Origin: Octopus vulgaris | Lineage: Eukaryota | Assembly: GCA_951406725.2 (NCBI GenBank) | Contig: OX597839.1 | Coordinates: 33,790,001-33,854,000, forward strand | DNA length: 64,000 bases | Direction of reading: 5' to 3' | Shown here: piece by piece, positions 1 to 64,000 of the stretch | Numbering within the stretch: the first letter of the stretch is position 1 | Layout: every line of letters starts with the position of its first letter | Position numbers and translations under genes: made by a program | Notes under the pieces: model-generated | What the model was told of the DNA's origin: nothing | Seen by the model: the letters and a program-made list of their open reading frames with translations, nothing else | The model's database searches: none

Positions 1-65
1 TCAACTCGGAGTTTTTGAAATTGATCCTTAGAAATATAATATACTTGGTCGTCATTCATGCTCAT
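1..65 (-). CDS. 5' end of a type-B CARD(-caspase) gene, running off the window edge
   Basis: Reverse strand reads [21 protein letters not shown], identical to the N-terminus of ORF 7927-9039. Upstream flank is also shared. Confidence 0.85.
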   Translation of the reverse strand, partial: MSMNDDQVYYISKDQFQKLRV

Positions 66-972
66 ATAAAGTTCTTAATATGAAAACAATATAAATCTCT
101 AAAAATATAAATTTTTACCTGGAAAAGAAAAATGCAAAACAGTCCACCCTTTCACTTCCTGGTTTACGAAGAAAAACGTTTCGGGTATTGTAGTCTGCTC
201 AGTTCGATGACTTCATTAACTGAGCCTAGTTATTTACAAACATATATATTTCAATGGCTCTTGTTAAATTTCCTTCAACCAATCAAATTTTCTTCAAAGT
301 TCTGGATAGTTTTCCTCTGATGACGTAAATCAGAGTTATTTTTTTCTTTTAGAAACCAATAACAAAGAAACTACAAATATTTAAAGTCATGTCATTCAAG
401 CGATTAAATAGTTTCACCTGAATACTTTTAGAAAATGCGCATTTCACATAGTTCTAACCGATTGTGTTACACTGAGAAGATTTGATGTTCGTGGGTCAGC
501 GAAACATGCAACATAAAAATGAAGAGAAAGAAGGAAGCTGTTTCTTACAGATTTTATTTTCCTGTTAATTCGATGTTAGTATCAGAACACAAAATGCTGT
601 GGCAGTCGGCCGTTTTACAATGCTAAGGGCGAAAATAACAAAGACAAAACGAGAGCACGTTTGGTAATAACTGCGTCTGTTGCGGATGTTAGGAAGAAGT
701 GATTTGCTAAAAATACTGTGAGTGCGTCGTCTGAAAGCGAAAACGATTGTTACCGAATATTCTGAGAGGATTCGTAGTTAGACATGTTGGATTGTTGAAT
801 GTGGATCGGAGTAGAATGGGAAATGAATTCGCTTATCTCCATTTACCTCTATTTTACCCCGAAATGCTGAGTTAAACCAATAGAACTTATCTAAGTTTGA
901 CGGTCGAACTTGGAATGTTTCAGATGAGTTGATGTCAGCCTTGAAAAAGTCATGTCATGTTGAGATATTTAT

Positions 973-1260
973 TTGATCTAAAAGATCAAATATCTTAAAA
1001 TGTTTCGATTTTTTCAAGGCTGACATCAATTAATCTGAAACATTCGGAAGTTTCTTGAATATATAATCATGTAACTTTCGTATTTGGTGGTCAGTTTTTC
1101 TTTCGGACATTATTCCATTTTTATATCCCTCAGTCAATAAACCATTGGATAAAGCATGATCTAAAAATGATCCGATATCGTCCACGGGTTTTACAAAATA
1201 AACTCGGGTTTGCATAAATCGTTCCATAGAAATATGATCTACTTCTTGTTCACTGCTCAC
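973..1260 (-). pseudogene. Decayed CARD-only copy (type C)
   Basis: GTG stands where paralogs have ATG. In-frame TAA at 1030-1032 replaces a Lys codon. Homology continues (LMSALKKSKHFKIFDLLD) and then stops, with no protease domain. Confidence 0.8.
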
Positions 1261-1556
1261 GTTTATATAAAATTATAGATATTAAAATAATAGAAATCTG
1301 TAAAAAAATATCAATATTCATCGGGAATAAAAAGCTAAAGAGTCAACCGTTTCACTTCCTGGTTTGCGAAGGCAAAAACGATCGGTGTAATGAAATTTGA
1401 TTAAATGCGACAATTATATTTATACAGAGACACACATATAAAGCGGACTTAAAGAATGCAGACCGATTCCACTTGGCTTTTTTTTGGGGGGGTTTTTTTT
1501 TACAGAATGGGGGATTCTGAAAAAAAATAACAGAAGTGGGTGCCGTCCACATATGA

Positions 1557-1596
<40 letters not shown>

Positions 1597-1597
1597 C

Positions 1598-1629
<32 letters not shown>

Positions 1630-2313
1630 CGTATGTATGTATGTATGTATGTATGTATGTATGTATGTATGTATGTATGTACGTATGTATGTATGTACGT
1701 ACATACGTATGTATGTATGTATGTATCTATGTATGTATGTATGTATGTATGTATGCATGTAAGTATGTATGTATGTATGTATGTGTGTATGTATGTATGT
1801 ATGTATGTATGTATGTATGTATGTATATATGTATGTTAATACGTATTTAATGATCTGAGATCTTCCTGGTCTCGTTTGCTTCGTTTAAGCCATCACGACC
1901 AAGGTCATGCTGGAGCAAAAACCGCCTATTTAGCGTATAGCAACTTGGCTTTTCTACAGTAGAGGCGTGAGACTGCTACAGTTACCTCCCTTGCACTCGA
2001 CCGGAATGCAGTGGAATCCAGTTGGTTTCCAATCGCATAAAACAACAGCAACTTCTCAAGGAATTCAAAAGAAATATCGTTTGTAATTTATAAAATAAAA
2101 TAAAGTTCTGCAGAGAATGGTGTCTGATAAGTCCTCCTCTTTAAAGTGTTGGCTTTGTACCGAAATCAGAAATAATTATTAGTCAGGTGAAGTGGAATCC
2201 AAGATTAACAGATTAGGTTGTGGATGGAGGCGAATTTGGAAAGGTTTAACGTACATACCATTGTTGTTCAATTTCTTTATATTTTAATGAGAGAAGGAGA
2301 AGAGAGAATTAGG

Positions 2314-3366
2314 TTAATCTGTGGCTCGAAGAATCACCTTTCTCTTCAAGGTGGAATAACAACTTGAAACCTGATCCTTGGAAATCTCTTTGCATTCCTT
2401 CGAAACTTCTGAATTTATATCAGATGATAATGAAGAGATGTCACATCTATATTTGTTCCTTTCATAAACACTGATTAAACTTTTTATGAAAACAGTACCA
2501 CTTGCCTCAGTTCGGTAAGCCTTGCCTTCTGGAACGGTGGCAAAAGTAACATAGAGATCTGGAACCTTGAAATATTGCCCGATGTATTCCTTTTCAGAAT
2601 TACTTTCGCCAGCGCTGCTACATTCTGCGCCATCCTTGACTTGAATTTCACTTCGACAAGTATTTTCTTTAGTTGAATTAGGTTTAACTTGACAAGTGTT
2701 TACATAAATGAGTTTTGGTTTGTCTTTCAGCTCAGGAGTCTTTAGAATGGTATTAATAGTGGAATAAGATAATTCCTTACCATCAGTTCCAATAATATTC
2801 CCTACAGTCCCATGGGACATCAAGAACATAACGAAACAATCTTCACTGGCTGTACTTTTTCTAGCTTCTTTTGTAATTATATTTTTCATTTCTTCCGCTG
2901 TTTTCTTTTCAGCTTCATCAGAGGTAACTTCGAAGTTGAAAGCCTTGAAAAGTTTTCTGATACCTTTCACATCCATTTCGCTTCCGAGCCTTTTATTGTA
3001 TTTACTCTCATCGTCAAATTTTAAATTGTTTATTAATACAACTCGACCGTGTGGTTTGTTTTTCATCGGGTAGACTGTCACTTCGTCTAAAAGATCAAAT
3101 ATCTTAAAATGTTTCGACTCTTTCAAGGCTGACATCAATTTCTCTGAATCATACGGAAGTTTTTTATGTATATAATCATGTAACTTTCGTGTTTGGTCGT
3201 CAGGATTTCTCTCGGACATTATTCTATTTTCATGTGCCTTAGTCAATAAACCACTGGGCACAGCATAATCTAAAAATGATCTGATATCGTCCATGTGGTC
3301 TATAAATTTAACTCGGATTTCCTTAAATCGTTCCTGAGAAATTTGATGTCCTTGTTCATTGCTCAT
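2314..3366 (-). CDS. CARD-caspase (C14-like), type A, 350 aa, putatively active
   Basis: N-terminal CARD pattern, then YPMKNKPHGRVVLINN, RLGSEMD, FVMFLMSHG (catalytic His), KDKPKLIYVNTCQ (Cys225) and the small-subunit motif DLYVTFATVPEGKAYRT..SGTVFI. Uninterrupted ORF. Confidence 0.93.
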   Translation of the reverse strand: MSNEQGHQISQERFKEIRVKFIDHMDDIRSFLDYAVPSGLLTKAHENRIMSERNPDDQTRKLHDYIHKKLPYDSEKLMSALKESKHFKIFDLLDEVTVYPMKNKPHGRVVLINNLKFDDESKYNKRLGSEMDVKGIRKLFKAFNFEVTSDEAEKKTAEEMKNIITKEARKSTASEDCFVMFLMSHGTVGNIIGTDGKELSYSTINTILKTPELKDKPKLIYVNTCQVKPNSTKENTCRSEIQVKDGAECSSAGESNSEKEYIGQYFKVPDLYVTFATVPEGKAYRTEASGTVFIKSLISVYERNKYRCDISSLSSDINSEVSKECKEISKDQVSSCYSTLKRKVILRATD

Positions 3367-3447
3367 GTTTGTATAAGATTATAGATGTTAAAACAAGAGA
3401 AATCTGTAACAATTATCAATTTTCACTGAGAAAATAAAGTTCAACAG

Positions 3448-3493
3448 TTTCACTTCCTGGTTTGCGAAGGCAAAAATGTTACGTGTGACGTCA
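3448..3493 (-). promoter_or_regulatory. ETS-IRF composite-like site (GGAAGTGAAACT) plus CRE palindrome TGACGTCA upstream of caspase A
   Basis: GGAAGTGAAA recurs 82-92 nt upstream of seven starts (150, 1350, 3448, 5592, 9124, 10349, 12446) and in degenerate form at 24272. Confidence 0.5.
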
Positions 3494-3731
3494 GCCGATG
3501 AAATCTGACAATGATATTTATATAGTGACACAGGTATATAAGTATGTGTGTGTGTGTGTGTGTGTGTGCACGCACGTGTGTTTGCGTTATGAATTATAAT
3601 ATGCCATCATTAATTCCTTTCTAGAATAGTAAATAATAAGTAAAAATATAAATATCTCATTTTGCGTTAAGTACGAAAGTGCGGCGTAATGTTTATAGAT
3701 GGTTATTGTCCTTATCTAATAACAAACAACT

Positions 3732-3895
3732 CGTCTGTCTCGTTGGCCAGACGTGATTAATGGGACAGTCGGACAGACGTTGGCCAGACGTTGGCCAGAC
3801 GTGATTAAAGGGTCAGTCGGACAGACGTTGGCCAGACGTGATTAAAGGGTCAGTCGGACAGACGTTGGCCAGACGTGATTAATGGGTCAGTCGGC
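3732..3895. repeat. 37-bp minisatellite, short array (~4 units)
   Basis: Unit gttggccagacgtgattaaagggtcagtcggacagac. Confidence 0.9.
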
Positions 3896-4130
3896 GAACA
3901 GCATAAAATTGGGATAAAAGCCTTCTTTGAACGGGTTTATGACAAATTTTATTCAGACTTATGGTTAATGTTTAGGAAATGAAAAGCGAAAAAAGAAAAG
4001 AAAAATTACTGGAATGGGTGTAAAACAATGAAAAGGAAGCGAATATGAACAAAAAAAATGCGTGCAAAGCAACGGGAGGGTGGGGAGAGGACTTCGGAAA
4101 ATTCACAAGATCGGAGTTTTCCCCTCATTA

Positions 4131-4164
<34 letters not shown>

Positions 4165-4303
4165 ATGTGTACATATGTTTGTGTATATATATGTATATAA
4201 TATATCTATATATATAATATATATATATATCTTCAAGGCGGTGCTCCAGCATAGCCACAGTCAAATGACTGAAACACGTAAAAAAAAGTAATATCTCTCT
4301 CTC

Positions 4304-4387
<84 letters not shown>

Positions 4388-4779
4388 CATGTATATATGT
4401 ATGTGTATATATATGTATATAATATATCTATATATATAATATTTATAAATGAGGGTGAAAAATTAATATTAATTTAATAATACCATTAATTTTAACACCG
4501 AGTGGCTTAGCACAAAACCTACGGAGAAAATACAAATTTATACATAAATTATTAGAGAGTTAACCACTAATTTCTATATATATAATATATATATATAACT
4601 TAAAGGCGGTGCTCCAGCATAGCCACAGTCAAATGACTGAAACACGTAAAAAAGTAATATCTCTCTCTCTCTCTATCTGTGTATATATATATATATATAT
4701 ATATCGCCATGTTGATTCGTTAGTTACTGCACGCATTTATTTTTTCTCTCCTTCTTTCTGTGTTTTTTTTCTCTGAGTA

Positions 4780-4817
4780 TCTTTCTGTTGAGGAGCGTAG
4801 GCTCGAAACGTTAAAGA
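4780..4817 (+). ncRNA. Minimal hammerhead-ribozyme-like motif (A6 variant) in a Penelope-like terminal repeat
   Basis: tcttt-CTGTTGA-g-gagc(gtag)gctc-GAAA-cg-TT-aaaga. Confidence 0.45.
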
Positions 4818-4914
4818 CTTGTTTTATTTATATTTCCTGAGCGCCATACTAATACAATTGTTCGTTTGTTTTCCACCTGCCTTCGTCTTTTGTCTATTTT
4901 CATAAAGCTTCCCG

Positions 4915-4957
<43 letters not shown>

Positions 4958-4971
4958 TATATACACATATG

Positions 4972-5092
<121 letters not shown>

Positions 5093-5162
5093 GATAGAGA
5101 GAGAGATATTACTTTTTTACATGTTTCAGTCATTTGACTGTGGCTATGCTGGAGCACCGCCT

Positions 5163-5507
5163 TTAAGGTTTAACGTACATACCATCGTTGTTCAATTTCT
5201 TTATATTTTCTGACGGATCGTCTAATAGCTCGAGAATTTCCTTATGGTTTGACTTTTTCAAAGCCGACACAAATTTACGGGACCCATCTAGTAGTTTCTT
5301 ACCTAGGATTTCGTGTAACCGTCGTTTCTGATTGTTAGAATCTCTTTCAGACATTATGCTCTCTTTATGGCTATCAGTCAGCAAACCATTGGATAAAGCT
5401 TCATCTAAAAATGATTTGATATCGTCCATGTGTTTTACAAAATCAACTCGGAGTTTTTGAAATTGATCCTTAGAAATATAAAATACTTGGTCGTCATTCA
5501 TGCTCAT
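5163..5507 (-). CDS. CARD-only protein, 114 aa (type-B CARD, protease domain deleted)
   Basis: First 99 aa match ORF 7927-9039 with 8 substitutions. After DDPS the sequence jumps directly into the caspase 3' flank. ATG and upstream region are intact. Confidence 0.75.
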
Positions 5508-6803
5508 ATAAAGTTCTTAATATGAAAACAATATAAATCTCTAAAAATATCAATTTGTACCTGGAAAAGAAAAAAGCAAAACAGTCCACCCTTTCACTTC
5601 CTGGTTTACGAAGAAAAACGTTTCGGGTAATGTAGTCTGCTCAGTTCGATGACTTCATTAACTGAGCCTAGTTATTTACAAACACATATATTTCATTGGC
5701 TCTTGTTAAATTTCCTTCAACCAATCAAATTTTCTTCAAAGTTCTGGATAGTTTTCCTCTGATGACGTAAATCAGAGTTATTTTTCTCTTAGAAACCAAT
5801 AACAAAGAAACTACAAATATTTAAAGTCATGTCGTTCAAGCGATTAAATAGTTTCACCTGAATACTTTTAGATAATGCGCATTTCACATAGTTCTAACCG
5901 ATTGTGTTACACTGAGAAGATTTGATGTTCGTGGGTCAGCGAAACATGCAACATAAAAATGAAGAGAAAGAAGGAAGCTGTTTCTTACAGATTTTATTTT
6001 CCTGTTAATTCGATGTTACTGTCAGAACACAAAATGCTGTGGCAGTCGGCCGTTTTACAATGCTAAGGGCGAAAATAACAAAGACAAAACGAGAGCACGT
6101 TTGGTAATAACTGCGTCTGTTGCGGATGTTAGGAAGAAGTGATTTGCTAAAAATACTGTGAGTGCGTCGTCTGAAAGCGAAAACGATTGTTACCGAATAT
6201 TCTGAGAGGATTCGTAGTTATACATGTTGGATTGTTGAATGTGGATCGGAGTAGAATGGGAAATGAATTCGCTTATCTCTATTTACCTCTATTTTACCCC
6301 GAAATGCTGAGTTAAACCAATAGAACTTATCTAAGTTTGACGGTCGAACTTGGAATGTTTCAGACGAGTTGATGTCAGCCTTGAAAAAGTCATGTCATGC
6401 GTGTGTGTGTGTCTGTGTGTTTGGAGAAGGGGAGAGAGACAAAAAGAGAAAAGGGGAAATAAAAATAAGGGAGGAAGGGGAAAAAAATTGTGTTGATATT
6501 TATACCACAACATATATATACACAGACTTATACATGAAATATTTGAAAAAAAAAACTTTTATCGGTTCAAAATGAACAACTAAATTACACCATCTTGAAA
6601 ATTGTATATCATAGGAAAGTTAAAATTAAAGTGACAATTAAAAAGTGAAGATGGAAGTAAATTATAAAAATATAAAAATAACATAATGTATATAACTGGC
6701 AATGTATATATATATATACACACACACATATATATACATATAGAGACATATACTAAATGTTCTACTATATTAGATTGTAAATCGAAAAATGTGTCCTTCA
6801 ATG

Positions 6804-6880
<77 letters not shown>

Positions 6881-7420
6881 GCTTACACATGAAATATTAG
6901 AAAAAAACCACCTTCTATCGATTCAAAATGAACAATCAAATTACACCATCTTGAAAATTGCATATCATAGGAAGGTTAAAATTAGAATGACAATTGGCAA
7001 GTAAAGATCAAGTAAATTACAAAACCAATATAATGTATATAACAGGTAACATATACATACACACACCTATACATATATATATATATACACACACACACAT
7101 ATTAAATGTTCTACTATATTATATTGTAAATCGAAAGATTTGTCCTTCAATGTATGATGAGTAAAGTTTCAGCCGTTTAATTTGGGGGAGAACTTAGCTA
7201 TGAAATATTTTTCCATATTCCTCGGACATTTGTAGAAGGGAAAGATCTTAAATTTTCCCTCTCCACATGTATATATGTGTGTGTATGTATGTATGTAAGT
7301 ATGTATGTATGTTATGTATGTATGTATGTATGTATGTATGTATGTATGTATGTATGTATGTATGTATGTATGTATGTATGTATGTATGTACGTACGTATG
7401 TATGTATGTATGTATGTATG

Positions 7421-7456
<36 letters not shown>

Positions 7457-7926
7457 TATTTAATGATCTGAGATCTTCCTGGTCTCGTTTGCTTCTTTTA
7501 AGCCATCACGACCAAGGTCATGCTGGAGCAAAAACCGCCTATTTAGCGTATAGCAACTTGGCTTTTCTACAGTAGAGGCGTGAGACTGCTACAGTTACCT
7601 CCCTTGCACTCGACCGGAATGCAGTGGAATCTATTTGGTTTCCAATCGCATAAAACAACAACAACTTCTCAAGGAATTCAAAAGAAATATCGTTTGTAAT
7701 TTATAAAATGAAATAAAGTTCTGCAGAGAATGGTGTCTGATAAGTCCCCCTCTTTAAATTGTTGGCTTTGTACCGAAATCAGAAATACTTATTAGTCAGG
7801 TGAAGTGGAATCCAAGAATAACAGATTAGGTTGTGGATGGAGGCGAATTTGGAAAGGTTTAACGTACATACCATTGTTGTTCAATTTCTTTATATTTTAA
7901 TGAGAGAAGGAGAAGAGAGAATTAGG

Positions 7927-9039
7927 TTAATCTGTGGCTCGAAGAATCACCTTTCTCTTCAAGGTGGAATAACAACTTGAAACCTGATCCATGTTAATCT
8001 CTTTGAATTCCTTCGAAACTTTTGATTTTATATCAAGTGATAATGATGAGATGTCACATCTATCTTTGTTCCTTTCATAAACACTGATTAGACTTTTTAT
8101 GAAAAAAGAACCGCTTTCCTCAGTTCGGTAAGCAAGGCCTTCTGGAACGGAGGCAAAAGTAACATAGAGATCTGGAACGTTGAAATATTGCCCGATGTAT
8201 TCCTTTTCAGAATTACTTTCGACAGCGCTGCTACATTCTGCGTCAACTTTGACTTGAGTTTCACTTCGACAAGTATTTTCTTTAGTTGAAGAAGCGTCGG
8301 TGCCTTTCGGGATATTATCCTTCTCATGTTTAAATTGATAAGTATTTACATAAATGAGCTTTGGTTTGTCTTTCAGCGGAGACCTCTTCTCTGGATCGTC
8401 GTTAATAGTGTCCTTTAGAGCGTCGTTAATAGTGGAATAAGATAATTCCTTACCATCAGTTCCAATGATACTCCCTCTAACACCATGTGACATCAAGAAC
8501 ATAACGAAACAATCTTCACGGGCTGTACTTTCCTGCGATGCTTTCTCAATTATTCCTTCCATTTCCTCGGCCGTTTTATTAGAATAAAGTTGAACTTCGA
8601 AATTGAAAGCCTTGAAAAGTTTCGTGATACCTTCCACATCCTTTTCGCTTCCGAGCCTTTCATTGTATTTACTCCCAACGGGAAATTTCACATTATTTAT
8701 TAATATAACACGACCATGAAGTTTGAATTTCATCGGGTAGACTGACGGATCGTCTAATAGCTTGAGAATTTCCTTATGGTTTGACTTTTTCAAAGCCGAC
8801 ACAAATTTACGGGACCCATCCGGTAGTTTCTTACCTAGGATTTCGTGTAACCGTCGTTTCTGATTGTTAGAATCACTTTCAGACATTATGCTCTCTTTAT
8901 TGCTATTAGTCAGCAAACCATTGGATAAAGCTTCATCTAAAAATGATTCGATATCGTCCATGAGTTTTACAAAATCAACTCGGAGTTTTTGAAATTGATC
9001 CTTAGAAATATAATATACTTGGTCGTCATTCATGCTCAT
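7927..9039 (-). CDS. CARD pseudo-caspase, type B, 370 aa (catalytic Cys replaced by Tyr)
   Basis: Full caspase motif set including SHG, but KPKLIYVNTYQF; codon TAT at 8338-8340 where paralogs have TGT. Confidence 0.9.
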   Translation of the reverse strand: MSMNDDQVYYISKDQFQKLRVDFVKLMDDIESFLDEALSNGLLTNSNKESIMSESDSNNQKRRLHEILGKKLPDGSRKFVSALKKSNHKEILKLLDDPSVYPMKFKLHGRVILINNVKFPVGSKYNERLGSEKDVEGITKLFKAFNFEVQLYSNKTAEEMEGIIEKASQESTAREDCFVMFLMSHGVRGSIIGTDGKELSYSTINDALKDTINDDPEKRSPLKDKPKLIYVNTYQFKHEKDNIPKGTDASSTKENTCRSETQVKVDAECSSAVESNSEKEYIGQYFNVPDLYVTFASVPEGLAYRTEESGSFFIKSLISVYERNKDRCDISSLSLDIKSKVSKEFKEINMDQVSSCYSTLKRKVILRATD

Positions 9040-10161
9040 ATAAAGTTCTTAATATGAAAACAATATAAATCTCTAAAAATATCAATTTTTACCTGGAAAA
9101 GAAAAAAGCAAAACAGTCCACCCTTTCACTTCCTGGTTTACGAAGTGAAACGTTTCGGGTAATGTAGTCTGCTCAGTTCGATGACTTCATTAACTGAGCC
9201 TAGTTATTTACAAACACATATATTTCATTGGCTCTTGTTAAATTTCCTTCAACCAATCAAATTTTCTTCAAAGTTCTGGATAGTTTTCCGCTGATGACGT
9301 AAATCAAAGTTATTTTTACTCTTAGAAACCAATAACAAAGAAACTACAAATATTTAAAGTCATGTCATTTAAGCGATTAAATAGTTTCACCTGAATACTT
9401 TTAGAAAATGCGCATTTCACATAGTTCTAACCGATTGTGTTACACTGAGAAGATTTGATGTTCGTGGGTCAGCGAAACATGCAATATAAAAATGAAGAGA
9501 AAGAAGGAAGCTGTTTCTTACAGATTTTATTTTCCTGTTAATTCGATGTTACTGTCAGAACACAAAATGCTGTGGCAGTCGGCCGTTTTACAATGCTAAG
9601 GGCGAAAATAACAAAGACAAAACGAGAGCATGTTTGGTAATAACTGCGTCTGTTGCGGATGTTAGGAAGAAGTGATTTTCTAAAAATACTGTGAGTGCGT
9701 CGTGTGAAAGTGAAAACGATTGTTACCGAATATTCTGAGAGGATTCGTAGTTATACATGTTGGATTGTTGAATGTGGATCGGAGTAGAATGGGAAACGAA
9801 TTCGCTTATCTCCATTTACCTCTATTTTACCCCGAAATGCTGAGTTAAACAATAGAACTTATCTAAGTTTGACGGTCGAACTTGGAATGTTTCAGACGAG
9901 TTGATGTCAGCCTTGAAAAAGTCATGTCATGCGTGTGTGTGTGTCTGTGTGTGTGTGTCTGTGTGTTTGGAGAAGGGGAGAGAGACAAAAAGAGAAAAGG
10001 GAAACTAAAAATAAGGGATTAAGGGGAAAAAAATTGTGTTGATATTTATACCACAACATATATATACACAGACTTATACATGAAATATTTGGAAAAAAAC
10101 CTTTTATTGGTTCAAAATGAACAACTAAATTACACCATCTTGAAAATTGTATATCATAGGA

Positions 10162-10257
10162 AAATGATCCGAGATCGTCCACGTGTTTTACAAAATAAAC
10201 TCGGATTTGCATAAATCGTTCCTGAGAAATATGATGTACTTCTTGTTCACTGCTCAC
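10162..10257 (-). pseudogene. Truncated type-C CARD remnant
   Basis: GTG start, SSEQEVHHISQERFMQIRVYFVKHVDDLGSF, then fused to unrelated sequence also present at ~6400-6617. Confidence 0.8.
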
Positions 10258-10555
10258 GTTTATATAAAATTATAGATATTAAAATAATAGAAATCTGTAA
10301 AAAAAAATATCAATATTCATCGGGAATAAAAAGCTAAAGAGTCAACCGTTTCACTTCCTGGTTTGCGAAGGCAAAAACGATCGGTGTAATGAAATTTGAT
10401 TAAATGCGACAATTATATTTATACAGAGACACACATATAAAGCGGACTTAAAGAATGCAGACCGATTCCACTTGGCTTTTTTTGGGGGGATTTTTTTTAC
10501 AGAATGGGGGATTCTGAAAAAAAATAACAGAAGTGGGTGCCGTCCACATATGAAT

Positions 10556-10641
<86 letters not shown>

Positions 10642-10816
10642 CTGTGTGTGTGTGTGTGTATATGTACGTACGTACGTATGTATGTACGTACGTATGTATG
10701 TATGTATGTACGTATGTATGTATGTATGTATGTATGTATGTACGTATGTATGTATGTATGTATGTATGTATGTATGTATGTATGTATGTATGTACGTATG
10801 TATGTATGTATGTATG

Positions 10817-10852
<36 letters not shown>

Positions 10853-11322
10853 TATTTAATGATCTGAGATCTTCCTGGTCTCGTTTGCTTCGTTTAAGCC
10901 ATCACGACCAAGGTCATGCTGGAGCAAAAACCGCCTATTTAGCGTATAGCAACTTGGCTTTTCTACAGTAGAGGCGTGAGACTGCTACAGTTACCTCCCT
11001 TGCACTCGACCGGAATGCAGTGGAATCCAGTTGGTTTCCAATCGCATAAAACAACAGCAACTTCTCAAGGAATTCAAAAGAAATATCGTTTGTAATTTAT
11101 AAAATAAAATAAAGTTCTGCAGAGAATGGTGTCTGATAAGTCCTCCTCTTTAAATTGTTGGCTTTGTACCGAAATCAGAAATACTTATTAGTCAGGTGAA
11201 GTGGAATCCAAGAATAACAGATTAGGTTGTGGATGGAGGCGAATTTGGAAAGGTTTAACGTACATACCATTGTTGTTCAATTTCTTTATATTTTAATGAG
11301 AGAAGGAGAAGAGAGAATTAGG

Positions 11323-12364
11323 TTAATCTGTGGCTCGAAGAATCACCTTTCTCTTCAAGGTGGAATAACAACTTGAAACCTGATCCTTGGAAATCTCTTT
11401 GCATTCCTTCGAAACTTCTGAATTAATATCAGATGATAATGAATGAGATGTCACATCTATCTTTGTTCCTTTCATAAACACTGATTAGACTTTTTATGAA
11501 AAAAGAACCACTTTCCTCAGTTCGGTAAGCAAGGCCTTCTGGAACGGTGGCAAAAGTAACATAGAGATCTGGAACGTTGAAATATTGATCGGGGTGTTCC
11601 TTTTCAGAATTACTTTCGCCAGCGCTGCTACATTCTGCGCCATCCTTGACTTGAATTTCACTTCGACAAGTATTTTCTTTAGTTGAATTAGGTTTAACTT
11701 GACAAGTATTTACATAAATGAGTTTTGGTTTGTCTTTCAGCTCAGGAGTCTTTAGAATGGTATTAATAGTGGAATAAGATAATTCCTTACCATCAGTTCC
11801 AATGATATTCCCTACAGTCCCATGGGACATCAAGAACATAACGAAACAGTCTTCACTGGCTGTACTTTTTTTAGCTTCTTTTGTAATTATATTTTTCATT
11901 TCTTCCGCTGTTTTATTTTTAGCTTCTTTGAAGTTGAAAGCCTTGAAAAGTTCCGTGATACCTTTCACATCCTTTTCGCTTCCGAGCCTTTTCTTGTATT
12001 TCTTCTTATCGTCAAATTCTAAATTATTTATTAATACAACTCGACCGTGTGGTTTGTTTTTCATCGGGTAGACTGTCACTTCGTCTAAAAGATCAAATAT
12101 CTTAAAATGTTTCGACTCTTTCAAGGCTGACATCAATTTCTCTGAATCATACGGAAGTTTTTTATATATATAATCATGTAACTTTCGTGTTTGGTCGTCA
12201 GAATTTGTTTTGGACATTATTTCATTTTCATGTCCCTTAGTCAATAAACCACTGGGCACAGCAAAATCTAAAAATGATCTGATATCGTCCATGTGTTCTT
12301 TAAAATCAACTCGGATTTGCATAAATCGTTGCTGAGAAATTTTATGTCCTTGTTCATTGTTCAT
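11323..12364 (-). CDS. CARD-caspase type A' with +1 frameshift near 11443 (pseudogene, truncated protein or assembly error)
   Basis: The 311-aa ORF has SHG and NTCQ (Cys221). The missing C-terminus (..KRKVILRATD*) is intact in another frame down to 11323. Confidence 0.85.
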
Positions 12365-12731
12365 GTTTGTATAAGATTATAGATGTTAAATCAAGAGAAA
12401 TCTGTAAAAATTATCAATTTTCACTGAGAAAATAAAGTTCAACAGTTTCACTTCCTGGTTTGCGAAGGCAAAAATGTTACGTGTGACGTCAGCCGATGAA
12501 ATCTGACAATGATATTTATATAGTGACACAGGTATATAAGTATGTGTGTGTGTGTGTGCACGCACGTGTGTTTGCGTTATGAATTATAATATGCCATCAT
12601 TAATTCCTCTCTACAATAGTAAATAATAAGTAAAAATATAAATATCTCATTTTGCGTTAAGTACGAAAGTGCGGCGTAATGTTTATAGATGGTTATTGTC
12701 CTTATCTAATAACAAACAACTCGTCTGTCTC

Positions 12732-13293
12732 GTTGGCCAGACGTGATTAATGGGACAGTCGGACAGACGTTGGCCAGACGTTGGCCAGACGTGATTAAAG
12801 GGAAAGTCGGACAGACGTTGGCCAGACGTGATTAAAGGGTCAGTCGGACAGACGTTGGCCAGACGTGATTAAAGGGACAGTCGGACAGACGTTGGCCAGA
12901 CGTGATTAAAGGGACAGTCGGACAGACGTTGGCCAGACGTGATTAAAGGGTCAGTCGGGCAGACGTTGGCCAGACGTGATTAAAGGGACAGTCGGACAGA
13001 CGTTGGCCAGACGTGATTAAAGGGACAGTCGGACAGACGTTGGCCAGACGTGATTAATGGGTCAGTCGGACAGACGTGATTAAAGGGTCAGTCGGACAGA
13101 CGTTGGCCAGACGTGATTAACGGGACAGTCGGACAGACGTTGGCCAGACGTGATTAAAGGGTCAGTCGGACAGACGTTGGCCAGACGTGATTAATGGGTC
13201 AGTCGGACAGACGTTGGACAGACGTTGGCCAGACGTGATTAAAGGGACAGTCGGACAGACGTTGGCCAGACGTGATTAAAGGGTCAGTCGGCG
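12732..13293. repeat. 37-bp minisatellite, long array (~15 units)
   Basis: Same unit as 3732-3895, expanded. Confidence 0.92.
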
Positions 13294-13555
13294 AGCAATA
13301 TAATATTGGAATAAAAGCCTTCTTTGAACGGGTTTATGACAAATTTTATTCAGACTTATGGTTAATGTTTAGGAAATGAAAAGCGAAAAAGAAAAGAAAA
13401 AATACTGGAATGGGTGTAAAACAATGAAAAGGAAGCGAATATGAACAAAAAAAATGCGTGCAAAGCAACGGGAGGGTGGGGAGAGGACTTCGGAAAATTC
13501 ACAAGATCGGAATTTTCCCCTCATTACTATATTTATGTGTGTGTGTGTGTGTATG

Positions 13556-13586
<31 letters not shown>

Positions 13587-13794
13587 CTATATATATATGT
13601 GTACATATGTATGTGTATATATATGTATATAATATATCTATATATATAATATATATATATATCTTAAAGGCGGTGCTCCAGCATAGCCACAGTCAAATGA
13701 CTGAAACATGTAAAAAAGTAATATCTCTCTCTCTCTCTCTGTATATATATATACATATATAACATATATATTTATATGTGTGTGTGTGTGTGTG

Positions 13795-13826
<32 letters not shown>

Positions 13827-14056
13827 GAGGCGCAATGTTCCAGTGGTTAGGGCAGCAGACTCGCGGTTTCGATTCCCAGACCGGGCGTTGTTTGTGTTTA
13901 CTGAGCGAAAACACCTAAAAAGCTCCACGAGGTTCCGGCAGGGGGGGGGGGGTGATCCCTGTTGTACTCTTTCACCACTCTTTCTTCTGCTGGCGTCGTT
14001 CGAAGGCTAAAACAATGCGAATGTGTAGCAACATCTGATGGTCTGGTCAGTCATGG

Positions 14057-14120
<64 letters not shown>

Positions 14121-14342
14121 ATAAATATTAGGGAATAAATCCAACTTTACAGGGGAAAAAATCAGATTTAGGATTAAATCCAATTTTATAGTAAAATATT
14201 ATAAAATATTATTAGAGACAAAACACTATGCAAAACAAACAAGGAATACTTAATCAATACATAAAATTTTAATTTTAATTTTGACTATTTATTAAAATTT
14301 TATGTATTGATTAATGCAAAATAGTGGTTTTGTCTCTAATAA

Positions 14343-14422
<80 letters not shown>

Positions 14423-15296
14423 TAGATAGATAGATATTGAGTGAGAGAGAGAGAGAGAGAGAAAGTAATAACGAGCTAAAGAGAATAACTCAAATGGTTG
14501 AGTAGCTGGAACATGGCTGGTCTGTCGCTGGATGCTGTGTGGTCAATGGTCAATGGTCCTGGACCAAAGTCGAAATAGTCTGTCGATTTCGCCATTTTAA
14601 TTGACTCAAACAATGCATAAGAAAAACAGCGTCACGTGGCCTTAACTGAAGGTTGCGATTGGTTGGTTTACATATTAGCGCGAAATAAAACTGCACCAAA
14701 ACCAACCAATCAGAGCAGCGGACACAACATGGCTAAGCAGCCGAAGGATGGCTGCTATCTGCCACGACGTTATTTGTATTATTTATGTCAGAGAGAAAGA
14801 GAGAGAATGTGTTTCACCAAACGCTACAAACCCTTCGTCGTTATTCTCATTAACTCGTCATTACTTTCTCTCTCTCACTCAATATCTATCTATCTATCTA
14901 TATATTGCACAGTTGGATGGCACTCCAAACGGTTTCCTAATCCAAAATGCTACAGTTTCCCTTCGCATCACGTAGCGTTCCATGCATTTTCTTCCTCTGG
15001 TGCCTGATCAACACCAAGTCTCTTGCATGTTGGAACTTCCTTCTTTTGCCGCCATCCTTATGGTTTGACTCGCTTCGCTAGTCACCACTGTCGCTTTTCT
15101 AGCACCTACACCCTTTCAGCCTCTGCAAGCGACCCACCTCATTTGCAGGTAACATCTTGTCGATGCTTATGTCTCAGCAGCCAACATTGCACTCTCTGAC
15201 ACCTTCACTTCCGCACCCTGTGATTTCCCGTTTCTTGGACGTTAGCTTCCACGCTTGAACGTTCAGCTTTACTTGCTCTGTCTCGCGGAAACCACC

Positions 15297-15590
15297 TTCA
15301 CGTGCAACAAGCTACGAAGAGCTTCTTTCAGTTTCCTTTTTGTAATGTTGCACATTTAATATGCTGCATACACCTTATTGTGGACCTTCTCCTGTACTGT
15401 CGCACTCACACAAATATTATCCAGAACTATGTACACTTAACTTTCACGTGCAACAAGCTACGAAGAGCTTCTTTCAGTTTCCTTTTTGTAATGTTGCACA
15501 TTTAATATGCTGCATACACCTTATTGTGGACCTTCTCCTGTACTGTCGCACTCACACAAATATTATCCAGAACTATGTACACTTAACTTT
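15297..15590. repeat. ~146-bp exact tandem duplication
   Basis: ttcacgtgcaacaagctacg...gtacacttaacttt occurs twice head-to-tail. Confidence 0.9.
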
Positions 15591-16186
15591 GTATTACAAC
15601 ACAAACTGTTTGTTATTTCTTTTTCAAAGAACGTTATTCAAAACATTGTTCCTGCGCATGTTTTCACATTGTAGTTTCATTTTCCATGTTTTGCATTTAA
15701 TTTGATGTGCATAGCTGTGTAGCTAAAGGTTTACTGCGCCAAACTCTGCAATTATACTCCGAATCTATTATGATGCATGAATTACTTTTTACTCTATTTT
15801 ACTCCTTGTTTGCAAGCACATATTTCGGTTACCTCGTTTAGTTTCGTATCTGCCCTGGATCGCTACAATGATTCTGCTTATCGACTGCTCATCTGAGAGG
15901 GGAATGATGTAGTGACACCTGGCGGTTACGACGGCAAGCAAAACGGAAAAGGGATGTAACGAGAGTAATTTCCCTCGAGATCCTTCTGGAAGCTTTCGGT
16001 TTTACGTGTAAGTCGGGGATTTCAGGTCCATCCCTTATATAAGGGAAGAAATTCTAAATTCGCGCTCTCTGTGCCCGTCTAACCCTTAGGCTGGCATTGA
16101 GTCAATATCGCCCGCTCGCGCACCCATTCGCCTTTCTTACTTGGAGACACGTGACTGCAAAACAGAACATATTCATGTAATGAATA

Positions 16187-16585
16187 GGCGCAGGAGTGGC
16201 TGTGTGGTAAGTAGCTTGTTTACCAACCACATGGTTCCGGGTTCAGTCCCACTGCGTGGCACCTTGGGCAAGTGTCCTCTGCTATAGCCTCGGGCCAGCC
16301 AAATCCTTGTGAATGGATTTGGTAGACGGAAACTGAAAGAAGCCCGTCGTATATATGTATATGTATATATGTGTGTTTGTGTGTATGTATATGTTTGTGT
16401 CTGTGTTTGTCGCTCCCCCCCAACCGATGCTGGTGTGTTTACGTCCCCGTCACTTGGCGGTTCGGCAAGAGAGACCAACAGAATAAGTACTAGGCTTACA
16501 AAGAATAAGTCCAGGGATCGATTTGCTCGACTAAAGGCGGTGCTCCAGCATGGCCGCAGCCAAATGACTGAAGCAAATAAAAGCA
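16187..16585 (+). mobile_element. tRNA-derived SINE, family 1 (representative copy)
   Basis: Head ggcgcaggagtggctgtgtgg..gggttcagtccc (A/B-box-like), internal microsatellite, tail ..caaatgactgaa. Other copies at about 17347-17723(-), 20375-20745(-), 30405-31117(-), 33670-34005, 39355-39702, 45779-46180, 50711-51720, 60915-61370, 61816-62190, 62247-62650. Confidence 0.85.
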
Positions 16586-17879
16586 GAAAGGTTATAAGCT
16601 TCCTTCAGTTAACCTCCAGTGAAAAAAAAAAAAAAAGGTTTTCACTTATTACAAGCGTCTCGTGAATTCTATTCTCTTGTTGTATATGCGAGGGATTCGA
16701 AATAAGGGCACCTACCTTTTCTTCGCTCGACGGAGACCTCTCAGCAGTAATGGGCCCCTTCAACGCAGCCCGACCCGAACACTACAAATAGCAGCTGCTT
16801 CTCCCCTACCTTAGCAACGTGCTCACACGTCTGACGCCCTCGGTTAACTCGATCGAAAAAGGCCCCAGTGCTCCCTGCCTGCGCGCGCGTTACTCCTGTC
16901 CCTTCCTCTTCCGGTCAGCCCCAAGTTCCCATCAGCTCCCCAGCTGCCGACCTCATCCCACAGTTATGAGCAAAAACAGTGACTGCCTTTTTCTTTCATT
17001 CCTGACTAAATTATAGAGTGTCATGGAGCCAACGGTACCACCAAAAATGGTCAACCCCGATAACACTAGAGTTAACTTGGTCAGCAACACAACGCTGGAG
17101 ATTAAAGGGCTAATTCACTGGCAAACTATAACTTGAAAATAACGCCTATAACCCTTATTTCCTTGTTGCCGATCACCATGTAGCTCCGATCACCATGTAG
17201 CTCCGGTCATCATCGGAATCGATATCTTCAGTCAACACTCGGCACCTACAATTGGCGTCAAGGACACGCTCGTGTCGTTCTGCACGTCCATGTCAAGCCT
17301 AAAATGCACAGCGTACAAACTACTTCCTGGCATTAATATTTGTCAGTACTCTCTTTTACTTGTTTCAGTCATTTGACTGCGGCCATGCTGGAGCACTGCC
17401 TTTATAGTCGAGCAAATCGACCCCGGGACTTATTCTTTGTAAGCCTAGTACTTATTCTATCTGTCTCTTTTGCCGAACCGCTAAGTGACGGGGACGTAAA
17501 CACACCAGCATCGGTTGTCAAGCAATGCTAGGGGGACAAACACACACACACACATATATACGACGGGCTTCTTTCAGTTTCCGTCTACCAAATCCACTCA
17601 GAAGGCATTGGTCGGCCCGGGGCTATAGCAGAAGACACTTGCCCAAGATGCCACGCAGTGGGACTGAACCCGGAACCATGTGGTTGGTTAGCAAGCTACT
17701 TACCACACAGCCACTCCTGCGCCTTCATTTTCTGAAACAGGTTATTTTCTTTCAAAAGCAATTAGTGTGTTCCACCCCAAAACCAAAGAATTTGAAATAG
17801 AAAAGAAAGGATGTTACAGAGAATAATGAAAACATAACAATGGTGTTGCCATAGTGTGCAAACCAGCTGGGAAAAGTTT

Positions 17880-19440
17880 TATCAAAGTCGATTAGAGTCA
17901 ATCTAGCAAAAACCAAAGTCGTAATAAGTAGGAAGTAGACAAATAACAAATCCCTTCAGGTAGAAGGCCATGCTTGATTTGTAGAAAAGGCGTAGGTAGA
18001 AACTCCAGAAGATGTACCAGGTGTAAGCTATGGACACATAAGAGGTGCAGCAATATCAAAGGAAAGTTAACTGGAAAGATAGTTTTTGTGTGTGGCAAAT
18101 GCTCAGGGGCAATAAGCGCTGAAAATGTGTAGAAAGCAGCTTCCATCACATGCTAGGGGGAAAAACTTGAAGTAGTCGATAGTTTCCGTTACCTAGGTGA
18201 CCAAGTCAGTAGCGGGGGTGGATGTTGTGAGAGTGTAGCTGCTAGAATAAGAATATCGTGGACAAAGTTCTGAGAGTTCCTACCTCTGCTGGTGACAAAG
18301 GGCCTCTTGCCCAGAGTAAAAGGTAGACTGTATGACGCATGTATGCGAATAGCCATGCTACATGGCAGTGAAACATGGGCTGTGACTGCTGAGGACATAC
18401 GTAAGCTTGCAAGGAATGAAGCTAGTATGTCCGCTGGATGTGCAATGTCAGTGTGCATACATGAGAGAGTGTAAACACCCTAAGAGAAAAGTTGGATATA
18501 AGAAGCATCAGATGTGGTGTGCAAGAGAGACGACTGCACTGGTATGGTCATGTGTTGCATATGGATGAGGACAGATGTGTGAAAAAGTGTCACACCCTAG
18601 CAGTTGAGAGAACCTGTGGAAGAGGAAGACCAGGGATGAGGTAAGAGAGTCCAGTTTGCTGGACATTGTTGTAGAGCTGAAAAAGAGGTAATTTCTACTC
18701 TTCTCCTCTGGAAGCCTTCTACTCGCAATACCAGAGGGCGCACACTCTCCTACCCTGATGTAATCTCCAGGGATACAGGCATCCAGCAACAGGACCTCCA
18801 TAATGCTATGATGGATCATGAAGTCTGGCGTAGCATGGTAAATTCCATTGTCTCGACCACGGTCGAACAATGATGATGATGATGGGATGAGGTAGTGAAA
18901 GCACGACCTTCGAACGTTGGACCTTACCGATGCAATGATTAGTGACCGAGACCTTTGGAGACATGCTGTGCTTGAGAAGACCTGGCAAGCCAAGTGAGAC
19001 CGTAACCGTGGCCTATGCCAGTGCAGTATAACTGGTCCATTTAAGAGTACCCTTCAACCATTGGGCAATAAACTGTGCTTGCGAAGACCTGTTGAGTCAA
19101 GTGAAATCATTGTTGTGGCCAATGACAGTACTGCCTGATTGGCACCAGTGCTGGTGGCACGTAAGATGCACTATTCGAGCATGGTCAATGCCAGTTCCGG
19201 CTGACTGATCCTATGCCAGTGGCACATAAAAAGCATCAGTCGAGTGTGATCATTGCCAGTGCCACCTGACTGGCTCCCGTGCTGATGGTACATAAAAAGC
19301 CCCATTCGATCGTGATCGGTGCCAGTGCTGCTTGACTGGCTCCTATGCCAGTGGCATTTAAAAGGCACCATTCAAATGTGGTCAATGCCAGTACCGCCTG
19401 ACTGGCCTTCATACCGGTGGCACATAAAAAACACCCACTA
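17880..19440 (+). mobile_element. Decayed RTE-clade LINE, 3' part
   Basis: Frameshifted peptides LEVVDSFRYLGDQVSSGGG, KGRLYDAC..AMLHGSETWA, RRLHWYGHV, GRGRP, followed by a repeated gccggtggcac 3' UTR. Confidence 0.85.
18644..18883 (+). mobile_element. Nested 5'-truncated LINE 3' end (RTE-like) with (TGA)n tail
   Basis: RVQFAGHC..LLWKP peptide. 11-bp target-site duplication GGGATGAGGTA at 18633-18643 and 18884-18894. Confidence 0.85.
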
Positions 19441-21137
19441 CTAGGAAAGTGGCTCGTGGTATGACATTAACAAAACCTCACTAAATTTAAAAGCAACATA
19501 GAATATTCTCAATTGGTTCTTTACAAAATCACTCATTTTACCCCGATAAACCACTTTCAACACAGAGGTACCCTACCAAAATTTGTAAAATCTTTCAATT
19601 AAAATAAAGGAACACAATGAAATATTATTGCAAAACTTTATTATATTTTTATGTGAAAATCTTGAAGCTGAAAGGAACCGATTCCACCGGAAGTAAATCA
19701 AAGATATGTCATAAATTATATGAGAGATCAGCAACCTGTTTGAGCATTTGTCAGCCATTTTATGTACTTATTTAGAAAGCTCAACATTATTAGTTGTATG
19801 AGATAGTCTCACTCAAAGTTGGCAGTGTATTTCGTCTTTTTATATTGAGAAGAAAATAATTAAAATTATACAATCGTCTTCAGTAATTTAGCAGTGTTTT
19901 TGATTATAAGCACAAATATACGAAACCCAGTATACCCATCATGATAAGGGTACACCAGACACATGCATCACAACCACATGTGCGCGACATGGTGATCTCA
20001 TATCACGATAAACAGCACATGACCTTGCAGGTGGGGCCCAGTTAGAATTTTCTTCTGGTTGAGTAACCCATCTCGCTCAAAAGATCCCTGAATAAGGGTT
20101 GTTTAAGGATGTTGAACGAACCACCCATTGATGGCATGCACTGCTCTCTCGCTCAATAATAATAATAATAATAATAATAATGGGAGAGGAGTGACATGAC
20201 TGAAAACATACACTTTCCTCTTCAGGAAAAGGAAGGCAAGGATTAAGAGGGATATCCTGCCCCACAAGTAATTTTGTCGAAAATTAGGGGACTGTGGCGA
20301 GGATGCTTGGCTGAGTTCAACCCTGGTTCCGTCATAAGGATTCCATTTTCTAAAGATCTCATTATCATTTATCATTGACTTGTTTCAGTCATTTGACTGC
20401 GGCCATGCTGGAGCACCGCCTTTTAGTCGAGCAAATCGACCCCAGGACTTATCCTTTGTAAGCCCAGTACTTATTCTATCGGTCTCATTTTGCCAAACCG
20501 CTAAGTGACGGGGACATAAACACACCAGCATCGGTTGTCAAGCAATGCTAGGGGGACAAACACAGACACACAAACACACACATATACATATATATATATA
20601 TATATATACATATATACGACAGGCTTTTTTCAGTTTCCGTCTACCAAATCCACTCACAAGGCATTGGTCGGCCCGGGGCCATAGCAGAAGACACTTGCCC
20701 AAGATGCCACGCAGTGGGACTGAACCCGGAACCATGTGGTTGGTCAGTTAAAAATTTCCATTAATGTTTCATGTTCATTTGGGTTCCTGACAACAGCTGT
20801 TTTACTTAATTCTTGACTATTTTCAGAGTTAATTGAAACAAAATCAGTTTATTTCGACATAAATATGGTAACAAAAGGGTTAAAGTGATCTAAATTCACA
20901 TCTTCCAGTGAAAGGACACTGACGTCAGAGCGTGCCCTTAAAATATTTGTTGCAGTTGAATTGAGATCAGTCTTTTCCAGGGGACATTCAGGACATGCAA
21001 CGCTTACCTGGAGGGGAATCTGGAAACTCCTTTCATAAACTGACAGAGAAACGGGAATGTCACCATTGTGGGAATTGCAACCATCTTGCTTAAGTGTATT
21101 TCCTTCGAGACTAAAGGAATGTTTTGTTTGCAAGAAA

Positions 21138-21595
21138 ATTGGATACGCCCGTGTGTGTGTGTGTGCAAGAATATTGGATATACCCGTGTGTGTGTGCACA
21201 AGAATATTGGATATACCCGTGTGTGTGTGTGCAAGAATATTGGATATATTCGTGTGTGTGTGTAAGAATATTGGATATACCCATGTGTGTGTGTGTAAGA
21301 ATATTGGATATACCCATGTGTGTGTGTGTAAGAATATTGGATATACCCTGTGTGTGTGGGTAAGAATATTGGATATACCTGTGTGTGTGTGTAAGAATAT
21401 TGGATATACCTGTGTGTGTGGGTAAGAATATTGGATATACCCGTGTGTGTGTGTAAGAATATTGGATATACCCGTGTGTGTGTGTAAGAATATTGGATAT
21501 ACCTGTGTGTGTGTGTGTAAGAATATTGGATATACCCGTGTGTGTGTGTAAGAATATTGGATATACCCTGTGTGTGTGTGTAAGAATATTGGATT
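21138..21595. repeat. ~30-bp minisatellite aagaatattggatatacc(cg)(tg)n
   Basis: About 15 visible tandem units. Confidence 0.92.
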
Positions 21596-21904
21596 TACTC
21601 ATTGAAAATGTTGGTAATTTGACAAGAAAGGAAAGTATGAGAGACAAATTGCATTGAATAAGATAGAAAATAAGGTGAATAGTTGTTGGGTGAAGAGAAG
21701 AAGAGATAGAGCAATGGTGATGCTGGAACTGTATGCAAAGGGTGGGTCACATTTACTGGCAGGGGAGGTGGAAATATTGGGGAAGGATTGGGATGGGATG
21801 ATGGAGGGGCTTCAGACTCAGTGAAGAATTTTAAGAACCTGGAAGAATGGGGGGGGGGGGATTTACAAGAGATATTGGTAAGACTGAATACATATTATCT
21901 CTCT

Positions 21905-22126
21905 GCTACCCACAAGGGGCTAAACACAGAGGGGACAAACAAGGACAGACGAAGGGATTAAGTCGATCACATCGACCCCAGTGCGTAACTGGTACTTAAT
22001 TTATCGACCCCAAAAGGATGAAAGGCAAAGTCGACCTCGGCGGAATTTGAACTCAGAACGTAAAGCCAAACGAAATACGGCTAAGCATTTCGCCCAGTGC
22101 GCTAACGGTTCTGCCAGCTCGCCGCC
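21905..22126 (-). mobile_element. tRNA-derived SINE, family 2 (MetaSINE-like core)
   Basis: Head ggcggcgagctggcagaa..gagttcaaattcc and core gtcgactttgcctttcatcc..ggggtcgataaattaagtaccag. Confidence 0.8.
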
Positions 22127-22199
22127 TGAATACATATAGCAGAGAATTGGTGAAGCCATGAGTCCAATGACAAAGGAAGCGAGATCCAGTTGCCATTAT

Positions 22200-22530
22200 T
22201 GGTGGTGAAAGCAATGTTCAGGTGTTGTCGGAGAGAAAACGGATGAAGAAAATCAATTTAAATTGGAGAACCATATTTCCTTTGATTGGGGAAAGGAATT
22301 CTGTTGTAATTGAAGGAGCTTCTCGCTGAGTTTCGGTCAGCGTTTAGTGATAAGTTGAGTTGTTTAAGGGATTTTAAGACAAAGTTATCTGTTGACATGA
22401 CATCACCACAAGATCATCCTGTGCCGTATTCAGTTATGGACCAAATTCAGAAGGAACAGGATTAAATAGGGAGTCAAACTTAATCTTGTTGGACTTCCCT
22501 CATCGTGTTGGCACCCCAAAGATGATTTTG
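22200..22530 (+). mobile_element. Degraded Ty3/Gypsy pol remnant
   Basis: Fragments KINLNW, LKELLAEFRSAFSDKLSCLRDFK, PVPYSVMDQI and WTSLIVLAP resemble the protease-RT junction (RPVPY...WAxPIVVVPK). Confidence 0.55.
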
Positions 22531-22626
22531 GTTCTGTCAGACAACGTGGAGTCTATAAGAGATCCATAAAGAGTCTGTGACGGAAGTCTTTCCGTCTCGT
22601 TTTCATAAAATGTGCTCAGCAGTCTA

Positions 22627-22990
22627 TGTTAGTTAGTTAGTTAGTTAATTTTTTGGCTCAAAAGCAAAAAGCAAGACCATGTAGGGGGACATGGAATTAA
22701 GTACAGGGTGGTGTTCATGTAAAGATTTCAGGCCATTTGAGGTCAAGGGAGACTTTGAACAAAGCGGTCGTCGGCATTTTCACCATCTTGTCTGGCAGCT
22801 TGTTCCACGGATCCGCAACCCGGACGGAGAAAGCTCATCTCCTTCGATTGAGATGAAATCGTTGCAGATAGAGCTTTTCAGAGTGACCCTGCAGCCGACG
22901 CTCAATGTTATGGACATGCAAATTCCAGCGCTTTATGGGTTAAAAACAGGTGGAAAATTGAGTGAACTTGGTTCGAGTCATGCATATCAG
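22627..22990 (-). mobile_element. CR1-type LINE 3' end with (TAAC)n tail
   Basis: Reverse frame reads FSVRVADPWNKLP..FKVSLD. The same tail occurs at ~50336-50413(+). Confidence 0.75.
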
Positions 22991-23244
22991 CTCAATAAAA
23001 TAAAATAAAGTTCTGCAGAGAAAAGGGTCTAACAAGCACCTCTCTTAAAATTGCTGGCTTTGTGTCGAAGTGAGAAATACTTTGTTTGAAGACGCAGGGT
23101 AAGAATTTATTTTGTGAAATCCCAAATCAGCATAGAATATAGTGGACGGGGGGCAGGTTTGGAAACATATAACGTACATACCATTGTTGTTTAAGTTCTT
23201 CGTGTTTGTAGGGAGCAAGAAGAGAAAATAAGGATAGGATTTGG

Positions 23245-24186
23245 TTAAATTGTGGCTCGAAGTATCACCTTTTTCTTCAAAGTGTTATAACTACTTGAAA
23301 TCTGACCAGATTCCTTGGGAATTTGAGCATGTATTTTAGGGGATAGTGAGTTGACGTCACACTTTTCTTTGTTCTTTTCATAAACACTGATTAAACTTTC
23401 GATGAAAACAGAACCACTTTCCTCAGTTCGGAAAGCCAAGTGTTCGGGAACAGTGGCAAAAGCAACATACAGATCTGCAACGTTGAAATATTCATTTTTC
23501 TTATCAGAACTAACTTGACAAGTGTTTATATAAATGAGTTTTGGTTTGTCTTTCAGCTCAGGAGTCTTTAGAATGGTATTAATAGTGGAATAAGATAATT
23601 CCTTACCATCTTTTCCAATAATATTCCCTATGGCCCCATGGGACATCAAGAACAAGACGAAACAATCTTCATTGGCTGTAGTTTTCTTAGCTTCTATTTC
23701 AATTATATATTCCATTTCCTTTGCCGTTCTATCTTTATAAGTTAGAACATCAAAACTGAACTCCTCGAAAAGTTTTTTAATACCCACCACATCCTTTTCG
23801 CTTCCGATCCTTTCTTTGTAATTCTTCCCATCGTCAAACTCTATATTATTTATTATTACAACACGCCCGTGTGGCTTAAACTTCATCGGGTAGACTTCTG
23901 GATCGTCTAATAACTCAAGTATTTGATCATGATTTGACTTTTTCAAGGCCGACACAAATTTCTCGGACCCATCCGGTAGCTTCCTTAATATATAATCATG
24001 CAACTGCCGTGCTTGATCGTAAACATTTTGCAGGGCTCCTATTCCCTGTTTATGTCCATCGGCCAATAAACCATTTGCCAAAGCTTCGTCGAGAAAGGAA
24101 TCGATATCGTCCATGGATTTTACAAATTTAACTCGGATTTTTACAAATTGTGCTTTAGAAATATGATGCATTCGTTCGGCGCTCAT
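23245..24186 (-). CDS. Divergent CARD-caspase type D, 313 aa, short inter-subunit linker
   Basis: CARD, YPMKFKPHGRVVIINN, RIGSEKD, FLMSHG, KPKLIYINTCQ (Cys223), DLYVAFATVPEHLAFRT. Uninterrupted ORF. Confidence 0.93.
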   Translation of the reverse strand: MSAERMHHISKAQFVKIRVKFVKSMDDIDSFLDEALANGLLADGHKQGIGALQNVYDQARQLHDYILRKLPDGSEKFVSALKKSNHDQILELLDDPEVYPMKFKPHGRVVIINNIEFDDGKNYKERIGSEKDVVGIKKLFEEFSFDVLTYKDRTAKEMEYIIEIEAKKTTANEDCFVLFLMSHGAIGNIIGKDGKELSYSTINTILKTPELKDKPKLIYINTCQVSSDKKNEYFNVADLYVAFATVPEHLAFRTEESGSVFIESLISVYEKNKEKCDVNSLSPKIHAQIPKESGQISSSYNTLKKKVILRATI

Positions 24187-24471
24187 GTTTGTATAGAATT
24201 ATAAATATCAAAACAATTTAAATAAGTTCAAAAAGAGTCACAAATTATACTTAAAAGTTTGGGTCCGCCCTCTTCGCTTCCTGGTTCCCGCAACATTGAC
24301 GGTGTACGACGCTTAAAGTAACCTGTTTTAGTTTTGTTCCGGGTCATGATGAAATAATGCTGGTTATTTACAAATATATATACTTTATAATTATCTGAGA
24401 TCGTGTGCTGGAACGAAAACAATTTCAGTGTGGAAGGTGTTTATAAGCCATTTAAGAAACACACAAAAGCC

Positions 24472-24622
24472 GTTCGATTCACTTCAACATTTAAGTTTAA
24501 TTTGTCAAAATATTTTCGTCGCTAAAATCCGCGACCTCGGACTTTTGTCAGTGAACAGGTCGCGGATTTTAGCGACGAAAATATTTTGACAAATTAAACT
24601 TAAATGTTGAAGTGAATCGAAC
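24472..24622. repeat. Perfect 66-bp inverted repeat with 19-nt loop (Penelope-like fold-back end)
   Basis: Arms 24472-24537 and 24557-24622 are exact reverse complements. Confidence 0.9.
24544..24593 (+). ncRNA. Minimal hammerhead-ribozyme motif, G3:C8 variant
   Basis: tttgtca-GTGAACA-g-gtcgc(ggatttta)gcgac-GAAA-atat-TT-tgacaaa. Confidence 0.55.
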
Positions 24623-24789
24623 TACTTTATAATTAAAAATAATTAACCAGCGATTTTTGGGATACTACTTGAGAACAGTGTCCCCGGAGCGCGCACTTGC
24701 GTATCCGCGCTAGCTAGTCGTGACTAGTCGATCCTTACTTTGTATTTTTGTGCTTTATTTACTTTATTTACTTTATGTAAAAAAAATTT

Positions 24790-25232
24790 GAATCTTTTCG
24801 GTTTGAACGGCAGTTTTTTCTAGCGGTGTCATATGAAATTGTCCCCCGTAATTATGACCCTAGTATCGATCTATTGCATTTCAATCTGTTTTATGGTTAG
24901 GGTTACAGTTAGGGTTAGGGATAGGGGTGGGAGGAAGGGTGTCTTTTTTTCTTCAGAAATGTAAATAAACCCAATCTGTTTCTTAAACGAGGGACATATT
25001 CATACGGCACAGAATTTTTTTTTTTTACCTCAATAGACGGTCATTGATTGGTTGAAATTGCAGAAATTGAAGAAAAAAAAAACAACAAATATCTTACAAA
25101 CTATAGAATTCTCTCAATAAAGCCAAGAGAAAAAGATGTTTTATAAACACATTCTACCAGTATACGAAGTTTAAAAGTGTTTAGTTACGTGGAAATTATT
25201 TTTAAAAACTGCCGTTCAAACCGAAAAGATCC
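24790..25232. mobile_element. MITE with ~27-bp terminal inverted repeats and internal TTAGGG-like repeats
   Basis: atcttttcggtttgaacggcagttttt (24792-24818) is mirrored at 25204-25230. Confidence 0.8.
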
Positions 25233-25534
25233 GTATATTCTGATTGTATTGAAATTTGTCCTGGAAAAAATTTTTTATGTGTAGGAAGAAAAGTTTTGGA
25301 AAATTCACACAAGTTGACTTTATTTCTTAATGACTTTCAGAAAAAGGTGTATTTTTTAACAAAAGTTTCTACAAATTCTTTTCAGAATGTGTAAATTACA
25401 ATTATATCAGATTTTGTTGTGAAAAACACAAAAAAAAAATACTGAGCTCACACACACACACACACACATACTGGCATACATCACAATTTTTCGAAATTTC
25501 ATTTTGTAGATAGATATGATGTCTTGCTATGTAA

Positions 25535-25877
25535 AAGGTAAAGACCCCCTTCGGTCATGAAGGACCATGGGATTGCACCTAGAAAGTTACCCTCCGAGGC
25601 ACAAGTTCGGGCGAGGTTGTTTATGGAAGACCAGCAGTCGCCCATGCATACCAGCCTCCCCTCTCCACGCCACCAGTGTTATCCAAGGGAAAGACAAAGG
25701 TCGATACATCTTGGCACCTGTGACGTCACAACTCATTTCTACAGCTGAGTGAACTGGAGCAACGTGAAATAAAGTGCCTTGCTCAAGAACACAACACGCA
25801 GCCCGGTCCGGGATTCGAGCTCACAACCTCACGATCGTAAGCTCGACGCTCTAACCACTGAGCCATGCGCCTTCACA
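25535..25877 (-). mobile_element. tRNA-derived SINE, family 3
   Basis: A box TGGCTCAGTGG and B-box-like gagctcgaatccc, followed by a ttcttgagcaaggcactt core. Related heads at ~34450-34772(-), 13826-14060(+) and 46840-47065(-). Confidence 0.8.
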
Positions 25878-26860
25878 CGTATGTGTAAGAACTTACCAAA
25901 TTTATTTCCTCACCTCACATTCCAAAACAATTCTAACCTACACACTCTGAAAGGTATTTAAAAAAAATTTCATTAAAAATTACCCATTCTCTTGAAAGTT
26001 ATGTGCAAAGAAAGCTCTCTGGTGCGAATTTTCCGAAACTTCCCACTCAACCCTCGGAAAAATTCTTTCACCTCATATTCTAATATAATGAAATTCTACA
26101 CCATCTGAAGCATATTTGTAGAAAATTTCATTCCAAAATATCCATTTTTCTGGAAGTTATGAGGCAACAAATTCGAGGCAGAAGGCACAAATATGGAGAT
26201 AACTTTGCCTTGTTTTACTTTCAGAGTCAACAGTATAAGTAATTGACTTATCCTCTCCCAGGAATTGCTGACCTTGTACCAAAATTTGAAACAATATGGG
26301 GAAAGGATTGTTATCAGAGAATGGGAGGCAGTGTGAGATGGTTTGGTGTTAAAAGGGTGGAACGGTTATAACCATTTAGGTTTCTGTCTGTCATTTCTAT
26401 CTGGCCCCCGTGCCGGTGGCATGTAAAAAGCACCCACTACACTCTCAGAGTGGTTGGCGTTAGGAAGGGCATCCAGCTGTAGAAACTCTGTCAGATCATA
26501 TTGGCGCGTGATGCAGCCATCTGGCTCGCCAGCCCTCAGTCAAATATCGTCCAACCCATGCTAGCATGGAAAGCGGACGTTAAACGACGATGATGATGAT
26601 TTATTGAGAAACAATTCCCGTAAATGAAGCTACAATTGGACGGCTGTAAATAGATAATTAGATCGTCAAGGCAACAGGGGAGGGACATGTTGGGAACTGG
26701 ACTTAACCAGTAATTAGTGGTCAAAGATTGGTCATTGTTTACTAATCCAATCAAACATCATTAAATGCTAACAACCTGTATTTTAAGTTTACCTGTATTT
26801 AGTAATTAACATTCTCCATCTAAAACAATGCCTCCCTTTGTTTTGTTTTTTTTGCTACAG

Positions 26861-26957
26861 AAAATCATCAAAAGAAGAAAAAAAGGGGCCAGTGCTTGAA
26901 TTTGAGCAGCTCATAGCAACCAACCCTGACAGTAAGGTGTTCTGGAAATATATGGAT
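26861..26957 (+). pseudogene. Orphan exon-like fragment resembling the start of the Rrp5/PDCD11 HAT region
   Basis: Strong acceptor ttttgttttttttgctacag, then KSSKEEKKGPVLEFEQLIATNPDSKVFWKYM. Cut by an RTE tail. Confidence 0.35.
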
Positions 26958-26960
26958 TCA

Positions 26961-27420
26961 ATACCAGTGCCGGTGGTACATAAGAGAACCATCCGAACGT
27001 GGCCGTTGCCAGCGCCGCTCCGACTGGCCTCGGGCCGGTGGCATGTAAAAAGCACCATCCGATTGTGGCCGTTTGCCAGCCTCGCCTGGCCCCTGTGCTG
27101 GTGGCACGTAAAAAGCACCATCCGATTGTGGCCGTTTGCCAGCCTCGCCTGGCCCCTGTGCTGGTGGCACATAAAAAGCACCATCCAATCGTGGCCGTTT
27201 GCCAGCCTCCTCTGGCTCCTGTGCCGGTGGCACGTAAAAAGCACCCACTACACTCACGGAGTGGTTGGCGTTAGGAAGGGCATCCAGCTGTAGAAACCTT
27301 GCTAGATCAGACTGGGCCTGGTGCAGCCTTCTGGCTTCCCAGACCCCAGTTGAACCGTCCCACCCATGCTAGCATGGAAAGCGGACGCTAAACGATGATG
27401 ATGATGATGATGATGATGAT
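26961..27420 (+). mobile_element. RTE-LINE 3' UTR fragment with internal ~62-bp repeats and (GAT)n tail
   Basis: Matches the tail of 17880-19440. More copies at about 26405-26600, 32460-33130(-), 34050-34413, 52125-52480, 58465-58657(-), 63150-63757. Confidence 0.8.
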
Positions 27421-27543
27421 GTAAGCAGTGACGTCACTCTCCAGTTGGTCCCTTTTCGCAATCCCCACACAAGTCAGATTCCTGATGCTCTGTGGCTGGA
27501 AGAAATCTGAAGAAGTTATCTCCCCTGCATTGCACCCCAGACA

Positions 27544-29190
27544 TCTCTCTCTCTTTCTCTCCCTCTCGTCCCCCCTCTCTGCCTTCTCTCTCTCTCTCCT
27601 ATTTCTTCTCTATCTCTTTCTCTCCCTCTCTGCCCTCCTTTCTCTCTCTCCTATTTTCTCTCTCTCTCTCTTTCTTTCCCTCTCTGCCCTCCTTTGTCTC
27701 TCTCTCTCTCCTATTTTCTCTCTCTATCTCTTTCTCTCCCTCTCGCCCCCCTCTCTCTCCTATTTTCTCTCTATCTCTTTCTCTCCCTCTCGTCCCCCCT
27801 CTCTGCCCTCCTTTGTCTCTCTCTCTCTCCCCAATTTTCATTCCATCACTTTCTCTACCTCTCATCTCTGTCACTCTTTTTCTCTAGAAGCCTCTTATCT
27901 TTCTCTCCTTCTCTCTCTCTCTCCCTCTTTATTTCCGTATTCTCCTCTCTCTCTCTCTCTCTGCCCCTCTCCTTAACCTTCCCCTCTATCTTTCTAACTA
28001 CCCCTCCCTCTCTCTAATTCTCTTTCTCTTTCCTACACTTGCTTCTTCTCTCTCACTTTCACCCACCCTCTCTCTTCTTTTCTCTCTCTTTCTCTCACAC
28101 ACATACACACTCTTCTTCTTTCCCTCTCTCTCACACACACACACCCACACTCTCTCTCTCTCTCTTTCACACACACATACACACTCTTCTTCTTTCCCTC
28201 TCTCTCTCACACACACACACATACACCCTCTCTCTCACTCTCTTCTTCTTTCTCTCTCTCTCTCTCTTTCACACACACATACACACTCTTCTTCTTTCCC
28301 TCTCTCTCACACACACACACACACCCTCTCTCTCTCTCTCTCTCTCTCTCTTTCACACACACATACACACTCTTCTTCTTTCCCTCTCTCTCTCACACAC
28401 ACACACATACACCCTCTCTCTCACTCTCTTCTTTCTCTCTCTCTCTCTCTCTCTCCCACACACACACACATTTCTCTGTCTATTCTGATCTTCATAATCT
28501 TACTGTTCTCTTCTTCCTCAGCCGTCACCCCCACCCCCACCACGTCTCTCTCTCTCTCATTCTCACTCTCTCTATAGTTCTTGCTCTTTCTGTACCATTT
28601 CTCCCTCTCTCTCAACCTTTCCCTCTCTCTCTCTCTCTCCCTCTACAATTTTCTCTCCATTATATTCAAGTATTGTCAAGAGAGAAAAAGAAAAAAAACC
28701 TTTCACTTCAGTCGTAGTTGCTCATGCGCACGCACACGCACACACACTCACACACACATACACACACACTCACACAGACATACACACACACTCACACACA
28801 CGCACACACACTCACACACATACACACACACTCACACACACTGACTCAAACACACACACATACACACACGCACGCACACACTGACTCAAACACACACATA
28901 CACACACACACACACTGACTCAAACACACACTGATTCAAACACACACATACACACACACGCACACACTGACTCAAACACACACTCACACACACATACACA
29001 CACACTGACTCAAACACACACACATACACACACTCTGACTCAAACACACTCACACACACACATACACACACACGCACACACTGACTCAAACACACACTCA
29101 CACACACACACACATACACACATACACACACGCACACACTGACTCAAACACACTCACACACACACACTCACACTCACGCGCATGCACGCA
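27544..29190. repeat. Compound (CT)n/(CA)n low-complexity tract
   Basis: Directly visible. Confidence 0.9.
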
Positions 29191-29279
29191 TATACACCTG
29201 CGTGAGAGCGGAGAGAAAGGACAGAAGCTTCGGTAGAGCTGTTACCATAGTTACAGGCAGATTGATGACAACAACAATT

Positions 29280-30170
29280 ATGATGATGATGATGATGTTG
29301 AGGAGGAGGAGGAGGAGGACAACGACGACGACGACAGTGATGATGATGATGATGATGACAATGACAATGATGATGATAATGCTGCTGCTGATGATGGTGA
29401 TTGGAATGATGGTGATGATGATGAAGAGGAGGAGGAGGACAACACCGACAGCAATGACAGTGGTGATGGTGATGATGAAGAAGGTGGTGGTGATGATGAT
29501 GGTGATGATGGTGATGTTGGTGATGGTGGTGATGATGATGATGAAGAAGGTGATGGTGATGAGGGTGATGATGATGATGAGGGTGATGATGATGGTGATG
29601 AGGGTGATGGTGATGAAGAGGGTGATGATGATGATGATGGTGATGATGAAGAAGGTGGTGGTGATGATGATGGTGATGATGGTGATGTTGGTGATGGTGG
29701 TGATGATGATGATGAAGAAGGTGATGGTGATGAGGGTGATGATGATGATGAGGGTGATGATGATGATGATGGTGATGATGAAGAAGGTAGTGGTGATGAT
29801 GATGGTGATGATGGTGATGTTGGTGATGGTGGTGATGATGATGATGAAGAAGGTGATGGTGATGAGGGTGATGATGATGAGGGTGATGATGATGATGATG
29901 GTGATGAGGGTGATGGTGATGAAGAGGGTGATGATGATGATGAGGGTGATGATGAAGAAGGTGATGGTGATGAGGGTGATGAAGAGGGTGATGGTGATGA
30001 GGGTGATGATGATGAGGAGGAGGAAGAGGACAACACTGACAGCAACGACAGTGGTGATGATGATGATGAGGGTGATGATGATGAGGAGGAGGATGATGAT
30101 GGTGATGATGATGAGGATGATGGTGATGATGGTGATAATGATGGTAGTGATGATGATGATGAAGTTGACA
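29280..30170. repeat. Compound (GAT/GGT/GAG)n trinucleotide tract
   Basis: Directly visible, with internal larger-unit repetition. Confidence 0.9.
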
Positions 30171-31239
30171 ATGGTGTCTCTGATCTCTCTCGGAAGTGAT
30201 GACAGCAGCTGTAATTACAGACTGGAAACTCTCCCCCTCTCTCCCACCCCCGCCACCTTTTGTTAAAAGACATGATTCTGCTTTCAATCAAGGTGGGGGG
30301 GGGGGTTAGTTTGTCCCCCAAGCATGGCAGCCTTAAATTTGCAAACAAACACACAAACAAACAAACAAATAAAAATCTTTTTTTTGATTCTTTGATTCTT
30401 TGACTTGTTTCAGTTATCAGACTTTGGCCATGCTGGAGCACCGCCTTGGATAATGGTTTTCAGTCTTTCGTTGGAGCCTGGTACTTATTTAATTCTATCG
30501 GGTCCCTTCTCGCCAACCTGCTAAGTTACAGGGATGCAAACACACCAACACCGGTTGTCAAACAATAGTGAGGGATGAACGCAAGCACAAAGACACGCAC
30601 ATACATGCACACACACACACACAAACACACATGCACACACACACACATGCAGACACTCATACACACATATGCACACACACACACACAAACACACATGCAC
30701 ACACACACACACATGCAGACACTCATACACACATATGCACACACACACACACAAACACACATGCACACACACACACACATGCAGACACTCATACACACAT
30801 ATGCACACACACACACACAAACACACATGCACACACACACACATGCAGACACTCATACACACATATGCACACACACACACACAAACACACATGCACACAC
30901 ACACACATGCAGACACTCATACACACATATGCACACACACACACACACACATGTACACACACATATATACGATGGGCTTCTTTCAGTTTCCGCCTACCAA
31001 ATCCACTCATAAGGCTTTGGTCAGCCTGAAGCTATAGTAGAAGACACTTGCCCAAGGTACCACGCAGTGGGATTGAACCCAGAACCACGTGGTTGGGAAG
31101 CAAGCTTCTTACCCCATAAATGTATTTAAGAATTTTGCAGACAAATTCTTTCAATTCACAAAGCAAGGATGTCATTTGTTTTGTTTTGTTTTTGGGGTTT
31201 TTTTTATCATTTTTATCCCTAATACATAATCGTGGACAG

Positions 31240-31900
31240 CATCATCATCATCATCATCACCATCATAATCCATCCTGGTCATTGTCATCATCACCATCCT
31301 CTTCCTCCTCTTCATCTCCATCATCATCATCATCACCCTCATCGTCCTCCTCCTCATCATCATCACCATCACCATCATCATCATCATCAGTGTCATCATT
31401 CTCCTCCTCCTCATCATCATCATTGTCATCAGGGTCATTGTTAACATCCTCCTCCTCCCGTTCTATTCTGCTTCCTCCTCTACCTTCTGCTCCTGCTACT
31501 CAACACTGTCATCATCATCATCACCACTACTATCACCATCATCATCATCATCATCACCATCATAATCCATCCTGGTCATTGTCATCATCACCATCCTCTT
31601 CCTCCTCTTCATCTCCATCATCATCATCATCACTCTCATCGTCCTCCTCCTCATCATCATCATCATCACCATCACCATCATCATCATCAGTGTCATCATT
31701 CTCCTCCTCCTCATCATCATCATTGTCATCAGGGTCATGTTTAACATCCTCCTCCTCCCGTTCTATTCTGCTTCCTCCTCTACCTTCTGCTCCTGCTACT
31801 CAACACTGTCATCATCATCATCACCACTACTATCACCATCATCATCATCATCACCATCATCACCGTCGTCGTCATCATCACCATCATCATCATCATCATC

Positions 31901-31931
<31 letters not shown>

Positions 31932-32065
31932 CCACCATCATCACCATCATCATCATCATCTCTGTTGTCGTCATCATCATCACCATCACCACCATCATCA
32001 TCATCATCATCCTCCTCCTCATGTCATCATCCTCATTGTCATTCTCCTCCGCATCGCCATCATCT
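31240..32065. repeat. (CAT/CCT)n tract containing a ~300-bp tandem duplication
   Basis: cataatccatcctggtcattg occurs at ~31264 and 31561. Confidence 0.9.
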
Positions 32066-33145
32066 TACGCGCTGACCATCTTAATTCAAATCAAGTCCAA
32101 ACCAAACTAACATCCAGGAATCGTTGATAGTCCTTCGTCTATTAATACTGGATGGACTAGCTCCCTATCCATGGGTAGATGAACTCGCTAAGAGATTTAA
32201 AGAGTAGGAATTGCTCAATAAACTTCCAGTTGGATTGTAACAGGAAAATCATTTAAGGACTCCTTTTTCTTTTCTCTGTTGCTTATTTAGTCCCCTTTTA
32301 TTAGTTCTTTTATAAATGAAGGTCCACAGGTCCAAACGTATCATCACCATGACCACCATCATCATCATCATCATTTATTATCTGTTTTCCATGCTGGCAT
32401 GGGTTGGACAGTTTGGCAGTAGCTAGCTGGGCAGAAAACTGCACCAAGGTTCACAGTATTCATCATCATCATCATCGTTTAACGTCCGCTTTCCATGCTA
32501 GCATGGGTTGGACGGTTCAACTGGGGTCTGGCAAGCCCGAAGGCTGCACCAGGCCAGTCAGATCTGGCAGTGTTTCTACAGCTGGATGCCCTTCCTAACG
32601 CCAACCACTCCGAGAGTGTAGTGGGTGATTTTATGTGCCACCGACACAGGTGACAGACGAGGCTGGCAGACGGCCACGCTCGGATGGTGTTTTTTATGTG
32701 CCACCGACACAGGTGCCAGACGAGGCTGGTGAACGGCCACGATCGGATGGTGTTTGTTACGTGCCCACAGCACGGAGGCCAGTCGATGCGGTACTGGCTA
32801 CGGCCACGTTCGGATGGTTTTCTTATGTGCCACCGGCACTGGTAACACAAGGATACAAATTCCATTGATGTTCATCTATTTTGATTTGGTTTGATTTGAT
32901 TTGATTTTCACTTGCCTCAACAGGTCTTTACAAGTGTCACAAGAAGGAAGGTATGCACAGGTGGACTGACTACGTCCCAGGTAGGGGCCACGGGTTATGG
33001 CTTCACTAGTCTTGCCGGGTCTTCTCACGCACAGCATACTTCCATAGGTCTCGGTCTCTAGTCATTTCCATGGTGAGACCTAACGTTCGAAGGTCGTGCT
33101 TCACCACCTCGTCCCAGGTTTTCCTGGGTCTACCTCTGGGTCTAC

Positions 33146-33193
<48 letters not shown>

Positions 33194-33501
33194 CACACTG
33201 CTGCTGCTGCCACGGCCACAGCTTAACTGCTACAACCCCAACCACCACCAAGGTTGCTAGGACAGCCACAGGTTACTACTACTACTACTACGACCAACAA
33301 TCACTACTGTTGCTACCATTGGAACACAGGGAAACAAAAATGCGGTTCCTTTTGATACCAGCAAGAAACAATAATGAACCTCTTCACTACACTCAACAGG
33401 AATATAGCGATTATACCAACTACCGACAAAACACCACCACATGGATTCCATTGAGACCAGTAAGAGACGATTATGAACTTTTCTATTGCACTCTTTATAA
33501 T

Positions 33502-33546
33502 ATTTTTGATAAGGTTCGTTTTTTCAAGAACCGAAACATGTAAAAT
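33502..33546 (+). ncRNA. Minimal hammerhead-ribozyme motif, U3:A8 variant
   Basis: attt-TTGATAA-ggttc(gttttttcaa)gaacc-GAAA-catg-TA-aaat, with palindromic ACATGT helix III. Confidence 0.55.
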
Positions 33547-33617
33547 TCATAAGAAAATTAAAAATTTATCTAATATAGTGGCGTTTTCTAAACTTCTTTT
33601 TTACTAATATTTATTAT

Positions 33618-33672
<55 letters not shown>

Positions 33673-35344
33673 GCTTGTTTACCAACCTCCTGGTTCCGGG
33701 TTCAGTCCCACTGCATGGCACTTTGGGCAAGTGTCTTCTACTATAGCCTCGGGCCGACCAAAGCCTTGTGAGTGGATTTGGTAGACAGAAACTGAAAGAA
33801 GCCCGTCGTATATATGTATATATATATATACATGTATATGTATGTGTGTGTTTATGTCCCCGTTACTTAGCAGTTCGGCAAAAGAGACCGATAGAATAAG
33901 TACTGGGCTTACAAAGAATAAGTCCCGGGGTCGAGTTGCTCGATTAAAGGTGGTGCTCCAGCATGGCCGCAGTCAAATGACTGAAACAAGTAAAAGAGTA
34001 AAAGTATATATATATGTAATATATATATATATGTATATATATATACGTAACAAACACCATCCGATCGTGACCGTTCGCCAGCCTCATCAGGCACCTGTGT
34101 CGGTGGCACATAAAAACACCATCCGCACGTGGCCGTCTGCCAGCCTCGTCTGGCACCTGTGTCGGTGGCACAAAAAAAACACCATCCGAGCATGGCCGTC
34201 CGCCAGCCTCGTCTGGCACCTGTGTCGGTGGCACATAAAATCACCCACTACACTCTCGGAGTGGTTGGCGTTAGGAAGGGCATCCAGCTGTAGAAACACT
34301 GCCAGATCTGACTGGCCTGGTGCAGCCTTTGGGCTCTCCAGACCCCAGTTGAACCGTCCAACCCATGCTAGCATGGAAAGCGGACGTTAAATGATGATGA
34401 TGATGATGATGATATATCTATATATATATATATATATATATATATAGCACTCCGTCGGTTATGATGACAAGGGTCCCAGCAGATACAATCAACAGTGGAG
34501 CCTGCTCGTAAAATTAATGTGCAAGTGGCTGAGTACTCCACAGACACGTGTACCCTTAACGTAGTTCTCAGGGAGATTTAGCGTGATACAGAGTGTGACA
34601 AGGCTGGCCCCTTTCAATTACAGGTACAATTCGATTTTGCCAGCTGAGCGGACTGGTGCAATAAAGTGAAATAAAGTGTCTTGCTCAAGGACACAACACG
34701 TCGACGGGAATTGAACTCACGACTTTACGATCATAAGCCGAATGCCCCTAACCACTAAGCCAAATGTCTTCACAAGCACACACACACATATATAGGCATA
34801 GGAGTGGGTTCGAATCTCAGACCAGGCGATGTGTGTGTTTATGAGCGAAACACCTAAACTCCAGGGACCCCCAGCAGAAGGTAATGGCGAACTTCTGCTG
34901 ACTCTTTCCTCCTGCATCTTGCAGCTCACCTGCGACGGGACCGGCGTCCCATCCAGGTGGGGAACCTATATGCCAAGGAAACCGGGAAACCGGCCCTTAT
35001 GGGCCAGGCGTAGCTTGAGAAAGGACAGACAACAAAAATATAGGTACAAAGACAGAATACTTGAAGAGAGGAGAGTACGCAATACTATTAACCCTAATAT
35101 ATGACTGGTACTTTATTTTATTGACCCTAGAAGGATGAAAGGCAAGCTTGAGCCTCAGCAGGTTTTGAACTCAGAATGTAAATAGCAAAAAACTATGATT
35201 GTTGCTGACTTAGTCATAGGGCCTACAATTTTAAGGGGAGGGGAATGTCCATTACATTGACCTCAGTACATGACTAGGTACTTATTTTATCGACCCTGGT
35301 TGTCAAGCAGTGGAGTGGGGGGAAAAAAAGACACGTACATACAT

Positions 35345-35730
35345 ACATGTTCAGGTTTATACCTGTAATTATCTGGACCCTGAGATATGTAACACACTGC
35401 CTAAATACCAATCTTGAGAAATTAGGCTTCACAAAACCAGAAAGGAGAAAGCTAATTCAAAGATTACAGATCCAATCCATCACTGGAACTGTAAAAATCT
35501 GTAAAACTTTCCAGAAGTTTATTATTAAAATATATATGAGCATGTCTAGATATGCAACTATATGCATGAGAGTACATACATAAAACATACAAATCTACAC
35601 ATATACATACATACAAACAAAAATACCCTGTTGTTGATGTTGAAATTCCAATGAAGGGACCTTGGATTTAGGTTAGAAACCAGCTATTTCTCTATTGGCA
35701 AGAAATCTTGAAATAAACTGAATAACGACA
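35345..35730 (+). mobile_element. 3' end of a non-LTR element with a restriction-like endonuclease domain
   Basis: FIPVII..L..V...L...LEKLGF......LIQRLQIQSITGTVKICKTF matches the typical RLE C-terminus. Confidence 0.6.
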
Positions 35731-35862
35731 TACACACATACATACATGCAAAGGAACATGGTATCAGGGACTATAAAAACTCCGCAAGACCGTAGGGTTT
35801 AAGGGATGATATTTACTTTCCCAAACGTGCTAAGTCGGTGACCATTCAAAATTTGTTCTAAA

Positions 35863-38800
35863 CTAGCAGTATCGCCCGGCGTTGCTCGGGTGTGTGTAAG
35901 GGAAATAACTATATAAGCATTTTTAGAGAGTTATAGCCAAAAAAATAGCAAAAAAATGCATTGAAAATGGAAAAAAAATGGTTTATTTTTTTTTAAATCG
36001 TTGACTCATTGTAGACATTTTTAGAGAGTTACTTCCCTTAAATAATAGCGAAAAAATGCATTGAAAATGCAAAAAAATCACGGTAAATTTTTTTAAATCG
36101 TTGACTCATCGTAGACATTTTTAGAGAGTTACTTCCCTTAAATAATAGCGGAAAAAATGCATTGAAAATGGAAAAAATGATGGTAAATTTTTTTTAAATC
36201 GTTGACTCATCGTAGACATTTTTAGAGAGTTACTTCCCTTAATTAATAGCGAAAAAATGCATTAAAATGGAAAAAATGATAGTAAATTATTTTTAAAATC
36301 GTTGACATTTTTAGAGAGTTACTTCCCTTATATAATAGCGAAAAAAATGCATTGAAAATGGAAAAAAATGATGGTAAATTTTTTTTTAAATCGTAGACTC
36401 ATTGTAGACATTTTTAGAGAGTTACTTCCCTTAAATAATAGCGAAAAAAATGGATTGAAAATGGAAAAAAATGATAGTAAATTTTTTTTTAAATCGTAGA
36501 CTCATCGTAGACATTTTTAGAGAGTTACTTCCCTTAAATAATAGCGAAAAAAATGCATTGAAAATGGAAAAAAATGATGGTAAATTTTTTTTTAAATCGT
36601 TGACTCATCGTAGACATTTTTAGAGAGTTACTTCCCTTATATAATTACGAAAAAAATGCATTGAAAATGCAAAAAAAAACGGTAAATTTTTTTTAAATCG
36701 TTGACTCATCGTAGACATTTTTAGAGAGTTACTTCCCTTAAATAATAGCGGAAAAAATGCATTGAAAATGGAAAAAATGATAGTAAATTATTTTTAAAAT
36801 CGTAGACATTTTTAGAGAGTTACTTCCCTTATATAATAGCGAAAAAAATGCATTGAAAATGGAAAAAAATGATGGTAAATTTTTTTTTAAATCGTAGACT
36901 CATTGTAGACATTTTTAGAGAGTTACTTCCCTTAAATAATAGCGAAAAAAATGGATTGAAAATGGAAAAAAATGATAGTAAATTTTTTTTTAAATCGTAG
37001 ACTCATCGTAGACATTTTTAGAGAGTTACTTCCCTTAAATAATAGCGAAAAAAATGCATTGAAAATGGAAAAAAATGATGGTAAATTTTTTTTTAAATCG
37101 TTGACTCATCGTAGACATTTTTAGAGAGTTACTTCCCTTATATAATTACGAAAAAAATGCATTGAAAATGCAAAAAAAAACGGTAAATTTTTTTTAAATC
37201 GTTGACTCATCGTAGACATTTTTAGAGAGTTACTTCCCTTATATAATTACCAAAAAATGCATTGAAAATGCAAAAAAATCACGGTAAATTTTTTTTAAAT
37301 CGTTGACTCATCGTAGACATTTTTAGAGAGTTACTTCCCTTAAATAATAGCGGAAAAAATGCATTGAAAATGGAAAAAATGATGGTAAATTTTTTTAAAT
37401 CGTTGACTCATCGTAGACATTTTTAGAGAGTTACTTCCCTTAATTAATAGCGAAAAAATGCATTAAAATGGAAAAAATGATAGTAAATTATTTTTAAAAT
37501 CGTTGACATTTTTAGAGAGTTACTTCCCTTATATAATAGCGAAAAAAATGCATTGAAAATGGAAAAAAATGATGGTAAATTTTTTTTTAAATCGTAGACT
37601 CATTGTAGACATTTTTAGAGAGTTACTTCCCTTAAATAATAGCGAAAAAAATGGATTGAAAATGGAAAAAAATGATAGTAAATTTTTTTTTAAATCGTAG
37701 ACTCATCGTAGACATTTTTAGAGAGTTACTTCCCTTAAATAATAGCGAAAAAAATGCATTGAAAATGGAAAAAAATGATGGTAAATTTTTTTTTAAATCG
37801 TTGACTCATCGTAGACATTTTTAGAGAGTTACTTCCCTTATATAATTACGAAAAAAATGCATTGAAAATGCAAAAAAAAACGGTAAATTTTTTTTAAATC
37901 GTTGACTCATCGTAGACATTTTTAGAGAGTTACTTCCCTTAAATAATAGCGGAAAAAATGCATTGAAAATGGAAAAAATGATAGTAAATTATTTTTAAAA
38001 TCGTAGACATTTTTAGAGAGTTACTTCCCTTATATAATAGCGAAAAAAATGCATTGAAAATGGAAAAAAATGATGGTAAATTTTTTTTTAAATCGTAGAC
38101 TCATTGTAGACATTTTTAGAGAGTTACTTCCCTTAAATAATAGCGAAAAAAATGGATTGAAAATGGAAAAAAAGTGATAGTAAATTTTTTTTTAAATCGT
38201 AGACTCATCGTAGACATTTTTAGAGAGTTACTTCCCTTAAATAATAGCGAAAAAAATGCATTGAAAATGGAAAAAAATGATGGTAAATTTTTTTTTAAAT
38301 CGTTGACTCATCGTAGACATTTTTAGAGAGTTACTTCCCTTATATAATTACGAAAAAAATGCATTGAAAATGCAAAAAAAAACGGTAAATTTTTTTAAAT
38401 CGTTGACTCATCGTAGACATTTTTAGAGAGTTACTTCCCTTAAATAATAGCGGAAAAAATGCATTGAAAATGGAAAAAATGATAGTAAATTATTTTTAAA
38501 ATCGTAGACATTTTTAGAGAGTTACTTCCTTATATAATAGCGAAAAAATGCATTGAAAATGGAAAAAAATGATGGTAAATTTTTTTTTAAATCGTAGACT
38601 CATTGTAGACATTTTTAGAGAGTTACTTCCCTTAAATAATAGCGAAAAAAATGGATTGAAAATGGAAAAAAATGATAGTAAATTTTTTTAAATCGTAGAC
38701 TCATCGTAGACATTTTTAGAGAGTTACTTCCTTAAATAATAGCGGAAAAAATGCATTGAAAATGGAAAAATGATGAGTAAATTTTTTTAAATCGTTGACT

Positions 38801-39250
38801 CATCGTAGACATTTTTAGAGAGTTACTTCCCTTAATTAATAGCGAAAAAATGCATTAAAATGGAAAAAATGATAGTAAATTATTTTTAAAATCGTAGACA
38901 TTTTTAGAGAGTTACTTCCCTTATATAATAGCGAAAAAAATGCATTGAAAATGGAAAAAAATGATGGTAAATTTTTTTTTAAATCGTAGACTCATCGTAG
39001 ACATTTTTAGAGAGTTACTTCCCTTATATAATAGCGAAAAAATGCATTAAAATGGAAAAAAATGATAGTAAATTATTTTTAAAATCGTAGACTCATCGTC
39101 GACGCGCGCTAATACCTAGAAGGGCTCGATATGAATCACAACTATAAGATACCCGGTTTTGGTTAAACTGCACTGCAAAATGTGGGAGTAGTTAGGAATC
39201 TAAATCGTAGGAGACAGACACTCACACAACCTCACTTTTATATATAAAAA
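35863..39250 (-). mobile_element. Non-autonomous Helitron carrying a ~100-bp satellite
   Basis: Minus-strand 3' end cccgagcaacgccgggcgatactgCTAG|t (hairpin plus CTAG). 5' end ttatatataaaagtgagg..tgtctgtc. Internal tandem array ~35915-39100. Confidence 0.8.
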
Positions 39251-40214
39251 TTAAATAAATAAGAAAAAGACATACATACATACATACATACATATACGTA
39301 CGTACGTATGCACGCATGCAAAATTTATTTTAAATTATAAAAAGAGAGCACACAGGCGCAGGAGTGGCTGTGTGGTAAGTAGCTTGCTAACCAACCACAT
39401 GGTTCCGGGTTCAGTCCCACTGCGTGGCATCTTGGGCAAGTGTCTTCTGCTATAGCCCCGGGCCGACCAATGCCTTCTGAGTGGATTTGGTAGACGGAAA
39501 CTGAAAGAAGCCTGTCGTATATATGTATATATATGTATGTGTGTGTGTTTGTGTTTGTCCCCCTAGCATTGCTTGACAACCGATGCTGGTGTGTTTATGT
39601 CCCCGTTACTTAGCGGTTCGGCAAAAAGAGACCGATAGAATAAGTACTAAAAGGCGGTGCTCCAGCATGGCCGCAGTCAAATGACTGAAACAAGTAAAAG
39701 AGTACACACACATATACAGACACACGACGGTCTACAAAGGCTTTGGTCAGCCCAAACCTATAGTAGAAAATACGGTTACTTCTCCGGATGCCACACAGTG
39801 GGACTGAACCCACAGCCTTGTGGTTGGGAAGCAGTCTTCGTACCACACAGTCACACACCTGTACGTAAGGTCACGCGCTTTTCGTTTATACCGCAAGGTT
39901 AACTTTTGTCATCGATGCTGTAACGATCCACCATCATAAGATAAATATGTGATGATGTTTGATTTGCGGAAAAAGACCAGCAATTTCCAGGGAGTGCGTC
40001 CGTATGGATGTTAGTCGATGGTATCATCGATTCCGAAGGAGCGAAAGAGAAAACTGACCACCCGGATTTGAACTCGAAACGTAAAGAACAAATACAGGTA
40101 TCTTATCCGATGTCATAACGACCTCACCCCGCCCTAAGGTGAATAAATAATCATTTTTAATTTACGAACAAGGCCAGTTATTTTAAAGGAATGTTGTGTG
40201 AGTGTGGAGGGGGA

Positions 40215-41128
40215 ATTGTCGATGTTATCGACCCTGGATGAACGAGAGGTAGAGTTGATTTCGGCTGGGTTCCAACTCAGAACGTAAAGAACAAGGTAAA
40301 AATACGGTGGTTTATTATCGACCCTGGTTGAAAAAAAGGTAGAGTTGACTTCGACTGGGTTCGAACTCAGAACGTAAAGAACAAGGTAAAAATACCGTGG
40401 TTTATTACCGACCCCGGACGAACGAAAGGCAAAAGTTGACTTCGGCTGGGTTCGAACTCAGAACGTAAAGAACAAGGTAAAAATACGGTTGTTTATTATC
40501 GACCCTGGTTGAAAAAAAGGTAGAGTTGACTTCGACTGGGTTCGAACTCAGAACGTAAAGAACAAGGTAAAAATACAGTGGTTTATTATCGACCCTGGTT
40601 GAAAAAAAGGTAGAGTTGACTTCGACTGGGTTCGAACTCAGAACGTAAAGAACAAGGTAAAAATACCGTGGTTTATTATCGACCCCGGACGAACGAAAGG
40701 CAAAAGTTGATTTCGGCTGGGTTCGAACTCAGAACGTAAAGAACAAGGTAAAAATACGGTGGTTTATTATCGACCCTGGTTGAAAAAAAGGTAGAGTTGA
40801 CTTCGACTGGGTTCGAACTCAGAACGTAAAGAACAAGGTAAAAATACGGTGGTTTATTATCGACCCTGGTTGAAAAAAAGGTAGAGTTGACTTCGACTGG
40901 GTTCGAACTCAGAACGTAAAGAACAAGGTAAAAATACCGTGGTTTATTATCGACCCCGGACGAACGAAAGGCAAAAGTTGACTTCGGCTGGGTTCGAACT
41001 CAGAACGTAAAGAACAAGGTAAAAATACCGCGGTTTATTATCGACCCTGGACGAACGAAAGGTAGAGTTGACTTCGGCTGGGTTCGAACTCAGAACGTAA
41101 AGAACTAGGTAAAAATACGGCGGTTTAT
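40215..41128. repeat. ~91-bp tandem array derived from SINE family 2 (~10 units)
   Basis: Unit ttatcgaccc..gttgacttcg.ctgggttcgaactcagaacgtaaagaacaagg. Confidence 0.85.
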
Positions 41129-41629
41129 TAATCCGGCAGGTGAAAAGGTGAGTAGCATAGGTTGCAGAAATTTACGAAAGCCAAACCCCAGCAGAAAAAA
41201 AGTTGGATTGAGGAAGAAACGGAAGGACATTTTGATGAGGAGAGGCAGAGAGCAAACGGCTGGGAACTTCCAAAGCAGACGTCTTGGACACGTGCTTGCT
41301 GGTTCCTGGGAAGAAAATTGCCAACCTTCATTCTTCCTTTCTCTCTCTCTTTTCTTTTAGGAGTGAATGTGTCTGTGTGTGTGTTTCTGTGCGTGTGTGT
41401 GTGTGTTTCTGTGCTTATCTGTGTGTGTGTGTGTGACTGCGTGTTGCGCTTCTATTCATTCACCCCTCTTGCTCCTCCTCCTCCTCCTCCTTCCATTCTC
41501 CCGCTCCTCCCCTCCTCGTCTGCTTTCTCCCGTTCTCCCGCTCCTCCTCCTCCTTTTTTCTCTAATTCTCCCGCTCCTCCTCCTTTTTTCTCCCATTCTC
41601 CCCCTCCTCCTCATTTTAATTTTTTTTTT

Positions 41630-42060
41630 TTTTTCGTTTCGCCTTCGCCTTCGTCGTTGTCGTTGTCGTCGACTTCGACTTCCGCTTCCTGGTGAATCCA
41701 TCAGCAGCAAGCGGCAGCAGCAGCAGCAGAAACAGCAGCAGCAGCAGGCTTCTGTTGACGGTGGGAGGAGGAGGAGGAGCAGGAGGAAGAGGAGGCGTAC
41801 TAGCGAGCGAGCGAGCGTGCGCGCGTGCGAACGAGCCGAGGAGGAGGAGGAGGAGAAGGCGCGGTCGGAGTGAGGGGGGTTTAACGTTTTTTTTCTATTC
41901 GTCTCATTTACATACATCTACATAACCACGTACGTACGCACACACAGACACACACGCTAACACACAGACACACGCTAACACACAGACACGCACACACACA
42001 CACGAACAAGGTGCGCGCGCGCTCACGCCCTCACACGCGCGCACTGTGTAACGCATTATT
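41630..42060. promoter_or_regulatory. CpG-rich promoter/5'UTR-like island
   Basis: Dense CpG, tandem ETS cores (acttccgcttcc), and CAG/GGA runs in AT-rich surroundings. Confidence 0.4.
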
Positions 42061-42109
42061 AACGAACCAACAACAACAACAACAATACTAAGGACGTGAT
42101 TACACACGT

Positions 42110-42140
<31 letters not shown>

Positions 42141-43016
42141 TATACATATATACATACATACACACATATATATATACATACATATGTACATTTCTTCTTG
42201 TTGCTCTGCTCGTCTATAATTTAATATGTCACACACTTTTATGCATTTGACGTAAAATATCTTTTAATCCGGATATTCCTAATAATAGAAGCTTACGGTG
42301 ATTATTACTGTTAATTACTACGGTTATTATTATCATTATTATTATCAGTGTTGTTGTTGTTGTTATTTGTTAATAAGTTAAGGTAACAAAAACAGCTGAA
42401 AAACACCTAAAAAAAAAACACCTCTTTCCACCCGAATTATGATTTCTAGAAGGTAAGTAATTAACGATGATAATGATTAATTAATCAGTGTTGTTAATTA
42501 TAATTGTGATTTAAAAAAAAAAAAATTATAATGTTAATTATAATTGATGTTCATAATTTGTTCTTTCTATCTGTTGATGTTTTGTGTTCATACCATAGGT
42601 TTTAAATATGTTATACATGTATGTATATATATATATGTATGTATATATACATACTGACAAGTGTGTATAATATGTAGATAAGTATATATACGTACACAGT
42701 TTATATATATATATATATACACATATAGACAAGTGTGTATAATATCTAGATAAGTATATATACGTACACATAAACATGTACACAGTTTATATATATATAT
42801 ACACAGAGACAAGTGTGTATAATATATAGATAAGTATATATACGTACACATAAATATGTACACAGTTTATATATATATATATACATACAGACAAGTGTGT
42901 ATAATATATAGATTATATATATGTACACAGTTTATATATATATATATACATACACATACAGACAAGTGTGTATAATATGTAGATAAGTATATATACCTAC
43001 ACATAAATATGTACAC

Positions 43017-43062
<46 letters not shown>

Positions 43063-44567
43063 CTTGAACCCTGATTTGCGCGTACATATATATATATATA
43101 TATATATGTACACCTAAGTATGTGTGTATATATATACACACACACACACAGTCCTTCGTTTTCACTCTACCTGGGACAAGCTCGATAGAGTCTCCCATGT
43201 CCGTCTCGTCCCCGGATAGGGCGATGTTCCTTTTTGCTCTTTCCTTCTGTCTTTTAAATATGACTTCCTCGGTCTTTCAATCAATTTTTCTTCCCAGTTT
43301 CTCTCACTTTGAATCTCTCGTCTTCCATCAGAGTCTTTCCATCTCTGTTTTATTCAAGTCTTTAGACATATCAACAATCTTCTTAACAACACTTTATATC
43401 AATCTCTACACCTTTTCGTTTTTTTTTTGTATTTGTATTTGTATTATACACATTATACAACTCCTACACTTAGACATACAAACAATAGTACACAGACACA
43501 TATATATATACACCCACACACTTCACACCCACATATACACGATCGTATACATACACACACTTATACGCGCACACATATATATACACACGTAAATGTACAA
43601 TCAGATAGATATATATATATAAGCACACACACACACTGATGTATATACACTGTTATATACACATATGTATACACTGATATACAATATATATATATATATA
43701 CATGTAAATGTACAGTCATATATATATATATATGCACACACACACACTGATGTATATACAAACACACTGATATATATATATATATACACACACACATAAA
43801 TGTACCGTCATAGATATATATATATAAGCACACACACACACACTGATGTATATACAAACACACTGTTATATACACACATGTACACACACGTAAATGTAGT
43901 CATATGTATATAATGTATAAGTACACACATGTATATACAAACACACTGATATATATATAAGTATATACATACACACGTAAGTGTACAGTCATACATAATA
44001 TATATATATAGGTATATATATATATGTACACTCGTATATAGACATATTCTCGTATATGTACACATAGTTACACACACACACACACACATTCTATTCAATT
44101 TTCGTTTTTCAAATTTCATTTACCCTCACCCGACATTCATTTTATTGTTCTTCTAAAATTAACATCAACATCTTCCTTGTGATGTCCCCCCAACGAATCC
44201 AGATTTAACGACAATTAAAGTTTAATTGGACTTTTAATTGCTTTCCTTCTTCCGTACCTCGGTGCCCGATGTAAACTTTCGCAGTCCCGTGTGAGAGAGA
44301 ATCTTGCGCGTGTGTGTGTTTATATGCGTACCTATTTCTATGTATGACTGAGGGTATGTATAATGTATGTAAATAGTAAATAGTGCCTTGTTTCGTTGTG
44401 TAGCCCCAGGTCAGCCCCCCCCCCCCGGTTGGGCTGAGGCATGATCAAAGGGCGCTCTAATCGGGACCATTCCAACGTTTTATACATCTGCGTTTCTCTT
44501 GTACGGATGTATAATGTGCTTAAACTAGTCGAGCCGAACCTGTTCACACGCATCTGTGTGTATGTGC

Positions 44568-44610
<43 letters not shown>

Positions 44611-44619
44611 CATACATAC

Positions 44620-44650
<31 letters not shown>

Positions 44651-47600
44651 CAGACGTGTGTTTATAACATAAATGGTTTGGAATATGCATGAAACGTATG
44701 CTTTTACAGTATATTGAAGAGGTTATTGTCAGTTTTTGTATTGTGTAAATCTGTTAAAAATGTGTGTGTGTGTGTGTATATATAATATATATTTATATTA
44801 ATGTGTTGGACTTGTATATATATATGATTTATATATCGCTTGTTGATTTCATTGTTCTTTTACTGTATACGCAAATGGGTGTGTTTTCTTTTAAAACAAT
44901 TATGTCTTAAGTTTTGCGAGTATTTATATATATATATATATATATTCAAACGTGGTCTTTTTGATTTATAAACGTTCACACTGTCGCCCTTCATAAACGA
45001 TTATATATATATCTCTTATGTATATATATAAATGTATAAAATCTTCTGGTATTATTTGCCTGTACAGATGTAATTTATTGTATACATACATACATATATA
45101 CATTATGTACGTATGAGTGTGTGTATGTAATAATTGACCTTGTGTAATCCTGTGAAAAAGACTGAGTTTTCACCTCAATTTCAGACGTAACAGTCATTTG
45201 TTGGTAACCTGGCCGGATACTTAGCTACGTTTCTTCCGGTCCTCTGCGTTAACAGTTCAAATTCCGTCGACGTCGATTTTTACCTTTCATTCTTTCTGGG
45301 AACGATAAAATAAACTACCAGTTGAATGTTGGTGTCAGTGGAATCGGTTAACTCTTCTTCGTAAAATTTCAGGCCTTGTGCCTTTAGAAGAAATAATTAT
45401 TATTCGGCGAGCCGGCAAAATCGTTAGCGAACGGGGCAAAGTGCTAAGTGTATGGTGACATTTCTTCGGGGTTTTTTACAGAGTTCAAATTAAGTAAGCG
45501 GAGGTCGACCTTTTCTTTTATCCCTTCGTAGTCGATAAGGTACCAGTTGGGTCCTGGGATACATGTAATCGCCTTACTGCCCCGCTCCCTAAAATTGCAG
45601 GTTTGTACTTTACTTAGAAACGATTATGAAATTTTCGCTTTTTAGTTCGTGATCAAAATCTGCTGGGGTAAACTTTATCTTTCATCCCTCTAGGGGCCGA
45701 AAATCTATAGTACCAGTCATGCACTGAGTGCGGCAGTGATATCACCTAGCCTTCTCTTTAAAAAATGCTCTCTACATAGGCGCAGGAGTGGCTGTGTGGT
45801 ATGTAGCTTGCTTACCAACCACATGGTTCCAGGTTCAGTCCCACTGCATGGCACCTTGGGCAAGTGTCTTCTACTATAGCCTCGGGCCGACCAAAGCCTT
45901 GTGAGTGGATTTGGTAGACGGAAACTGAAAGAAGCCTGTCGTTTCTATGTATGTATATATATATGTGTGTGTATATGTTTGTGTGTCTGTTTGTTCCCCT
46001 AGCATTGCTTGACAACCGATGCTGGTGTGTCTACGTCCCCATCACTTAGCGGTTCGATAAAAAGAGACCGATAGAATAAGTACTGGGCTTACAAAAGAAT
46101 AAGTCCCGGGGGTCTATTTGCTCGACTAAAGGCGGTGCTCCAGCATGGCCGCAGTCAAATGACTATAACAAGTAAAAGAGTACAGGTGCAGGCCAGGTAG
46201 CCAAGATGCTTGCTTCCCAACCATGTGGTCTTGGGTTCAGTTCCACCAAACAACATCTTGGGCAAGTGTTGTCTTCTATAGTTCCTGTACAACCAATTCT
46301 TTGAGTAGATTTGGTAGTCAGGAACTAAAACAAACCCATAGACAAGGTGTGGCTGTGTAGTAAGTAGCTTGCTTCCCAACTACATGGTTCCGGGTTCAGT
46401 CCCACTGCGTGGCACCTTGGGCAAGTGTTTTCTATTATAGCCTTGGGCCGACCAAAGCCTTGTGAGTGGATTTATTAGACGGAAACTGAAAGAAGCTCAT
46501 CATGTGTTTGTTTGTTTGTTTCCTATCCTCACCGCTTGACAACAAGTGTTGGTGTGTTTATGTCCCCATTACTTAGCTGTCCAGCAAAAAGAGACCAATA
46601 AAATAAGTACTAGACTTCACAAAAAATCTTTTATAGAAACTTCTTTCAAAATCCCTATTTTACTTTCCACATATTCACTTCTGGTGGGCTGAAATATGTC
46701 ACCTAAAGAGTTTCTACAGCTGGATGCCCTTCCTAACGCGAACCACTCCGAGAGTGTAGTGGGTGTTTTTTACGTGCCGCCAGCTCCAATTGTCCGTTGT
46801 GGCACGGTTTCTACAGCTGGTTTCTGTGGCGTATGTGTTCCACCCAGCTGGATGGGACGCCAGTCCATCGCAGCGTTACTCAAGAAACAGGAAGAGAGAG
46901 TGTGAGAAAGAGTACAACAGGGGTCACCACCACCCCCTGCTGGAGCCTCGTGGAGTTTTAGGTGTTTTCGCTCAATAAACACACACAACGCCCAGTCTAG
47001 GAATTGAAACCGCGATCCTCCGGCCTCGAGTCCGCTGCCCTAACCACTGGGCCATTGCGCCTCCACCGTGTTGAGTAGCATCATCATTATTTTTATTCCT
47101 TTCTAGTTCCATAGAGTAATTGTGTATCTCCTGTACAGTAAGGAACCTGTTATGGCCCCTTTTTTCATGCTTTAACCCAGTGATTCTCAACTGGGGTCCA
47201 CTAGGATAAAATAATAATCAGAGGGGCCCATAGACAAAAAATGGTTGAGAGACCCTGAGCTACAGCAATCTTACCTGATTAGACATTGAAGCTGTCCCTT
47301 GAGACATCAGGCCCTTTTCTAACTGACCAACCCATGGGAACTCGGCATTAAATGATGCTGTGACTGAATAGTCGAGGTATTACATTTGTTGCTGTAGTCC
47401 AAGGTACACAGTGTCGTCTGAATAGGAGACACTATGGTCATGGCTGGAACGTGTTTGATCATAGGTTTGCTTGTTTAGTACTGACCAAAGTCTAAAAAAA
47501 AAGCAACTGCCCAAACAATTGTGTGTGTGTGCTTCTGTCTGTGTGTCCTATATAATCTGAACTTTTGTAGAACATGCTAGATGTGACTATTTTTGTTTGC

Positions 47601-47757
47601 AGTGTTGCTTTGTTGCCATGGTAACGTGACACTTTGAGGCACGCATTTGCGAAAGGAGTCGCATTTGAGTCACGAAATTTCAACAGTGAAATTGCCAAAT
47701 TTTATTTGTTGTCCTTGTTAAATTTTTATCTTAAGTGCAAATCATTCAGTGTTGGAG

Positions 47758-47794
<37 letters not shown>

Positions 47795-47909
47795 ATAGGT
47801 AGAATTTAGGCCACAAAACTTGTCAGTAAAGACCATGTTTGAAAAAACTGAGGCCATATTTACACTTCAGCTTCTCATTGTGGTCCACGGACAAACACCG
47901 TTGACCACT

Positions 47910-49605
47910 TATTTCTTTATTGCCCACATGGGGCTAAACATAGAGGGGACAAACAAGGACAGACAAAGGGATTAAGTCGATTACATCGACCCCCAGTGCA
48001 TAACTGGTACTTGATTTATCGACCCTGAAAGGATAGAAGGCAAAGTCGACCTCGGCGGAATTTGAACTCAGAACGTAAAGACAGATGAAATGCCTATTTC
48101 TTTATTGCCCACAAGGGGCTAAACACAGAGAGGATAAACAAGGACAGATAAAAGGGATTAAGTTGATTACATCGACCCCAGTGCGTAACTGGTACTTAAT
48201 TTATCGACCCCGAAAGGATGAAAGGCAAAGTCGACCTCAGCGGAAACTGAACTCAGAACAAAACGGCAGACGAAATACCTATTTCTTTACTACCCACAAG
48301 TGTAATCATTCAGTGTCGGAGGCAAGTGTGTGTGTGTGTGTGTAATAGGAAGAATTTAGGCCACAAAACTTGTCAGTAAAGACCATGTTTGAAAAAACTG
48401 AGGCCATATTTACACTTCTCATTGTGCACCACAGACAAACGCTGTTGACCACTTATTTCTTTATTGCCCACAAGGGGCTAAACATAGAGGGGACAAACAA
48501 GGACAGACAAAGGGATTAAGTCGATTACATCGACCCCCAGTGCATAACTGGTACTTGATTTATCGACCCTGAAAGGATAGAAGGCAAAGTCGACATCGGC
48601 GCAATTTGAACTCAGAACGTAAAGACAGATGAAATGCCTATTTCTTTATTACCCACAAGGGGCTAAACATAGAGGGGACAAACAAGGACAGACAAAGAGA
48701 TTAAGTCGATTACATCGACCCCCAGTGCATAACTGGTACTTAATTTATCGACCCCGAAAGGATGAAAGGCAAAGTCGACCTCGGCGGAATTTGAACTCAG
48801 AACGTAAAGACAGATGAAATGCCTATTTCTTTATTACCCACAAGGGGCTAAACATAGAGGGGACAAACAAGGACAGACAAAGAGATTAAGTCGATTACAT
48901 CGACCTCAGTGCATAACTGGTACTTGATTTATCGACCCTGAAAGGATAGAAGGCAAAGTCGACCTCGGCGGAATTTGAACTCAGAACGTAAAGACAGATG
49001 AAATGCCTATTTCTTTATTACCCACAAGGGGCTAAACATAGAGGGGACAAACAAGGACAGACAAAGAGATTAAGTCGATTACATCGACCTCAGTGCATAA
49101 CTGGTACTTGATTTATCGACCCCGAAAGGATGAAAGGCAAAGTCGACCTCGGCGGAATTTGAACTCAGAACGTAAAGACAGATGAAATGCCTATTTCTTT
49201 ATTACCCACAAGGGGCTAAACACAGAGGGGACAAACAAGGACATACAAAGAGATTAAGTCGATTACATCGACCCCAATGCATAACTGGTACTTAATTTAT
49301 CGACCCCGAAAGGATGAAAGGCAAAGTCGACCTCGGCGGAATTTGAACTCAGAACGTAAAGACAGATGAAATGCCTATTTCTTTATTACCCACAAGAAGC
49401 TAAACATAGAGGGGACAAACAAGGACATACAAAGAGATTGTCGATTACATCGACCCCAATGCATAACTGGTACTTAATTTATCGACCCCGAAAGGATGAA
49501 AGGCAAAGTCGACCTCGGCGGAATTTGAACTCAGAACGTAACGGCAGACGAAATACTGCTAAGCATTTCACCCGGTGTGCTAACACTTCTGCCACTTCGC
49601 CGCCT
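47910..49605 (-). repeat. Head-to-tail array of ~179-bp SINE family 2 bodies ending in one complete head
   Basis: Repeated tatttctttattacccacaagg...ctcagaacgtaaagacagatgaaatgcc. Includes a duplicated flank (47740-47910 and 48300-48455). Confidence 0.88.
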
Positions 49606-50876
49606 TCTTTCGCCCGGTGTGCTTGACCACTTGTTTCCGGAATTCTCTCTTCTGCATTGTCCTCGGTTGGTCACTCTTCAGTGGACCAGAATCTTCAGCC
49701 AGTAGGTCAATAAATCCCCTGACCGGATGACTTTTAGGTCAAGCTTGCTGTAGCTTAGAAAAGATAAGGATCAGATGAGGGTGTTCACTTAAACCTCATT
49801 GTTGTGACCGGGATTGGTTATGGGTTTAAGAAGTTTGTTCCGTAACCATAACAGGTTTGTGTTAGGGTTCAGTCCATGTGGGTGGTACTCTGGACAGGTG
49901 GCTTCTAAGGTAACCTCGGGTAAAACTAACATCTTGTGAGTGGAATTTGGTTGGTGGATACTGTATGGAAGACAATTATGTGTGTGTGTTTGTCAACACA
50001 CGTGGCGGCTACGTGTAATTGACTTAATCCCTTTGTTTGTCCCCTCTGTGTTTAGCCCCTTGTGGGTAGTAAAGAAATAGGTATTTCGTCTGCCACTACG
50101 TTCTGATTTCAATTTCCACCGAGGTCGACTTTGCCTTTCATCCTTTCGGGGTCGATAAATTAAGTACCAGTTACGCACTGGGGTCGATGTAATCGACTTA
50201 ATCCGTTTGTCTGTCCTTGTTTGTCCCCTCTAATTTTAGCCCCTTGTGAGCAGTAAAGAAATAAGAAGCTGAAAGAAGCCTGTTGTGTGTGTGTGTGTGG
50301 TGTATATGTATAGAAGCCTGTTGTGTGTGTGTGTGGTCCCCCCTACATGGCCTTGTCCCCCCTACATGGCCTTGCTTTTTGCTTTTTGAGCCAAAAAATT
50401 AACTTAACTTAACAGGTGCATAGCTCAGACATTGGCAAGTCTCCCCAGGCCTAACTGTTACTTCTCTGCTTTGAGAGGCGACAGCTTTCGTAGCATTACC
50501 CGACATGGTGTGTTGGTGGGAAATCAGGGAGTCTCTCCAGGTCGAGGAGCTGTTTCCCCATCTCGAAAGGTTAGTGGCCTGATGCTGCAGACACATGAAT
50601 TTGGAAATTGCCGGAAAGAATCACAAGATGGATTCTTCAAGCTGAGCCTTCCGGCTGGAGACCAAAGAGTGGACGACAGACGAAGAATGAAATGCTTGAA
50701 CAATATCCAGGCGCCGCAGGAGTGGCTGTGTGGTAAGTAGCTTGCTTACCAACCACATGGTTCTGGGTTCAGTCCCACTGCGTGACACCTTCAGCTAGTG
50801 TCTTCTCCTATAGCCTTGGGCCTACCAAATCCTTGTGAGTGGATTTGGTAGACGGAAACTGAAAGAAGCCCGTTGT

Positions 50877-50916
<40 letters not shown>

Positions 50917-51442
50917 ACAATCAAGGAACGGCCATAATAGGCCATACACCCACTAGAAATAACAGCCAATGCTACAACCGCAAATAAAAATTAATTCCGT
51001 AAAACAGGAGAAAATTTAAAAAACATTTACCCTGTAATTTCTTATACGATATACCGTTTCATCTGCTGATTAATGGTAAACTAACCTGATTAAAATTAAA
51101 TCAAGCCAATCTTCCACAGGCCCTCAGATTCTTCAGTAAGAAATAGCCCAAGTCGGAACAGATATTTTCACGAGGCATTTCCGACCTTGCCAAGTTTATA
51201 TCTGACCTAAAATTTTCAAATCGTCGCACTCGCGCCAAATTTATCGGCAGCAAATAAATATAAGCCGTCGATTCCATTACGGAATTAACCAGAAAATTCA
51301 TAATTAATCAATATAGGGTGGCAAAAAAAATTTTGTAGAATTTTTTTGCCACCAGCGGCCTAGTGGGAAAAAATTAAATAGTCAATTGACTATTTTCTCC
51401 TGGTTTACGGAATTAATTTTTATTTGCTAATTATATTGATTA

Positions 51443-51509
<67 letters not shown>

Positions 51510-52582
51510 TGTGTGTGTTTGTCCCCCCCTAGCATTACTTGACAACCGATGCTGGTGTGTTTATGTCCCCATTACTTAGCGGCTCGGCAAAAGAGACCGA
51601 TAGAATAAGTACTGGGCTTACAAAAGAATAAGTCCCGGGGTCGAGTTGCTCGATTAAAGGCGGTGCTCCAGCATGGCCGCAATCAAATGACTGAAACAAG
51701 TAAGAGTAAAAGAGTAAAGAGTCTCCTTTGGTCATGCTTGGCAATATAACAGGCAGGGCCAGCTCAAGGTACTGGCAACTCTGGCAGTCATCAAGGGTGC
51801 CATGTGCTAGGGGTCGCCAAGGAGGGCGTGACAAAGAGGAAATTTCCACAACTATCAGCTTGTACATGCCGAAGCTCAGCTTGCATGGGGCACCAGCAAT
51901 TCTAGGGCCGGCCCTGATAACTGGAAAGTGTAATCACAGCTGCTCCGGATAGGACTTTATGGGCATAGAACCTAAGGACTCTATCCTTATAACTCTTGAA
52001 GAAATAGGGGGTAGAGAAAATGGATGGATAGATACAGTACAGCTCCAGTACTAGTGACATTCTATGCGCGCACACACACACACACACACATATACATACA
52101 TGTATAACAAACACCATGTAACTAACACCATCCGATCGTGGCCGTTGCCAGCCTCGCCTGGCCTCCATTCCAGTGGCACATAAAAAGCACCATCCGACCG
52201 TGGCCGTTCGCCAGCCTCGCCTGGCCCCTGTGCCGGTGGCACGTAAAAAGCACCATCCGATCGTGGCCCTTGCCATCCTCGCCTGGCCTCCGTGCCGGTG
52301 GCACGTAAAAAGCACCCACTACACTCATGGAATGGTTGGTGTTAGGAAGGGCATCCAGCCGTAGAAACATTGCCAGATCAGACTGGAGCTTGGTGCAGCC
52401 TTGTGGCTTCCCAGACCCCAGTTGAACCGTCCCACCCATGCTAGCATGGAAAGTGGACGCTAAATGATGATGATGATGATATTTACATACACACACATAC
52501 ATTAGATTAGAATGTCGTAGGGAAGCACCAAAAGACAGATTCCTCAAAGTGAGCCAACTGGCCAGAGACTTAGGATGAGGTA

Positions 52583-53412
52583 GGAGAGTCCAGTTTGCTG
52601 GACATTGTTGTAGAGCTGAAAACGAGGCAATTTCTACTCTTCTCCTCTGGAAGCCATCTGCTCGTGATACCAGAGGGCGCACACTCTCCTACCCTGATGT
52701 AATCCCCAGGGATACAGGCATCCAGCAACAGGACCTCCGTAATGATGGACCGTGAAATCTGGCGTGGCATAGTAAGTTCCATTGTCTCGACCACGGTCGA
52801 ACAATGAATGATGATATATATACATAGATATATATACACATACACACATAGACACGTTAAAAGTCCAGACACATAGAAGAGTCCAGTTTGCTGGACATTG
52901 TTGTAGCGCTGAAAACGAGGCAATTTCTACTCTTCTCCTCTGGAAGCCATCCGCTCGTGATACCAGAAGGCGCACACTCTCCTACCCTGATGTAATCTCC
53001 AGGGATACAGGCATCCAGCAACAGGACTTCCGTAATGCTATGATGGACCGTGAGGTCTGGCGTAGCATAATAAATCCCATTGTCTCGACCACGGTCGAAC
53101 AATGAATGATGATATATATACATACATATATATATACACATACACACATAGACACGTTAAAAGTCCAGACACATAGAAGAGTCCAGTTTGCTGGACATTG
53201 TTGTAGCGCTGAAAACGAGGCAATTTCTACTCTTCTCCTCTGGAAGCCATCCGCTCGCGATACCAGAAGGCGCACACTCTTCTACCCTGATGTAATCTCC
53301 AGGGATACAGGCATCCAGCAACAGGACCTCCGTAATGCTATGATGGACCGTGAGGTCTGGCGTAGCATAGTAAATTCCATTGTCTCGACCATGGTCGAAC
53401 AATGATGATGAT
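52583..53412 (+). mobile_element. Three tandem copies (~300 bp) of the LINE 3' end also nested at 18644
   Basis: gagtccagtttgctggacattg...ggtcgaacaatga occurs three times. Confidence 0.85.
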
Positions 53413-53724
53413 AGGATGAGACAAGAGACAAGAATGGAGTATCTGGATAACATCCAGAGCTGCAGTTGGTCATGCTTAAAATCAAGCCAGAAAATGAAGT
53501 GACAGTTGCCACTGATAGGACCCTATGGAGGGGGTGCTTCGGGGCTCTATTCCCATGACCTTTCCAGGAATCATAGGTGGCAAAAATAGCTAGAAGGATG
53601 AAAAAGAGAGGAAAGTGAAACTGATTTCACCAGGGATTGAACTTGGTATCGCTTGACATAGCTCAAAGCATTTTATTTTGGCAGTTTACCAAGTCTGCCG
53701 CCCCCTTCTATCCTTTTTCTTCCT

Positions 53725-54270
53725 ATAATAATAATAATAATAATGATAACAATAAATGCCTTGATGCAGTACCAGGCAGTGGCTCTCATGGCTTCTGATC
53801 TTAACTGATTGGAAGTGTTATCATGTACATTGTTTTGTCTTGGTATATAAAAGATGGCCTACAGCAAATATTCTGCTCAATACCACAGATTTGCTTGTCA
53901 GTTGTTTGACCTTAACCAGTTGACCATGTCTCTTAGTGGCTGACGATATGTGCATCTCTGATCACGAGCAGAAGTAGTGGGGGAGCATCATAGCCATGTG
54001 TTGAGAGGGATTCTTTGGGGATTGAATAATTCACCTCTGGAAAAAAGTGTTTCGTTCAACATCCTTAAACAACCCTTATTCAGGGACCTTTTGAGCAGGA
54101 TGGGTTACTCGACCAGAAGAAAATTCTAACTGAGCCCCACCTGCAAGGTCATGTGCTGTTTATCTTGATATGAGATCACCATGTCGCGCACATATGGTTG
54201 TGATGCATGTGCCTAGTGTACTCTTATCAGACGGGTAGTCATGATGGGTATACTGGGCTTTGTATACCCG
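53725..54270 (-). mobile_element. Interspersed repeat with (TTA)n tail
   Basis: Reverse complement of ~19925-20128. Confidence 0.65.
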
Positions 54271-54454
54271 TTTGTAATTGTTATATTTTGATGGCAGGAC
54301 GCAGTCTATCAGTTCTCTGATAATGGGATTGATGTGTTTTCTGTTCCTTAATCCTTAAAGCATCCTGATTAAAAGGGACAAAGTCAGAAGCCACATTCTG
54401 TCATTCCTTTACCAAAACTTACATCCATTCATCCCGACTACCCTCTCATTCCTT

Positions 54455-55495
54455 CCCTCTTTCGTCCATGAATTCTTTCCCCTCTCTCTTTCATTTATAA
54501 ATTCTTTCCCCTCTCTCATTCGTCCATAAATTCTTTCCCTCTCTCTTTCATAAATTCTTTCCCCTCTCTCTTTCATTTATAAATTCTTTCCCCTCTCTCT
54601 TTCCACTCTCATTCGTCCATAAATTCTTTCCACTCTCATTCGTCCATAAATTCTTTCCACTCTCATTCGTCCATAAATTCTTTCCACTCTCATTCGTCCA
54701 TAAATTCTTTCCCCTCTCTCTTTCATCCATAAATTCTTTCCTCTCTCATTCGTCCATAAATTCTTTCCACTCTCATTCGTCCATAAATTCTTTCCACTCT
54801 CATTCGTCCATAAATTCTTTCCACTCTCATTCGTCCATAAATTCTTTCCCCTCTCTCTTTCATCCATAAATTCTTTCCTCTCATTCGTCCATAAATTCTT
54901 TCCACTCTCATTCGTCCATAAATTCTTTCCACTCTCATTCGTCCATAAATTCTTTCCACTCTCATTCGTCCATAAATTCTTTCCACTCTCATTCGTCCAT
55001 AAATTCTTTCCTCTCTCATTCGTCCATAAATTCTTTCCACTCTCATTCGTCCATAAATTCTTTCCCCTCTCTCTTTCATCCATAAATTCTTTCCTCTCTC
55101 ATTCTTCCATAAATTCTTTCCCCTCTCTCTTTCATCCATAAATTCTTTCCTCTCTCATTCGTCCATAAATTCTTTCCTCTCTCATTCGTCCATAAATTCT
55201 TTCCACTCTCATTCGTCCATAAATTCTTTCCCCACTCTCATTCGTCCATAAATTCTTTCCCCCCTCTCTCTTTCATCCATAAATTCTTTCCTCTCTCATT
55301 CGTCCATAAATTCTTTCCACTCTCATTCGTCCATAAATTCTTTCCTCTCTCATTCGTCCATAAACTCTTTCCCCTCTCATTCGTCCATAAATTCTTTCCC
55401 CTCTCTCTTTCATTTATAAACTCTTTCCCCTCTCATTCGTCCATAAATTCTTTCCACTCTTTCTTCCATAAATTCTTTCCCCTCTCTCTCATTCT
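54455..55495. repeat. ~27-bp minisatellite tcattcgtccataaattctttccactc
   Basis: Directly visible tandem units. Confidence 0.93.
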
Positions 55496-55907
55496 CTCTC
55501 TCTTTCATTCATTAATTTCTTCCACCCCCCACCCCCAGTTCACTCGCTCATTCATCCAAATATTCCCATACCCTCTCATTCACTCATTTACCTGTCTGCT
55601 ATTCATTCATTCGCTCATTCACATTCTCACCGTTATTCCAGTTTAAGCCACTCTTCACCCCCACCCCCACCCCACCCCCACCCACCCAGCCACACACCCA
55701 CACGTTCACACATTGCTTTTGATTCCCCACCCCCATTCACTCCCAACTTTCATTCACTTCCTTATGCAATATGTACACCACTGTTTACACTCCTGTCTCT
55801 GTGTGTGTGTGTGTATTTGTGTGTGTGTTTGTAATTGTGTGACTGTGTGCATTTGTGTGTGAATGTGTGAATGTGTGTAAATGTGTACACGTGTGTATGT
55901 GTGTGTG

Positions 55908-55938
<31 letters not shown>

Positions 55939-56171
55939 ATATATGTATGTGTGTGTGTGTGTATATATGTGTGTGTGTGTGTGTATATATGTATGTGTGT
56001 GTGTGTGTATATATGTATGTGTGTGTGTGTGTATATATGTATGTGTGTGTGTGTGTATATACGTATGTGTGTGTGTATATACGTATGTGTGTGTATATAT
56101 ATGTGTGTGTGTGTATATATATGTGTGTGTGTGTATATATGTGTGTGTGTGTGTATATATGTGTGTGTGTG

Positions 56172-56270
<99 letters not shown>

Positions 56271-56366
56271 TCAAAAATATAAGGAATGGCCATAATAGGA
56301 CATTCGACTCACTAGAAAGAACAGCCAAACTCAAACCGCTAATAGTTGTAATACATATATATATAT

Positions 56367-56655
56367 ATTCTGTTGTGTCTGGGGAGAGTCATTTTATTTT
56401 TGTGCCTTATAATTTAACACACTTAACGGTAAAATTTTCACTTATTTCTTATTTTTATTTTCCTGAAATTTTCGTTGCGTCTTGCAACCTTTTCAAGAGT
56501 CTTGAAAGAGTCAAGAGTCAAGACTATTGAAAAGGTTGCAAGACGCAACGAAAATTTTAGAAAATAAAAATAAGAAATAAGTGGAAATTTTACCGGTGAG
56601 TGTGTTACATAATAAGGCACTAAAAGAGAATGACTCTCCCCAGACACAACAGAAT
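56367..56655. repeat. ~130-bp imperfect inverted repeat with a hammerhead-like motif in each arm
   Basis: attctgttgtgtctggggagagtc is mirrored by gactctccccagacacaacagaat. Motif cta-TTGAAAA-g-gttgc(aagac)gcaac-GAAA-at-TT-tag at 56524-56560. Confidence 0.8.
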
Positions 56656-57519
56656 GTGCTTCAACACACGAACTCATATAAAGAATCCTGCAAACCAAAA
56701 ACGAAATATATATATATATCTCGCCCTTGGACCCGACGAGACCTCCCGCCCGTTCCTGGGATGTCGCTTGTCGTTGGGTTTTCCCACGCCCGTCTCCGCG
56801 GGACCACTCTTCCATCTTCCCCTCCGCTGGAGTCCTTTTCCTAAACCCCCCTTTTTTTTCGTTACACACACGCGCACACATATACACACATTGCTTAAAC
56901 ATATACATTACTCTTACACACATTCAATCTACTCGCCACTAATACTACCACGACACTGGACACACACACACACTACTACTCAACACACGCTGGCACGCTA
57001 CATACGCCCCCACCCCTTCCCCTCCCTCCCTTCCTCCTTCCTCCCTTTTCTCACTACTGACCTTTGTCTGCTATGCTGCTGCTATGCTGACCACCGTCTC
57101 GCCCTACCTCACACGCTACACACAGACGCACACACTAACACATACATATATTTTTTGTTTTTTTACCTCGCCTCACACACACACACATACACACACGCAC
57201 ACGCACACACTCACACATACACACACATCTGTTGCGTTACCAACCTTGTCTCCACTCTTTTGCCTTTAAAAACCCACTTTGCTCTTGTTATCGTAAACAT
57301 CCGCCTTTCACCATGTGCTACTCCTAACACCAGTCGTTTTTTTCTCTATCTCCGTTGCCCGCTCCGGGATCTTTCTTTCCTCTCTCTTCCTTCTTTATGT
57401 TTCCGACGAAGAGCTCCGCTCGAAACGTCATACCTCCCTGCTTCCATTTCCTGAGCGCCTATTAATAATAATACTGTAATTGTTCCATTGTTGTTGTTTT
57501 TTTGTTTCCCGTTTGGATT

Positions 57520-57557
<38 letters not shown>

Positions 57558-57628
57558 TTAATTTTACACAATGTATAGTAAAAGGATGAGAGACAGAAAC
57601 TGGAATTGATGAAACTCTTTATTCAGAT

Positions 57629-57728
57629 CCACTACAATCGTTTCGACTCCTGCACCCATACCTGATAAGTGAAATACTGTACAATTGATTGTCATGCCTT
57701 TTAGGTGCACATGCTTCTCCTCAGGTGG
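57629..57728 (-). ncRNA. Hammerhead-ribozyme motif with canonical core and extended helix II
   Basis: ccac-CTGAGGA-ga..tgcacc(...)ggtgca..tc-GAAAC-gatt-GTA-gtgg. Confidence 0.55.
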
Positions 57729-58653
57729 CTTTTCAAAAAGTACCTCGTTTAAAAATTTTTTTTTACATTTTGTTTCGCTTATTTCTATAACAATACATTT
57801 TAGTTAGTGTAACATCCCATCCGTATGCGTGTGTGTGTATGTATGCATGTATGCCTCTATGTATGCGTGTTTGTGTCTATGGATGTATGTACGTGTGAAT
57901 GAATTGTAAGGACGCGTGATCATAGAAATGACCAGAGCTGTTTAACACACACACACACACACACACACACATTTCTGACACAATAACACACTTTTTTTAT
58001 GTAGGTAAAAAGTAAAAACTGATGCACCCACACGACTGGATTCATCATTTTCCTTTTTACCTACATAAAAAAGTATGTTATTGTCTCTGAGACTTTTATG
58101 GTAGTTGAAAAGACATTAGCATCTATTTCTAATTCAGTACATGGCAAGGCCCGTAGCGGATCCCTGGTTATAATTATGTATATAATTATAGAATATTTTA
58201 TATATATTTATTCATATATATATATTTTATATATATCCATTCAAAATGTGACCGCGTGTGTACCGTTGGCAATTTTTTTTTTTTTTTTTCTCTGTCTTCC
58301 CTTTTCTGGATCTTTCCTTCTCCTATGTTTCCGACAAAGAGCTCCGCTCGAAACGTTAAACCCCCCTCCTTCCCTTCCCTCCTGAACGTCCAATAATACT
58401 ATATTTGTTCCACGTCCTCGCGTTGTTGTGTTTTTTTGTGCTTTCTTGTTTGGATTAACTGTATATCATCATCATCGTTTAACGTCCGTTTTCCGCGCTA
58501 GCACGGGTTGGACGGTTTGACCTGGGTCTGGGAAGCCAGGAGGCTGCACCAGGCTCCAGTCTGATCTGGCAGTGTTTCTACAGCTGGATGCCCTTCCTAA
58601 CGCCAACCACTCCGCGAGTGTAGTGGGTGCTTTTTACGTGCCACCTGCACAGG

Positions 58654-58692
<39 letters not shown>

Positions 58693-59311
58693 CATACACA
58701 CACACATGCAAAACACATATACATACATACAGATGCACACACATACACATGCACACACACATACAGATAAGTGTAGACACAGTTGGTCAACCTGCTGGAA
58801 ATAGCAAGCTCGGGGCTAAAGTGGAAGATACTTTGCCCAAGGTGCCACACAGTAAGACTGAACCTGAAACCACACGGTTTGCAAAGCGGGTTTGTTAACA
58901 ACGCAACCACTACCACATGTCTGCGTACACACACACCCACACACACACCTCTTAGTCCCTCTCTCCTCTCCTCTCCTCTCCTATTAGTTATCCATGCACT
59001 TTTCACTATTGTTGCTATTTTTCTTCACTTACTATTTCACTCCCTCTGTTCCCTGGTTTTACCCTCTTCTGATGATATCTGTAGGTCTGTGTGTGTGTGT
59101 GTGTGTTGTGTGTGCAACTATTAATTTGCCTGTACGGCTTTACGCATGGGGCCGCTAACATTATTTTTAGAAATATTGTTCTTTTATATACATCATATCT
59201 ATATCTATATATCTATATCTATATATCTATATATATATATATCTATCTATATATACATCTATCTATATATACATCTATCTATATATACATCTATCTATAT
59301 ACATCTATCTA

Positions 59312-59848
<537 letters not shown>

Positions 59849-59869
59849 ATCTATATATATATATCTATA

Positions 59870-59933
<64 letters not shown>

Positions 59934-60144
59934 ATATGTATATATCTATGAGTGGATGTGGTAGAGGGAAACTGAAATGAAGCCCCTTGTGTGTATGCAC
60001 ACACACACACACACACACACACGTATATATTTGCGTCTTCTCCTCTGTGTTTGTCCCCCACCCCCGCCAGTGCTTGACAACCGATGCTGATGTCTTTACA
60101 TCCCCCCCCCCCCGTAACTTAGCAGTTCAGCAAAAGAGACCGAT

Positions 60145-60600
60145 AGAATAAAATGCCTCGGGGCTTACACAGCTATAAGTCCTGTGGTCGATTTCTTCAA
60201 CTAGAACCCCTTTAAGGCTGTGCCCCAGCCTGGCCACAGTCAAACGGCTGAAGCAAATAGAATAAAATGCCCCGGGCTTACACAGCTATAAGTCCTGTGG
60301 TCGATTTCTTCAACTAGAACCCCTTTAAGGCGGTGCCCCAGCCTGGCCACAGTCAAACGGCTGAAGCAAATAGAATAAAATGCCCCGGGCTTACACAGCT
60401 ATAAGTCCTGTGGTCGATTTCTTCAACTAGAACCCCTTTAAGGCGGTGCCCCAGCCTGGCCACAGTCAAACGGCTGAAGCAAATAGAATAAAATGCCCCG
60501 GGCTTACACAGCTATAAGTCCTGTGGTCGATTTCTTCAACTAGAACCCCTTTAAGGCGGTGCTCCAGCCTGGCCACAGTTATACGGCTGAAGCAAATAAA
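60145..60600 (+). repeat. Four ~115-bp tandem copies of a SINE family 1 tail
   Basis: gggcttacacagctataagtcctgtgg...cggctgaagcaaata occurs four times. Confidence 0.88.
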
Positions 60601-61731
60601 AGGATGTGTGTGTGTGTATTTGCGTGACCCCACCCACCACGGCTTCAGTAAATTATTCTGTATCCAAGGCATACCATTACGTAATGGCGTGGGTATTAAA
60701 AATAGCCATATTGAAATGCTTTCTCTGTGTGTGTTTGGAAGCGTGGGCGGCTGTCTTTATCTTATCTGACATGTTGTCTTGTAGAACGACTGTGTGTGTG
60801 TGTCTGTATTATTGTGGTTAGTGTGTATTTGTATGTGGTTTCGTGTGTGCAGAGAGTATGCAATTCGTATGTGCAGCATGCATGCACACAATGTACTTTT
60901 TGTGTGCATGAGTGCAAGAGTGGCTGTGTGGTAAGTAGCTTGCTAACCAGCCACATGGTTCCGAGTTCAGTCCCACTGCGTGGCATCTTGGGCAAGTGTC
61001 TTCTGCTATAGCCCCGGGCCGACCAATGCCTTGTGAGTGGATTTGGTAGACGGAAACTGAAAGAAGCCTGTCGTATATATGTATATATATATGTATATAT
61101 ATACATATATATATATATGTGTATGTGTGCATGTATGTTTGTGTGTCTGTGTTTGTCCCCCTAGCATTGCTTGACAACCGATGCTGCTGTGTTTACGTCC
61201 CCATAACTTAGCGGTTCGGCAAAAGAGACCGATAGAATAAGTACTGGGCTTACAAAGAATAAGTACTGGGCTTACAAAGAATAAGTCCCGGGGTCGAGTT
61301 GCTCGATTAGAGGTGGTGCTCCAGCATGGCCGCAGTCAAATGACTGAAACAAGAAAAAGAGTAAAGAGTATGTGAAGTGTTTGGGTGTGGTTGGGGGGGG
61401 GCATGGGTGTCCCTTTTTCTTGTTGCCCAGCCTTTGTGGTCCTTTATTGCAACCAGGACAGTCGTGATTTAGGTACAGCTACAATAGCCATGCTAATTCT
61501 GCCTCCCTCCTCCCCCGCCACTTCTTCCTCTTTCATTCATAGATTGACGAAGTCTTTCACTCATAAGTATGGTATTAGGGACATTTAGTTGCTATTTCTA
61601 GCTGGCCATGTATGTATGTGTGTGTGTATGCATGCATGCATGGGTGAATGTGAGCATGCATGCATGGGTGAATGTGAGCATGCATGCATGCATTGTGCAT
61701 GCATACTTAGATATATGTATATATTCATGTA

Positions 61732-61771
<40 letters not shown>

Positions 61772-62208
61772 CATATATATATATATAGGTATGCATATGT
61801 GTATTCATATATATAGGCGCAGGAGTGGCTGTGTGGTAAGTAGCTTGCTAACCAATCACATGGTTCCGGGTTCAGTCCCACTGCGTGGCACCTTGGGCAA
61901 GTGTCTTCTGCTATAGCCCCGGGCCGACCAATGCCTTGTGAGTGGATTTGGTAGACGGAAACTGAAAGAAGCCTGTCGTATATATATATATATGTATATA
62001 TGTATGTGTGTGTTTGTTTGTGTGTCTGTGTTTGTCCCCCTAGCATTGCTTGACAACCAATGCTGGTTTGTTTACGTCCCCAATAGAATAAGTACTGGGC
62101 TTACAAAGAATAAGTCCCGGGGCCGAGTTGCTCGACTAAAGGCGGTGCTCCAGCATGGCCGCAGTCAAATGACTGAAACAAGTAAAAGAGTATATGTATG
62201 CATATCAT

Positions 62209-62248
<40 letters not shown>

Positions 62249-64000
62249 CGCAGGAGTAGCTGTGTGGTAAGTAGCTAGCTTACCAACCACATGGTTCCAA
62301 GTTCAGTCCCACTGCGTGGCACCTTGGGCAAGTGTCTTCTACTATAGCCTTAGTCCAACCAAAGCCTTGTGAGTGGATTTGGTAGATGGAAACTGAAAGA
62401 AGCCTGTCTTGTATATGTATATATATATATATCTATGTGTGTGTGTGTGTGTGTGTTTGTGCTTTTGTCTTTGTTCCTCCACCATCACTTGACAAGTGAT
62501 GTTGGTGTATTTGTTGTAACTTAGTGGTTCGGCAGAAGAAACCGATAGAATAAGTACTCGGCTTACAAAAAACAAGCCTTAGGTTCGATGTGTTCGACTA
62601 AAGGCAGTGCTCCAGCATGGCCATACTCAAATGACTAAAACAAATAATAGAATATGTGTGTGTGTATTTGGGAAAGGGATTAAGTCGGTTACATCGGCCC
62701 CAATGTGCAACTGGTACTTATTATTTAATCGACCCCGAAATGATGGAAGGCAAAGTCGACCTTGGTGGAATTTGATCTCAGAACATGGAGATGGTTGAAA
62801 TGCCGCAAAGCATTTGGCCCAGCATGCTAACGGTCCTGCCAGCTTGCCACCTTAGTAATAATAATAATAGTAACCTTAGTACTGGAATCATGAGGCCTTA
62901 AATTTGGGGTGAAGGGATTAACCCTTTAGCATTCAGATTATTCTGTCAAATGTAAAGCTTATGTGTTCACACCATGTAAAATTAATCTTGCATCATTTCA
63001 TGGCTTTGAGATTTCAATGATGTGATTGTTTATTTTTAAAATGACACAATAAGATAGCTATGAATGACCATATCTGACTAGTTTGAACATAAAATAGGTA
63101 GAATATTTTGGCCGGTTTAAACACTAAAGGGTTAAATCGGTTTGGACTAGTGAGACCATAACCCGTGGCCTCTACCTGGGACGTAGCCAGTCCACTTATG
63201 CATACCTTTCCTCCTTGGGACACAGAACTCTACTTGTGAAGACCTGTTGAGGCAAGTGAAAATCAAAATCAAAATCGATCAACATCAATGGAAATTGTAG
63301 CTGTGATACCAGTGCCGGTGGCACGTAAGAGAACCATTCGAACGTGGCTGTTGCCAGCGCCGACCCGACTGGCCTCCGTGCTGGTGGCATGTAAAAAGCA
63401 CCATCCGATTGTGGCCGTTTGCCAGCCTCATCTGGCCCCCATGCCGGTGGCACGTAAAAGGCACCATCCGATCGTGGCCGTTTGCCAGCCTCATCTGGCC
63501 CCCGTGCTGGTGGCACGTAAAAAGCACCATCCGACCGTGGCCGTTTGCCAGCCTCGTCTGGCACCTGTGCAGGTGGCACGTAAAAAGCACCCACTACACT
63601 CACGGAGTGGTTGGCGTTAGGAAGGGCATCCAGCTGTAGAAACACTGCCAGATCAGACTGGAGCCTGGCGCAGCCTCCTGGATTCCCAGACCCCAGTTGA
63701 ACCGTCCAACCCATGCTACCATGGAAAATGGACGTTAAACGATGATGATGATGATGATCAACCCCCAGTGCATAACTGGTACTTATTTAACTGACCCCGA
63801 AAGGATGAAAGGCAAAGTCAATTTGTTTAGTAACCATGACAAGTTTGAGTTAGGGTTCGGTCCCTATGGGTGGTACCCTGGACAGGTGGCTTCTAAGGTA
63901 ACCTCGGGTAAAACTAACATCTTGTGAGTGGAATTTGGTTGGTGGATACTGTATGGAAGACAATTATGTGTGTGTGTTTGTCAACTTTGGCAGAATTTGA

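What the first reader, a model, noticed from the sequence alone, without database searches (positions are those of the whole stretch)
2686..2700. Non-canonical active-site pentapeptide NTCQV in place of QACxG
Seen: copies A, A' and D all read (V/I)NTCQV, and the dead copy reads NTYQF. The catalytic His (SHG) and both S1 arginines (RxGS and A[YF]RT) are retained. Known: the Gln of QACxG (caspase-1 Gln283) lines the Asp-binding S1 pocket and the Gly is near-invariant. Inference: a distinct caspase subfamily with an altered S1 pocket or activity, conserved even in the divergent D paralog.
Basis: partly seen in the sequence, partly recalled or inferred. Interest (0 to 1): 0.75.

Follow-up and report, generated by a model that had tools for sequence, protein, structure and literature searches.

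The report
Octopus immune caspases with reshaped pocket
A tandem cluster of about 21 octopus caspase genes has asparagine where textbook caspases have a substrate-binding glutamine, and many copies have a very short internal linker; these likely immune-induced enzymes would still cut after acidic residues, but may be switched on differently from known caspases.

Summary
NTCQV is at 2686-2700 (minus strand), in a single-ORF CARD-caspase that belongs to a cluster of 21 copies in an Octopus genome. The family motif is N-[TAS]-[CY]-[QER]-x, not a fixed NTCQV.

The two changes have different ages. Gly is already absent in the sister group, the squid and cuttlefish CARD-caspases (Euprymna QACQP, published; Sepia QTCQI). 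Gln-to-Asn is octopod-wide (22 of 22 proteins, including Argonauta). The His and both S1 arginines are largely kept and dN/dS is about 0.5, so an active, acid-directed enzyme is the likeliest reading; this is untested. A non-acidic specificity is unlikely.

Many copies have a linker about 30 residues shorter than usual, lacking the loop Asp that caspase-3 needs. Nine copies carry Cys-to-Tyr. Primers for an LPS-induced Amphioctopus 'CASP8' map onto this family.

Deviant pentapeptides are common in molluscan caspase expansions, and Dronc is a precedent for a changed S1 Gln. It is a new variant of a known kind, of moderate interest.

The parts
2686..2700 (-). Catalytic pentapeptide NTCQV of copy A (Asn at the caspase-1 Gln283 position; Cys codon 2692-2694)
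2314..3366 (-). Copy A: intact single-ORF CARD-caspase, 350 aa, long-linker class (second NTCRS at 2650-2664; candidate KD/G cut site at 2629-2637)
   Evidence: AF2 pLDDT 90.4, linker 235-256 under 50
2809..2817 (-). SHG catalytic histidine of copy A
2977..2991 (-). RLGSE, first S1 arginine (Arg179 equivalent) of copy A
2509..2520 (-). AYRT, second S1 arginine (Arg341 equivalent) of copy A
7927..9039 (-). Copy B: intact 370-aa CARD-pseudocaspase, Cys-to-Tyr (NTYQF at 8332-8346), long linker with TD/A and VD/A sites
11323..12364 (-). Copy A': NTCQV at 11696-11710; a 1-nt insertion frameshifts the last helix and the final strand (broken copy or assembly slip)
23245..24186 (-). Copy D: intact 313-aa short-linker CARD-caspase, NTCQV at 23512-23526; counterparts in O. 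sinensis (90%) and O. bimaculoides (74%)
   Evidence: AF2 pLDDT 91.0; caspase fold by Foldseek
5163..5507 (-). CARD-only ORF (114 aa), a truncated duplicate with its own ATG and upstream motif
1030..1272 (-). Broken CARD remnant; a second remnant lies at 9922-10269
3448..3457 (-). GGAAGTGAAA about 80 nt upstream of the ATG of copy A (ETS/IRF-like; label recalled). Also at 9124-9133 and 12446-12455; variant GGAAGCGAAG at 24272-24281 before D

Best explanation
This is the active site of an octopod-specific, tandemly expanded family of single-ORF CARD-caspases that are likely immune-induced, would be activated by CARD-driven dimerisation, and are predicted to cut after Asp, perhaps also Glu. Shown: the fold, the residues, the clade, the copy classes and purifying selection. 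Inferred: the two arginines and Ser/Thr still hold an acidic P1, and Asn, one CH2 shorter than Gln, keeps the amide but loosens the pocket. The missing Gly goes with an older shortening of the loop after the catalytic Cys, shared with squid and cuttlefish. Short-linker copies such as D lack a conserved Asp cut site, so if they are active they would work as uncut single chains. Long-linker copies such as A have Asp-Ala or Asp-Gly sites and would be cut. Tyr copies and CARD-only remnants are by-products of duplication; some may act as decoys.
For: In 20 octopod proteins (P0003, P0020 and P0023 left out): Arg179 20/20, His 20/20, Asn 20/20, Cys 18/20, Arg341 19/20, Ser/Thr347 20/20, against 56 of 215 columns invariant. 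These residues define the acid S1 pocket (PMC2064784; PMC6438033; passages). Median dN/dS among 13 intact copies is 0.47 for the CARD, 0.48 for p20 and 0.58 for p10 (pairs with dS>0.1). AF2 pLDDT is 91.0 and 90.4, and all listed Foldseek hits are caspases. The sister clade is P0042/P0198 (SH-aLRT 96 with motif and linker columns dropped); these match Euprymna EsCasp10 (by eye) and Sepia esculenta 'caspase 10', and both keep an LD/A site. An oyster QACRS caspase is active without Gly. Dronc, lacking this Gln, cuts after Glu and Asp (PMC2180229). Amphioctopus 'CASP8' primers fit this family in frame at the published 109 bp with 7 mismatches in 37 nt; 0 of 100 shuffled pairs reached 10 or fewer. 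That gene is reported up at 6 h after LPS.
Against: No activity data exist. The Cys-to-beta5 distance is 16-22 aa in short copies against a median of 50 in 125 other domains. An Asp at Cys+6 is in 1 of 13 family members against 61 of 125 others, and caspase-3 needs that Asp169 (PMC6571611). Only 6 of 21 cluster copies are both intact and complete in Arg/His/Cys/Arg: 8 are broken, 4 intact ones have Tyr, 2 have Lys for Arg179 and 1 has Pro for Arg341 (read). The D model's lowest-rmsd hits include zymogens (1k88 2.5 A, 3h11 2.6 A; inhibitor-bound forms mostly 4-5.5 A), though disordered loops in those crystals could explain this. dN/dS pairs are not independent and trees of the parts disagree. 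The primer match is cross-genus, does not name a copy, and the octopus DED caspase-8 locus was not checked. No CARD adaptor or substrate was found.
Confidence: 0.55

Rival explanations
1. The family is catalytically weak or dead and works as a CARD scaffold or decoy, like cFLIP. The lost loop prevents an ordered active site, and the catalytic residues linger for structural or binding reasons.
For: The loop-bundle Asp and about 30 linker residues are missing. 9 of 21 copies carry Tyr, and Tyr also occurs in O. bimaculoides P0017. The model's lowest-rmsd hits include zymogens.
Against: His and Arg179 are 20/20 and Arg341 19/20 across four species. Degenerate caspases elsewhere in this genome have lost such residues (L076-L078, L080). 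Five of 9 Tyr copies are broken against 3 of 12 Cys copies, which looks like decay of the Tyr class rather than of the whole family.
Confidence: 0.25
2. The Asn is a neutral substitution. The enzymes are ordinary Asp-only caspases, and the shared motif reflects common descent and gene conversion in a young cluster.
For: Asn occurs in 7 of 125 unrelated domains. Many copies are near-identical and mosaic. 26% of columns are invariant anyway.
Against: Asn is kept in Argonauta (50% identity) and in paralogs with dS of 0.3-0.6 in p20, while positions 2, 4 and 5 of the motif vary.
Confidence: 0.12
3. The S1 pocket has switched to a non-acidic P1, as in metacaspases or MALT1.
For: The Gln283 position is one of the residues that differ between caspases and meta/paracaspases. 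Copy D has a weak Peptidase_C13 hit below cut-off.
Against: Basic-P1 enzymes have Asp at 283, Asp/Glu at 341 and Leu at 179. Here the residues are Asn, Arg and Arg. No paracaspase or metacaspase is among the listed Foldseek hits.
Confidence: 0.06

Closest known systems
Euprymna scolopes EsCasp9/EsCasp10 (QACQP; PMC9389742) and Sepia esculenta 'caspase 10' (WJV41817.1, QTCQI)
   Same: Sister clade. CARD plus caspase domain, no Gly in the pentapeptide, shortened linker, both arginines kept.
   Different: They keep Gln, have two CARDs (P0042) and an LD/A cut site, with a 29-33 aa Cys-to-beta5 distance. The octopod family has Asn, one CARD, 16-22 aa in short copies, and a large tandem expansion. 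The paper called the group specific to Euprymna; in the parts read, activity was measured in tissue, not on these enzymes.
Drosophila Dronc (PFCRG)
   Same: Long-prodomain caspase with the S1 Gln replaced; cleaves after Glu as well as Asp (PMC2180229).
   Different: Pro rather than Asn, and Gly kept. Not tested as a relative here.
Bivalve CARD-caspases with NACRG/NSCRG (Mytilus 'CASP9'/'caspase-2-like', Pinctada, Ylistrum)
   Same: The same Gln-to-Asn change and a CARD-type N-terminus.
   Different: A separate clade in the tree, so the change is convergent. Gly and a long linker are kept.
Human caspase-1/4/5 locus with CARD-only proteins, and caspase-8/cFLIP
   Same: Tandem CARD-caspases next to CARD-only and catalytically dead paralogs. 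cFLIP is a pseudoenzyme that heterodimerises with caspase-8 (bioRxiv 2023.01.04.522766). The CARD-only genes and cFLIP's Tyr at the Cys position are recalled.
   Different: No orthology shown. No adaptor, gasdermin or cytokine substrate identified here.

Membership tests
Caspases (MEROPS C14A) | Caspase fold / Peptidase_C14 domain | tested here: met
   Pfam E 1e-28 to 1e-33; Foldseek E about 1e-21, TM by target 0.8-0.89
Caspases (MEROPS C14A) | His-Gly and catalytic Cys | tested here: met
   Present in A, A' and D; Tyr in B and 8 other cluster copies
Caspases (MEROPS C14A) | S1 arginines 179 and 341, Ser347 | tested here: met
   20/20, 19/20 and Ser/Thr 20/20; P0003, left out of that count, has Lys at 179
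Caspases (MEROPS C14A) | QACxG pentapeptide with Gln283 | tested here: not met
   Asn in 22/22, Gly in 0/22. Not strictly defining: Dronc and many molluscan caspases also deviate
Caspases (MEROPS C14A) | Cleavable linker and loop-bundle Asp | tested here: inconclusive
   Asp-Ala/Gly sites in long-linker copies; no conserved site in D-type; Asp at Cys+6 in 1 of 13
Caspases (MEROPS C14A) | Cleavage after Asp | not testable with these tools
   Needs an enzyme assay
Coleoid QACQP/QTCQI CARD-caspase clade | One clade with EsCasp9/10-like and Sepia caspase-10 proteins, apart from other caspases | tested here: met
   FastTree 0.94 on 140 domains; SH-aLRT 96 on 66 domains without motif columns; no bootstrap, long branches
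Lophotrochozoan caspase-2 or caspase-Y | Groups with the reference sequences of Horkan/Krasovec-type phylogenies (PMC11463336) | tested here: inconclusive
   The deeper node is an open fork; that paper's reference sequences were not in the tree
Effector caspase-3/7 or DED caspase-8 (database names) | Short prodomain or tandem DEDs | tested here: not met
   Single N-terminal CARD; does not group with the genome's QACRG short-prodomain clusters
Metacaspase/paracaspase | Acidic S1 (Asp283, Asp/Glu341, no Arg179) | tested here: not met
   Asn, Arg, Arg

The most novel reading that the evidence does not exclude
Octopods have built their own inflammatory-caspase locus. It holds LPS-inducible CARD-caspases whose short-linker members are active as uncut single chains without the canonical loop bundle and cut after Glu as well as Asp. 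They are tuned by cFLIP-like Cys-to-Tyr paralogs, which arose more than once, and by CARD-only decoys from the same cluster.
Probability: 0.18. Interest if true: 0.72.

Novelty: new variant of a known kind. Interest (0 to 1): 0.42.

Why it matters
Molluscs and their relatives are reported to lack APAF-1 and PYCARD (PMC11463336, passages), so how their CARD-caspases signal is open. This family is a concrete, probably immune-induced candidate in octopus. It is mislabelled caspase-3/7/8-like in databases and probably measured under the name 'CASP8' in two expression papers. It is also a natural experiment on two conserved caspase features, the S1 Gln and the loop bundle, with Gln-bearing sister enzymes in squid and cuttlefish as controls. 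If the short-linker copies are active, a caspase can work without the loop architecture that caspase-3 needs. If only the pentapeptide differs, it is one more deviant molluscan caspase.

Tried and rejected
Expression: no RNA holder listed. Contigs of four runs guessed to be RNA were laid on copy D. Pieces cover about 21570-24420, but no splice joint was seen and no DNA control was laid, so nothing is claimed. No reads were laid on copies A and B, so their expression is open.

Complex prediction for the Cys copy with the Tyr copy was not available; nothing was folded. VIA-align comparisons were not obtained. Model coordinates could not be inspected, so pocket geometry was not measured.

Gasdermin (PF04598) in the own genome: no match, but the controls were silent too, so this is uninformative. 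A CARD search found no adaptor, only cluster copies, a CARD-only ORF on C18 and a distant CARD protein on C20.

The idea that the long linker is a duplication of the active-site DNA: only an 8-nt repeat, not supported. The second NTCRS as a substitute catalytic site: rejected, because it does not follow the PKLIYV strand and sits in the low-confidence linker.

Octocoral proteins as closest relatives: an effect of the word search; they fall outside the clade. The IQ-TREE codon runs printed no omega, so only counting estimates are given. In one search a trimming bug cut P0042, so the 'with decapods' count is not used.

Literature: 'caspase'+'NTCQ' gave 0 papers; 'octopus'+'caspase'+'QACXG' gave 2, and neither describes this motif in the passages read. 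The NACRG/NSCRG/NACQ search returned noise in the 15 of 114 papers listed. The Sepia esculenta search showed no paper on its caspase 10 among 15 of 59 listed. Subscription journals are not covered. Supplements were searched only for PMC9389742; those of the bivalve and lophotrochozoan papers may list octopus members. PMC12052993 gave nothing.

Full report
OBSERVATION. The minus strand at 2686-2700 encodes NTCQV, inside a 350-aa ORF (2314-3366) with CARD and Peptidase_C14 domains. The window holds three more copies: B (NTYQF, intact 370 aa), A' (NTCQV, 1-nt insertion near the end) and D (NTCQV, intact 313 aa). It also holds a CARD-only ORF and CARD remnants. HMMER alignments to human caspase-7 place Asn on the Gln and Val on the Gly of QACRG, and match both S1 arginines. 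AF2 models of D and A are confident (pLDDT 91.0 and 90.4), and every listed Foldseek hit is a caspase.

SETTING. The window is G000:C26:33.79-33.85 Mb. Named homologues on a contig of the same length are Octopus vulgaris proteins. The cluster spans 33.70-33.81 Mb and has 21 catalytic motifs: NTCQV 5, NTCQA 3, NTCEI 3, NTCEA 1, NTYQF 9. From the ORF lists, 13 copies are intact (9 Cys, 4 Tyr) and 8 are broken (3 Cys, 5 Tyr); some breaks may be assembly slips. Six copies are intact with Arg, His, Cys and Arg all present. Other single-ORF caspase clusters in this genome (C5, C19, C28) mostly read QACRG, so the genome has ordinary caspases too.

RANGE AND ORIGIN. Two word-based searches found close relatives only in O. 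vulgaris, O. sinensis, O. bimaculoides and Argonauta hians. All 22 that cover the site have Asn; none has Gly; 19 have Cys and 3 Tyr. A full HMMER scan of 1.84 billion representatives added one next relative, P0042 (E 1e-79), and a search with it added P0198. P0042's cluster matches Euprymna EsCasp10 in supplement file 3 of PMC9389742 (compared by eye). That paper (sections 8, 9 and passages read) notes a QACQP group it thought specific to Euprymna. P0198's cluster includes Sepia esculenta 'caspase 10', which reads QTCQI. The octopod family and these two form one clade: FastTree 0.94 on 140 domains, and SH-aLRT 96 on a 66-domain subset with motif and linker columns dropped (no bootstrap). So Gly loss and linker shortening likely predate the octopod-decapod split, and Gln-to-Asn likely arose in octopods. 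The deeper placement is unresolved.

HOW UNUSUAL. Among 125 other caspase domains, themselves the best hits of this family's profile plus outgroups, the Gln position is Gln in 111 and Asn in 7; the Gly position is Gly in 107. Named Asn carriers are caspases of Mytilus, Pinctada and Ylistrum, in a separate clade. In Mytilus coruscus, 40 caspase domains (78.4%) are reported to deviate from QACxG (PMC10967218 section 8). Oyster caspases also vary (PMC7836458, passages), and a QACRS oyster enzyme cleaves DEVD-pNA (PMC11543851, passages). Each change therefore has precedent. The combination, and the fixation of Asn across a whole expanded family, was not found in print by my searches.

THE LARGER ANOMALY IS THE LINKER. 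In short copies such as D, 16-22 residues separate the Cys from the next core strand. The figure is 29-33 in the decapod sisters and a median of 50 elsewhere, where only 4 of 125 have 25 or fewer. An Asp six residues after the Cys is in 61 of 125 others and 1 of 13 family members. In caspase-3 this Asp169 is needed for activity (PMC6571611, passages). The decapod proteins keep an LD/A site. The O. bimaculoides counterpart of D has no Asp in the linker before the p10 motif. Long-linker copies (50-61 residues) carry TD/A, VD/A, ED/A or KD/G in both O. vulgaris and O. bimaculoides; reading these as cut sites is inference.

SELECTION. In 20 octopod proteins, Arg179, His and Asn are 20/20, Arg341 is 19/20, Ser/Thr347 20/20 and Cys 18/20, while motif position 5 is among the fastest sites. 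56 of 215 columns are invariant, so this is suggestive, not decisive. Counting estimates of dN/dS among the 13 intact copies have medians of 0.47-0.58; for the whole caspase domain, 70 of 78 pairs had dS>0.1. Trees of CARD, p20 and p10 disagree, which points to gene conversion. The FKHEK-linker class has Cys in O. sinensis (P0008, P0011) and Tyr in O. vulgaris, and O. bimaculoides has its own Tyr copy that groups apart. This fits two origins of Tyr, but conversion could mimic that.

IMMUNE LINK. The 'CASP8' primers of two Amphioctopus fangsiao white-body studies (PMC11228953, PMC11252417) translate in frame as GITEL and EAEES and fit this family at exactly the stated 109 bp. The best fit has 7 mismatches in 37 nt, and the 14 best of 19 placements printed all lie in this cluster (506 kb searched). 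Other spacings gave 11-15 mismatches, except 103 bp, which is the A' copy with a deletion. None of 100 shuffled pairs reached 10 or fewer. The LPS paper reports the gene up at 6 h and down at 24 h (section 24). The poly I:C paper lists it as a hub gene; I did not see the direction. The true octopus caspase-8 locus was not tested against the primers. GGAAGTGAAA occurs 27 times in the 130-kb cluster, mostly about 80 nt before a CARD start, against once in 258 kb of other caspase loci. Much of this is duplication, but divergent copies keep a GGAAG core. Its likeness to an ETS/IRF element is recalled.

MECHANISM. Shown: fold, residues, clade, copy classes and constraint. From established knowledge: Arg179, Gln283, Arg341 and Ser347 form the acid pocket, and basic-P1 relatives replace them with acidic residues; Dronc, lacking the Gln, cuts after Glu and Asp. 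Inferred: these enzymes stay acid-directed, with a looser pocket; they are dimerised through the CARD after immune induction; short copies act uncut and long copies are cut; some Tyr and CARD-only copies may dampen them. I give this 0.55. A weak or dead scaffold family gets 0.25, neutral Asn 0.12 and a non-acidic switch 0.06. Against activity stand the missing loop Asp, the many broken copies, and zymogens among the lowest-rmsd structural hits.

VERDICT. The feature is real and marks a new variant of a known kind. The scan's earlier notes held only an unrelated serpin entry. Interest 0.42.

Noticed in passing
G000 C5:54.14-54.52 Mb, C19:7.04-7.13 Mb, C28:6.29-6.38 Mb (L041-L075): Three further tandem clusters of single-ORF, short-prodomain caspases, mostly QACRG. 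The Amphioctopus LPS-induced 'CASP3' primers fit the C5 cluster at the stated length, and the 'CASP7' primers fit loosely just beyond a C19 ORF.
   Followed up: partly
L090:5247-6050 (G000:C20:33.247 Mb): Single-ORF 267-aa protein with a clear CARD (E 2.6e-13) and a C-terminal part with no Pfam hit that by eye resembles a fully degenerate caspase domain.
   Followed up: partly
L060:2995-4035 (G000:C14:72.26 Mb): Lone caspase with SACRN, a short linker and a roughly 90-aa Glu/Lys-rich insertion between the first Arg and the His.
   Followed up: no
L061:2199-3416 (G000:C20:59.54 Mb): Single-ORF CARD-caspase with QACRD and a 22-residue linker, grouping with bivalve NACRG caspases: an independent short-linker, Gly-less caspase in the same genome.
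   Followed up: partly
L076, L077, L078, L080: Several intact-looking pseudo-caspase ORFs lacking the His, the Cys or both.
   Followed up: no
L089:4401-4703 and L069 (G000:C18:3.66 Mb; C13:72.197 Mb): Dispersed fragments of this family off the cluster: a CARD-only ORF on C18 and an NTYQI linker-plus-p10 fragment on C13.
   Followed up: no
window 3741-3894 and 12731-13291: 37-bp tandem repeat upstream of copies A and A', about 4 and 15 units.
   Followed up: no

Follow-up and report, generated by a model that had tools for sequence, protein, structure and literature searches.

A CARD-only open reading frame formed by loss of the protease domain in a tandem CARD-caspase cluster of Octopus vulgaris

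Introduction

Is a caspase gene that has lost its entire protease domain a regulator of its sister genes, or a by-product of the turnover of the cluster in which it lies? This question is raised by an open reading frame on the minus strand at 5163-5507 of the window, the stretch of 64,000 nucleotides of Octopus vulgaris contig OX597839.1 that was analysed and in whose numbering all coordinates are given. A first-pass annotation had proposed that this frame encodes a COP/ICEBERG-like dominant-negative regulator.

Catalytically dead or truncated regulators of the caspase type include cFLIP, truncated human caspase-12 and C. elegans CSP-3. The truncated caspase-12 results from a premature stop, according to the accessible part of its source (bioRxiv 10.1101/2025.06.19.660630). 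In humans, the genes CARD16, CARD17 and CARD18 adjoin caspase-1, arose by duplication and undergo gene conversion and loss, and their products can cap, compete with or promote filaments, as described in the available text of three sources (PMC7555848, PMC11383037, PMC11874512).

Molluscs are reported to be without Apaf-1 and caspase-9, and a whole-family tree places Octopus Y1/Y2 outside the clade of CARD-caspases; the accessible text of the same study describes no CARD-only member and no cluster (PMC10959488). The available part of another paper mentions CARD-caspases of squid and CARD/DED proteins without names, but not this cluster (PMC9389742). Among the literature listed by our searches, outside which most subscription papers lie, no paper dealt with this cluster or described a CARD-only gene of caspase origin from a mollusc. 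Here, we describe the structure, origin and relatives of the octopus CARD-only copy and weigh the accounts that may explain it.

The CARD-only open reading frame and its upstream region

Read from ATG to TAA on the minus strand, 5163-5507 encodes a protein of 114 amino acids (P0001) composed of a complete CARD followed by a 15-residue disordered tail. The Pfam CARD model PF00619 scored 26.7 bits over residues 16-94, above its cut-off of 23.9, and the same scan found no caspase or Peptidase_C14 domain, the CARD being the sole domain. With respect to the features of the caspase-Y1-like family, the homologous CARD is present and the His-Cys caspase domain is deleted. The exact 114-residue sequence was absent from the protein collection searched.

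The copy derives from, and clusters with, a CARD-caspase. The segment 5210-5507 (-) corresponds to codons 1-99 of an A-type CARD-caspase and differs from 8743-9039 at 9 of 297 letters (97% DNA identity). The DNA upstream of the gene is also held in common: 5508-6618 (-) was co-duplicated with the gene and matches 9040-10163, the whole of 5210-6618 being 96.6% identical to 8742-10163. The earlier statement that the upstream region is intact was confirmed, with 15 of 891 aligned letters different between 5508-6399 and 9040-9931. Downstream, the tail is encoded by a 45-nt piece of caspase 3' flank at 5165-5209 (-), of which 44 of 45 letters are the same as in 7854-7898 and the last three are common with the adjoining repeat. 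Both the stop codon and the beginning of the 3' UTR come from 5062-5167 (-), where the tail of a local dispersed repeat lies inverted together with its flanking microsatellite (95% identity over 106 nt to 4599-4704). Two AATAAA hexamers within 4736-4828 (-), 334 and 421 nt past the stop, are candidate poly(A) signals.

A candidate promoter element of 12 nt, GGAAGTGAA on the gene strand, lies at 5593-5604 (-) and recurs about 90 nt upstream of all eight CARD starts in the window, at positions 151, 1351, 3449, 5593, 9125, 10350, 12447 and 24273; seven occurrences are identical and one has a single change. The motif is conserved even among paralogues that are only about 70% alike. In its letters it is presumably similar to a composite site of the ETS or ETS-IRF type, a likeness that hints at immune-type control of the cluster.

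Junctions and origin of the rearrangement

At the first junction, identity to the gene at 7927-9039 ends at 5210 (equivalent to 8742) and identity to its 3' flank reaches 5209 (equivalent to 7898). This join is blunt, with neither microhomology nor insert, and removes 7899-8741, a loss of 843 bp that ends 28 nt beyond the normal stop codon. The first-pass annotation had described a deletion of the whole protease domain that joins the CARD end near 5210 to sequence some 30 nt past the stop; the mapping agrees on both counts, and no protease match is left. An origin by splicing or retrocopying was ruled out for this junction, as its ends are not GT-AG.

At the second junction, the repeat tail begins at 5167, which gives a 3-nt microhomology with the flank piece. 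The TAA of the CARD-only frame is formed here: the three shared letters contribute one of its bases, and the repeat contributes the other two. The inverted tail is identical to 13663-13734 (+) at 72 of 72 letters and to 4599-4670 (+) at 71 of 72, and the window contains 19 matches to it, itself included. The repeat, which had been called a SINE, is presumably one, the name being an assumption; the position of the stop and the inversion relative to the local copies were both borne out. A fresh retrotransposon insertion was ruled out, and the repeat tail is copied local DNA, because its start point and downstream microsatellite flank are shared with the local copies.

The structure shows that an A-type copy, its upstream DNA retained, lost 843 bp through a blunt join, followed by a switch on 3 nt of microhomology into an inverted copy of the neighbouring repeat tail. 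We infer that template-switching or end-joining repair produced this rearrangement.

Presence in sequencing runs and annotated gene models

Assembled contigs from four sequencing runs (X1 of study P1, X2 of study P2, X8 and X19) were compared over 5104-5900. Both junctions were present letter for letter in contigs of two of the four runs, from two studies: a contig of 104 nt in X1 (5136-5239, depth 12) and one of 103 nt in X2 (5137-5239, depth 4.1), neither with any difference or gap. Each holds the first junction, a private letter of the flank, the stop codon and the second junction. These short contigs reach 30 letters into the CARD and 28-29 letters into the part that is repeat alone, below the 31-letter bridging rule; contigs assembled from 31-mers should overlap by just this much, and we take the junction support from X1 and X2 as good though not rule-passing. 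Absence of junction-spanning reads had been named beforehand as one outcome that would count against the proposal, and junction contigs were found in two runs of two studies. The junction is thus unlikely to be an assembly error. For X8 and X19, no junction piece occurred among the pieces listed (read to 76% and 80%), which says nothing on its absence.

A second X1 contig (5210-5559) abuts the junction contig and carries the letters of the CARD-only copy throughout, except at codon 73, where it reads Pro as do the other paralogues; it may stem from an allele of the CARD-only copy or else from one of the full-length sisters. The single X19 contig at this codon also reads Pro. From 5563 on, X1 and X2 were uncovered in 13 of 13 bins, X8 covering 5 and X19 covering 10, a weak hint that X1 and X2 represent transcripts that start or are spliced near 5560, their status as RNA being a guess. 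The CARD-only copy is probably transcribed.

A wider run search detected part of the stretch in 20 of 24 rows and half or more of its 41 words in 8, across 10 studies; none of the rows was recorded as RNA, and organisms B and C shared at most 0.49. Of these rows, only the four runs compared above were used as evidence. These shares can stem from paralogues, because 126 of the 391 31-mers of the stretch (about a third) recur elsewhere in the window.

The public model at this locus, P0025 (CAI9741488.1), has 71 amino acids and the same N-terminus as P0001, and its end fits a donor at 5302 with an acceptor near 3620, the only matching acceptor below 5400. No joint at 5302 was listed in any of the four runs, in which contigs drop rare forms, and the X1 contig 5210-5559 passes the donor unspliced. 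The CARD-only finding would correct this 71-residue gene model. Other models (P0004 and P0027 of O. vulgaris; P0006, P0007 and P0016 of O. sinensis) have CARD halves spliced onward through donor 5302/8834, or join the CARD and protease of different paralogues. Such cross-copy models may stem from reads mapped to the wrong copy, from back-splicing, or from genuine read-through of one tandem copy into another.

The surrounding cluster

The minus strand from 1 to 24,200 holds a tandem cluster of CARD-caspases whose coding regions are single ORFs. A Pfam CARD and a Peptidase_C14 domain were each found in 2314-3366, 7927-9039, 11429-12364 and 23245-24186. The first of these is a B-type CARD-caspase of 350 residues and the last a more distant member of 313 residues, both with the catalytic His and Cys present. 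The B-type copy at 11429-12364 (-) has a frameshift near 11445 that removes its last 40 or so residues. The start of a further A-type copy runs off the window at 1-65 (-). A search with the 370-residue protein of 7927-9039 (P0002) gave 22 matches among 2,823 candidates, 20 named as Octopus (O. vulgaris, O. sinensis, O. bimaculoides) and two encoded in the window. One match, P0022 (E 6.6e-97), lies in a 90% cluster with XP_014790087.1, the O. bimaculoides 'Casp. Y1' in the accessible text of Krasovec et al. (PMC10959488). By these sequence matches the cluster is the octopus 'caspase-Y1' family, which also occurs in O. sinensis and Argonauta.

The full-length A-type copy at 7927-9039 (-) keeps the SHG motif and carries Tyr for the catalytic Cys in an alignment with caspase-8, a pseudo-caspase feature that the first-pass annotation, which used this gene for comparison, had overlooked. 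At the catalytic position of 27 caspase proteins, 20 have Cys, five have only Tyr, one fused model has both and one was unmatched by the pattern. The full-length, open-frame Tyr members are 7927-9039, P0003, P0008, P0026, P0027 and, from O. bimaculoides, P0011; the close O. sinensis models have Cys. The Tyr members could form a pseudo-caspase subgroup and are perhaps better regulator candidates than the CARD-only copy. Across the cluster, the catalytic-site motif is NTCQ, NTCE or NACx in place of the usual QACxG, with SHG kept. A 24-nt tandem duplication at 8397-8434 adds eight in-frame residues to P0002 just before its catalytic-site strand.

Two further CARD remnants lie within 5 kb of the CARD-only copy. 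That at 976-1260 (-) is a dead CARD-only remnant with GTG for ATG, a stop at codon 77 and a fold-back junction at the CARD end; that at 10162-10257 (-) also begins with GTG and is cut after about 32 codons, the first third. The loss of the ATG is common to both and their junctions differ, so that this loss probably preceded the breaks. Because the two remnants share the lost start codon, a break at the CARD end can evidently persist in a dead gene. The junction at 976-1260 contains a short fold-back (hairpin) insert, and the O. sinensis counterpart of this remnant is annotated as the CARD of a 307-residue caspase (P0014) with no internal stop.

Tandem arrays occupy other parts of the window, at 35918-39103, 40225-41130, 47740-49556, 59185-59951 and 12731-13291, with periods of about 100, 90, 185, 52 and 37 nt respectively. 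The array at 59.2-59.9 kb also matches its own inverted sequence.

Divergence and relatives of the CARD-only copy

Eight codons had been reported to differ between the CARD and that of 7927-9039, all of them amino-acid-changing. The counts are right, and they comprise nine nucleotide changes, eight nonsynonymous and one synonymous, with two in codon 73. Given 238 nonsynonymous and 59 synonymous sites, 1.8 synonymous changes are expected and the probability of at most one among nine is 0.44. Positive selection, which 'eight of eight codons' might suggest, was ruled out, as the ratio of 8 to 1 fits neutrality; the gene is too young for purifying selection to show with nine changes, and neutrality is not proven. 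Divergence of the CARD (9/297) was also compared with that of the upstream region (15/891; Fisher P=0.16). Seven of the eight differing residues are found in other paralogues. Only Leu73 is unique, this position being Pro in 20 of 20 relatives, and other alleles may be undamaged here, because neither the X1 nor the X19 contig carries Leu73.

The CARD of P0001 differs at 8-15 residues (85-92% identity) from five other A-type CARDs of O. vulgaris and O. sinensis and from the last CARD of P0004. In a tree of 24 rows built from the CARD parts only, it falls within the A-type clade (support 94/91), a clade of seven rows with no branching order inside. Because the residues are shared among paralogues and the clade has no inner order, the direct parent may be a gene other than that at 7927-9039, and the differences are uninformative on adaptation.

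Among the annotated proteins of other species we found no orthologue consisting of a CARD alone, a search that unannotated or fragmented copies would escape. The only short relative found was P0025, from this same locus, as one of three candidates of 62-200 residues with the protein query and one of 260 of 53-174 residues with a profile of five window CARDs. This profile gave 79 matches among 1.84 billion representatives, the close single-CARD caspases being those of Octopus and Argonauta. Four short matches (140-153 residues) of the 79 were examined and rejected, since two are fish CARD proteins and two are unnamed, by name not CARD-only genes of the octopod family. An O. vulgaris protein of 205 residues with two CARDs, P0036 (CAI9738021.1), matched the CARD profile of the cluster with an E value of 1.4e-13 and is a possible adaptor candidate.

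Predicted fold

AlphaFold2 with 21 sequences gave P0001 a mean pLDDT of 76.6, with a helical bundle at residues 13-96 and a low-confidence tail (residues 98-114, mostly below 50). The six-helix model matches CARD structures; the top Foldseek ranks were the CARDs of Apaf-1 and caspase-9 (TM 0.82 by target, rmsd 1.8 Å, E 0.013), ICEBERG ranking 50th, and no match reached E ≤ 0.001 though the top ranks were CARDs. According to this model, the CARD of P0001 should fold. The model merges helices 4 and 5 into a single run when residue 73 is Leu and separates them when it is Pro, a difference too slight to mean misfolding. A complex prediction for the CARDs of P0001 and P0010 scored 0.00, with alignments unused and controls unfolded, and counts neither way.

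Discussion

In our view, the CARD-only copy is a truncation product that the cluster's birth-and-death turnover has left behind; it is young, real and probably transcribed, with no selected role yet. We give this reading a probability of about one half. With a single coding exon, one break in the linker between CARD and protease would leave a CARD with a random tail under the parent promoter. The transcript would be expected to escape splice-dependent decay, because the stop sits in the only coding exon with no splice junction downstream. If translated, the CARD could passively compete for CARD partners of the A-type sisters, and the copy would drift as do the other broken copies nearby. The neutral-compatible changes and the residues shared with paralogues are consistent with this account, as are the length of the tail, which equals the median of 347 random joins, and the fact that the sole private change in the assembly hits the conserved Pro. 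Decay and rearrangement of the neighbours, seen in the Cys-to-Tyr change, the frameshift of 11429-12364 and the dead CARD remnants, point the same way. Against it, the break falls in a linker of only about 3.5% of the coding length and leaves the domain whole, with start, frame, upstream motif and stop intact. The last 25 or so codons are identical in two other samples. Primate COPs, moreover, also have pseudogenes for neighbours, undergo homogenisation through gene conversion and frequently disappear, and they are functional all the same, according to the accessible text of PMC11383037.

The account that survives next best, which we hold only tentatively, is a working COP-like decoy, co-expressed from the same promoter, that would bind the A-type CARDs or their activating platform and lower activation of the Cys-bearing sisters. 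As the full-length neighbour at 7927-9039 is catalytically dead, its targets would have to be sisters such as P0010 or the last part of P0004. Such a role would accord with the complete predicted fold, with its best matches to Apaf-1 and caspase-9, with the closeness to the A-type sister CARDs, and with the probable transcription of a junction and stop common to two studies. The layout, a CARD and short tail beside the parent, is that of human CARD16 in the available text of PMC7555848, and the several Tyr pseudo-caspases kept in O. vulgaris and O. bimaculoides may signal a demand for non-catalytic members. Set against this are the dead remnants close by, the lack of an orthologue among the annotated proteins searched, and a ratio of changes that gives no selection signal and has little power, together with the reported lack of Apaf-1 and caspase-9 in molluscs. 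Of the regulator first proposed, the anatomy, foldable CARD, upstream DNA and junction contigs thus stand, while its function found no sign in the neutral changes, the annotated proteins, the dead remnants or the pseudo-caspase sister. COP/ICEBERG is an analogy and not a relationship, and any effect could run in either direction.

An effect in the opposite direction, in which the copy would act as a CARD-only nucleator or scaffold promoting assembly of sister caspases, is improbable. Its CARD is nearly that of the parent, with no surface clearly lost, and CARD16 and CARD18 promote polymerisation or filaments of the caspase-1 CARD in vitro, as given in the accessible text of PMC7555848 and PMC11383037. 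The three human COPs nevertheless inhibit in vivo, as the latter states citing its reference 23, and polymerisation of these octopus CARDs is a presumption.

There is a similarly slim chance that a full-length gene exists at this locus and segregates with the deletion as one of its alleles, or that the main product is the 71-residue spliced form. The shared start of P0025 and P0001 and the fit of the P0025 end to its donor and sole acceptor would agree with the latter. For an allele speak the break of the X1 CARD contig at the junction, the presence of the full-length 3' flank in the same run, and the lack of junction pieces among those listed for the large runs X8 and X19, which are incompletely read and so mute on this point. 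The unspliced X1 contig and the lack of a listed 5302 joint argue against the spliced form. An assembly artefact, conceivable where the junction adjoins a TA tract of about 180 nt and an inverted repeat with 4599-4704, is largely refuted by the two contigs without differences that carry both junctions and the private letter, and by an inverted piece closer to 13663 than to the adjacent 4599 copy, unlike a fold-back read.

The primate parallel is close in design. Like CARD16 (COP1/Pseudo-ICE), CARD17 (INCA) as well as CARD18 (ICEBERG), the octopus copy is a CARD with a short tail that came from and lies beside a parent caspase, within a cluster that shows duplications as well as gene conversion and pseudogenes, and with a parent-like promoter (PMC7555848 and PMC11383037, accessible parts). 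Unlike these, it arose independently in a cephalopod caspase family, not by descent from vertebrate caspase-1, and through one deletion in a single-exon coding region with a templated inversion, not by exon duplication; it is apparently confined to one species so far. The octopus 'caspase-Y1' of the lophotrochozoan caspase-Y group belongs to the same family, yet only full-length CARD-caspases are listed in the available text of PMC10959488. The class of cFLIP, caspase-12 and CSP-3 likewise consists of paralogues with a recruitment part and no activity, and the octopus Tyr sisters resemble it more closely than does the CARD-only copy; cFLIP, however, uses DEDs, and none of the three is related by descent.

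A broader proposal is that the caspase-Y cluster independently evolved the design of the primate caspase-1 locus, with active caspases, Tyr pseudo-caspases, a new-born CARD-only decoy and a shared ETS-IRF-like promoter; with coding regions of one exon, a single deletion would be enough to make a regulator. We regard this as somewhat doubtful.

Conclusions

The CARD-only copy is a plausible lead and not a demonstrated regulator. Should it prove not to be a decoy, it would be a mapped example of how the raw material for such regulators arises. If it is one, the literature searched would hold no earlier case of a COP derived from a caspase in an invertebrate; this one would have been caught at its birth and reached by another route than in primates, through a single deletion in a gene with one exon, and it would offer a small soluble bait for the Apaf-1-independent activation platform of mollusc CARD-caspases. 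CARD-only inhibitors, which have been described as a primate feature, would then arise convergently wherever CARD-caspases expand in tandem.
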